DNA of 64,000 nucleotides from contig OX597825.1 of the NCBI GenBank assembly GCA_951406725.2, forward strand, positions 61,008,001-61,072,000. The letters are read 5' to 3'. The stretch is from Octopus vulgaris (lineage: Eukaryota). Below, piece by piece: positions 1 through 64,000 of this stretch (positions are counted from its first letter, which is position 1; each line of letters opens with the position of its first letter). The notes under the pieces are model-generated. The model searched no databases. It had not been told where the DNA came from and saw only the letters and a list, made by a program, of their open reading frames with translations. The position numbers and the translations under genes are program-made.

Positions 1-59
1 TTCCTCTTGCTTTTTCTGTCTCTCATTCTTTTTCCTTCCTTTCTGATTACATATCCTGC

Positions 60-94
60 CCCACTCTCTTTCCATCTATTTCTCTCTCCTGCTC

Positions 95-170
<76 letters not shown>

Positions 171-374
171 ACTTTCTTCACATTTCCTTTTATTTCTTTT
201 CTGTCTCTTCTTTTCATCCATTATTCCTGCTCTCCCCATCTTGCTCTCCCTCCCGCTCTCCCTCTCACTGAGAGAGTGTGAGTGTATATATATGCATATA
301 TATATATTTATGTATGTATGTATGTATGCATGTGTATAAATGGATGTTAATATGTATACATATATATATACATG

Positions 375-429
<55 letters not shown>

Positions 430-500
430 TATCTATATATACACACAGACGCATATGTATACACACATACATATGTATATATACATATACATCTACACAT
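60..500. repeat. (CT)n followed by (TA)n/(TATG)n compound microsatellite
   Basis: Directly visible; explains ORFs 7..339, 278..523 and 340..603. Confidence 0.95.
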
Positions 501-3119
501 ACACTTTAACCTCTTTATTCTAGCGCTGACTCCCTGGCCACCTTTCTTTCTGTTTACTCCCACCACCACCAACAACACCATCCCCCACCACCACCACCAC
601 TAATACCACCAGCACACTCTAATCTTTACCATTCTCTCATATGGAACTCTTCAACTATCCATAAAGATGGAATCTAATATATTTCTCTCAATACACTTCC
701 TGACATGACACTGAATAATGAAACTTCATAGAACAAAGCATGAAAGACGGATCCAGGAGTAATAAGCATTGGTGCTGTTGCTGTTGTTGCTGTTGTTGTT
801 GCTGCCATCGTCGTTTGTGTTGTTGTTGTTGTTTTTATTGTTGCTTAATCTCTCACCCATGCCAGGTCAGCATTGATCAAGCAGACCTCTTATTAACTTC
901 ATTCTACCATTAACTACTCTGTCTTTTATTCAGGCACAGTGTACCCAGAACTACAATATTGAGTGTTTCCATTTTCTCTCTCCCTCCCTCCCTCCCCCTC
1001 ACTCCCTCTCTCTCCCTCTCCCTCTCTCTCTCTCTCTTTTCTTTGCTTCCATATCAATATGAAGGTGATGTGACTTCTATTTCCAGCAGACCAAATGACC
1101 TACCAGTGGTTCCACCATTGACTCATGCACAGAAATGGGACTTGTTGCTTACTCTCAGTTCAAATTTTAGCAGATCTAAGGATCAAATATATTCCAGCCA
1201 TGACTGTCCCATCCATTTTTTTGTACCAGTGATTATGTTTCTCAATGTATCCTTCTTTATTTATGACAATAGATAGTGATGAGAAGAAATGCAGCTTTTA
1301 TTTCTAGCAAATTAATGAACAGCATAGAAGAACCTCTCAGCTGATGGCAAACATTTCTGCTCAGTTAGAATCCTTAAATTTTGATAATGTTATTTCAAAA
1401 TTTATCGATCAAAGAATCACAGACTTAAATGGAATCTAGTTCTGTTAACTATTACCCCAAACTCAGCTACATGCACTGTAAAAATCCATAGTTTTAACAG
1501 AATCATATGGGAAAAGCATTCACCAGTTAAGTGTCTGTGTCAATAAATTACATGCCATAGCTTTGGCATCAATGAGCAAAAGTCATAAAAACGGCTATTC
1601 AATAGGGAAAAAGCAGTGAGTTCCATCTTCCCGATGTCATTAACTAATGGGAAGTGTATAGCCACAGATATGAGTTGAAATTTATTGTATCAACACCATA
1701 TATTAATAAAAGTGTTGGAAGTAGCCTAAACAACTGGTACCTCTACTTTGGTAAATGAATTTCTCAATCATGTAAACCAATTTTTCGATATTACTATAAT
1801 AAAAATTCATTGACGCTTATCAATATTTTTCATACAGGTTATGGTACTTTACGATGTATAAAATATAAAGCACTGACAACTATTGACACAAGAGCAGGGT
1901 GTTATAAATAGACAAACAGATGTGAAGTTGCAAAGAGAAACTCAGCAACTCCATCAAAGTTATCTGGATTCAACTGAAATTTCATTTGAGAGAATATCTA
2001 ATTAATTTTTGATTGATTAAATAAATGAAACAATGCTTTGTTTTTTCTTTTGCTTTGTCTTCTTTTCTTTGAATCAATAAAAGATTTTTGAAGAAAGGAA
2101 GAATATCTGATTTTTTTATATTTTGTTAAAAAAAATATGAGAAAAAGGGAAGAAAGCAAATATGATTAAATTTCTATCCAAGAATGAATGAAGTTAATTT
2201 TTCAAAAAAAGGTTTAAATGTTCGCACACCCACTCTCTGCAGATAAGGTTATTAGTTTCATTGCTCCCTTAGGGATGAGTTATGGCAGGAAGAAGAGTTT
2301 AGCTTGCAGTAAATTTACAGATTAAGTGATCAGTCAGTACTTGGAGAAGTTATTAAAATAAAGAATAAGGTGGTGGAGGAAAAGGGTAATATTTTTTCTT
2401 AAACCAATTTTTAAGCAACATCAGCCTTGCTATGCTCCTTATATCCCATTGAATAGAGATTTTCTTTAGATTTGGATCCCTTTCAAAGTTTACAATTTCT
2501 GATTAAAAAATAATTTCTGATTGAAGAAATATTTTCTTTTTTTCATTTTTAAAATCTGAATTGACTTTAATAGAAGTGCAATGGACATATAACTGCTTCT
2601 TCCTTGACATGGTAGCTAAGTGATGAAGGAAAAGGGCTTGTAAGATGAAGGTCATAATAATCTATTTCTATGATAAACAAGCTAAACATTAATATTAATG
2701 TCATGTTCACTTCAAGGTTGTGGCTGGGAACCTATTTGTAAATGACATGATTCAAAGAACCATGAAAAAATGCAATGAATCTTAGACACATCCCCCAAAA
2801 ATGCCAAGAAACTGTCACAAATACAAGGATGTAAACAAAACTGTTTCATATTAAACTGACACCTGTATAACATCAAATAATCTTGTTCACTTGAATTGGA
2901 TAAATGAAGAGTTTTCTTATTGTATAACTTCTGTTCTTGACACTGTAGTACAGCGACACTCTATTATGAATGTGTGCACAAGTACACACACACACGCACA
3001 CACACACACACACAGATATATATATATATATAGACATCCCACAAATATCCCAATACCTATTCATGACTGCAAATCTTCACATCTATGCTGATAGAAGCAC
3101 ATTAAGCTATGCACTCTGA

Positions 3120-3175
3120 AATATATACTTATATGTATGTGTGTTTATATATGTGTACATATGTGTGTATATCTG

Positions 3176-3252
<77 letters not shown>

Positions 3253-3418
3253 GTATATATATATATATGTGTATATATATACAGAAATATATATATATAT
3301 ATCTGTATATATATATGTATGTATATATATATGTATGTATATATATATATCTGTATATATATATATATGTATATATATATGTGTGTGTATATATATATAT
3401 ATACATATATATATACAT

Positions 3419-3477
<59 letters not shown>
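3120..3477. repeat. (TA)n-based compound microsatellite
   Basis: Directly visible. Confidence 0.95.
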
Positions 3478-3480
<3 letters not shown>

Positions 3481-3624
3481 AGGTATCAGTTAGAAGAGTT
3501 TAATACCTCTAAAGGATAATTAAATCCAAAGGCGCTCCTGGTTATTACCTGAGTAGGTACAGTCTTTTGTAAAGTTGTACGGTAGCAGGTAGTTCGGTAG
3601 GTAGACCGTAGCTTAGGTTATATA

Positions 3625-3873
3625 CGAGAAGAAAATGGATGTAAATAACAAGGAGAAACTCGTCGTTTTCGCTGGTGTGTCTTGAATTTAATTAATTAAC
3701 AAAGAAGAAGGTAGCATTTACGATCGTTTCAATTTACATTCTGAAGATATTTAGTAAAACTAGTAAACTCAAACGATCGTAAATGGTACCTTCTTCTTTG
3801 TTAATTAATCAAATTAAAGACATTCTAGCGAAAACGACGAGTTTCTCCTTGTTACTTACATCCATTTTCTTCT

Positions 3874-3875
<2 letters not shown>
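3625..3875 (+). mobile_element. ~250-bp foldback element flanked by TA repeats, with a decayed hammerhead-like core in the loop
   Basis: Arm 3625-3737 (CGAGAAGAAAATGGATGTAAATAACAAGGAGAAACTCGTCGTTTTCGCT...) is the near-perfect reverse complement of 3763-3875. Loop reads CTGAAGA-TATTTAGT-AAAAC-TAGTA. Confidence 0.7.
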
Positions 3876-3930
<55 letters not shown>

Positions 3931-4025
3931 GTACTGGGAGGATAAGAAACGGAACGAAGCGACTATACATGTAGATGTAGGTACGTACATATATGTTTGT
4001 ATGTATGCATATATTTTATTTATTA

Positions 4026-4073
<48 letters not shown>

Positions 4074-4099
4074 GTGTATATACGCATATATTATTCATA

Positions 4100-4185
4100 T
4101 ACAAGAATGTTCTTGACTGAGATTTGAAGTTTTGGCCAGTAAGCCATCGTCAGACTCCGAAGTCACTGTCAACAGCATTCTTGTA
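4100..4185 (-). ncRNA. Degenerate minimal hammerhead-like motif inside a hairpin (Penelope pLTR/retrozyme-like relic)
   Basis: Minus strand CTGACGA-T-GGC-TTACT-GGCC-AAAAC...AGTC, enclosed by TACAAGAATG/CATTCTTGTA; canonical GAAA reads AAAA. Confidence 0.5.
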
Positions 4186-4384
4186 CAAGAATTTCTACTC
4201 TGCAAAAGTATAGAGTAATCTATCAGATTAATGTAAAATCGTTTTTATAACTGAACATAAAAATAAACAAAAACATATATGCACGCGCGCACACACACAT
4301 ATACACACACACATATATTTATATGTATATAAAGAAATTGATTTATAGATAGATACACATATATATATTCATATGTATAGAAAA

Positions 4385-4541
<157 letters not shown>

Positions 4542-4774
4542 TAAAAGCAAAAGACAAAAATTTCAATTGTCGCTAATTGTGACTGAGGGTGCTGGATTGC
4601 ACCTATACAGCTAATGAAAATATGCTTTCTAGTGGCTCTAAGGGTATGTTCTTAATTTATTTCTAGCAATATAGGTGCTACCCGGCACCCTCAGTCACAA
4701 TTAGTGACAATTGAATATTTCCTCTCTTTGGATTTGTACTGCGTATAGCTGCCTTCGGTATTTTATAATTTCAT

Positions 4775-4780
4775 ATACAT

Positions 4781-4835
<55 letters not shown>

Positions 4836-4864
4836 GGTGCACCTGAGAATTGTATACAATAATT

Positions 4865-4927
<63 letters not shown>

Positions 4928-4935
4928 TTATATAT
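4775..4935. repeat. (TA)n and (ATT)n microsatellites
   Basis: Directly visible. Confidence 0.95.
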
Positions 4936-5775
4936 ATCAATCTGCATATGTTTGTGCTTGAATGGTATATGGCTGTGTTAATAACTACATATGCATATGC
5001 ATGTATGTGTGTTTGTAGGTGTGCACGTGGATATGCATATATCTGTTGCTGTATTGTTCTGGATCTTCCATTGCAGAGGACATGACAAATTCTGTTTCTC
5101 TGCAAAAGGTTGCTATGTTAACGACGTGCATAAGTTTCCCCTCTCTAAGCCACCAATATGTCTAAGAGAAATACTTCTGCCTCAAAGGTAATACAATTTT
5201 GCACCAATGTTATTGCAGGTGTTGCTGTCAGAATGCAACAAACTGGAACTTTAGAGCACCAGGTATCCCTTCTGTCAATCTACCAACACGAAAAGAATAA
5301 AAGGCAAAGATGATCTGAAAACAATTTGAACTCAGGTCACAAGCAATTAACCTAACCTTCTCTTCAAATCAACCAATTTATTAGTTTATATGTGCTGTTG
5401 TGTTTGTGCATGTATATATGCATGTGTGTGCGTGTGAAGTGTTTTCATTCCATCATTTGATTTCAGGTCACGAAAATTATATGTACGCAATATACTCGAA
5501 ATATATTTTAATATTGAAATCACTTAAATTATTATCACTTTTAACCATTCCATTGTTCTCTATGCTCTTGCTTTATCACAGTATCTATAATACTTGTCAA
5601 AACAGGCAGAAGTGAAAAGAAGTTATGTTTGTCGCAAATCAAGACAGCTTTGCACAGACATGAAACTTGAGTTGTTGCAGTAATTACTGCAAAATAAAAA
5701 AAGAAAAGAAACAAAAAATACTTTAAACTTTTCTACGAATTCTGTACTTCTACTTGTTGAATTTTATTCACACAT

Positions 5776-5868
<93 letters not shown>

Positions 5869-7114
5869 ATTAATGTACATATGCATGCATGTATGTATGT
5901 GTGAGTGTGTGTGAATTTCTGTATATTTGTATATGTACTTCCTATATATGTAACTTTCATCTATATTATTATTTTCTAAATATTCGAAAGCATCTGTTGA
6001 TAATAAACTGTTAAACGAATAAATGAAAGAATAGAGATATACACTGAGTCTCACATTTATATGTGTATTTATTATAAGGAAAAGTAGAGGTAAATGTATA
6101 TAAAGAAACGTACAATTGCTCTCATATACTCACACAGAGATTTTAGGGTATAAACTATATCATGTACACACACTCGCACACTCACACGCACACACATAAA
6201 TTGATAAATAAATAGATATGTTTATATAGACAGGGAAAGAGAAAGAGATAGAGAGAGCCGACGTAATTGTAATGTGTGTTTATGCTAGTATGTATGTGTA
6301 TCTATACAAGTACGAAAAAAGTTTTGGAACAAAATAATTCTTCACTTTCTACACATCTCACAAAAGAATTAAAAGAAGCGAGAACAATTAAAAGTTATAC
6401 CTGGCTGTAAATCTGCCATGATCGCAATACATAAATTCTTGCAATGAATTCATTAGCATAGTTGCTGCAGTCAATTTACGATAGAATTATTCAAGTAGAA
6501 TTCAAGACAAATTAAATGAAGATAAACATCGTATATGTGATTGTAATGATTATTTTTGATTTTCAGAGCAGGAACTGAAGAATATCTTTGGAGTTAACTT
6601 AGATTCTGTAACCAAAAAAAAAAAAAAGGTTTAATCTTCTGCGCTTTGACCATTAGAATATGATAATAGAATTTTAACATTTGTCTGTAGAATAATGGAT
6701 TGGTTAAAGAAATAAAAGTATAGAAGCTAAGGATTAAATTCATAAAATTAAAAAATTAAAATTGAAAACAATAAAAATATTTGAGAAAAAATTGTGTAAA
6801 GTAAGTGCTAAAGGAGATTTTAAAATGTGCAGTTGAATCTTAATTAATCAGAGGTCTTAGCCTTGTTTTATTAATTTAGTTAATTACTGCCTTCGTAAAT
6901 GTTTGACAATATTTTTCAATTGATTTTCTTGAAATAATAGTGTAGTCAAGACGTCTGAACTGAGTTAATTATTTAAATGTTAAATTATATTCTCCCCTTC
7001 CCAAATAAATGTTAATGTTATTTTAATTGTGTTTTTTATGATGGGATGGATGGGAAAAAAAGCTTTTTAGGGACAGTTTTTTAGGAAGAGCAGGAACATC
7101 TTTTGAATACAACG

Positions 7115-7312
7115 GCTTTCAAATTTTTGTGCAAGGTCATCAATTTTGTGAAGAGCATAAGTCAATTACATCGACCCCAATGTTCAACTGGTACTTATTT
7201 TATCAACCACGAAAGGATGAAGAGCAAAGTTGAACCGGGTGGAATTTATCTCAGAAGGTAAAGACGGATGAAATGCCGCTAAGACAGGCAAATCTGCCAG
7301 CTCACCACCTTA
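7115..7312 (-). mobile_element. Nin/Deu-domain-like SINE, diverged
   Basis: CTGGTACTTATTTTATCAACCACGAAAGGATGAAGAGCAAAGTTGA matches the reverse complement of the core shared by >20 copies here. Confidence 0.8.
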
Positions 7313-7326
7313 CTAATTAATAATAT

Positions 7327-8453
7327 TGTTATGGATTTTGGCTAGTGCAGTATGTCTGACCCACTTTTGGGTGTGGCGCCGGCACGTCTGGAAGAAAAGA
7401 GACAGCCCTTTGTTTACTGGGAGATTAATGGGGTTTTGGAGGGACCTTTTTGGCCTTGTGCGGTCGATTGGAGGTCGTCCTAGACACCCCTTGAATATGT
7501 GAGGAAGAATCTAGCAGTAGTGAGAAAAAGATAGAGTAAGGAATCTAAGAGCAGATAGAGAGGATATTAGCAGTAAGAGAGGATGAGGGGAAGAAGAGGA
7601 AGAAAAGTAGTGAGAGAGAGATAGAGTATAAGGCTAAGGGTGACAGCAGCAGGCGATAGAGATAGGCAGTTAGGGACCAGGGCAGATAGAGAGGGTAGTG
7701 GGAAGGAGAGAGAGCAAGTGAGGTTTTGAGGTAGTTGGTAGTCGATCGTCAAAGAGCACAGACGGATCTTGGAAGTCGGCAAGGAGTTGGAATCTTAGGA
7801 GCAAGCGGTGGGATTCAGGAGCTTAGCAAGCTGGAGTTAGCAGTATTGAGAGAGAGATGGAGTGCAATATGGGACACTGGCGATTCAATTAGGAATTAAG
7901 GTATTTGATTATGTATTGATACGTGTCACGATGTAAAGAGACAGTGAAATGAACATTGTGAATTGAGTAGAGGACTTGTCGATGTGTCGATTATCGAGTT
8001 GTGGTATTTATGTTCAGAATTGTGTTGATATGTATAGAAAAAGACTTTAAAGAACTGTGAACGTTATATGTTGATGTGATTTGAAAAGAACTGTTTTCTT
8101 CGGACGTGTACCTTTGAAATGCTGATATATATGACTTGTTGTGTCGTTACCGGACTGTTATATTGTTACTTGTATGTTTAAATGCTTTGATCTGTTGTGG
8201 AGATGTATTGAGTTGTCACGTGCATGTTTCCTTTAAATGCTTTGATGTTGTAACCATTGATTGTCATATAAACTGTTGTTGAATGTAAGCCAGTTGTTGC
8301 CTTGCCTCTTTGGTGTCTCTCCCTGTTGCCTTGCTGCGGTTGTGTCTTCTCTCTCCTCTCTCCGACGAGTTTCCGTAGCTTATTCGCTGCATCGAACGGG
8401 CCTGTGTGAGGATTTCCGTAACAGTTCGAATCGGAGGTCCCACCCTCGTAACA
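7327..8453 (+). mobile_element. Solo LTR (~1127 bp), probably Gypsy-type
   Basis: Starts TGTTATG, ends CGTAACA (inverted TG...CA ends); ATAT direct repeats at 7323-7326 and 8454-8457; no gag/pol; GC higher than flanks. Orientation tentative. Confidence 0.75.
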
Positions 8454-8759
8454 ATATTAATAACGTAGTGCATCTGATGATATGTGAGTTCTCTCTCCCT
8501 TATTTGAACTAGATATTGAGATTAGTGTCGTTTTTTTAATAAAGTTTTGCTATATAGTTTCTATTATAAATACTTCTAATGAAAATAACTACATAATTCA
8601 AAAGTAAATATTACATGAATATACAACTTCTATGTCCCTTTCAACTCGTGCAACATCCAAATATTCTTATTGATATTATAATTTGTGATGGACAAGAGCA
8701 GAAGATTAAGAACTAGAAAAACAGAGTAAGATTTTAATTCGTGGTGAGTTGTTCATGTG

Positions 8760-8965
8760 TGAAGGTGCGTGGCTTACTTCCGGCGACGCGGTGTGTCCTT
8801 GAGCAAGAGACTTTATTTCATATTTCTGCAGTCCACTCAGCTGAATTGTACCCGTATTTCAAAGGGCCAGCCTTGTCCCACTCTGTATCACGCTGAATCT
8901 CGTTGAAATCTATGTTAAAGGTACACGTGTCTGTGGAATGTCACTTACACATTAATTTCACGATT
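8760..8965 (+). mobile_element. CORE-like SINE remnant with internally deleted tRNA head
   Basis: TGTGTCCTTGAGCAAGAGACTTTATTTCA...CAGTCCACTCAGCTG resembles the CORE-type central domain; related minus-strand remnant at ~21150-21290. Confidence 0.55.
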
Positions 8966-9100
8966 CAAATGCCACCGGGTTCGACTTTGCTTTTCATCTT
9001 TTTGGAGGTCGATAAAATAAGCACTAGTTGAACACTGTAGTCGGTGTAATTGATTTAACCCCTCTCCTAAAACTGATGGCCTTGAGCCAAAATTTGAAAT
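8965..9100 (+). mobile_element. Nin/Deu-domain-like SINE fragment
   Basis: TCGACTTTGCTTTTCATCTTTTTGGAGGTCGATAAAATAAGCACTAG. Confidence 0.75.
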
Positions 9101-9474
9101 AATACTTCAATGAAACATTCAATCAATGTGTTTCATTTAATTTTTGAATTATTCCACAACCGAAATTAGTGATTAGGCATTATAAGATCAGAGATATCCT
9201 TGGTAGGTTGTTATCAAAAGAATTTAAATTAGTGCTTAGCTCCAATTTCAGGGAAATGCATAGATGTGGGATGAAGTTTTCTATATATAGAACACTTGTT
9301 TATTTATTGGTAACATTACCAGAGGTTCTAATAACTGTTATGCAGAGCTTCATAAATTAAAGCATTTGTTAACAATTCTAGACAAAGGAAATTCCTTTCA
9401 TAACCCAAATATGTTATCATATAGCGAAAAAGATTTTCAACAGGTTTCAAATCAAATTGCTTAAGTAGTAGAAT

Positions 9475-9495
9475 GTTGTTGATGATGATGATTAA

Positions 9496-9529
<34 letters not shown>

Positions 9530-9821
9530 ATGATGCTGAAGATGATGGAGGTGGTGATGATCGTGGTGGTGACGAGGACGAGGAGGATGAGGATGAGGGG
9601 AATGATGACGACGATGATGATGGAGATGACATTGGTCGTAATAGCGACGAGAATGATTATGACGATGTTGATGGAGGTGAAGGTGATGATAATGGTGTAC
9701 TGGTGGTGGTGATGAAGGTGACAGGGACGATGAGGGCAATGACGATGATGACAATGACGACACCGACGATGATGATGATGATGATGACGATGACGATGAT
9801 GATGATGATGATGATGATGAC

Positions 9822-9882
<61 letters not shown>

Positions 9883-9905
9883 CTATTAATGATGATGATG
9901 AGGAG
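9475..9905. repeat. (GAT)n/(GAC)n microsatellite
   Basis: Directly visible; source of poly-M/S/H ORFs. Confidence 0.95.
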
Positions 9906-10877
9906 GAGTAGAAAGGGTATGGTAGATAGTGGAGGTAACGTTGGTGATAAGAGAAATGATTGTGGCTTGTAGTGGTCATGTTTGAGACGTGATTTTTGCA
10001 TATCAAGGATGAATCAGGCACCTAACAATGTTAATCACAAACAACACATGTCGAAAACATCTAAAAATAGTACAAAACCAGGAACGCAATAGCAGTTTTA
10101 GTATGATGATTTGTTGAAAATCTTAAAACTTTGAACCAATACCTATCAATTTCGGTAATATTTTTCAATAAAACACAAAACAATTATCTTTAAATAGTAT
10201 ATTACTTTTATACATTATTTTTTTTAAAAAAACAACAACAAAAAAATATATTACTTTAAAAGCAAATATTCATACAAAAGAAAATACAAAAAAAAATTAA
10301 CAAATTTCCAAACATCTTAGTGCCATATTGAAGTTCTCAAATTATTTGTAATCTAAATTTACACCTTAAACAAAATAAATAAATCTTTTTGTTCGCTTGT
10401 GTAAATTCTATTTATCAATCGTAGCCATCATTTAAGTAGATAATAGATGATATATCAGACAACAATTTGGTCTAATTTTTCTTTACGTTGTTTTATTCTT
10501 ATTTTAAACAGACTGAAAATGTTAGCAAATATCAATTTGTCTGCATACTTTATGACAATAAAGACAAATTGTGTTGTGTCAAAATAGATGCCTGTTTCTA
10601 AACATATGAACAAGAAAAACTCCTATTTTTTTGTATGTATTTCAGTGAAAACACACACATACACTCACACACATACACAAGCATGCATACATACACACAC
10701 ACTCACACTTACACATACATGTACACTCAGAAACTCATGAACGTAAATATATACCAGTGAAACTAAAACTAGCATCTTATGCCTATTTTAATGGTTGTTT
10801 TTCTCTCACAGTTTCTATGAATTAAACTGTATTCACCAGCATAGCTATGTAGTTAAGTAACTTCTTCAAATTTTATT

Positions 10878-10945
<68 letters not shown>

Positions 10946-10961
10946 CATTATTATTATCATC

Positions 10962-11356
10962 GCAGGAATGGCTGTGTGGTAAGTAGCTTACTTACCAACC
11001 ACATAGTTCTGGGTTCAGTCCTACTGCATGACACCTTGGGCAAGTGTCTTCTACTATAGTCTCGGGCCAACCAAAGCCTTGTGAGTGGTTTTGGTAGACG
11101 GAAACTGAAAGAAGCCCGTCATATATATATATATATATGTTTGTGTGTCTGTGTTTGGCCCCTCAACATCGCTTGACAACCGATGCTGGTGTGTTTACGT
11201 CCTCGTAACTTAGCAGTTCGGTAAGAGGGACCGATTGAATAAGTACTAGGCTTACAAAGAATAAGTCCTGGGATAGATTTGCTCGACTAAAGGCGGTGCT
11301 CCAGCATGGCCGCAGTCAAATTACTGAAACAAATAAAAGGATAAAAGAGTAAAAGA
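10962..11356 (+). mobile_element. tRNA-derived SINE with CCTTGGGCAAGTG block and internal (TA)n(TG)n (family A)
   Basis: A box TGGCTGTGTGG, B box GGTTCAGTCC; highly similar copies at 15227, 23424, 47711 and 48295. Confidence 0.9.
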
Positions 11357-11367
11357 ATTATTATCAT

Positions 11368-11548
11368 TAGCATGCCAGGCGAAATGCTTAGCTGTATTTC
11401 ATCTGTCTTCGTGTTCTGAGTTCAAATTCCACCGAGGTCGACTTTGCTTTTTGTCCTTTCGGAGTTGATAAAATAAGTACCAGTTGAGTATTGGGGTCGA
11501 TGTAATCAACTTTCCCACCCCACAAATTTTAGGCCTTTTGACTATAGG
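11368..11548 (+). mobile_element. Nin/Deu-domain-like SINE
   Basis: GTTCTGAGTTCAAATTCCACCGAGGTCGACTTTGC...GATAAAATAAGTACCAG. Confidence 0.85.
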
Positions 11549-12090
11549 CTTATTATTATTATTGTTCGTCTATCGAGACGTGTGATGTTGTCACTCTGTA
11601 AGTTGTGCTGTTCATATTGTTACACATTGTTTGACCTTGTACATTTGTCCTCGTTACTTTGTTAACCTAACCAGGACTCTGAGGAGCTGATTAGGTCTTC
11701 TCCATCCGCAGCCTGTAGGGGCTATTTTAGTGTTTGTTTGGGCTAAGACTACCCTTATTTTTTTTTCTTTTGCTAAAAGGAAAATATGGCAAACGAGAAT
11801 TGTCCGCCTTCTGAAAGGAACAACCGGCCATCCAGAAAAGAGAACAGCCAAGTCGTAAACGATAATGACGGCTGTAACGGAAGCAGCAGCAACAACAACT
11901 ATAGCATTCGTGAGGTCTATGAAAGCAATTTTCCCTTGCTTTACCATCCTCTTAACCAACCCAGGAACAAAAGAAAAAAATAATGACAAAATGCAACAAC
12001 ATAAGCGACAACATTGCCACCCCCACCGCCATTGCTGGTGGCAGCAGTAGGTCCACAACCACTACCACCAACACCAACACCAACAACAGT

Positions 12091-12653
12091 AGCGGCACAA
12101 TGGCCCAGTGGTTAGGGCAGTGGTCTCGCGGTCGCAGGATCGTGGTTTCGATTCCCAGACCGGGTATTGTGTGTGTTTATTGAACACAAACACCTAAGCT
12201 CCACGAAGCTCCGGCGAGGGGTAGTAGTGAACCCTGCTGTACTCTTTCACCACAACTTTCTCTCACTCTTTCTTCCTACTTCTGTCACAAAGCAGAGGAA
12301 CCATGGTGTAACCCATTATGGTGTGGTAAAACTTTCAGACCCCAATCTAGATTGCGAATCCTCTGTACCCCAGGATGGTTCAGCTCTCCACCCGTTAAAA
12401 GCCACCGTTTACGGAATGAGGATAACAATGTAGCTTTTGCGCCCTTGTAACCGCCAGTTTATCGCGTGTCGTGGGTGGATCGTCAAGCTGTCACACGCAT
12501 TCTTAATACTTTAGAGTAGGCTCGAATTAGAGATTATTCTTTGTGGCTTATGGCGTGAGTCCTGATTGGAAGAAGGAGAAGAAGAAGAAGAAGAAGAAGA
12601 AGAAGAAGAAGAAGAAGAAGAAGAAGAAGAAGAAGAAGAAGAAGAAGAAGAAG
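12091..12653 (+). mobile_element. tRNA(Arg)-like SINE with (GAA)n tail (family B)
   Basis: A box TGGCCCAGTGG, TCG-containing loop, B box GTTTCGATTCC; near-identical body at 29613-30109 and 53642-54082. Confidence 0.88.
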
Positions 12654-12770
12654 ACGACGACAACAGCATCAATATTCCTAATGAAAAAGGCAACAACGAA
12701 AGCGTGGCAGGCAATAACAGTCGAAACCAGTTCGACTTTGCGATAGCGACCAGAGAAGTAAATGAAGACG

Positions 12771-13283
12771 TTAGATGCCAAGAACCCTCCTAAGTATCCT
12801 TGCTCTCCCTAATAACACAGTTTTCTGCAGCTGTACTAAACTGGGTTTTATGCCTATTTCCTCTATCCATCTGTTCAGATCTTTAGGGATATTCTCCAAT
12901 GCACCTATAAATACCGAAATACGTTTTACCCGCACTTCCCATAGTCTCTGTAATTCAAAAACTAGGTCCTGGTACTTTGCTATTTTTTCTATATCTCTCA
13001 TATTAATTTTTCATCATTTGGGACTATAAATTCAGTTATCTGGCACTTTCTATTCTCTTTACCTACTACTATCAAATCGGGCCTTCTAGTTTCTACTAAT
13101 CTGTCAGTTTGAATGTCAAAGTCAAACAATAACTTCTATTTCTTACTTTCTAGTAATTTACTAAGTCCATGTTCATACCGTTTATCAGTATGTTCAAATC
13201 CGAGCTTTCTACATAGCTCCCAGTGGAATACTCTCCCTAGATTGTCATATTTTTTCCTGTATTCTTTCTGTGCCAGCATGCTA
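12771..13283 (-). pseudogene. R4/Dong-clade retrotransposon 3' fragment (endonuclease region)
   Basis: ORF 12771..13001 EKIAKYQDLVFELQRLW...QLQKTVLLGRARILRRVLGI* resembles the C-terminus of the 42174 ORF; related copy at 59983-60385. Confidence 0.85.
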
Positions 13284-13323
13284 CTTTTACTTTATTCTTA
13301 TTCTTATTCTTATTCTTATTATT

Positions 13324-13407
13324 GAATGTGAGAGCAACGGACATAAAAGCGACACTTTGGTAAAATATACACAGCCCAGTTTACCTATCATGACTTCCTC
13401 TCTGACT
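13324..13407 (-). mobile_element. 3'-end fragment of the (TAA)n-associated non-coding element (family C)
   Basis: GAATGTGAGAGC...AAAGCGACACTTTGGTAAAATATACACAGCCCAGTTTACCTATCATGACT aligns with 44374-44460. Confidence 0.75.
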
Positions 13408-14134
13408 TTCTCTCTCTTTATGTCTATTTCTAGAACAAACTAACAACGATCAAATCTGGAGAGAAATATATCCTTATGGTACCTCACTTTTAATCCTTCA
13501 GAAGTTAGAGGTTCAAGGAAAGAAGAAAACTATGTAAGTACGTACGTGTGTGTATGTATATGTATTTATGTGTGTGTGCGTGCGTCTATACGTATGTCTA
13601 CATGTGTATGTGTATATACATGTGTCTGTCTGTGTATGTCTCTGTGTCTGTGTATGCATCATACACAACACAACATGACTCAAAATGGCTGATATAAATC
13701 TATGTATTAAAAAGAGTAGCTGTGAAAAAATACATATAAAGGTAAACATATTCCTTCAATGCTCTTGATGTGTTGATTGGAAAGACTCCTTTTGCAGTTT
13801 ACTGATTGTTCCTCAGAGGATAACTTAATTCTCTTCACCAAGCTATAGAACAGAATATTCAACTATACTAGTCATAAATTTAGCCATAAATTTAATAAAT
13901 TGCTAGATTTACATATTTGTGCATTTGACTGCTGATTATTAATTTTACGATGTACTTTATGTTTAACTCAGCATGAGACAGAATGACTTATATAAATTTA
14001 GATATTAGAAAGCCTACCTGTGAAAGGAAAATATAAGAATGTAAACATTTTTCTCTATTGTTTTGTATTCTTAACCAAAATATTTCATTTCACATTGCTT
14101 CAGTAATTGGCTAACGTTCTGTTCAGGAGAAATA

Positions 14135-14232
14135 TTGGCCTGTTTGCTTAGCCAGTGGGGTGGCATCATTTGAAATCTATAACAATGTGAAGAAGTGCAT
14201 TGTGGCTAGCGAGTATAACAACATCGGATGAC
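14135..14232 (+). mobile_element. Tail fragment of SINE variant B2
   Basis: TTGGCCTGTTTGCTTAGCCAGTGGGGTGGCATCATTTGAA matches the reverse complement of ~46440-46537. Confidence 0.65.
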
Positions 14233-15226
14233 ATAATACAGTATTAGAGATAAGATACAAATAAACAAATAAGATGAAAGGATATCATTAAAAACTGAAC
14301 AATTAATGTTTTTAATTAGAGATCATTATTGATAGCAGCATTATCACAACCTGTGGCAATCATTGAATTTATGAGCGAGATGTGTATTTTAAATTTAATG
14401 TATATCTTAAATTGATGTATAATGTGAATATAATGATAAGTTGGTTAATGGGCCACAGGTTTAGGATATAAAAGATATATATCAAATGTATCAGAGAAAG
14501 GGAAACGAATGTTTATAGATAAGAAAGGAAGACTCTAAATCTAATGATTATTTTTATTATCAAGATTACCACCGTTATCATCATCAAGTGAAACAATTAG
14601 ACGATTAGATCAGGTGCGATTTAAATTAAATGAAAGATAGGTTGATGATTTGATAATACTTAACAGATTAAAATTAGCTGGAAACACCATAATTATCCAG
14701 TGGATAATTATTGATCCATTAGATCTGGAAGAACGCCAGTGAAATTTTAATTTAGGGAAAAAGAAGTGTTTCAAAAACTATATTATGTAAATTGAATTAG
14801 GGCTGATTTTTTCCCTAATTAGTAATATAAAACAAATAAAAAAAATTAAAAGTATTTAAGGAATTAAAACTTTATAAGAGCAAGAAATTGTGATCTGAAT
14901 TTAAACTTTTAATATTTTAAAAAAACATATCACATAGTTTTAAACAGAGAAAAAATATTGCTAACCAAAAATTTTAATTACAATTAAATTTTCTAGAATG
15001 AAAAATATAACTTGACTGAGAATTAGCCATTAAGCTAATCGAGACATTTTTAGTAATATTTGTAAATTTTGGCACAGGGCCAGTAGTTTTGAAGGTAATG
15101 CAAAGTTAATTATAGAGATCCCAGTATTTGACTGGTACTTATTTCACTGCCCCTAAAAGGATGAAAGGCTAATATGTGACCTTGGTAGAATTTGAATTCA
15201 GAACAAAGAAGCTAGGTACATATGTA

Positions 15227-15636
15227 GGCGCAGGAGTGGCTGTGTGGTAAGTAGCTTGCTAACCAACCACATGGTTCCAGGTTCAGTCCCACTGCGTAGC
15301 ACCTTGGGCAAGTGTCTTCTGCTATAGCCCCGGGCCGACCAATGCCTTGTGAATGGATTTGGTAGACGGAAACTGAAAGAAGCCTGTCGTATATATGTAT
15401 ATATATATATATGTATGTGTGTGTTTGTGTGTCTGTGTTTGTCCCCCTAGCATTGTTTGACACTGATGCTGGTGTGTTTACGTCCCCGTCACTTAGCGGT
15501 TCGGCAAAATAGACCGATAGAATAAGTACTGGGCTTACAAAGAATAAGTCCTGGGGTCGATTTGCTCGACTAAAGGCGGTGCTCCAGCATGGCCGCAGTC
15601 AAATGACTGAAACAAGTAAAAGAGAAAGAAAGAGAG
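15227..15636 (+). mobile_element. Family A SINE, full length
   Basis: Same structure as the 10962 copy; adjacent diverged Nin-like SINE on the minus strand at ~15065-15205. Confidence 0.92.
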
Positions 15637-15939
15637 TATCAGCGTACCGACCATTAAGTATCTCCTAACTGACTGTAACTCAGCCCTTAATTCTTTCGTT
15701 GTTCTTCTATAAGCGAAAATGATCTTTCCAGAATAGAAACCGGTCTTTTAACCAATATACCAACCAGCCTACACGTTTTGCTTGAGTTTATAGCGATGTT
15801 TATGAGTAACCTTAACCTTCAGACTTATGATAATTTCTTCCTTCCACATCACTTAATTGTCACAATTAATAGTCGATCTCTACAAGCTAGAGAGAACGCA
15901 TGGCGAATGCACGGGACTATTTATTTGACGTTAATCCAG

Positions 15940-17223
15940 TATTAAAGGATAAAAATTAGATAAACTTACACGGAAACCTCTCTAAAGTCCCAACAGGTTT
16001 ATGGGAATGAGTTTCGGTCTGCATGCAGTGTTACAAATGGAACCAAATTTTCAGTCGCAAAGACCATGTACGGAAGACGATAACAGATCAGAACAACTTC
16101 CGTGACAATGGACGTCGATTACAACGCAAAACTGTGTAGGCGTGGTTTTCCGAAAGAGTTAGCATCTGTAAAAATTCGTACAACAAGATTCTTATAGGAA
16201 AGTTGAAGAGGCATCGTGTTACTGAAAATTTGTGCCGCCGCACTAACAAGAATATGAACAAATGGAAACTGAAATCACTGCCACTTGGTGTTGTCTGATC
16301 GCTCAAAAGCTGATGAAATCCTTTTTGGAATGTATCATAACAAGTGTCAAAACGTGTGTGAAAGACAGAGATTTCGAAGCAAATAGGCAATCATTGCAAA
16401 GTGGGAAGTGAAGTTTAGAACAATATCTATTTCTTTACTACCCACAAGGTGCTACACACAGAGGGGACAAACAAGGACAGGCAAATGGATTAGGTCGATT
16501 ATATAATCGACCCCAGTGCGTAACTGGTACTTAATTAATCGACCCCGAAAGGATGAAAGGCAAAGTCGACCTCGGCGGAATTTGAACTCAGAACTTAGCG
16601 GCAGACGAAATACCGCTAAGCATTTCGCCTGGCATGCTAACGTTTCTGCCAGCTCGCCGCCTTCAGTTTAGAATAATATCATCATAACCAAATATAGGAT
16701 AGGACTCACAGCACCACAAAATGTAAGATTATTTTGACTGATTTTTCAGAGTAGAAGGTTGTAGCGTATCATGAATGTATTTCATGTGATTACAATTTTA
16801 TGCCCTGAAGCTTTTTAGAAAGGCAGTGAAATAGAAGAGAACTGAGACATGAATAAACAAAATTTAGATGCTGCACCAGGACAACTCATCTGCTCACGCA
16901 TCATGTCTTATCCGTGCACGACTTTGGACCCCCAAAAAAAATTATCTACCGATCGGGTCCCTATTAACTTCTGTTTTTCCCAAAGTTCAAATCTAGTTTG
17001 GAAGGTAACCAATTTTAAATAATAACAATGACTGTAAAAATGTCACTGCAAGAGCTGTAGGCAAATACCTAAAATCGCATTATGTAAAATGTTTCAAAAC
17101 TGGGTAAAAAAGAGAGGAATATTAAGAGTGGAAGGGCTGTTTTGATGGAGATAAATTTGATAAAATTGAAATTAAAACAGCGAATTTCCTAGATAGAGTT
17201 TCGGTTTTTCTGAACAGAACTTG
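15940..17223 (+). pseudogene. Decayed mariner transposase gene, interrupted by a SINE
   Basis: Ordered broken mariner motifs: QQVYGNE, EDD, KFVPP, FLECIITS, LHQDNSSAH and C-terminal GxFDGD; 3' TIR-like end ...CTGAACAGAACTTG followed by TA. Confidence 0.7.
16428..16664 (-). mobile_element. Young Nin/Deu-domain-like SINE with 16-bp TSD
   Basis: TSD AGTTTAGAACAATATC (16412-16427) / AGTTTAGAATAATATC (16665-16680); close match to 38917-39147. Confidence 0.92.
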
Positions 17224-18080
17224 TATGTAGGTATGTAGTCTCCTGTTTGTGTGCACGGGTGTGTATCTGTGTGGAGTGTGTGTGTGTATATGTTGCGTGC
17301 TTTTGTGCATATACTATAATTCAATGAATGCGGAATGTATAATCTCGTCTATCGAGCAATGAGAACCGTCTGTTATGTAACAACATACATTCACATGGTT
17401 ATATATGAAATTGCATGCCCAAATATATCATCGTTGTTATTGTTGTTTAAGAACATAATTTTGAATAATAATTATATCAAATACACTCACTATGAGAGAT
17501 ACGCTAAATATTCTTAATAAGAGAAAAATAAAGATTTGTTTTAGGAACCAATTGCTGAAATTTCCCATCCCCTCATTTCACACTGATTACATAATTTGTT
17601 CCAAATATATTACCATTTATTTTAAAGCTAAACCATTTTGTTTTTCGTCGAAATACAATCATGAAATCTACTTCATTGTTGGTAATTTAAATTTTTATCA
17701 TATTTGCTTTCCAAAATTTTCCGTATTACTTTAATTTACTTTCTGTTCTTCATTTACAACGTAATTCTTGTTTTTGGTTTTGCTGAAATTACATCACTAC
17801 ATGAATAATTAAGGTAGAAGAACATAATTGGTATCAGGGAAATGTGAAATTGGCAAAAAAAAAAAAGACAATAGAAGAAAAGAACAGAAAAGAAAATATT
17901 CTTAAATATTTATTTTGTACTTTTTCTATTCAGCTATGGTCACGCTTGTAGATTAAAGCGAAGCTTTCTCATGAGAATAATCCGCAAGTTTGTTTTGACT
18001 CAAAGTTGGAGGTACTTCAATACAGATCTTGCACTGATTACTTTGGAAACGGACTGAACATCACAGCATTTCTATTCACA

Positions 18081-19239
18081 TCTCTCTATATATAAACGGC
18101 AGTTTGTCTGTGTGTCTGTGTGTCTGTCAGGTTGTACCCTCACCCTGACCACGGCTTTCAACCGATTCTGATGAAACTTGACACACACATAGCCCAATGT
18201 CATAATTCAAAACTAACGCAGCGAAAATTTTGAAAAATTCCCCCAGTTCTGAAAAAAATTGATAAATTCGACATGGGGTCGAGAATCTAAGCTTTTTATA
18301 TGCAACACATTTTCTGTTGTGGTTTTCGCAACTTGCAATCGATTTTCACCAAACTCGTAGTGAAGCTTAATGTTACCCTAAGAAACTTAATTCTGACGTT
18401 AGTTTTCCATGCAATACCTTACCACCAGAAAAAATCGATAAAATCATGCCATTTTGGGAAATCGCGTTCAAATTCAAGATGACATATTTTCGACAATATC
18501 TTTCACAAATTGGCAGGAATTTTTTTTTAATTCACAGGGGAGCATCATGTCTGCTCCAAGGAGCTATATGGCCCTTTTTATTCCAATAAGATACTTTATT
18601 ACTTATCAACAATATTTACAACAATATTTACACAGTCTGTCATAATTAACGTCATAGCCGGCCCGGAAATCGAACCCGCAAGCTGGACATGCTAATTGTG
18701 TATCTAACAGCCTAACCACTAGACAAAGTGCCTCCACAAGATTTTAAATTTTCAACTCATTATTGTTTGGGTTGGACATGTTAATTAGATAGAAGACAAG
18801 AAGTAATAGGGTCAGATAAGATGCTGCCTTCTTAAACGTGAGTTACCCAACAATTAATGTTTTGCATTCCAATATATATTATTTCACACAGTTGTATTTA
18901 TACGTATACAATGAATTGATTGCTGTGTATTTAATGTTTATAAGTTTATGCTACGTATGATAGAAACAATGTTTTAGTTGAAACTGGTATGTGATAATTG
19001 TTCATTATATTATAAACAGAATAGGGCAAGCAATTATATGGAAAGAGATTGCATGTATATAGATGTTTATGCATGTCAGCATTACAGTACAATGTTCATC
19101 ACCTTTTGCTGGACATGAGATACAAAGTATACTATGCAAAACAAGTAGGCGAAAAGAAAATGAAAACACCTTACAAGGAACAAAGCGACAGAGCTCTATG
19201 GTACTTAAAGTGACTCCGTTTGGGGGTTCAATAAACTAG
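18081..19239 (+). mobile_element. Non-autonomous Helitron-like element (3' end tentative)
   Basis: A|TCTCTCTATATATAAA start, GTCTGT repeats, ACCGATTCTGATGAAACTT block; weak hairpin CTCCGTTTGGGGG then CTAG at 19236-19239. Confidence 0.55.
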
Positions 19240-19484
19240 CTTTTTATAACACTCAAGCAAAGCTTCTACAAACCTCGGAAATAAATTTGGCTGGAATTCA
19301 CTCAACTTCCCTTTTAAATTTACCACTTCTACCTGTTATGTGCCAGTCGATAGTAATTGGCCGAAAAACATCAGAATTGTTAGCATGCCGGACAAAAACC
19401 TTAGCGACTTTTCGTCCGTCTCTGTGTTCTAAGTTCAAATTCCGTCGGGATTGAGTTTGTCTTTCATTCTCTCGGAGTTCAGTA

Positions 19485-19690
19485 CATACACACACATACA
19501 CAAAAATACACATACATACATACATACATACATACATACATACATACATACATACATACATACATACATACATACATGCATACATGCATGCATACATACA
19601 TACATACATACATACATGCATACATGCATGCATACATACATACATACATACATACATACATACATACATACATACATACATACATACACA
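19485..19690. repeat. (TACA)n microsatellite; second array at 20050-20270
   Basis: Directly visible. Confidence 0.95.
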
Positions 19691-22013
19691 AACGTCTAAG
19701 AAAAAGACATTTATGGCGAATAAATGCGGAACTTACAGCTCTGGTACCCTGACTTTGAATTCTCGTTTGTACCTATTATCAAAGGTGCATTAGACTACGT
19801 ACCTACAAATTTGCACAAAAACCTAGATACATCCGGTTCCATTGAAAAAGATATTCTCCCTCTGAGATTCTTATGTGAGTAGATGCACACACTAGAGGAT
19901 AAGCATCGACAGTTCAACTAACACGCCAACTCAATCGCATATTTATAAACACCAGCAATTCTTTTAATTCAAAAATCCTTGTCGCTTTGTTAGTGATGGC
20001 TTGAGCTAGCCAAGAAAAAAACGTGAATGAAACTCAAAGAAAATCTTAAATACATACATGCATACATACAAGCATACATACATACATACATACATACATA
20101 CATACATACATACATACAAGCATACATACATACAAGCATGCATACATACAAGCATACATACATACATACATACATACAAGCATGCATGCGTGCATACATA
20201 CATACATACATACATACATACATACATACATACATACATACATACATACATACATACATGCGTACATACATCAAAAGACAAGATAATGAATCATTGATCT
20301 TAGGTTTGCAAGATTAAGGCTAACCTGATGCTAACCATCAAAAACAATTACAGTATTCTAGCGGGAGTCCTGATGAAATTATGACATTTTATTCATACAA
20401 AAAAGATATTCCACATCAACATATATCGCCATAATGTTAAAGAAGAGGAAGTGCACCAGACCAAAGATAATTGTAGAGAAAATGTTATCAGCCACTACAT
20501 CTTTTTTATATAGCAAATATCCATATACAAAGATGACCGATGATGGCTTACTTTAGCAACAATTAATCAGTAGAATAATTCATAGAAGAGTTAAGTCAGC
20601 GCAGTTGCTGGAAGGAGTGAATAATTAACATTTTGGTCTTTTGTTCTTCATTTGAAGGTAAGGAGTATATATATATAAAGAGATAAAGAAAGAATAATTG
20701 AAGCCAAAGCTACAACACTCTCTTTATGTTTCTCTCAGGTGATAAGGAAGGGTCCAAAATATTAGATCAGTCGTTTCCGACAGCAATTGAACAGACTGAA
20801 TTCTTCTACGAACTTCTCTATCTATGTTGTTATCATCACACGCATAATGTCACCGAGGTCAACTTTGCCTCTCGTATCTCTGGGAGTCTATAAGACAAAG
20901 TATCTACCAGTCAAGTGCTGAGTTTGGTGGCATTTCCTACTCTATCCCTCTTCAAATTTACTGGTGTCTAAATTAGAAATTGCTATAACTAAAAGTTGAT
21001 AAATTATTTTTCTGTAGCCTAGCTTTGAACTCATGATCAACAATTTACTGGCATACGTCTTAAAACATTATCTAGTGGACGTAGTCATCAATAGCCATCA
21101 ATAGCCTGCATTTCAATACTCAGAGCTGACAGCCTACGAGGCTCCATCCTGGATCAAATTGGATTCATTTTCAACTGAGTGGACTGGAGTAACATGAAAT
21201 GAAATGTTTTGTCCAAGAACATTACAGATCTGCTTGGCCTGGAAATCGAAATCGTAATCGCAAACTGAACCTGATGATTGTGCCTTCACAAGATCTTAAA
21301 TACTCAACTCATTGTCTAAGCTAAAAGAAATAACGAGCTGAATAGAAATAACGAATCAACATTGCAATTATTTGAAACAGAAAAAAACAAGATAAGAATA
21401 AAAATGAATACGTTAGTTTTCAGATGATTAAAGATTAAGAAATCAACCACAGTTAACAATATCAGCAACAAAAATTAATCATTGAAAATACTTTCTATAT
21501 TTTTGATATTTATTCTTTGTAGAATTTTGTAATTTTCTGCTTAATACAATTGTTTATATAGCCACACATTAAAAATTAATAAACTATTGTAATAAAATTA
21601 TATTACAGGTATTTTAAACATTGAATAATACAATATGTTGCAAATTTTAATAGTTTGCCAGACAACAGAGCTAGTAAACTGCATCAGTGAATTGGTTATA
21701 TAAGATTAAATAAATTGTAAACGTACAAACGATTTCTTGTTTCATAAATGATTGTTTCTGACGACATATGGTCTCATACAACAACAGACTTCATATTAAT
21801 TTTAATCTCAGCATGTCTCGGTACACCTTTTCTCTTTAAATAGGAAAAAGAAAATTAAAAAGATGCAGTATATTTAAGTAATATATAGTAAACAAAGGAA
21901 AAGTGTAGGCATGACAGTGTATTTAACAAGTTTGTTTACCAACCACCAGATTACGGATACCGTTCCTCTTTGTAGCGCCTTGGGCAAGTGTCTTCTAATA
22001 TAACTCTGAGCAA

Positions 22014-22253
22014 TGGCGGAAAGCTGGCTGAATCGTTGGCGAGCCGAGAATAATGCTTAGCGGCATTCAGTCTGTCTTTGTGTTCTGGGGCTAAACGAGA
22101 TCATGAACATCATAGTTATCAAATTATGCCGAGGTCGACTTTGGCTTTCATCTTTTCGAGGTCGATAAAACAAGTTGTAGCTGAGTATTGGGGTCGATGA
22201 AATCGACTTATCGCCTCCCACGAAGTCGTTGGCCTTGTGCCAAAATTTGAAAC
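22014..22253 (+). mobile_element. Nin/Deu-domain-like SINE following a partial family A head (~21905-22010)
   Basis: GCCGAGGTCGACTTTGGCTTTCATCTTTTCGAGGTCGATAAAA. Confidence 0.8.
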
Positions 22254-22569
22254 TCTCGGTTATATGGATGTGTGTGTGAGTGCGTGTATGTGTGTGTGTG
22301 CGTGTATGTTTGTCTACATTTGCGCTTTACGGAATCAGTACAAGTGGTATTGTTTCTGCCATTTCTATCAACAAATCGTCAAGTCGCCAGCTCACTTCGC
22401 GTCTTCAAAAATGTAAAATAAGACATTCCTTACTTGAAAAACAAGTTAGAGTTAGCGACAGGAAGTGTATCCGGCTGTAAAGCAATGCCTCAGAAATATA
22501 TTCATTTAACCCTTTGCGAGGATGCTATAAGGAACGCACAACGGAAATGCAGAAAATTCCTCAAATATT

Positions 22570-23108
<539 letters not shown>

Positions 23109-23423
23109 AATATGCCTCAAATATTAAAAATAAAAGAAACTTTGGACACGATGAGGGCGACAATGATGACGACGACGATGATGATGATGATGACAACTAT
23201 GATAATCATGATGTCCTTTAACCCCATGTCACTCCTGATTAAGCTGATTTATGGTTAAAGATGTTCAAACCATTGCTATACCTTCCTTTTCATCCGGCAT
23301 TGTAAACAGTGGACTGCATTATGAAGAAAATTGGTTCCTGAGACGGTACGCCATGGGTTTTGAATCTTCCTTTTTGTCTTCGCAGAATACTGGGGATTAG
23401 GGCAACTAAGAAAATTATTTGGT

Positions 23424-23815
23424 ACTCTCTTTTACTCCTTACCCTTTTACTTGTTTCAGTCATTTGACTGCGGTCATGCTGGAGCACCGCCTTTAGTCGA
23501 GCAAATCAACCCCAGGACTTATTCTTTGTAAGCCTAGTACTTATTCTGTCGGTCTGTTTTGCTAAACCGCTGCGTTACAGGGATGTAAACACACCAGCAT
23601 CGGTTGTCAAGCGATGTTGGGGAGACAAACAGACACAAACACACACATACACACATATATATACATATACATATATACGATGGGCTTCTTTCAGTTTCCG
23701 TCTACCAAATACACTCACAAGGCTTTGGTCGGCCTGAGGCTATATTAGAAGACACTTGCCCAAGGTGCCACGCAGTGGGACTGAACGCAGAACCATGTGG
23801 TTAGTAAGCAAGCTA
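23424..23815 (-). mobile_element. Family A SINE
   Basis: Reverse-complement match to 15227-15636. Confidence 0.9.
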
Positions 23816-23949
23816 ATTTTTTTTGTCTAGCACTGCGTCTGAGCTGATCAAGTACTTAGTAAGTAAAAAGAATGGTCCACCATCATTTTCGACGATGACC
23901 ATTCTGTTGGTCTATCAACTGAACTACATGTTTATGTAGTTAGTATGAA

Positions 23950-24370
<421 letters not shown>

Positions 24371-24464
24371 CAAGCTGATGTTTAACTAGGATAGTGCATG
24401 TTCTGAAATGTAAGCCATTTAAGCTGTGACATTTTCTAAAATCCCAGCACAGAATGAGTAACTA

Positions 24465-24585
24465 TATTGTCACATCAGCTTGATTATCACTTCAACCACC
24501 TTGTCACAGCAACTACATTATCACTTCAATCACATTATCACATCAACCCCGTTATCATCTCGACCATATTGTTACTTTCACTATA
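24465..24585. repeat. Degenerate ~17-bp minisatellite (ATTATCACTTCAACCAC-like, ~7 units)
   Basis: Recurring TTATCAC/TTGTCAC...TCAAC at ~17-bp spacing. Confidence 0.7.
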
Positions 24586-25760
24586 CTACTAACGTTAACC
24601 AAAATACATAACATTAATGCAGTCCTTCCCTGGAAGTGTAACGGAGGCCTCTAGAGCTAGTCCCTTTAAAATCTTGGTGTCATACTACACTGCAGAAGAC
24701 TGTAATCATTTACTGAAGGCAATTGTGGCCATCATCAATTGACTTAATGGCTATGATTTGAACCTTTCTCTTTGGGATCTCTCTTCAATTATCTTAAACA
24801 CTCTGAGGAATGACGTGGTGTTGACGAATCAACGCGCTGCATCAGTAAAGCTCTCGACTTTTGGTATTTTTTAATGAGATGACAATAAGCAGACCCTTTA
24901 ACCCTATCTGCTTTGGCCTCGCATCATCAGTACCCGATTTTCCTGGCCATATCTGAAAGCATAAATGTCACTTACGACAGAAATGGTTTCTATACCGATT
25001 TCATCAAGGGCAGGTGACATCGAAACAAACGTTTGCTCTTCCCATCGATTCCCATCTCATTTCGCCTGCTGCTCAATTGAACGTTGACTACAAGCTCCAC
25101 CAACGCGAAAAGCTGATGATCCGACTGTATATGATTAGTGCGTATTTTCCCTCTTGAAGAACTGTATTGCAGTACCAATATTGTTATACATCTTTCGTTG
25201 TGCCCCTTTTTGCAACGAGATGCCTCACGTCACCAAGTACGAAATTTCTACCTTGTTTAGTATGAAATAATATTTTTAATATACGGTTAAACGACACTGC
25301 CTGTCAAAACGTCTCCTTCGCAATGGTTTTCCGAGCACCATTAATTCACCACTCACAGCATATCTGTCGTCATTGTTTTTTAGTGGTACTCTCTTCAAAG
25401 AAGCTCATCACAATCCCGTTGCACCTACAGCAATCAGAATAAGTGAAACTGCGCACGTGAGCTGGACACGCGAACATTTCACCAACTCGTCCTAAATGAG
25501 GTGCCATCGGGTGCCGTAAAATCGCGGGCTGCCTCGTTCATTAGCATTTTCAGCATCATTTACCACATTCCAAATTGCACGTTTCATCTCGCAGTCCCAC
25601 AGTGGCTACAATGGTCAGCTAGTATCCAGCATGGACTGATTATCCAGCTAGTATCCAGCATGGCACTGATTAGCTCAGAATCAGTGTTTCTCTCGAGCTT
25701 GGGCTACGGATCTACGAACGATAGAAATATGGTTTACTTTAGACAGTTTCAAGGCATCAC

Positions 25761-25973
25761 TTGATGACGGTGAGCTTTCCCTGCGGTAAATTCATGACGG
25801 TGAATTTTCTTAAAGTGAATTGATGACGGCAAACTTTCCCTGCGTTGAATTGATGGCGGTGAATTTCCCTGTAGTGAATTGATGAGGGTGAACTTTCCAT
25901 GCGGTGGATAGATGTCTGTCAAATTTCCCTGAGTTGAATTGATGACGGTGAACTTTCCAAGCGGTGAATTGAT
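25761..25973. repeat. ~30-bp tandem repeat (TTGATGACGGTGAACTTTCCCTGCGGTGAA, ~7 units)
   Basis: Directly visible; each unit is a dimer of ~15-bp CGGTGAA(C/T)T subunits. Confidence 0.9.
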
Positions 25974-26599
25974 ATTGCCAATCGATTATTTTATTGTAAC
26001 TAAATCAACGCATGACATTTTCCAATCCCTTTCTTGCTTGAGTTTACTTATTGTGATATAGAAGCAGAGGCGTTAGAGAGTTGGACAGATTGTTTTGCAA
26101 TAATTATTCCAATTTTGCTGCATTCTGAGTTAAACTCCGACTAAAACTCAACTTTGATTTTCATCCTTTCGAGATCCAAAAATTACCAATCATATACTTG
26201 GGTAAATTCATCTCCATCTCATTCTTTCTTTCCGGTTCTGTTCTGAAACAAGTAAATCGGTAGTGGTCATATTTGGAGAAGAACGAACTCCATCAGGTCT
26301 AAAAGCGCCCAAGATACGCTATATTCCATATCGTTGCTCCAATGATTCGAGACTTGGTAAAATTTTATTTTAACTTTCGTCTTTTTTTAAGCTGTTCTTG
26401 TTTAGCCCTTATTCAGCTGTGATTAAGCAAACATACATACAATCAAATATTTGTCATGATCAGCCTGTGAGATATTTTCGAGAATGGCACATCTTGTATA
26501 AAAGCAGCCATTGTGTTTTACTCTTTATCAGAATGTAAGGTGTGATATCAGTTAAATTTTGTTGGTAACTTTACAAAATTTCAGTGATTGCAATAAACC

Positions 26600-26850
26600 A
26601 GTGGTTCTCAACCATCTTTTTTCTATGGCTCACCTTGGTTCATATATTTTATTCTGGCGGACCCTCATAACCATACGATGTTTAAAAAATATATTCTACT
26701 TTCATAATTAAATAATATTAGAAATTATATTTAAAAAATATTATAATATTTTGTATATTGTAGAAGTATGACCAATTTATTGAACATAGGTTTTAATAAC
26801 AAAATCTTATACGGACCTCCGAGGGTCACATGGATTCATTACTATAGACT
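26600..26850. mobile_element. Possible hAT-type MITE remnant
   Basis: Begins CAGTGGTTCTCAACC, typical of hAT/Charlie TIRs; partner TIR not found. Confidence 0.35.
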
Positions 26851-27275
26851 GTTTACTCACTGGTCCATTGAAAGTTTATAAGATATATACCAGCGATAGA
26901 CTACACAATTATCAACGAACTCTATACTTTCAGTTCGAAAAAAAAAAGATTAATTTTCTACCTATTAAGAGAAAAACCATCAATGTATTAAAAATGTACT
27001 AAAAAGAAATTTGTAACTCGAATTTCTTTTTTAGATTGATTTCTTTCAATTCTCAATCTTCCTTCGTCCGTGTTATTTTGACAACACCAGTTCTTTAGAA
27101 ATCTTTCTGCAAAAAAAAAAAATAAATAAATAAAAGAGAAAGAGAAAGATAGAGGGAGAGATTGACAGAAAGGGAAAAAAGTGGGGTAGGAATAGAGAGA
27201 GATAGAGAGACAAAAATGAGGAAGGAATAGAGAAGAGAGAGTGAAAAAAGATGTGTCTACACACACACACAAACA

Positions 27276-27354
<79 letters not shown>

Positions 27355-28369
27355 GTATGTATATATATATATGTATATATAATGCACAAATAAGAATGGC
27401 GAAAATATGTTTTCCGTTTTCTGACATGGCATGACATCCTTCAATGATGGCATTGAGCGCATAATACTTATTATTGTACATATTTACAACTACGGCAGGT
27501 CTTAGGACTGCTTTCGTAAATCTTTATTCTTTTTTTTTCCCCCCTTTTCCTAAAGACTTCCACTGGAATTAGGAAAGATTGATATAAATGTCAAATTTTG
27601 GAATTTTCTTCTGTCATATTAGGTGATAGAAGAGAGAAAAATCAGAAATAGAATTATTGCACTTGGACTTTCTTTCGGAAAAGGTAAATGTGAAATTTAT
27701 TATGGTGCAAAGGAAAAATTCTATAACTAGTCTAATACATTTTGCTTGTAAGGGATCTTGGTGAAAGCGTATATAACTGCAGGAACTTTCAATAATTGGG
27801 CAGTACATATGATGATAGATTACTTAGTAAAGCAAGGGGAAAAGTTATGGACAATTTTTATTATTAGACGAACTACTACGCAGGTGGGGCAAAATGCCTA
27901 GCAGTATTATTTTTCGGCGTCTTACGCTCTGAGTTCAAATTCCGCCGAGATCGACTTTGCCTTTCAGCTTTTCAAAACCGATAAAATAAAGTAGCTATGT
28001 AACTATTCATACAAGTGCAGGAAGAGTGACGTCGTTTTCCACCCAATATAAATTTGCCCATGAGAAATTAGTTTTGGCGACGTACCTCGTATACAAGTGA
28101 AAGCCTGTGCAACTCAAATGGAACAAATATCACAAGGGATTTATTTTCGAAAACACTGGTTAACAGTTTTCATGCTGATCTTTATATCCTTTATTCCCAA
28201 AATCATTAGAGCGTCGGAAAAAAATACCTGCAGTATTAAGTTATAGCTTATAACGTTCTGAGTTCATATCTCACCGAGGAGAGCTTTACCTCCTCTTCTG
28301 AGGTCAATAAAATAAAGTACTGAAAACTGTCTCTAGAATACACTCTTCGTCATAGGAATGGAATTATCT

Positions 28370-28563
28370 TTGCTACTATAAACTCAAGACCTGAAATCTT
28401 GGGGATGGGGATAAGTCGATTACATCGTACTTAATTTACCGACACCAAAAGGATGAAAGGCCAAGTCGACCTCGGCGGAATGTGAACTCAGAACGTAGCG
28501 ATGGGTGAAATATCGCTGAGTATTTCGTCAAGCGTGCTAATGTTTCTGCCAGCTGATCGCCTT
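28370..28563 (-). mobile_element. Nin/Deu-domain-like SINE; more fragments at ~27885-27995 and ~28205-28320 (+)
   Basis: AAAGGATGAAAGGCCAAGTCGACCTCGGCGGAATGTGAACTCAGAAC. Confidence 0.85.
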
Positions 28564-28775
28564 CATGGGATTGGAATTATAATAGAATGGAATTATAATA
28601 CCACCTAGAGATATACGTACACAGAGAACCCATCCACACACGCTCACATATGCAACATTCGTTTCAAATGTTGGTACAAGGCCAGTAAGTTGGAGGGAGG
28701 GATGTAATTATTCAACCGAACTCGAAAGAATAAAAGGCAAAGTGAAAGACAACAATGTGATCCCAGTGAAATTTG

Positions 28776-29210
28776 GGATCTTTTCGGTTTGAACGGCAGT
28801 TTTTAACATAATTTCTAGGTAACTAAAAAATTTTAAAGTTCGTATACTGGTTGAATGTGTTTATAAAACATACTTTTCTCTTGGCTTTATTGAGAAACTT
28901 CTATAGTTTGTAAAATATTTGTTGTTTTTTTTTCTTCAATTTCTGCAATTTCAACCAATCAAATACGTCTATTGAGGTAAAAAACATTCTGTGCCGCATG
29001 AATATGTCCCTCGTTTAAGAAACAGATTGGATTTATTTACATAGGTGAGGAAAAAAATATACCCTTCCCCCCACCCCTAACCCTAACCCTAACTAACCCT
29101 AATCCTAAAACAGATTGAAATGCAATAGATCGATACTAGGGTCATAATTATGGGTGACAATTTCATATGACACCGCTAGAAAAAAACTGCCGTTGAAACC
29201 GAAAAGATCC
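28776..29210. mobile_element. 435-bp TIR element (MITE) with 8-bp TSD and internal (CCCTAA)n, nested in a Nin-like SINE
   Basis: TIRs GGATCTTTTCGGTTTGAACGGCAGTTTTT / AAAAACTGCCGTTGAAACCGAAAAGATCC; TSD GAAATTTG (28768-28775) / GAAATCTG (29211-29218); host SINE resumes at 29211. Confidence 0.9.
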
Positions 29211-29612
29211 GAAATCTGAACTCAAAACGTTGACATACGAAATGCTGCTAAGCGTTTCACCCGGGTTCCTAACGATTCCGCCAACTCACCACGTTAAGAA
29301 TATTTCATTCCCACGAAGAAGTATACGTTCTAGTGACGGATTCCTGTACTTAATACAATATTAAATACAAATATTTGGCACGAGGCTAACATTTTTCGAG
29401 GAAGGGCATTAGTCGATTACATAGAACCCAATATTGATTGGCACTTTATTTATCGATCCCGAAAATTTCAAAGATGATATCAACTTCGGTGGAACATCAA
29501 CTCAGAGCGTAAAGAGTCGGAAGAAATTTCGGTAATTATTATGTCCGGTGCGCTAATGATTCTATCCTTTTGGTGCATATATAACAACAACACAAACAAC
29601 AACAACAACAGT

Positions 29613-30109
29613 GGAGGCGCAATGGCTCAGGGGTTAGGGCAGCGGACTCGCTGTCGTAAGAGCACGGTTTCAATTCCCAGACCGGGCATTGTGAGTGTTT
29701 ATTGAACAAAAACACCTAAGCTCCACGATGCTCCGGTGGCAGGAGGAAGGGTGAACCCGCTGTACTCTTTCACCACAACTTTCTCTCACTCTTTCTTCCT
29801 ACTTCTGCCACAAAGCAGAGGAACCATGGTGTAACCCACTATGGTGTGGTAAACTTTCAGACCCTAGTCTAGATTGCGAATCCTCTGTACCCCAGGATGG
29901 TTCAGCTCTCCACTCGTTAAAAGCCACCGTTTACGGAATGAGGATAACAGCGTAGCTTTCGCGCCCATGCAACCGTCAGTTTATTGCACGTGGTGGGTGG
30001 ATCTTCAAGTTGCCACACTCATTCTTAGTAGCTTAGAGTAGGCTCGAATTAGAGATTATTCTTTGTGGCTAATGGCGTGAGTCCTGATTGGAAGAAGAAG
30101 AAAAAGAAG
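29613..30109 (+). mobile_element. Family B SINE, full length, with 17-bp TSD
   Basis: TSD ACAACAACAACAACAGT (29596-29612) / ACAACAGCAACAACAGT (30110-30126). Confidence 0.9.
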
Positions 30110-30180
30110 ACAACAGCAACAACAGTACTAATGATAATTATGATTTCAAATTTTGGTACATAGCCAGCACTTTCGAGAAG

Positions 30181-30441
30181 GGGTTTTGTTCACCATCCTT
30201 AAACAAACCTTGTTCAGGGACTGTCTGCGCGAGATGGGCTTCTCGACCTGAAGGAAATTCTGAGCTCCAGCTGCAAGCTCATGCGCTGTTCATCTTGATA
30301 TGAGATCAGCATGTTGTGCACATATGGTTGTGATGCATGTGTCTGGTGTACCCTTATCAGGCGGGTAGTCAGGATGGGTATATTGGGCTTCGTATATTTG
30401 TACCCAGATGTCACTTTGGTGGCACACGCTATCTCTCTCGC
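30181..30441 (+). mobile_element. Family C element, 5'-truncated, followed by (AAT)n
   Basis: Aligns with the 3' half of 30505-31051. Confidence 0.85.
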
Positions 30442-30488
<47 letters not shown>

Positions 30489-30504
30489 TAAAAAATAAAC
30501 GAAT

Positions 30505-31051
30505 GCCCTGATGCAGTACCAGGTACTGGGTCTCATGGCTTCTGATCTTAACTGATTGGTAGTGTTATGTAATGTTTTATCTTGGTATACAAGATGAGCT
30601 ACAACAAATATTCTGCTCAGTACTTCAGATTTTCTTGTCACTTACTTGACTTTAACAAGAAGAGATGTCCCTTGCTGGATGATATATGTGCTGCTCTGAT
30701 CATGAGCAGAAGCAGTGAAGGAGCATTATAGCCATGTGTTGAGAGGAATTCTTTGGGGCTTGAATAATTCACCTTTGGAAACGTGGGCATTTCGTTCAAC
30801 ATCCTTAAACAAGCCTTATTCAGAAACCTTTAGAGCAGCATGGGCTACTCGACCTGAAGAAAATTCTAACTGAGCCCCACCTGCAAGATCATGCTCTGTT
30901 TATCTTGATACGAGATCACCATGTCGTGTGCATATAGTTGTGATACATGTGCCTGGTGTACTGTTACCAGACTGGTAGTCATGATGGGTATACTGGGTTT
31001 CGCATATTTTACCCTAGTGTTACTTTGATGGTATGTATTGCTCTCTCACTC
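30505..31051 (+). mobile_element. Family C element, apparently full length (~547 bp), between AAT-type repeats
   Basis: Starts GCCCTGATGCAGTACCAGG, ends CTCTCTCACTC+AATAAC; reverse-complement match to 44374-44921. Confidence 0.88.
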
Positions 31052-32464
31052 AATAACAATATAAACATTTATGCACAAGCAGCATTTGTTTGAAGATCTG
31101 AGACAAACTTCATGTATCTGAACAACAGTGTGCAGTGCCTATGCTTTAGAAAGTAAGCAAATTTGAATACATCTAGTTATATTCTTTTTGCATACAGGAA
31201 CATAAATAGATTATCCAGGTATGTTTCATGGGTGTAGACAACACTTCAGGGAGCTATCATACTAAATTCTTCGGGACATAACCATCCCTTACCCTTCTGC
31301 TTATGAAGATTAATTCATTGCAATCGCTCTCTAAATCAGTCACAAGCGGGCTCTTAATTGAAATGGCTAGAGTAATTTGCGCATCGTACTTGAGTCGGCA
31401 ATGTGATTACATAGTTAACAGCCATTTTTACGCAGAGAGTGTATTAGAAAATCTATGAGAAATACATTGTAGTTAAACTAAGCTGAGATAAATCTAAAAT
31501 AAATTTAATATAGTTAGTTTGTAAAGCCTACACTGTGTAAAGTAAACAAATTTGGAGACATTTAATTATTCCCTTTGCACACACCAAAAATATTTTTTTA
31601 GTACAAAGAGAATACAAGCTGTATCCTCATATGTTTACTTTCAACAGCACAGACATTACAAACTTTAGTGTAACTAAATTTATCTTAGATTTTTTAATAC
31701 CTGTTGTGCATAAAAAGATTACTTATTTAATTACGCCGGCAACTAATGCATGACAGGCGAATTATATTGCAATGAAAGCAAATTATCGAATCTAGCATGA
31801 AGCATTAACTAGCTATTATTTCCCTAAAAAATATACAGCTATCAACTTTGGGACACCAAACATATCAACAGATTACATTTGTGTGACATAATCAAAACGT
31901 TGAATGAAAAACACTAGAAGCTCAGAAACATCGATTTGAATACATTTTTTTTTTAAATGTTCATGGAAATCTTAGTAGGGAGTCTATCATATGATAACTG
32001 CAGGTTTAGTCTTATGCAATCGTTGCATCTGCTAAATATAGCAGCTAAATGTTCCTTAAATACACTCTCTTGAGTGAAATGACGCAGAGAATGTCATCAT
32101 ACAAATCTGACGGGATGATTATCACTTGAACAGCTTTCATCATGTTTTCAAGATCAGGTAAGACTTTGGTTTAGACAACAACAAAAAAAAAACAACAAGT
32201 ATATGAATGTTAATAAAATGTTGGTTACACAACATGTATGTGTTTGTGTGTTTGAGAATATGGGTACGTGTGCGTGTGTGTGTTTGACAAAGGGAGAGAG
32301 AGGGAAAGAGGGAGGGAGAGAGAGAATAATGAATTATGACGTCAAAATATGAACACAGAAAATTGTGTCTCCAAGAGGTTACATGAATGGTAATCACTCA
32401 CTCATACAACCACACGCACGCGCAACGCCTGGTGATGAAGATGATGATGATGGGGGAGGCTCGA

Positions 32465-32720
32465 CATCATTGAGTTTGGAGTAATCACTTGTGATGGCAA
32501 CATTATGTCTCTATTCATCCTTCCACATGCTTTCAGATTCAATACGGAGGCCTACATCAAGTAACTGGAGGAGGTAGTACTGCTTTGGGTCAAGAAGGTG
32601 GCTACTGGAAGACCCTATGTCTGGCAACAAGACTCCTGCACCATGCCAAACAAGCAAGAGAACCTATTCATGGCTGTCAAACAATTTCTGCGACCACATC
32701 ACCCCTAACACCTCAGACTG
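32465..32720 (+). pseudogene. Tc1/mariner-superfamily transposase fragment, maT/DD37D-like
   Basis: Translates FGVITCDGNIMSLFILPHAFRFNTEAYIK*LEEVVLLWVKKVATGRPYVWQQD, then APCQTSKRTYSWLSNNFCDHITPN. Confidence 0.75.
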
Positions 32721-32739
32721 CACCCCCACCCCACCCAAA

Positions 32740-33083
32740 AAAACTGCAAAGTTGAGGTGTAAGGATACCCTAAAGGGCAACCTAAAAGATGTAACATCCA
32801 ACCTCGCAAACTCGAGAGCGCAGTCACAAACAAGGCTACTTGGAGGTCGATCACCTACACTGCTATAGCTGCTTTTGAAGAGAACAGACGGCAACGCCTT
32901 GTAGTCACAATAGACGGACATCACCGGACCGCATTTTCCTCAGTCCCAACCACAAACTACGAGTGTCCAACTTGCGGGCGCATGTTTGCTTCCAGTTTTG
33001 AGCTGCAGAGCCACATGCGTTCCCACCACTGACTGCTGAGATCACAGACTATATTTTCATCGGAAATCGATGGACTGCCGAGA
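32740..33083 (+). pseudogene. RTE-clade LINE 3' end with C2H2 finger
   Basis: KLRCKDTLKGNLK...WRSITYTAIAAFEENRRQR...ECPTCGRMFASSFELQSHMRSHH*; short 3' UTR ending GATGGACTGCCGA. Confidence 0.8.
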
Positions 33084-33561
33084 TATATACAACCTTCTAC
33101 GTCAATGTACAATATATATGTATATATTTATAATTATTTTTTTAGGGAATATAAATCCAAACTTGCAGGGAAATATATATTTATATAGACATTTCTGGTC
33201 ACTTCAGCCATGTAACCATCCACGTGTTTTCTTTAAATGACGGTCTGACCGTCTGCCAAGCAAATGGGAAACAGTAATTGAAGTAGGCTGTGAATATGCT
33301 CCGGAATAATCATATAGAGATGTTTTTGTTGAATAAAATTGGTTGAAAAAAATGCCGAAATAATCATGCACCAACTCAATATGTATATATTACTCGACAG
33401 TAATAGAGATGTCTATATATTTGCATACATATGCTCTACCACATCGACATATATTATTCGGGTGTATATATATATATATGTATGTATGCACATATATATA
33501 TATATATATATATATGTATGTGAGTGTGTATGTAAGTATATATATATATATATATATATAC

Positions 33562-33594
<33 letters not shown>

Positions 33595-33726
33595 TGTATA
33601 TACGCACGCATTTCTGAGATAATCTATATTTTAGCATCGTATTCTATAATATTCCGAATATAGAACAGGAATTTAGATTTAATAACGATGTACTGAATCA
33701 AAAATCGAAAATATTCCCCTACAAGC

Positions 33727-33778
<52 letters not shown>

Positions 33779-33791
33779 GTACGTATGTATG

Positions 33792-33830
<39 letters not shown>

Positions 33831-34584
33831 AACAAATATATTTCCTGATAATGCTTCCAGGTAAAAATTTGCCATAATAAACTTGTTGGATGCAAAATAG
33901 AAATGTACATTGTAAGAAAGTACATACTTAAGGGCAAATGTTTAATTCGACACACTAAAATATAAACATAAATCTATATACGATATCTATGTGAAAGAAG
34001 AGAACAGAATTATCAGTAAAATGTTGCTTGGGGGAGTTCATGAGTTCTCTTCATCATCCTAAGTAAATGGTACCATGATGTTGGTCTTTTTTGGTTTCTA
34101 GCCCCAGGTCACCACAGTTCTTTAGACTTATGATCGAAGACACACAAGTCGACATCATACAGTCTGTTTTTTATTCCCTTATTTTTTTTTCAGATATAGT
34201 ACATCTAAGAATATATCTGATATATTCCTTCTTTATTTTTGATGGTAGGATGGGATTTGAAAAAAATTGTTAGCTACCGTTAACGTCAAGGGATCATATA
34301 ATGATTTTATTTTCATCGAGAATGTTCTTATATCTAATAGTATTAGTTCTATTGAAACTGTTTCGCACCGGGCCAGCTCATATCGAGTAAAACTATGATC
34401 AAATTCTAAAGTCACGACTCTAACATTGTTATTTATTCAGAGGTAATGTACCTAAGACCCTCTGGTATAATATTTACTTTTTAAAGATTGTATTGAATGA
34501 TTTGAGGGTGAATTAACTGAGATTTTTAGAAACGAAGAAAAAACTCAGGTAGAAGTTTTTATTTCTATCACTTCATTAATATTA

Positions 34585-35612
34585 TTTTCAAATTTTGGCA
34601 CGAGACCGGCAATTTCAGCTGGGGGGGGGGGCTAGGGCTAAATCGATTACAACGACCCCAGAGCTCAACTGGTAATAATTTTATCGACCCGGAAAAGATG
34701 AAATTCAAAGTTGACCCCCGGCAGTATTTGAACTCAGAACCAAAGGACAGGCAAAATACTGCGGAGCATTTTGCCCGGCGTGCTCTGGGTTCTGCCAGCT
34801 CGACGCTTTCATCTTAGTTAATATTAGTTTAAAATTTTCAATCGCCACCGCGATTGACTTTACCTTTTATCCTTTTTTCTTTTTTTTTCTTTTCTGGTGA
34901 GGGGAGTCAATAAATTAAGTACCAGTTAAGCCCATGGGTTAATGTAATCGACTTAACCTCACCTCGAACTTGCTGGCCTTGTTCCAAAATTTGAAACTAA
35001 TATTCTTTTCTAATCTAGGCCCGACATTTTTAGGGAAGGAGAAGTCGATTTGATCGACCCCAGTATGCAACTAGTACTTAATTTATCGACCACGAAAGGA
35101 TGAAAGCAAAGTCGGGCTCGGCGGAAGTTGAACTCAGAACGCAAAGACAGACGAAATACCTATTTCTTTACTGCCCACAAGGAGCTACACACAGAGGGGA
35201 CAAATAAGGACAGACAAACGGATTAAGTCGATTATATCGACACCAGTGCGTAACTGGTACTTATTTAATCGACCCCCGAAAGGATGAAAGGCAAAGTTGA
35301 CCTCGGCAGAATTTGAACTCAGAACGTAGCGGCAGATGAAATACTGCTAAGCATTTCACCCGGTGTGCTAACGTTTCTGCCAGGCTCGCCGCCTTAAATT
35401 TGAAACCAATATTAAAGAAGATGACGGTGGCGACGTGACAGAATCTTTCGTGAGTCAGATAAATTGTTTTACGTTGCTCAGTTCAAATCCCTTGAAGGAC
35501 AACTTGCCTTTTTATCCTTTCGAGGTCGATAAAATAAATCACCAGTCAAATACTGGGACCGATGTAATCGACTCGCTACCCGTCATCAAAACTGATGGCC
35601 TTGTGCCAAAAT
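34585..35612. mobile_element. Cluster of Nin/Deu-domain-like SINEs in alternating orientation, including a dimeric copy
   Basis: ~34585-34810 (-), ~34845-35000 (+), ~35010-35395 (-, two cores), ~35425-35612 (+). Confidence 0.85.
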
Positions 35613-36279
35613 GAATAAAAAACTTTAAAAAAGTAGTCTATGTTTTTAAATGGTGTGTAAATCAACCTGTGATTTATTGAACTCAAGAACACTGTGAATA
35701 GATTTTGTTACCTGGACTGTAAATTACCACCTCCAATGTTTCAAGTGAGCATCCCGATTTATGTTTCTAGACAATATTTCGACCTATTGGATTCAGATGA
35801 ATGAGAAGGCCTTTTTTTAGGGATAAGCTGACCTGCTAAACTAGAGAAAAATTTCCCTCAAATTATGATCTAGCATCCTAAAAATAATAGCGCTTTTGGC
35901 ACAATATAAAATAAAAGCGGTAGCAACTGATTTTAGGCTTGTTCACTCAGAAATAATCGGATATTAAGCAAAAGCAACTAATTGGACTAGAAATCCATTT
36001 TTCATTTTGCTGGTGTAGAATTAAATGTATACTAGTTTGGAGCAGACATAGAAGCAGTATGAGAAATAATAAATTGCTGGTATAAAATATGGCGTACATT
36101 TGCAATGTATTATTACAAAACCTTCCGTGATCCAAGATACAACCCAGGAAATGTCAATGTTCAGAATGTTCTTATTCTAGGCAAATTATTTATAACTGTA
36201 CGTCCAACTCTTGTTCAAGACTTTAAAGAAATTGTTCAAGAATTAGCTTGTTGGAGGATTTGAAAAATGCGTTACAAAA

Positions 36280-37440
36280 GTGCTTTCTATACAGACATCT
36301 TTGAGTAAGAATATCCAACGATTGTAATGAGTGTCTTGTGTAATGTGTCAGTGTAATGAAAATCATTACATACGCTAGTATCTTATTTTAATACTATGTT
36401 ATTGGATTACATTATTATCAGGACTGGCTTCAGTGCACTTATCATATATTTAATCAAGTTCCGCATTATTTTATGTATTTTGTATCTATGTGTACGCCGT
36501 TGTTTGATGTAAGACAAGATTATCTTCGCTTTTATCTAAGTTTATTTCACATCGTCTTATAAGTGTGTAACATGGTAGGAATGGTTAACTTATATATTGC
36601 CTAGCTTACGATTCATTCCCAAATCCAATTTTCAACTGTTATTTTCTTTGTCCTAATTATTTTCTTATTCACAAAGCATGTGGCCAGTATCATTATTTGA
36701 TAAATACTGTTGGTCAACCCATTTTGCAGCGATATCTATGTGCAGTTTCCTTGTAACGACTGATCTCCTTAATCAAAGTCGAGCTTTTATTTTATTTTTT
36801 GGGGGCGAATTTGTATAACGTAAATATTCTTAAAAATTCCTTCCTGAATCTATCCATCGCTTTGCCATACCTATGATATGATACAGCTAACCTATCATCG
36901 CTATACAATCCGGAAGTATGAAATATGAAACTCCAGTGTATTCGATGAGTATCTAGGATAAAAAATCCTATAGAATCTGCCACCTCATTCCATTATAGTT
37001 TCCCCAGAAATGCCGAATAAGGGCCATCTTTTATAAATTGCGAATTAATTTAATAATTTTTATATGTCTTTAAGATGTTAAAATCACTCTTAATAGATGT
37101 AGTTACTGCACTTTTAACACCACTGTCACTGATGATTTCACTTACTAAATAAATATGATTCTCCATTATCACTTTTGCTGTCATATTTTGTAAGCACAAA
37201 TAGGAATATTTACACATACACGAAAAACAAATATGTACTTCGTGAAGAAGGGGGCAAAATAGATTTGAGACTGGCTGGAGCTAATCATACTTTTTGTAGA
37301 TAATTTTGATAGGCAACATATGGAGCCATCTGAAAACAGAGTATTTGTCTTCAAGCCTACAACTTGTGGTAGCTTGCGCGACTTTTGTTGCAACTCTACA
37401 TTGCTTTCACTACTTGGGATCTTTTCATTGTTTCCTTCTA
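36280..37440 (-). pseudogene. Heavily decayed Penelope-like reverse transcriptase region
   Basis: GNYNG/(frameshift)/EVADSIGFFIL...GLYSDDRLAV...MDRFRKEFLRIF resembles the PLE RT pattern GSYDGAEVCELVGLYIL...GLYRDDGLAV; boundaries approximate. Confidence 0.65.
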
Positions 37441-38763
37441 AAAGAATTGAACTGAAACAGCTCGAGAAAAGTGCAGAACTCTAACCTCTTGACTACGTGG
37501 TAAGGCTGTACAAATGTGTTTAAGAAACATAAACTTTAATTATAGTTGTATAGGAAACAGCATTACACTTACAAAAACAATTACGAAAACGTGGATCTTG
37601 AATAATAAATCACAGATGGCAACTGCCAACATTATCTTATATTAGATATATGTCTAACTGTTGCCACTATATTTTCTTTACATATGTAGCATAAACTTTT
37701 TTAGGCTATGCTTTAATGCTATTATTCAAGTCAAATAGAGAACCGTGTATTTTCGGAACCCAAATAAAAAAGAATTTCAGTAAAATGCAGGGTGCAACTC
37801 ACTTGCTTGGCCTGCAAGAAATAGCTCACAATTTCCTCAAATCACATTGAAGCCTTTTAAATAAAGAAGTAAATATTGGTTACTTCAATCGCTGATATAC
37901 AAAACACCAATGTCTGATAGTTGTGGCTGGGAAATTTTTCATGTGTCATCTTGATGAAGGCCTGGGGCCTAGGAGGAACAATGACAAAAATAGCTGCCTT
38001 ATCCATTATGATAACGATTGATGGTCCACCATCAAACCATCCCTTACTAAATTTTAAACCCCACAATCAACAGGGTGGTTCTATGTGTTTGCTCGATCTG
38101 CAAATAATAGCAGTCAAATCTCTCACAAATTATACATTGGGGTTTAACAGAAATAAAGAGCATTACATACTCGTTAACCGAATAGATTCTCTGAAAAAGA
38201 AAAACATATAAGATGATTATAACTGGAACAACTTTGAGCCAAAGGTTATTCGACCGGGGCTGCCTGGGGCTAAACAAAAACTGTAACGACAGCACAAGGG
38301 TGTTGATGTTATATTGATAAAACCGTCTACTTCTCCACTGGATTTCAATCCTGACTTTAAATCTTAATCATCCTATAGAGACTGATATACTGACAAATAC
38401 ACAGCCGTAGCTTGACATTTCGTGTTTAAGTGAAATCAAAGACATTTCAAGTTGCTACAATGGACGTTCTTATCGGAAAGGTGAAATATCCAATGGATTT
38501 CCTATCTGTCATGACATGTCCGATATAGCGGCTACAGCGAACATAGCATGGGAATAGGAGATACTGGGATGGGGTGGGGTTTATACTACGTCTTATGTCA
38601 ACAGGACATTCACACCATTCCTTCTTGATCTGCATACACAACCACACATGCATACACTCTCATATCTACTTATGTAACAGATACACATATACGCATACAC
38701 ATGCAACCGTACACACACACACACGCGCGCGCGTATATAATCTTGACTATGTTATATGTAATT

Positions 38764-40224
38764 CTAGCTGAATAGCCCTTCGCTGCTGGGCAATTTTTAC
38801 AATAGAATGTCTTATATAAATTTTTGCTTATTCCATGTCAGACCGTGCCTCCTACAGGTAGGCCTCTTGATCAGCACAGATTTGTGCAATGTTTCGCAAA
38901 AAAAAACTTTGTTGTAGGCGGCGAGCTAGCAGAAACGTTAGCATGCCGGGCGAAATACGTAGCCGTATTTCGTCTGCTGCTACGTTGTGAGTTCAAATTC
39001 CGCCGAGGTCGACTTTGCCTTTCATCCTTTTGGGGTCGATTAAATAAGTACCAGTTACGCACTGCGGTCGATATAATCGACTTAATCCGTTTGTCTGTCC
39101 TTGTTTGTCCCCTCTATGTGTAGCCCCTAGTGGGAAGTAAAGAAATAAAAAAAACTTGGTTGAGAAATTTTTTTCTTTTTTAAATTATTTACATGTCTGT
39201 TCGACCACTTTAAAACTTATTAAAACTTTAGAAGTTCTTACAGCTTTGGTCGTCGTAATGCTTTGCTTTCGTTTGTTTAATAAAAATTCTTCCACGTAAC
39301 GATTTTGTTTTCATTTTGTGATAGACAGCTATCAATGCTAGCTTTTAAATCGTGTCTTCTGATTAGGTAAAATTGATTAAACTTTAAACCTCAGTAACAT
39401 TTTCTGATTTTTGTCTGGAACAAATAAGTAACAAAATTCGATTTAACATGGAAAATTATTTCAATATACTAAATTTGAAAATTTTGACATAATCTTAAAA
39501 TTTCACAATATGTGACAGCAACAAGGAAGACCCTACAAAAGTAGATAGACAGTTATAAGACACCTCACACACACAAATATATATATACACACAGACATAC
39601 ACATACGCACGCACTGAAACACACATTTACAAATGGTGTATAGTAGACATTTGTATGTATGTACATATGTATATATATGTGTGTGCGCGCGCGCGCGTGT
39701 GTGTCTGTGTGAGTATTTCTTAGCGATGGACAGCAGAAAAGCCACTTAACCCCTCTCTTCTTAAAGCTACGTATTCCTCACACCCACCTTTGTTTCCATT
39801 CTACGGTGTTTTAAAAGTTATATGTGTGTGTGGATATATCTATGCATTTACAAAAGTATGTATGCAGCGTCGCATGTATATCCCTGAATGACAGCTGTAT
39901 TAACGTTGACTTCCTACTGCCACTCTATATTTTTCACTTACATAACGCTGTTCTCTCCTTGCCTGATATCAGCCAAACTCACTATGCCACCACATTTCCC
40001 TCACACTAACACTGCTGCACCCTTCTCCTTTTTTCAAATAATAGGCCCATTATATATTTTTATGTGGCCCATTATATATTTTTATTGAAATCCAATTAAC
40101 CTATAATTAAACTGGATGTCAGTTTAACATGTATGAAAAGTTTCGTCAAAATTGGTTCACTGGTGTAGGCAGAAAGATGGTAACAAACACGTCGACGGAC
40201 AGAAATTGTCATTTATGTATACGA
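38764..40224 (-). mobile_element. Non-autonomous Helitron-like element containing a nested SINE
   Basis: Minus 5' A|TCGTATACATAAATG...ACCAATTTTGACGAAACTT; minus 3' hairpin GCCC-AGCAGCGAA-GGGC then TATTCAGCTAG. Pairing of the two ends is inferred. Confidence 0.6.
38917..39147 (+). mobile_element. Young Nin/Deu-domain-like SINE
   Basis: GGCGGCGAGCTAGCAGAAACGTTAGC head through AGTAAAGAAATA tail. Confidence 0.9.
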
Positions 40225-40649
40225 TGTGTGTACATGTATCTAGGACATGTGTGTACATGTATCGTCGATTCACAAGAACTCGTAGGCGGACCTGTAGATT
40301 TCTTTTTAAAAGACAAGTCTAGATTTGTTTGCTTGGAAGAAGCTTTTTTTTCGCTCTCTATAAATTTCCTGGTAACACGCTGAAGCATTTGTTATGGTTC
40401 GTTCAAAATTTAAATCTTGTGCTTGAAAAATAAAACTCCCAAACCCGAGGTCTCGTGAAGCGAGTTCTCGTAAGGCGAAGTGCTACTATATTTCTTTTTG
40501 CTTGCTTGTTTGTGCGTATGTGTGCGCGTCAGCGAGCATGTGTATACACATATGTATGTATGTATGTATGTATGTATGTTTGTATGTATGTATGTATGTA
40601 TGTATGTATGTATGTATGTATGTATGTATGTATGTATGTATGTATGGTC

Positions 40650-41080
40650 TTCTGACTATGCTGAGGTTTCATGGCTTGTGACATATCATCCTGTGATCAA
40701 CCTTATCAAAGGCTTCAGTGAGATATATCACATTCATGCTTCATCAAATTCATAAGCTGTTTCAACACCCAGTCATGATACTGCAGAAGCTGTATAAGAC
40801 AGCTTCTTTCTGAGTGGAAGCCATGGATGTTAGGAAGCAAGTTATTATCTTCTATGAATGTAATCTGCATCTTCTTGGCAATTTGCTCCATGACTTTGCT
40901 GATATGTCAGGTTAGAGAGTCAGGGCTATCATATTTAGCATCTGCTCTGCTTCTTCCTTTACGGGTAGGACATATTATGGCTTCCTTTAAGTTTCTGGAA
41001 AGTATACCACTTGCCAAGAAGCTTTGGAGAGGGATATGACATGGTCTTGCTAAAGTCCCTTCGCATGTTTGACTATCATT
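40650..41080 (-). pseudogene. CR1/L2-group LINE reverse transcriptase N-terminal fragment
   Basis: LKEAIICPTRKGRSRADAKYDSPDSLT*HISKVMEQI...NNLLPNIHGFHSERSCLIQLL resembles PIHKGG...NYRPISLTS...QHGFRxGRSCLTQLL. Confidence 0.8.
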
Positions 41081-41122
41081 ACAAACGTTCACACCAGTTC
41101 TTCTAGTATTATTATTGCTGTT

Positions 41123-41329
41123 AAGGTAGAGAGCTGGCAGAATCGTTAGTAAGCCGGGTAAAATGCTTAGAGGCATTTGTTTGTCTTTACGTTCTCAGTT
41201 CAAATTCCAACGAGGACAAGTTTGCCTTTCATCCTTTCGGGGTCGATAAAATACGTATTAATTGAACACTGGAGTGGATGTAATCAGCCTATCCCCAAAA
41301 TAGCTGGCCTTCTACCAAAACCTGAAATC

Positions 41330-41330
<1 letters not shown>
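41123..41330 (+). mobile_element. Nin/Deu-domain-like SINE
   Basis: TTTGCCTTTCATCCTTTCGGGGTCGATAAAA. Confidence 0.85.
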
Positions 41331-41997
<667 letters not shown>

Positions 41998-43794
41998 CTT
42001 TTTTTTTTTTCTTCTTTCAAATTTTCTTCCATTTCTTGCCGAGTGTCTTCCCGACTCCTAGGGCAAAGAAACTCATAGTGTATATTGGTAGGCCATTAAA
42101 CCAAACTCAGAAGTTCGTTCATTTTTTTTTTTTTTTTTAAAGTTAGATTAAAATACATGAGCAGCAACAGTTCTCACATCGACAATGCTCTTCTCAATAC
42201 GTGTGATGTACCAGTTAAGACAATCTTTTGCACTTCTTGCAGGGATGGTAAGCCAGGGATCATTCTCATATAATTTTCGGTTCCCTTCTTGATCATTCCT
42301 AGTGCTCCTACGATCACTGGTATTGTAACCGCCTTGAGATGCCACATTTTCTCAATTTCAATGAGTAGGTCTTTATATTTTCTGAGCTTGTCAAACTCTT
42401 TCGCAGAGATATTATGATCACAGGGGATGCTCATGTCGATCAATAAGCAAACTTTATTGTTTTGGTCTTTCACAACAATATCTGGTTTATTGGCCTTGAT
42501 GGTTCGGTCTGTATGTACTGGAAAGTCCCACAGAATGGTTACATTTTCTCCTTCAGTTACAGCCTCAGGGTGGTGATTATACCACTTGTCGGCAGTTTTG
42601 ATATTGTAATGCCGACTTATTAGCCAGTGGAGATATTGGCCAACTCTGTCATGTCTTAATTTATACTCCACTGGTGCTAAGACTTTACATCCAGAGATTA
42701 GGTGGTCCACTGTTTCAATCATGTCGTTGCAGAATCGGCATTTTGGGTCTGCTCCATTTTTCATCACATTGGCCTGGTAGTTCCGGGTTAATAGGCTTTG
42801 GTCTTGAGCAGCCAGGATGAAACCTTCGCTCTCTGCTTTTAGCCCTGAGCTCCGCAGCCACTGATGGGTTTGCTTCTGGTCAACATCAGCTTGTTTGCTG
42901 CGGGTCACATATTTGCCGTGCAGAGGTTTCTCCTCCCACCTATCAGCCAATTGCTCGTGCGCTTTTTTCATTGCCATCATTTTCACCTTCTTTGCAACAA
43001 TAGTTGCCGTACTTCCCTCGGGTTGTTCAGTTTGGGTATCCTGCACGAGATCAATAGCAAATTTTTTGCTTTCCTTGATGATAGAATGAAGCTTCTTTCG
43101 TCTCTCGTGATTTTCCACGAGCTTTAGCATCCAGTCATTCGATATTTCGAGATATTTGGCCAGTCCAATTGTGGTTGTTTTGTAAGCTAGTTCAAATTGG
43201 ATCAGGCCTCGACCTCCTTGGGCTCTGGGAAGGTAAAGGCGATCTACGTCTGCCTTTGGGTGGTGCATCCTATTACAACTCAGCAGCTTGCGTATTTTTC
43301 TATCTATATTCTTTACTTCACTCATATTCCAGTTCAACACATTGTAGCTATAATTAACAACTGGAACTGCTAAGGAATTTATAGCTAACACCTTGTTACG
43401 TGCATTTAGTTCAGATTTCAGGACTGCACGAACTCTCCTATAACATTCCTTCCTGATTTTCTCTTTCATGCTTGCATGCTGAATACCAGAGCCTTCATTT
43501 ATCCCTAAATATTTGTATGTCTGTTCTTGCTCAAGCTCTCTTATGACTGTGTCAACATCTAACACGACTGAATTTGTGGTCTTCACTTTCCCTTTCTGGA
43601 AAGTGGCCTTGGCACACTTCTCAAGTCCAAACTCCATCCCGATGTCATCGCTGAATGCTTTCACGGTGCGCAATAGGCCTTCAAGTTCATTATTGTCTTT
43701 ACCATAAAGTTTTAAGTCATCCATATAAAATAGATGGCTCATTTTTTTATTGGCAATTTTATACCCATACCCTGTTCTGTTTAATTCACTTGTA
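41998..43794 (-). mobile_element. 5'-truncated R4/Dong-clade site-specific non-LTR retrotransposon in (TAA)n
   Basis: ORF plus ~175-nt 3' UTR containing CCCTAGGAGTCGGGAAGACACTCGGC and an A-rich end; (TAA)n on both sides on the element strand. Confidence 0.92.
42174..43794 (-). CDS. RT C-terminal half, CCHC zinc knuckle and restriction-like endonuclease (partial, ~540 aa, uninterrupted)
   Basis: SHLFYMDDLKLY; IGMEFGLEKCA; YKYLG; RLYLPRAQGGRGL; CRFC-ETVDHLISGC; KPDIVV...LIDMSIP...KLRKY. The tracked start at 43838 lies in the ATT repeat and is spurious. Confidence 0.93.
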
Positions 43795-43846
43795 ATTATT
43801 ATTATTATTATTATTATTATTATTGTTATTATTATCATTATTATTA

Positions 43847-43908
<62 letters not shown>

Positions 43909-43962
43909 CATCATTATTATTATTATTTATTATTATTATTATTATTATTATCATCATTATTA

Positions 43963-44019
<57 letters not shown>

Positions 44020-44079
44020 TATTATTATTATTATTATTATTATCATTATTATTATTATTTATTATTATTATTATTATTA

Positions 44080-44126
<47 letters not shown>

Positions 44127-44153
44127 TATTATTATTATTATTATTATTATTTT
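43795..44153. repeat. (ATT)n array, 5' flank of the Dong-like element
   Basis: Directly visible. Confidence 0.97.
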
Positions 44154-44316
44154 ACTTCTCAGAGCTCTCGGTCTTACTTGCTCTGTCTGATTCTGTGAGA
44201 GCGGACCGAAACATGTTGTCAGGGGTTTCACGAGGTCTCCGCAAACTATAAGCTTTCTTACCTGGTTCTTAACTTATCGTAGAAGACACTCAACACCCAA
44301 GCACCGATTTCAAAAT
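44154..44316 (-). mobile_element. Extreme 3' fragment of another probable R4/Dong family
   Basis: Minus strand ILKSVLGC* (cf. ILRRVLGI*, VLRRALSM*), then ~135 nt with hairpin potential, then (TAA)n. Confidence 0.55.
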
Positions 44317-44329
44317 GTTGTTGTTGTTA

Positions 44330-45026
<697 letters not shown>

Positions 45027-45034
45027 TATTATTA

Positions 45035-45109
<75 letters not shown>

Positions 45110-45464
45110 CATCATCATTATTATTATGATACGAATGTCACTCTAATGATGCTTATTCCGAAATACTATTATGATAGTTGATATCATCGTTAACGTAACT
45201 TCGCCCATTATCCATATAATTGAGTATATATGTATCTGTGTTTATATCTTTTTCTAATTGGGTAACTATAATAGCAATGCATTTATTACACGAAAGAGTT
45301 TCAAGTATTACCCAAGTTGACATCAATATTATTAATTAAATTTGATGATATAACAGTGAACGGAAAGTAAGTATTTAATTTCATAAACGGGTTACTCACT
45401 GACAACGTTCCACTAAAACTGATACACCCATGAATACCTGTCATCAAGAATGATCTAAATTGAA

Positions 45465-46226
45465 TCTAATACTATAAATACACAATTATAACCATACACG
45501 TATCAAATTCTACACAGTCGTTACATTTTCATATAAAGCGGTGTTTCTACAAGAGCGTGACGGCGGTTGATAAAAGAGCAAACAAAATAGCATATCAAGA
45601 AAAAAATATTTAAAATGTCTATCACCTTGGTGAAGAAAGAGAAGTTAGATGCAACACTACGTGAGGACAGGACCAGAGCTTTAACTACATCTTTAGGAAT
45701 TGCTTGGTGGTCTGATATTTGGTAAGTTGGGGGGCACAGACAAAAAATATTAATGTTGCCAATGAAGTCCGACTGCCTCCCACACACAATAAATACGATA
45801 TGCATACATACATATCTATAATATAAATTGGACATGGGCGATCATTGTATTCTTTCTTGTCTTGAGGTTCACAGCCAAACGACTGGGTGGATTCATGTGA
45901 AAAATGGCACACATATGGAGACAGGTGCATAGATTGGAATGCGGTTTGTATTTTTTTCCTAGCCCCCATACTTACCGAGAAAATCGATTAAAACTTTTTC
46001 TAATGGAATTTCCCTCTTTGTTTTGCCATTAAAACAACCAGTTGCTTAGAAGCTGTTTTCTGACGGGGTTGGGTCAGGAAATTTTCATATAGTTGGAGGC
46101 TCCAATCGAAACAGGGGACCCGAAATGATAAGGTTGACAAACGCTTTTTTTTAGATTATACCTAACCGAAAACGATCACAGCCACATCATCCAAACAGAC
46201 CGGGTAAAACCGGGATTAGCTGCTAG
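45465..46226 (+). mobile_element. Non-autonomous Helitron-like element with two candidate 5' ends
   Basis: A|TCTAATACTATAAAT at 45465 and A|TCTATAATATAAAT at 45815; 3' CCGGGTAAAACCGGG-ATTAGCTG-CTAG|T. Confidence 0.65.
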
Positions 46227-46373
46227 TATCATATATACATAAATGCATATACATATATATCACAACCTGGGACCTTGAAGACTGCTATAATGCAAGAAAG
46301 TATACTAGTCCCTTAATATTTGATGTTCAATATTTCATCTATTCAATAAGACAATCAATACTTCATTTCATTT

Positions 46374-46421
<48 letters not shown>

Positions 46422-46424
<3 letters not shown>

Positions 46425-46573
46425 CACCGTGACCGACCAGGCTATCAGATGTTGCTACACATCGCTGGTCACAATGCACTTCGCATTGTTTTAGCCTTCA
46501 AATGACGCCACCCCGCTGGCTAAGCGAGCAGGCCAACAGAAGAAAGAGTGAGAGAAAGTTGTGGCAAAAGAGT
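46422..46573 (-). mobile_element. SINE variant B2 (family B body block with a different tail), 5'-truncated
   Basis: Minus ACTCTTTTGCCACAACTTTCTCTCACTCTTTCTTC is shared with family B, followed by a tail ending GATAGCCTGGTCGGTCACGGTGGTGA. Confidence 0.75.
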
Positions 46574-46830
46574 TCGATTGTTACCTATCACTCTTTTGAA
46601 TGCCCAGCGCAAAACCGATTGGTAAGATCAACCGTAATCGATATATAATACTGTACACTTCGGATAGTATACCGACTCTACTGACAGGTATATGAGCGCA
46701 TTTTTTTCTTACTTATGGACGCTCAGACGACTTGCACACATACGCACATGCTGCCCACACCGCAGAGTATATATATATATATACATATATATACATAGTT
46801 GAAATTTACAGAAAAACAAAAGACGAAGTC

Positions 46831-46864
<34 letters not shown>

Positions 46865-46866
<2 letters not shown>

Positions 46867-47020
46867 TGTTGTATCTAGGGAGAGTAATTTTCTTTTTTTG
46901 CCTTATAATGTAACACACTCACCGGTAAAATTTCCACTTATTTCTAACTTTTATTTTCCTAAAATTTTCGTTGCGTCTTGCAACCTTTTCAATAGTCTTG
47001 CTTCAACACACGAACTCATA
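46865..47020 (-). mobile_element. Penelope pLTR-like fragment between (TA)n tracts, with a variant hammerhead-like motif
   Basis: Minus CTA-TTGAAAA-G-GTTGC-AAGAC-GCAAC-GAAA-ATTT-TAG. Confidence 0.4.
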
Positions 47021-47050
47021 TAAAGAATCTTGCAAATCAAATCCCAAAAA

Positions 47051-47214
<164 letters not shown>

Positions 47215-47710
47215 TACACACATAGACCTAGAGACAGATATACAGAAATGGACAAATGATAGTCAGTAATTGATCTACATAACATATTGCATATGCATAT
47301 ATTACGACAAGAAATGACTTTACAGTTGTTGCTAAAATGCAAATAATGCAAGTGGGTGTGTGTAATGAAGCAATACTGATACATAGCAAAGAACAAAAAC
47401 ATTTATCAGTTTGCTTGAAGCATGGTAAGTGAGTATCATCAAGCTGGAAACATTAAATATTCTGGACCTGAGTTTATAATCTGGAGTATGTATGCATGTA
47501 TGTATGTATATATGTATGTATGTATGGACAGGAGTTGGGGTGGGGGTAAATAGATGCTGAAAATTTGAAAACCATCTGAAGTCAGTCTACCTTTTATCCG
47601 TGGTAGAAGTAATAACAGATTCAATATTTCTTAAATAACAGAATTTAAACTTCAATTATGGTCCACCATACAAGACATTATTATATTACCTAAACCCAAT
47701 GTTTACTGCA

Positions 47711-48128
47711 GGCGTAGGAGTGGCTGTGTGATAAGTGGCTTGCTTACTAATCACATGGTTCCGCGTTCAGTCCCACTGCGTGGCACCTTGGGAAAGTGTC
47801 TTCTGCAATAGCCTCAGGCTGACCAAAGCCTTGTGAGTGGATTTGGTAGACGGAAACCGAAAGAAGCCCGTCGTATATATGCATATATATACATATATAT
47901 GTATGTGCGTGTATAAGTTTGTGTGTGTGTGTTTGTCCCCCCAACATCGCCTGACAACCGATGCTGGTGTGCTTACGTCCCCGTAACTTAGAGGTTCGGC
48001 AAAAGAGACTGATAGAATAAGTACTAGGCTTACAAAGAATAAGTCCTGGAGTCGATTTGCCCGACTATTGGTGGTGCCCCAGCGTGGCCACAATCAAATG
48101 ACTGCAACAAGTAAAAGAGTAAAAAGAG
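47711..48128 (+). mobile_element. Family A SINE
   Basis: Match to 15227-15636. Confidence 0.9.
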
Positions 48129-48294
48129 TATATCTTCTATCTTCTATATCTTACTCCTTTGACTTTGAGTTTGTGAACAAGCTTGAACACTACCATTTGT
48201 GTAATTGCTACTTTAAACTCACTCCCAAGACTTCTCTTCTCCAAATTTGATTCTGACAAAACACATAAAGCTGCCCTCCATTTTGCTTCTTGCT

Positions 48295-48694
48295 ACTCTC
48301 TCTCTCTCTTTTACTCTTTTACTTGTTTCAGTCATTTGACTGCGGCCATGCTGGAGCACCGCCTTTAGTCGAGCAAATCGACCCCGGGACTTATTCTTTG
48401 TAAGCCCAGTACTTATTCTATCGGTCTCTTTTGCCGAACCACTAAGTGACGGGGACGTAAACACATCAGCATCGGTTGTCAAGCAATGCTAGGGGGACAA
48501 ACACAGACGCACACACATACATACATATATATATATATACATATATACGACAGGCTTCTTTCAGTTTCCGTCTACCAAATCCACTCACAAGGCATTGGTC
48601 GGCCCGGGGCTATAGCAGAAGACACTTGCCCAAGATGCCACGCAGTGGAACTGAACCCGGAACCATGTTGCTGGTTAGCAAGCTACTTACCACA
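48295..48694 (-). mobile_element. Family A SINE, inverted relative to the 47711 copy
   Basis: Reverse-complement match to 15227-15636. Confidence 0.92.
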
Positions 48695-49078
48695 CGATGT
48701 ATATTTGCAATGTACCTCAGCACAAATTCACATTCAAATCTAAAATGTATGCATAATGTACCACGAAACTATTTCTGGTTATGTTAGCCACAATGTAGCA
48801 AATGTTAGAACAGCATATGTGTACTTTGGTAATGGAACATTTCAACTAAATTGTTGTATTGGGTTCTGAAAAAAAAAATATGCTTATAAATAATATGAAG
48901 TAGAGAAATTTACCTTTTTATTGAATTTCAGGTTAACAGCAAATAAGCTTTTCCCCTCTGTTAACTACCCTCTTCCGTTTTATTTAGTATCCATAAGTAT
49001 ATGAGTGTGTTCAACTTTGTTTTTGCGTGTTGTGTGTGTAATTTACCTTTATGTGAAGTAGTTAATGTACACATATAC

Positions 49079-49121
<43 letters not shown>

Positions 49122-49319
49122 CTTATACATATGTGTGAGTGTATTTGAGATTCTGTGTGTGTGCTTGTGCATGTGTGTCTGTGTGTGTGTTCATGTGTAT
49201 GTGTAGCAATAGCACTTTATAAGCACTATATATAAATATATACAGAGTGCTTCTGCGATTCTTTACAAGTGGGTGTTTAAGGATTTACATATATATAAAA
49301 AATACACACATTTATGAGA

Positions 49320-49486
49320 TGAGTGTGTATATATATATATATATATATATGCTCCAACAATAATACAAATATACGTATACAAATATTTTAAGCTCTACTT
49401 TTCCAGTTTGCATCACTATAGTTCTATACAAACACACACACATGCACACACAAATGTATATATACACACACATACATATACATATA

Positions 49487-49576
<90 letters not shown>

Positions 49577-49810
49577 CATACACATATATATATGTATACA
49601 CATACATATATGCATATATTCACATATATATGCACAACATACATGGAAACATGCTTGCACACATACGCATGTGTTTCTGGGTGAAAGGAGCTTTCATCTA
49701 CAGATCTTTAAATGTTTCTGTGGGGGTTTTCTGTGTTCATGCCTGTGTGTTTTACATATGCATGTCATGTATTTGCATATATGTCAGTGAGTATATATTA
49801 TATGTAAATT

Positions 49811-49845
<35 letters not shown>

Positions 49846-49872
49846 CCCTAAATATATACATTTATATACATT

Positions 49873-49908
<36 letters not shown>

Positions 49909-49929
49909 CATACATACATATATATATAC

Positions 49930-49980
<51 letters not shown>

Positions 49981-49998
49981 TACATATATCATACATAC

Positions 49999-50048
<50 letters not shown>

Positions 50049-50594
50049 ACATATATACATATATATACATATATACATATATATACATATATACATATAT
50101 ACATATATACATGTATATGTAAATATATATATATCCACACGGAAATATATATCCATATGTGTGTGTGTATATATATATATATAAACAAATATATGCAAAT
50201 GTTTATATGTGTATGTGTGTGTTCAGAAATACAAATGTCAATAGATTGATATCTGAATATGAAATGAGTATGTTTGTGAGGGTAAGTATATGCAAAGGAC
50301 ATTTGACTCTGTATATAGATAAAATGTTTAATGCTTTTAGAAATAATAAAATATATGCTACACATTTTATACGTTAGTTTACTGTTTCATGAATTGCTTT
50401 TGCATTTTTTTCCTTTTGATCTTCCATCCTTTTGCACTTTATTATTTTTTTTTCACTTTTGCAAATATGAACTTTTTGCCATCTAGGGATCTAAGACAGC
50501 ACTTTACACGTTTGTCTGTGTCCATTAAGGTTACTTGCATATGCTGACGTTTGATACACCTACACATCCATCTATTTATCACATTATTTTTATA

Positions 50595-50655
<61 letters not shown>

Positions 50656-50830
50656 ATATATATTTATGTATATATATATATATATATACATATACACAGG
50701 CACATACATGGACATACATATTTAATATATAGATATCTATCTATCTATATATGTATCTATATATTTAAGGTATGTGTGTGTGTATTTGTATGCATATATA
50801 ATATGTATGTCCATATATATATATATATAT
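49320..50830. repeat. Field of (TA)n/(TACA)n/(TG)n microsatellites
   Basis: Directly visible; source of many YI-repeat ORFs. Confidence 0.9.
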
Positions 50831-51244
50831 TTGCAAAGTATAATATTGTGATTTGTTGAAGCTGAAAAATTTGACAAACTCTTGTTCTGTGTTTCACATT
50901 ACTGATCATCAGACAGTAGTGAACTTTTGGAACATACAGTGCTTTATAAATAGTTTAGACTTTGTCAGGATAATTATTTGGGTAATCATCAATGAACATT
51001 TAACATTGATTGGACAGGAGCTTGACCTTTGAAAATAAACAGAATCTTTTTGATAACACAATTGACCATTGATGAATAACAATTTAAACATTGAAAGGAG
51101 ATAAAATGAATTTGAATAAAACAAACCACATTGCATTGATATAGGTTAATAGTTATAATATTTGCAACAAAACAAGAAATTTCAAATAAAAATCACGTTA
51201 GAAATTATGCTTATATGAAACAAGCAAATATCAAGATATTCTTT

Positions 51245-51455
51245 TCAACTCTAGGCAGAAGGCTCGAAGTTTTTGGGGAAGGGGCCAGTCGATTAGATCG
51301 ATTCCAGTACGCAACTGGTACTTAATTTATTAACCCCGAAAGGATGAAAGCAAAGTCGACCTCGATGGAATTTGAACTTAGAATGTAAAGACAGGCGAAA
51401 TACTGCTAAGCATTTCGGCCGTTGTGCTAACATTTCTGACAGCTCACCCCCTTAT
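51245..51455 (-). mobile_element. Nin/Deu-domain-like SINE
   Basis: Core motif present; possible TSD AAATATCAAGATATT at ~51226-51240 and ~51456-51470. Confidence 0.85.
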
Positions 51456-51737
51456 AAATATCAAGATATTGAATTTAGAGACAAAGGATTAAAACGATAG
51501 AGTGAGCATCGCAAATAAATGAAGAATCTGCCATGTATGCTATTTCATGCTTATGCATTTCTTTCTCTGACTGCATGTGTTATTAACTTGATTGTCTCAG
51601 CATTGCCTTATACTCTTACTCATTATGTTTGTAACATTTATCTGTCTATTTCTCCCTCTTTCTCTCTCTCCCTCTTTCCCTCTCTCTCTCTCTCTCTCTC
51701 TTCTTTCTTTCTATCTGCGTGTGTATGTGTAAATATA

Positions 51738-52948
51738 CACATACATGACAGAAGTAAATAGACACCCTTATAATCATTAAAATTTATTTCAATGTGAAAT
51801 TATACATTCAAATTATTTATTAATTGTTACAATATGAATATTCAAAGTTTACTAGACATGCCCTTTGCATTTTTCAATGCAAGGATCCTATAAGGCATGC
51901 TACTGTTCAGATGACATATATTCTCTTGCGGAATTTCTTGCCAAGTTTCATGCAGTAATCTCAAAAGATCTGGCTTTGAAGATGCTTTCTTGTTCTTTTA
52001 ATGAAGTGTCCTGTTCGGAGCTGTTCAACAGAATTCATATCTTGTCACTGCCTTGGCCATGGAAACTTTTTAATACCATTCTCATCCAACAAATCTTGGG
52101 TCATTTTAGCCGTGTGACAAGGAGCCCCACTTTTCATAAATAGTCTTCTTTAATCATTTCACCACTGGAGAAGATTGGAAGGAGTCCTTTTTGCAATATG
52201 GACATATATTTATCTCAGTTTATGTTTCCATCACATTCCACAAGCTCTGATCAACCATTGTTCAAAATTGCTCCCCAGACCATCACAGAATAGCTGTCAT
52301 GTTTTATTGTTGGCTGCAATCTTTCCACATCAAATTCTTGATCACAGAATCTCCAGAACCTCACTTGGCCACTGTCAGGAAATACGGCAAATCTGGACTC
52401 ATCAGAGAATATAACAGTGTCCTAAAATGCTAGTGGCCTTTCCACCATCTCACTGGCCCAATCTTCTCTCCATTTGATGTTGTTGGTCAAAGAAATGGCT
52501 TCCTTCTTGCTGCTCTGACATAGTAACCGAGTTTGTGGAGATACCTGACAGGTGTTCTGGGACTGACATCAACATGTTCTGCTATGTCAGAGGCCTTGCA
52601 AAAAGGATTATCCTCCACAATTCTCTTGGCAAAGAGAAGGATCCTGTCAGAGGGCCCTGGTTGATCTGGGCGAGGTAATATGGACTCCTTCCTCTTTCTG
52701 GTGAATTGCACAATCACACTGTTAACTGCAGAAAGCTGGATCACAAAATTTTTTTGTGATTTTAAGCAATGTCCACCTTCAGAATGACCCACAATATGGC
52801 CTCTTTGAAACTCAGACAGTTCCAAGGCCTCTTTTGTGCATGGCATGATTAAACAGCTACATATAGAAGCTGAAACATAAAAAATATAAACTTTTACAAG
52901 TTAGAACGATGTTTTATGGGTTGTCTATTTACTTTTGTCATGTCTTTG
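51738..52948 (-). mobile_element. Tc1-type DNA transposon (~1.2 kb) with both TIRs and a decayed transposase
   Basis: TA-flanked TIRs CACATACATGACAGAAGTAAATAGACA / TGTCTATTTACTTTTGTCATGTCTTTG; ORF 52487..52846 ELSEFQRGHIVG...LHKLGYYVRAARRKPFL; later broken WPRQ*QDMNSVE motif. Confidence 0.9.
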
Positions 52949-52992
52949 TATATGTGTGTGTGTGTACATGTGTGTGTGTGCGCGTTTGTGTA

Positions 52993-53640
52993 CGAGGGTG
53001 GGCTGAAAAGATCATAGGCTGACCATGATGCAATGGTCAAACTTGACCAAATGTGTTTTATTCTTCAACATAATCTCTCCTGCAGCCCATACACTTCGTC
53101 CATCGGTGTTGCAGCACTTAGATTCCCGTGGTATGGAAGCTCTCATCCTGTCCCTCAAAAAAGTCCTCAACAGCAGATATGACCTCATCATCTGTTTGAT
53201 ACTGCTTCCCAGCCAAGTGTTTTTTTCATGTTGGGGAACAGAAATGGTCAGATGGTGCCAAACCAGGAGAATATGGAGGGTATTCAACCAGTTCAAAGCC
53301 ACAGTCATGCACAGCAGCCATTGATTGCAACCACAGACTTGTCCAAGTGAATCAGAGCCCCACTTCATCTGATTAACATTTAAACGTCTGTCATCCATCA
53401 CCATGTAGTGAACATGGTCGATGTTTTCTTAGGTGGTGTCTGTAGCAGGACGTCCAGACCTTGGGGTCATCTTCAACACTCTCCCTACCCCTCTTGAATT
53501 CAGCTGCCCACTTTTGCACAGTTGTTAAAGCTGGAGCATCATCCCCTATTGTAGAAACCATGTTAGCCTGAATGCTTTTGGAGGCTAACCCCTTTTTCTG
53601 CAGATATTTGATAGCACCACGGTGCCAAAATTTATCCATA
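52993..53640 (-). mobile_element. Internally deleted mariner (Himar1/irritans-like) with one TIR
   Basis: TA|CGAGGGTGGGCTGAAAAG TIR; N-terminus MDKFWHRGAIKYLQKKG...VQKWAAEFKRGRESVEDDP; C-terminus HPPYSPGLAPSDHF. Confidence 0.85.
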
Positions 53641-53641
53641 T

Positions 53642-54082
53642 AACCCTGCTGTACTCTTTCACCATAACTTTCTCTCACTCTTTCTTCCTACTTCTGCCAC
53701 AAAGCAGAGGAACCATAGTGTAACCCACTATGGTGTGGTAAACTTTCAGACCCTAGTCTAGATTGCAAATCCTCTGTACCCCAGGATGGTTCAGCTCTCC
53801 ACCCGTTAAAAGCCACCGTTTATGGAATGAGGATAACAACGTAGCTTTCGCGCCCATGCAACTGCCAGTCTATCGCGTGTGGTGGGTGGATCTTCAAGTT
53901 GTCACACGCATTCTTAGTAGCTTAGAGAAGGCTTGAATTAGAGATTAGTCTTTGTGGCTAATGGTGTGAGTCCTGATTGGAAGAAGAAGAAGAAGAAGAA
54001 GAAGAAGAAGAAGAAGAAGAAGAAGAAGAAGAAGAAAAAGAAGAAGAAGAAGAAGAAGAAGAAGAAGAAGAAGAAGAAGAAG
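53642..54082 (+). mobile_element. Family B SINE lacking the tRNA head, with long (GAA)n tail
   Basis: Matches 12230-12653 from AACCCTGCTGTACTC onward; followed by ACAACAACAA and (ACT)n. Confidence 0.9.
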
Positions 54083-54148
54083 ACAACAACAATGCAACTA
54101 TTAATGCTACTGCTACTGCTACTACTACTACTACTACTACTACAACTT

Positions 54149-54211
<63 letters not shown>

Positions 54212-55576
54212 TAACTATATAATCATTATGTTGCAATCCACAGGATAGTACATATATTTGTTTAAAACAACCATTCCATTTCACGTACTTGGAACAGTCT
54301 TAGGCTAACTGCAGTGGGTAGGAATGTCTAAATGGCATACCTGATGAAAAATTACATTGAATTTGTTTAATTATGCAACCCATCTTATGGTGAGTCCTGC
54401 CATATGTTACCTACGTCTTCAAAAACATTGCCCATACTTCACATAGAGCGTTAGCTCAAATTTAATTTTTATACACTCAGCAAAACCATTTATGTGTCTT
54501 TTATTGCTGTGCTGGTTATCGAAGTGAATAATATCACCTTAAAGTACTTGTTTATATTTGCATGAACTTAATGGTTCATCTAGATATAAATATACATCTT
54601 AGTTATTCTTTAAAGTTATGTGTTGTCTTGATTTCATGCACAGTGAATTGCTGGTAAAAAGAAGTGCTATTTGCCAGTATATTTGTCTATACTACTACTG
54701 AGTTTTTGACTCTTCTGTCTCAGCTCTCAATGGAATGTCAGCTTCTCTAATTAATTATTATGTGCTTTAGAATATTAAATGCTTTTAAAATAGTGTTCCA
54801 TTTCTTTCACTGAAATTTATAGATTTTTACTATTAAAAAAAAATTTGTTTTATTTTTCTCTTTATGTTAATTTTCATTCCTTTCTTCCTTTGGTTGTTTT
54901 ATTTATTTGTTTATAATTTTTTTTTTTTGTATGTGTAATTGTAAAATTTTCAGTAAAAAAATTTAACTGAAATACCTGCTTTGCATTAGTGTACTTTACA
55001 TTTTATCATACTTATTTTTATGTTTGCCATAGCGTTTTCAGCCATTTTATATTTTTATTCATTTATTTATTCAATCACTTATTGCAATATATGCCATCAT
55101 TGCATTAAACTGCATCTTTTTTTATGCTTAGTAATCTTTGAAAATGTTCAGCCTTTAAAACTACCATTTTAAAATTTTTTCTTAAATTAGATTCCAAGAG
55201 AAATGTTCCATATTTGTCAACTTGCAATTTCTGTTAAAATGGTTTCATATATTAGCTTTTCTACAGAACTTAGTACAACTAGTGACTCAAGTGAACACCA
55301 GAGCTTTGGCTCTCTTAACAGACACAGTTAGTTCAAGTTTCGCTATAATATTATGTGCAAATCTCTCTCTATTTCTTAAGGAAATTGTAGCAGAAAATTA
55401 ATGAGGTGTAAGCATTTTTTCCTCTCTGTCACAAAACTGTGTACACAGAATTCTTTGGTGCATTTGCTTTTGAATATGATTTGTTAATTAGCTAAAATGT
55501 CTTGCAGCAATCTTTACAAATGAAATACATCATTGCAGGAAAGAAGCTTATATATTTGGTTTTAGCAAGTGTGAAA

Positions 55577-55577
55577 T

Positions 55578-55624
<47 letters not shown>

Positions 55625-56190
55625 AATCATCACCATCATCCTCATCCTCATCATCATCATCCTCATCATCATCATCATCATCATCATCATTAACGTCCGC
55701 TTTCCATACTGGCATGGGTTGGATGATTTGACTGAGGACTGGCAAACCAGATGGCTGCGCCAGGCTTCAATCTGACCTGGCAGAGTTTCTACAGCTGGAT
55801 GCCCTTCTTAACGCCAACCACTCTGAGAGTGTAGTGGGTGCTTTTACATGCCACCGGCACTAGGGCCAGTCTGGCGGTACTGGCAACAGCCATGCTCGAA
55901 ATGGTGTTTTTTAAATGCCACCTGCACAGGGGTTGGTCCAGCAGCACTGGCAATGACCTCGCTCTAATGTTTTGTTCATGTGCCACCGGCACAAGTACCA
56001 GTAAGGTGATGCTGGTAACGATCACGCTCAAATGGTGCTTTTTATGTGTCCACCAGCATGGAAGCCAGACAGCTGCTCTGGCATGAATGGCAGTCACCGA
56101 ATTTGGTTCAATTTCGATTTCACTTGCCCCAACAGGTCTTCACAAGCAGAGTTTAGTGTCCAATGAAGGGAGATTTGCATGGGTGCCAAT
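55577..56190 (-). mobile_element. SINE-like retroposon with internal tandem repeats and (GAT)n tail
   Basis: Minus GGTTGGCGTTAAGAAGGGCATCCAGCTGTAGAAAC block (related at ~22450-22485 and ~56560-56620); internal TGCCACCGGCAC...CTGGCAA units; (CAT)n at 55577-55690. Confidence 0.7.
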
Positions 56191-56224
56191 ATATATATAT
56201 ATATGAAAGCATATATAGGGTGGG

Positions 56225-56400
56225 GGGAATTTACAAAAAACAAAAGACGAAGACAGGTGGTGTAGACAACAAACAGATGTATTAGTTTAACACTCGGGAA
56301 GTGAAAAAGTCTTTAACATTTTGAGCCTATGCTCTTCTACATAAAGGAACACAGAAAGAAACAAGGAGAGAAAATAAGGAATGTGTAATGGCTAGCGATG
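56225..56400 (-). mobile_element. Penelope pLTR-like repeat adjoining (TA)n
   Basis: Shares AATTTACA-AAAAACAAAAGACGAAG-CAGGT with ~46802-46834; minus GAAGAGC-ATAG-GCTC-AAAATGTT hammerhead-like remnant. Confidence 0.45.
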
Positions 56401-57140
56401 TATGAATGCATGTATGGATGTATAGATGTATCTTTCTATCTAACTTTCCATCTATCTATATGTGTGTGTGTGTGTGTGTATGTGTGTATGTGTGTATAAC
56501 CATTGTTATGGCTTTAGCATCCACTCTTCCATGGTTTGGTGGGTTGGAAGAAATTTTTTGAGGCTAGCATTTCTAAGTAGGAATGCTGTTCCTGTTGCCA
56601 AACCTTGCTTGTTTCCAAGCAAGACAATACTTGAACGGCAAATAGTTCAATAATCTGACAAAGAAAGGACTCACACACAAATGGCAAACTTTTTAGAGTT
56701 TATCCCGACTAATTCCCTGATGAAGCATTGGTCAACCTGTGGACAGAGTTGAAGATACAAGCCAACTGAGCCTTACACTGAAAAAGAACCCTACAACTTC
56801 TTAACCACATGGACATATATGCATACATATATACAATTACACATATACAATATACATGCATGTGGGTGTATGTGTTGTGTGTTTATTCATACATAACTAT
56901 ACTGTGCAGTTTCTTTCTGAAGTGGTTGCATATGTGCTTAGATACACTTGCTCTGTGTAAAAGTAACAATTAGATAGAAAGAATTTTTTTATTAAGTTCC
57001 AAGTTTCTACTTGTTGACATGTTCTTCTTTCCAACAAGTTTGCTTTCTCCATTATATCAATTTGCATTAAGTGTGTAGACAGAGTTTTTTGGTGCAGACA
57101 TCTTTCCATGATTTTTATATATTTTATGAAGTATTTCTTT

Positions 57141-57204
<64 letters not shown>

Positions 57205-57544
57205 CAAGCAGTATATAATAAAATTTTGATAAAAGTGCCTTCAATGATCAGATTTAGAAATGGTTTTTCATCAAAATCTGTTTCTTCTGCCAGTCTTAGA
57301 GCTTGACTTTGTCTCCCATAATTATGTTTATTCTATAATAAAGCATAATTAACAGGAAGAATCAAAACAATGACTCACATATTTATACTAAATATGCATT
57401 TCAGCGTATTTGGACGTGATTATATTAATTCATGTAGTGTATTGTCAACAGAGATCAGCTTTTATTTTACTCTCCAGATGTGTTTCAGGCTGATAGGACA
57501 CAACAATTTTGAGACACCAACTGTCTTGGAATCTCTTGTACTAA

Positions 57545-57980
57545 TGAATCAGGTATGTTATGAACATATATTTGTCATAAAGAAGAAGCAGGTTCCCTCT
57601 GACAAAACACGATAGCAATTAGCATATGCTTGTTGGCTCCTGCTACCCCACATTATGAATAAATATGCAGTTTATAGTATCTGATTTTAATTATGAGACA
57701 GACATAAAGATTATACTGGTGTGAAGCTACTTAATACAAGAGAAACTGACTATGAAATTGTGAATCAGGTATGTTATGAACATATATTTGTCATAAAGAA
57801 GAAGTAGGCTCCCTCTGACAAAACACAATAGCAATTAGCATATGCATGTTGGCTCCTGCTACACCACATTATGAATAAATATGCAGTTTATAGTATCTGA
57901 TTTTAATTATGAGACAGACATAAAGATTATACTGGTGTGAAGCTACTTAATACAAGAGAAACTGACTATGAAACTGTGAA
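57545..57980. repeat. Tandem duplication of a 216-bp unique unit
   Basis: 57545-57760 and 57761-57976 differ at a few positions; TGAA microhomology at the junctions. Confidence 0.95.
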
Positions 57981-58614
57981 GTTCATTATAGACAACAGTA
58001 AAATATACACAAGACAGACACTGGGAGAAATATCACCAAAAACTCATGGGAATTATTTTTAAACATGGGAATCATTTTTAATACAAAATATGATCAAAAT
58101 CTCCATAAATCAGATAATACTAGTCTGACTGAGATGGTAAACTTTTATGGTGTATCAAAACATACTAATGATGAAGCAACTAATGGCACTGACATTAAAG
58201 GAAATAACCAAAGACAAAAATATACAGGAAAATATAATCCAAATTTTGCTATTTAATGTAGAAACATTAAACGATAATAAATTTGTCAACTGTTGTGATT
58301 ATTACCAGTGAGATATTATCTATATCTCGACCATAATCAAATTGATATTTCAAGTACATTATTGAAATGGATTATATCAATATTTTCCTGTACAAGAATC
58401 AATTTGAATGTAGAAAGCCAATTTTTTTATTATAAAAGTCATATTTTCATAACATTTCAAATATGTTTGTTTGGTTGAAAATTGAGTCACTAAAAGGGTG
58501 AAGCAATCAACTGTATTTCAATACATCGATATTTAAGCTAAATTGAGGCTTTAGTATGTTTAAAAAATTTTTCATCTATTTTGTGTCATGTTTATATTAT
58601 TATTATATCTACCA

Positions 58615-58824
58615 AGTGGCATACTGGTAGATTTGTTAACAGTCAGAACAAAATGCTTCATGGCATGGTTTCTGGCTTTATGTTCTGAGTTCAAATTCCA
58701 CTGTTGTCGACCTTGCCTTTCATTCTTCTCAGGGTCGATAAAATAAATATCAGTCAAGAACTGAGGTCATTGTAATTGATTAGTCCCCCCCTACCTTCAG
58801 GCCCTGTGTCTAGAGCAGAAAAGT

Positions 58825-58902
<78 letters not shown>

Positions 58903-59662
58903 TTATTATTATTATTATTATTATCATTATTTTAATTTTTATTAAGATGGTGAGTTGGTAGAATTGTTTACATGTCTGACAAAATGCTACATGGCATTTA
59001 ATCTGTTTCTATGTTCTAAGTTCAAATTTTGCTGAGGTATACTATGCCATTCACCCTTTCAGGGGTCAATAAAATAAATAGCAATTGAGCACTTGGGGTC
59101 AATATAATCAACTTCCTCATCCCTCAAAATTGCTGCTGTGTGCCCAAATAAGAAAGGGACAGAATCATTAACATGTTGGACAAAATACTTTGCAGCATTT
59201 CTCTTGATTCTTCATCTACTACACTCAAAATACTACTGAGGACTTTGTCTTCCATTCATTCAGGGTCGATATTTTAAAGTCGAAGACTGGGGGTTGATGC
59301 TATAAACTAATCCTTTCCCACTAAATTTCAGGCCTTGTGCCATACATTATTTACATTATTTACATTTGATGGATATTTGTCCTCATCTTGTTTGTTGCTA
59401 AATATAGAACTTGTGCCTGTAGTTGAAAGAATTATAATTAGCATTAAGCTTTGGAGCTTTCAGAATCATCAGCACATTGGACAAAATACTTGGTAGCATT
59501 TTTCTGGCTCTTCACATTCTGAGTTCAAATTCAGCTGAGGTCATCTTTACTTTTTCATCCTTCCAAGGCTGATAAAATGACTACCTGTCAAGTACTTGGA
59601 GGTCAATGTAATCAACTAACTGCCTCCTAAAATTGCTAGCCTTGTGTGAAAATTAGAAAGAA
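58615..59662 (+). mobile_element. Head-to-tail run of four diverged Nin/Deu-domain-like SINEs
   Basis: Cores near 58700-58745, 59030-59080, 59240-59275 and 59535-59580. Confidence 0.75.
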
Positions 59663-59900
59663 TTAATATCATTGTTGTTGTTGTTGTTGTTGTTATTGTT
59701 CTTCTTCTTCTTTGAATTTAATTTCATTTTATAATTTGAACATGTAAAAGACACACAGAGTGTCGAAATATTGTCCATTCATTTCATTTTCCTTTTAATA
59801 AACAGAGTCAATCTTTATTTATTACCTATAACAGTTGTGCTCTTCTTGTTTCTTTACTTTTGTGAAGAGTAACTTCAATCTTGAAATATTATTATTGTTA

Positions 59901-59982
<82 letters not shown>

Positions 59983-59983
<1 letters not shown>

Positions 59984-60385
59984 CATATACGCTCAACAGC
60001 TTAGACTGTTGGAAAAGAAAAGAATCCTAACATTGGGCTACAACAAGTAACCTTAGATGCCAAGAACCCTCCTTAAGTATCCTAGCTGTTCCTAATAACA
60101 CAGTTTTCTGCAGCTGTACTAAACTGGATTTTATGCCTATTACCTCTTATCCATCTGTTCAGATCATTAGAGATAGTTCCGAATGCACCTATAACTACTG
60201 GGATACATTTTACTTGCACTTTCCATAGTCTCTGCAATTCAACAGCTAGGTTATTTTTTCTATACTTCTCATATTAATTTCATCATCATATGGACGAGAG
60301 TAAATTCAATTATCTGGCACTTTCTATTCTCTTTATCTACTACTACCAAATCAGGCCTTCTAGCTTCTATTACTCTGTCAGTCAC
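59983..60385 (-). pseudogene. R4/Dong-clade 3' fragment with 3' UTR, followed by (TAC)n(TAA)n
   Basis: Strong similarity to 12771-13110; retains ~70 nt after the stop codon. Confidence 0.85.
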
Positions 60386-60969
60386 ACACTTACCATTTTC
60401 TCACACACACATAGACCCCCTTTCTAAAACGCAGACCCCATTAGAACATAAAAAGGGTATAATTCAAAACAACAGGAATAAGATTTCAGTTGTTGTCTCG
60501 GGTGGAAAGAAAGAAACAATGGCTGGAAATACAAATGTACCAAAATAGGTGAAATAGGTTAGTTCAGATTAAAGGTAAGTTACAAACAGCAAGTTCCAAA
60601 GAGTAGTATTTTGCTGCAGCAGTAGAACTGACAGAAAGACAACACACCCCTACATAGCTAGACCCTTTATTTTTGTTTTTTAAAAAGAAGGGTATATGTA
60701 AAATGAAATTTTGGCTTGCTTGAATCTGTTACTTCTTTAGCATCCAGATTACTTGGTCAAATGTAATGCTTGTTTATTCCCATTGCTTTGAATTAATCAA
60801 GCATTATCGTGTGGCTTTGAGATTTCAATGATGTGATTGTTTACTTTTAGTATGACACTGTCAGGTAGGTGTAAGAGACTGTATTCAGCCAGTTTGAACA
60901 CAAACAAATATGTTTTGGCTAGATATGGCTGATTTAAAAACTAAAGTGTGAAATTTATTAATGAAAATA

Positions 60970-61533
60970 TTGGGTTGTCTGGAAAGTTCGTGCCGATTTA
61001 TAGTAGCTTATCTTTCAACTTATTTTAGAACATGGTTGAGTTCATAAAATAGGATTTGACTGCACCTCCATTTAGAGCACGGTTTAAGCTATCTTTTTGT
61101 GGAAGAAGGTCTATGTTCCTATAACCTGTGTTAATTCTGTAACCCTTTAAAATGGAAGATAAGAAAGTGCATTTTCAGCACTTGATTCTTTGGGAACCAA
61201 ACAAAATTTGCTGCGGCTCGGCTGGGATGTGTTACCTCACCCTCCATATTTACCAGATGTTGCTCCTTTGCATTTCCACTTATTCAGGCCTCTACAGAAT
61301 AGTCTTAATGGTAAAAATTTCAATTCCTTGGATGACGTAAAAAGATACCTTATGAATTCTTTACCATGAAACCACCTCAATTCTGGGAAGAAGGTATTTT
61401 CAAGTTAAAGGAAAGATGGAGACGCATTGTGCAACAAAATGGTTCATATTTGGTTGATTAAAATGTAATGGCAAGTATTTATTGTCCTTTTTCTTTCCTT
61501 TAAAAATTGGCACGAGCTTTCCAGACAACCCAA
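60970..61533 (+). mobile_element. Internally deleted mariner (564 bp) with both TIRs
   Basis: TA-flanked TIRs TTGGGTTGTCTGGAAAGTTCGTGCCGATTT / AAATTGGCACGAGCTTTCCAGACAACCCAA; MEDKKVHFQHLIL fused to LGWDVLPHPPYLPDVAP...ERWRRIVQQNGSYLVD*. Confidence 0.93.
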
Positions 61534-63661
61534 TACTTCAATTGCAAAGACAACATATTCTTAAGAAAAAATAGGGTTAGTGGAACCAATTACTTGAGTT
61601 GAGAATGGAGGAGCATTAGAGTGAGTAGATATGGCAATAGCCAAATTCCAAAGCTAAGTGAATAGTCCAAAATTCTGAAATGTAATTTTTTCAAGAAGAT
61701 TGGCTTTCCACATTTTATCTTGCCAGAGTGTTTAGTTGTATTAAAAGGTAGCATTACGGTGGTTTTCTAAAAACTTTTAAATGCGAGTGAGTTTTACACC
61801 AGAAAAGTAAACCACAATGGAACGTGGCTGTCCAAAATCTTTATTGTTAGTTTGCAAAATGAATGAGCGAGAAGAGAGTGAAGAAAGGAAAATACATATA
61901 AGTATATCTCTACTTACATTGGTAATTGATTCGAAGACATGTGCATTAACTGAAAAAACGATGTTACACAGAAAAGTATTTAAAAAAATTATTGGCTTAC
62001 ATCTGTTTTAATAAATGGTATGTACATATCCTCACTTGTACTACATATAGTTTTTTTTTTTTCCATTTCAATATTGGTTTTAAGGTGACTTTTTAAATTT
62101 TTTTAAGCTTTTAAATGTTTTCTGTGACCAATGAACAGTCAGATAAATTGATTAAAGTTGAGGCTTATTTTTTCCATTAAGTTCTTGAACGAAATGATGT
62201 AAAGTCAAAAGAGACATAACTTTAAATGGCTCAAGTTGCAGTAAGCCTGTATATAGTGAGGGAAAATGCAGTGCAAAAGAAAATTTACAGTATTTTTCAG
62301 CTTGAAGTTAGTCTTGAGCTAGTAGAGATATCAGCCTCAGATTAGCCCTGATCCAATAGATATGTGAACCTCATTTCAGTTCTGTACAGTTGACAGATAG
62401 GCCTCAGGTTTGTCCTGATTCAGTAGACATAGTTTGAAAGACGTTCTGGTCATGGCTCTCCCATTTTACTTTCAAACATAGTACCACCGGCTATAATGTC
62501 CAATGTATACGTGGTTTTAGATAGTAGAGTGTAATTTAAGGAATATTTGGCTGCTATTACTAGCCAGATCTAGTGACCAAACAACAAGTCAGTCATTGAT
62601 TCATAAAAGTGATATAAAAGATGATTGTCAATAACAGTCTCTCTATCACTTCTGATAATCTAAAGATGAAAGATATAGAGCAATATTTAACAATAGAGGA
62701 CAAAGAATGATATGAAGTAATATACAATTGTCTCCTCTTATCATTCCAAGTAGATACATGTATTCAAAATATTTCAAGGCACTTCAGTGGGCCCAAAGGC
62801 AGCACATATACTCAGATAATATACTGGTGGGGACTGAAATTGGATCTACTAATAATTTGGTTCTGTGTCAATGTAAGACGAAAGTTCACAAGAGATTGAA
62901 TGTAGAGAGTAAATAGTTGGTGTTATTAAAACTTGTTATTGCAATAAACATTCTTTTCATAGATTTATTTCAATCAGTTATGATGAAATTTCAAAAGACT
63001 CTGTGAACAGCATCAAAGAAGAGATATTTATAAAAGTAAGAACCAATCCCAAGGCTGATGTGAATATGCCAATATGTTTGGCATAGCTGTAAAAATAAAG
63101 AATAGATGCACATCAGAGTAAGGAATATAATTGTTCTGTTTCCAAATATTCTAGATTCTACTGTGATGTATAGGATCCAAAAGAATAGCAATATCACTTA
63201 ATTTACTATTTTTCTAGAATATAGATTGCTTATGAAGGCACAATTGACTGAGCTGATATGGAAAAGTATGGTCGAGTATCAAATAAGCAACTGGAAAGTT
63301 AACAGAATCAGTGGTGCTATATTAGTATATATTACATTCTCTGATATAAACTAACTGCACTGTAGTACACTGGTGTATCAGAAAAGATATCTAAACATAC
63401 TGCAGAATATTACTAAGCTTTAGAAAATTCCTACCAATGCTTGACCAACTTGGAAAATATAGTTTTCATAGTTTTGGCATACACAAATATGATTAATAAA
63501 ACTAAAGCAATAAGTTTGCTGTTTTTCAATGAATTTGAAATTTAATTACTTACGTTGATAAAACTTTCCATAGGAGGTTGTCAGTAATATTTTTGTGCTA
63601 TGAAGTCAAATAACCTTTAGAATTGTTGGTATATATATATGTGTGTGTGTGTGTGTGTATA

Positions 63662-64000
63662 CTAGCTGGTGTACCCAGTAATTCCCTGGGGTAAAGAAGT
63701 TCTATTGAAACGCCTTATTACTCTGATATAAGAAAGCAATTTCGCTATAACTGCCAGAAAAGGTGTATTTTGTGTCACGAAAATGTACAAAAACTGTCAG
63801 CTGGAAGAGGGAGGTTTTGTTGGAGGTTGTCAAGAGAGGTTTTTGGAGGTTGGCATGAGAGGTTGTCGGAGGTTGTCTAGAAAGGTTTTTGGAGGATGGC
63901 AAGAGAAGTTGTGAGAGAGGTTGTCAGAGGTTGGTGAAAGAGGTTGTCATGGGTTGGCAAGAGAGGTTGTCTGAGGGAGAGGCATCTTTGTTCTAAAATT
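63662..64000 (-). mobile_element. Helitron-like 3' end running off the window, carrying a GAGGTTG-based minisatellite
   Basis: Minus CCCAG-GGAATTA-CTGGG-TACACCAG-CTAG|T; ~10-11-bp repeat units at 63808-63982. Confidence 0.7.

What the first reader, a model, noticed from the sequence alone, without database searches (positions are those of the whole stretch)
30181..31051. Family C: ~550-bp retroposon-like element with no tRNA head, always tied to TAA repeats
Seen: four copies (30181-30441, 30505-31051, 44374-44921, 13324-13407) share one end (...CTCTCTCACTC+AAT) and vary at the other, the pattern of target-primed reverse transcription. I see no A/B boxes or long ORF. The 5' end has hairpin potential (GCCCTGATGCAGTACCAGG). 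Inference: a non-autonomous partner of an RLE-type LINE, analogous to R2 SIDEs; few such partners are described for R4/Dong. Its 3' end does not visibly match the three R4 3' UTRs in this window, so the driver is unidentified.
Basis: partly seen in the sequence, partly recalled or inferred. Interest (0 to 1): 0.7.

Follow-up and report, generated by a model that had tools for sequence, protein, structure and literature searches.

The report
TAA-targeted non-coding retroposon without tRNA head
This is a real, very abundant 550-base non-coding repeat that sits inside TAA microsatellites and has no tRNA-type promoter; it is likely a passenger copied by an R4/Dong retrotransposon, but neither its reading direction nor its driver is proven.

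Summary
The four copies are real (C2/C3 86.5% identical) and all end in AATAA(T/C)AA. There is no ORF, tRNA, Pol III box pair, Rfam match, terminal inverted repeat or HDV/hammerhead core. Public contig sets show a very high-copy family in five organism labels, with lineage-specific subfamilies. Its other end is fixed: (TAA)n-AAT-GCCCTG, so it is not a truncated LINE tail or an LTR. A sister family shares only a 167-nt middle block. No shared 3' tail with any R4 piece in the window was found. Best reading: a non-autonomous partner of a TAA-targeting R4/Dong LINE, working like EhSINE1 rather than like an R2 SIDE (about 50%). Dfam/Repbase could not be searched.

The parts
30505..31051 (+). C2, full-length copy (547 nt); starts AAT|GCCCTG right after the TAA array, ends CTCTCTCACTC then AATAACAAT
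   Evidence: terminus matches family-wide loose end
30181..30441 (+). C1, partial copy holding the shared end; other half missing, junction abuts a tRNA-SINE stump (likely deletion)
30442..30504 (+). (AAT)17 array between C1 and C2: flank of C1 and insertion site of C2
30136..30180 (-). 3' stump of a 220-bp tRNA-SINE at C1's cut end
   Evidence: BLAST 30136-30168; rest by eye
44374..44921 (-). C3, near-full copy (548 nt, lacks the first 6 nt), TAA arrays on both sides; close to the family majority
   Evidence: (up to 98% of words held)
44658..44824 (-). 167-nt middle block shared with a sister repeat family that has its own flanks
   Evidence: loose ends at 44658 and 44824 in all three contig runs; one 316-nt contig carries both junctions
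44835..44921 (-). predicted 5' stem-loop domain with G-U pairs (z -3.5 in C3, -2.0 in C2); not an HDV or hammerhead fold
13324..13407 (-). C4, old 84-nt piece of the shared end, followed by AAT/(TAAGAA)5
12771..13291 (-). R4b, truncated R4/Dong-type endonuclease fragment starting directly in C4's tail, same sense
41998..43795 (-). R4a, 5'-truncated R4/Dong-type LINE (open 538-aa RT end, CCHC, RLE; 3' UTR) in the same TAA array system and same sense as C3
59984..60382 (-). R4c, decayed R4/Dong-type 3' fragment with about 70-nt 3' UTR and (CTA)/(TAA) flank

Best explanation
Shown: the unit, its fixed ends, TAA on both sides, lack of ORF and Pol III head, lineage-specific amplification, a middle block shared with a sister family. 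Inferred: a Pol II or read-through transcript beginning at AAU-GCCC; recognition of its structured 3' part by an R4/Dong protein; a nick in the ATT strand of a TAA array that primes reverse transcription; joining of the 5' end through 1-3 nt of homology with the array. Each insertion keeps or extends TAA, so later C and R4 copies stack head to tail (C1-C2, C4-R4b, C3-R4a). The driver family is not identified.
For: TAA word after the shared end in 4 of 4 copies and (TAA)n before the other end in 264, 179 and 38 contigs; by contrast only 2 of 26 tRNA-SINE pieces have >=3 TTA units on both sides (flanks extrapolated for partial pieces), so this is targeting rather than tailing alone. R4a lies in the same array system in the same sense and R4b starts in C4's tail. 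Dong targets (TAA)n in most insects, molluscs and cnidarians (PMC7998251, passage); Dong-R4 has 5 recently active families in O. vulgaris (PMC13282606, Table 1). C3 folds at z -4.9 in this sense against -0.7 in the other; C2 -1.7 against 0.0. Variant shares differ between runs (44678: 92% in X10, 10% in X12, 17% in X8; 44631: 0.3%, 40%, 34%), so subfamilies amplified separately. Hint only: the fixed junction reads GGCATT on the ATT strand, the preferred nick site of the RLE of EhLINE1 (PMC1635306, passage); internal priming from such a nick would give the head-to-tail partial tandems table 5c.
Against: No same-strand likeness between C and any R4 piece here (0 of 42 tests; no coding likeness to 120 R4-type proteins). 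No HDV-like ribozyme although Dong and R4 carry one at the 5' end (PMC3774820). The folding argument failed a control: 3 of 3 tRNA-SINE copies fold better antisense, C1 and C3's 3' half show no asymmetry, and common variants keep 15 of 24 predicted pairs, no better than chance (P=0.23). Summed contig depth is by the tool's own warning no copy count, and mid-element bins swing as much as the end ratio. Neither short copy has TAA at its cut end. tRNA-SINEs here end in (ATT)n in their own sense, so a second machinery of opposite polarity exists. The table 5c joints fit both polarities.
Confidence: 0.5

Rival explanations
1. The element is read on the other strand: it starts GAGTGAG, ends in a stem-loop plus GGGCATT and a (TAT)n tail, and is mobilised by a tail-adding APE-type LINE (RTE, CR1/L2 or I/Nimb), as the tRNA-SINEs of this genome would be.
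For: Fixed end followed at once by (TAT)n, with (CAT)n variants; tRNA-SINE copies end in (ATT)n in sense; the same-strand joints of table 5c can be read as short 5'-truncated copies (98-234 nt) behind an intact 3' end with 1-3 nt microhomology.
Against: The would-be 5' flank is TTA-type in 4 of 4 copies, needing targeting that tRNA-SINEs rarely show; depth is lower, not higher, at that end; both partial copies lack that end; no folding signal on this strand; no head of any known kind.
Confidence: 0.22
2. It is a non-autonomous unit or solo pseudo-LTR of a Penelope-like element (Naiad or Neptune type), which favour microsatellites.
For: Naiads occur in Octopus, prefer microsatellites, lack canonical hammerheads, and related Chlamys elements have head-to-tail non-autonomous forms (PMC8557442, passages); C forms head-to-tail pairs.
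Against: Naiad targets are (TA)n, not (TAA)n; the joints seen are same-strand (usual terminus restored in 4 of 5 informative joints, 0 of 5 if inverted) and are not the [3' part][full] or inverted pattern; C1 and C2 are only 82% alike, so not one tandem event; no hammerhead core. No PLE ORF was available to test.
Confidence: 0.13
3. The copies are only the long 3' UTR left by 5'-truncated insertions of an autonomous LINE.
For: Same TAA sense as R4a; RTE-2_OV and R4-1_ADi have UTRs near 600 nt (PMC9115989, PMC5786205, passages).
Against: The far end is fixed and is preceded by (TAA)n, not by LINE sequence, in the best-supported loose end of all three contig runs; no coding likeness in C or just upstream. 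Only 20 loose-end rows were shown and 2017 were not, so a rare autonomous parent is not excluded.
Confidence: 0.07
4. It is a solo LTR or a non-autonomous DNA element (MITE, Helitron).
For: The opposite strand can be read TG...CA (sequence).
Against: Flanks are TAA arrays, not 4-6 bp duplications of random sites, and no primer-binding site or internal sequence follows either end; no terminal inverted repeat; ends lack TC...CTRR (recalled Helitron rule).
Confidence: 0.03

Closest known systems
EhSINE1 of Entamoeba histolytica (partner of RLE-type EhLINE1)
   Same: 500-600 bp, no ORF, no clear tRNA head, depends on a restriction-like-endonuclease LINE (PMC2996970, PMC1635306, passages); that enzyme nicks 5'-ATT-3', best in GGCATT. 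EhLINE1's place in or near the R4 clade is recalled, not from a call.
   Different: EhSINE1 shares about 70 nt of 3' end with a known partner, makes target duplications and is not sequence-targeted; family C is locked to TAA arrays, is far more numerous, and has no identified partner.
R2 SIDEs of Drosophila (bipartite non-autonomous LINEs)
   Same: Short, non-coding, site-specific passengers of an RLE LINE (PMC3414825, abstract and Discussion).
   Different: SIDEs are an HDV-like ribozyme fused to the LINE 3' UTR, rare and confined to rDNA; C shows no such ribozyme and no match to a LINE end so far. Kojima 2018 (PMC5786205) lists only RTE, Ingi, Vingi and R2 as sources of bipartite non-coding forms, not R4.
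Dong / R4-clade LINEs
   Same: Same (TAA)n target and same sense to it; co-occur in the same arrays here.
   Different: Autonomous, about 1200-aa ORF, 5' HDV-like ribozyme shown for B. mori Dong (PMC3774820); C has neither.
Octopus tRNA-derived SINEs (OK, OR1, OR2) and Ceph-SINEs
   Same: High-copy short retroposons with microsatellite ends; modular bodies shared among families, like C's 167-nt block.
   Different: They have tRNA heads; C has none. Their sequences were seen only as citations, so no direct comparison was made; exact C motifs were absent from the searched supplements of PMC5786205 and PMC4758252.
Naiad/Chlamys Penelope-like elements and non-autonomous forms (MRC1)
   Same: Microsatellite bias, no canonical hammerhead, head-to-tail copies.
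   Different: (TA)n, (CA)n or (C)n targets; pseudo-LTR or inverted structure not seen for C.

Membership tests
EhSINE-type non-autonomous partner of an RLE LINE | Short, multicopy, no coding capacity | tested here: met
EhSINE-type non-autonomous partner of an RLE LINE | No tRNA/5S/7SL head | tested here: met
EhSINE-type non-autonomous partner of an RLE LINE | Same insertion target and sense as the partner LINE | tested here: inconclusive
   TAA both sides as for R4a, but the RNA strand of C is inferred, not shown
EhSINE-type non-autonomous partner of an RLE LINE | 3' end shared with the partner LINE | tested here: inconclusive
   0 of 14 same-strand tests of the last 120 nt against 7 window pieces; only two R4 3' UTRs were available, whereas PMC13282606's supplement lists 51 Dong-R4 families in O. 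vulgaris
R2 SIDE / bipartite non-autonomous LINE | HDV-like ribozyme at the 5' end | tested here: not met
   No Rfam hit; strict descriptor 0 hits; relaxed score 31-33 against shuffles up to 48. Descriptors were recalled and had no positive control; self-cleavage not assayed
R2 SIDE / bipartite non-autonomous LINE | 5' and 3' parts colinear with an autonomous LINE | not testable with these tools
   No genome held; no full-length R4 DNA retrievable
Classical SINE (tRNA, 5S or 7SL head) | Pol III A and B boxes in a small-RNA-derived head | tested here: not met
   No ordered A/B pair on either strand of C1-C3; a window tRNA-SINE gave both (A with 2 mismatches allowed)
Non-LTR retroposon in general | 5'-truncation series keeping the 3' end | tested here: inconclusive
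   2 partial copies keep one end but lack TAA at the cut; depth ratio 1.2-1.5 from contig sums; raw-read run held only 12 reads
Penelope-like pLTR / retrozyme | Hammerhead core | tested here: not met
   (Naiads also lack it)
Penelope-like pLTR / retrozyme | Partial tandem [3' part][full] or inverted truncated copy; link to GIY-YIG/RT ORF | tested here: inconclusive
   Shown joints are same-strand and of another geometry; 176 joints not shown; ORF link untestable
Solo LTR | TG...CA with 4-6 bp duplication of a random site; PBS/PPT next to some copies | tested here: not met
MITE | Terminal inverted repeats | tested here: not met

The most novel reading that the evidence does not exclude
Family C is a ribozyme-less, Pol III-less, microsatellite-targeted passenger of Dong-R4 LINEs that reached tens of thousands of copies in octopods, swaps a 167-nt module with a sister family, and rebuilds an endonuclease nick site at its own 5' junction so that new copies stack on old ones: the first high-copy animal SINE-like family run by the R4 clade.
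Probability: 0.3. Interest if true: 0.6.

Novelty: new variant of a known kind. Interest (0 to 1): 0.38.

Why it matters
Non-coding passengers of RLE LINEs are few (R2 SIDEs, EhSINEs), and the R4/Dong clade is absent from the published list of clades that give bipartite non-coding derivatives (PMC5786205). A 550-nt, high-copy passenger would mark out the minimal RNA an R4/Dong protein needs, show how a target-specific element is transcribed without a Pol III head or a recognisable ribozyme, and explain part of the large unclassified SINE share and TAA content of octopus genomes. It is still a selfish repeat with no sign of host function, it is probably already present as an unnamed or mislabelled consensus in repeat libraries, and its driver is not shown.

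Tried and rejected
Other copies with flanks: no genome held; pattern scans found 0 loci in viral contigs and in the first metagenome scan; the 23 loci were chance (no match beyond about 29 nt); the 2 bacterial loci were taken as chance and not examined. R4 DNA with UTRs: none. Earlier scan notes: nothing in 4 look-ups. A 14-of-16 reverse-strand match between C's 5' part and the R4c 3' UTR is treated as chance: 5 of 84 tests under P=0.05, all reverse-strand. An HDV-like register in the middle of both C2 and C3 (score 44-47) is within the shuffle range and lacks the J4/2 motif. I first read the table 5c joints as inversions (twin priming; note) and withdrew this. DNA upstream of C4 translates to PDLIVV and aligns loosely to R4b, but P is about 0.08 and the profile search gave E=0.5 elsewhere: a lead only. 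Folding as a polarity marker failed on tRNA-SINEs (stopped at the time limit with 9 of 10 background windows done). Host name: protein searches named no octopus protein; 'octopus' is recalled from the repeat repertoire. Literature: 10 searches found no description of this family or of a Dong-dependent SINE in animals; exact motifs were absent from main texts and from searched supplements. Unseen files that may bear on novelty: PMC9115989 files 5, 6, 8 and two oversized archives (file 7 gave 94 characters), PMC4758252 file 1, the Zenodo library of PMC13282606, Repbase and Dfam. Ruminski 2011 was not held.

Full report
Observation. C2 and C3 are 86.5% alike over 541 columns, C1 is 86% to C3 and 82% to C2, C4 is 74-79% to the full copies over about 85 columns. 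All 4 of 4 end at the same point and run into AATAA(T/C)AA, a word that starts at 0.3% of strand positions here. C2 and C3 have no frame over 63 codons, no tRNA, no Rfam match better than E=2.4, no ordered A/B boxes on either strand and no terminal inverted repeat. The host is likely an octopus; this is recalled from the repeat repertoire and no call names it.

Surroundings. The window holds three R4/Dong-type pieces on the minus strand: R4a with an open 538-aa frame (RT end, CCHC, PD..D endonuclease; Pfam RVT_1; relatives are single ORFs of about 1200 aa), R4b and R4c. Clade assignment rests on domain order and target; no tree was built. C3, a 160-nt unidentified piece and R4a lie head to tail in one TAA array system; R4b starts in C4's tail; C2 sits in C1's tail.

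The family beyond the window. Of 24 runs listed, 14 (9 studies, 5 organism labels) hold 86-98% of C3's sampled words. Four runs were laid on C3: three contig sets gave 73,513, 45,064 and 10,338 matching records; the raw-read run gave 12 reads and is uninformative. Summed depth above a million in the two larger contig sets, against 5-23 for most of their listed single contigs, suggests tens of thousands of copies, but the tool warns this is no copy count. Four results matter. (1) The far end is fixed: after 44921 contigs read CAGGGCATT and then (TAT)n (264, 179, 38 contigs). The unit is therefore about 554 nt, begins (TAA)n-AAT-GCCCTG, and C3 lacks 6 nt. This argues against a truncated LINE tail and against an LTR. 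Loose ends at the other terminus were not among the 20 rows shown (2017 not shown). (2) A sister family shares only 44658-44824 and has its own flanks on both sides; one 316-nt contig carries both junctions. (3) Variant shares differ strongly between runs (44678: 92%, 10%, 17%; 44752: 65%, 3%, 6%; 44631: 0.3%, 40%, 34% for X10, X12, X8), so subfamilies spread separately in different lineages. (4) Eleven of 12 joint rows shown (176 not shown) link the fixed end to internal points 98-234 nt from it with no TAA spacer. I first took them for inversions; a same-strand reading restores the usual terminus in 4 of 5 informative joints and the inverted reading in 0 of 5, so they are head-to-tail partial tandems with 1-3 nt of microhomology.

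Truncation. C1's cut end abuts the tail stump of a tRNA-SINE on the other strand at a G-run, and C4's abuts non-TAA DNA, whereas truncated R4a has TAA at its cut end. Both may be deletions. Contig depth is 1.25, 1.20 and 1.48 times higher near the shared end than near the fixed far end, mild support at best, as mid-element bins swing as much.

Polarity. Against: 3 of 3 tRNA-SINE copies fold better antisense, and C1, C3's 3' half and the shared block show no advantage; of 35 common variants (40 rows shown, 5 seen only in the raw-read run dropped, 19 not shown) 15 keep and 9 break a predicted pair, against 11.2 breaks expected (P=0.23); RNAalifold shows no covariation gain; tRNA-SINEs here end in (ATT)n in their own sense. 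What still favours targeting is that only 2 of 26 tRNA-SINE pieces have TTA runs on both sides, while C has TAA on both sides as a rule.

Driver. No same-strand likeness to R4 pieces (0 of 42 tests) and no coding likeness to 120 R4-type proteins. Only two 3' UTRs were at hand, while 51 Dong-R4 families are listed for O. vulgaris, so this is not a refutation. No HDV-like ribozyme was found by Rfam or by two recalled descriptors (no positive control), although B. mori Dong self-cleaves at its 5' junction with TAA (PMC3774820, passages). One hint: the RLE of EhLINE1 nicks 5'-ATT-3', best in GGCATT (PMC1635306, passages), and C's fixed junction reads GGCATT on the ATT strand. If the octopod enzyme is alike, old copies would attract new ones, and internal priming there would give the partial tandems seen; template jumps, or truncated copies under the opposite polarity, explain them equally.

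Mechanism. Most likely (0.5): a Pol II or read-through RNA starting at AAU-GCCC is bound by an R4/Dong protein, which nicks a TAA array and reverse-transcribes it there; arrays are kept and extended, so C and R4 copies stack. Shown are the unit, ends, flanks, abundance and subfamilies; transcription, strand, protein binding and priming are inferred. Rivals: opposite polarity with a tail-adding APE LINE (0.22), Penelope-like origin (0.13; PMC8557442, passages), LINE UTR remnant (0.07), LTR or DNA element (0.03).

Comparison with what is known. It works most like EhSINE1 (500-600 bp, no ORF, no clear tRNA head, about 70 nt shared with an RLE LINE; PMC2996970, passages), but membership needs the shared tail, which is untested genome-wide. 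It fails the R2 SIDE test on the ribozyme (PMC3414825, abstract and Discussion) and the classical SINE test on the head. Kojima 2018 names only RTE, Ingi, Vingi and R2 as sources of bipartite non-coding LINEs (PMC5786205, passages). Dong's TAA target in molluscs is from PMC7998251 (passages). The O. vulgaris annotation lists 5 recently active Dong-R4 families and 893 unclassified SINE families (PMC13282606, parts 1-2 of 3), so C may well be among them unnamed. Also seen as passages: PMC8967140, PMC9115989, PMC4758252, PMC2657916. Ohshima and Okada 1994 and Akasaki 2010 were seen only as citations. Ten paper searches and five supplement motif searches found no description of the family; Repbase, Dfam and several supplements could not be seen.

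Verdict.

Noticed in passing
44152-44312: 160-nt piece between TAA arrays with no R4 coding likeness; on the + strand it holds a degenerate hammerhead-like string (CTGA...GA...CGAAAC...GTC) as in Penelope pseudo-LTRs, but Rfam found nothing.
   Followed up: partly
44658-44824: A sister repeat family shares only this block; its flanks appear as loose ends in all three contig runs. No copy of it in the window; identity unknown.
   Followed up: partly
44792 (table 5c): One partial-tandem joint (first 139 nt followed by a new copy) recurs in three runs with different organism labels at depth 30-250, suggesting an amplified 700-nt variant.
   Followed up: partly
13400-13460 (-): DNA just upstream of C4 translates to PDLIVV and aligns loosely with the R4b endonuclease motif (P about 0.08); could be an R4 scrap fused to C4.
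   Followed up: yes
42174-43790 (-): R4a keeps an unbroken 538-aa frame and has a 98% identical relative in a public assembly (P0121): a recent insertion.
   Followed up: partly
41118-41328, 22564-23110, 58650-59660 and others: A 220-bp tRNA-SINE with (ATT)n tails (26 BLAST pieces), sometimes stacked head to tail in TTA arrays, opposite in sense to R4.
   Followed up: partly
29582-30110, 12063-12660, 53642-54071: A roughly 500-bp family with a tRNA-like head and (GAA)n tail, 89-94% alike between copies.
   Followed up: no
10961-11351, 15223-15640, 23419-23818, 47707-48134, 48290-48695: A 400-bp family with an inner TA/TG microsatellite, 81-95% alike; resembles a CORE-type SINE (recalled).
   Followed up: no
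52487-52900 (-), 53391-53687 (-): Tc1 and mariner transposase fragments (Pfam HTH_Tnp_Tc3_2, HTH_48, below or near cut-off).
   Followed up: no
57545-57980: 216-bp tandem duplication, 97% identical.
   Followed up: no
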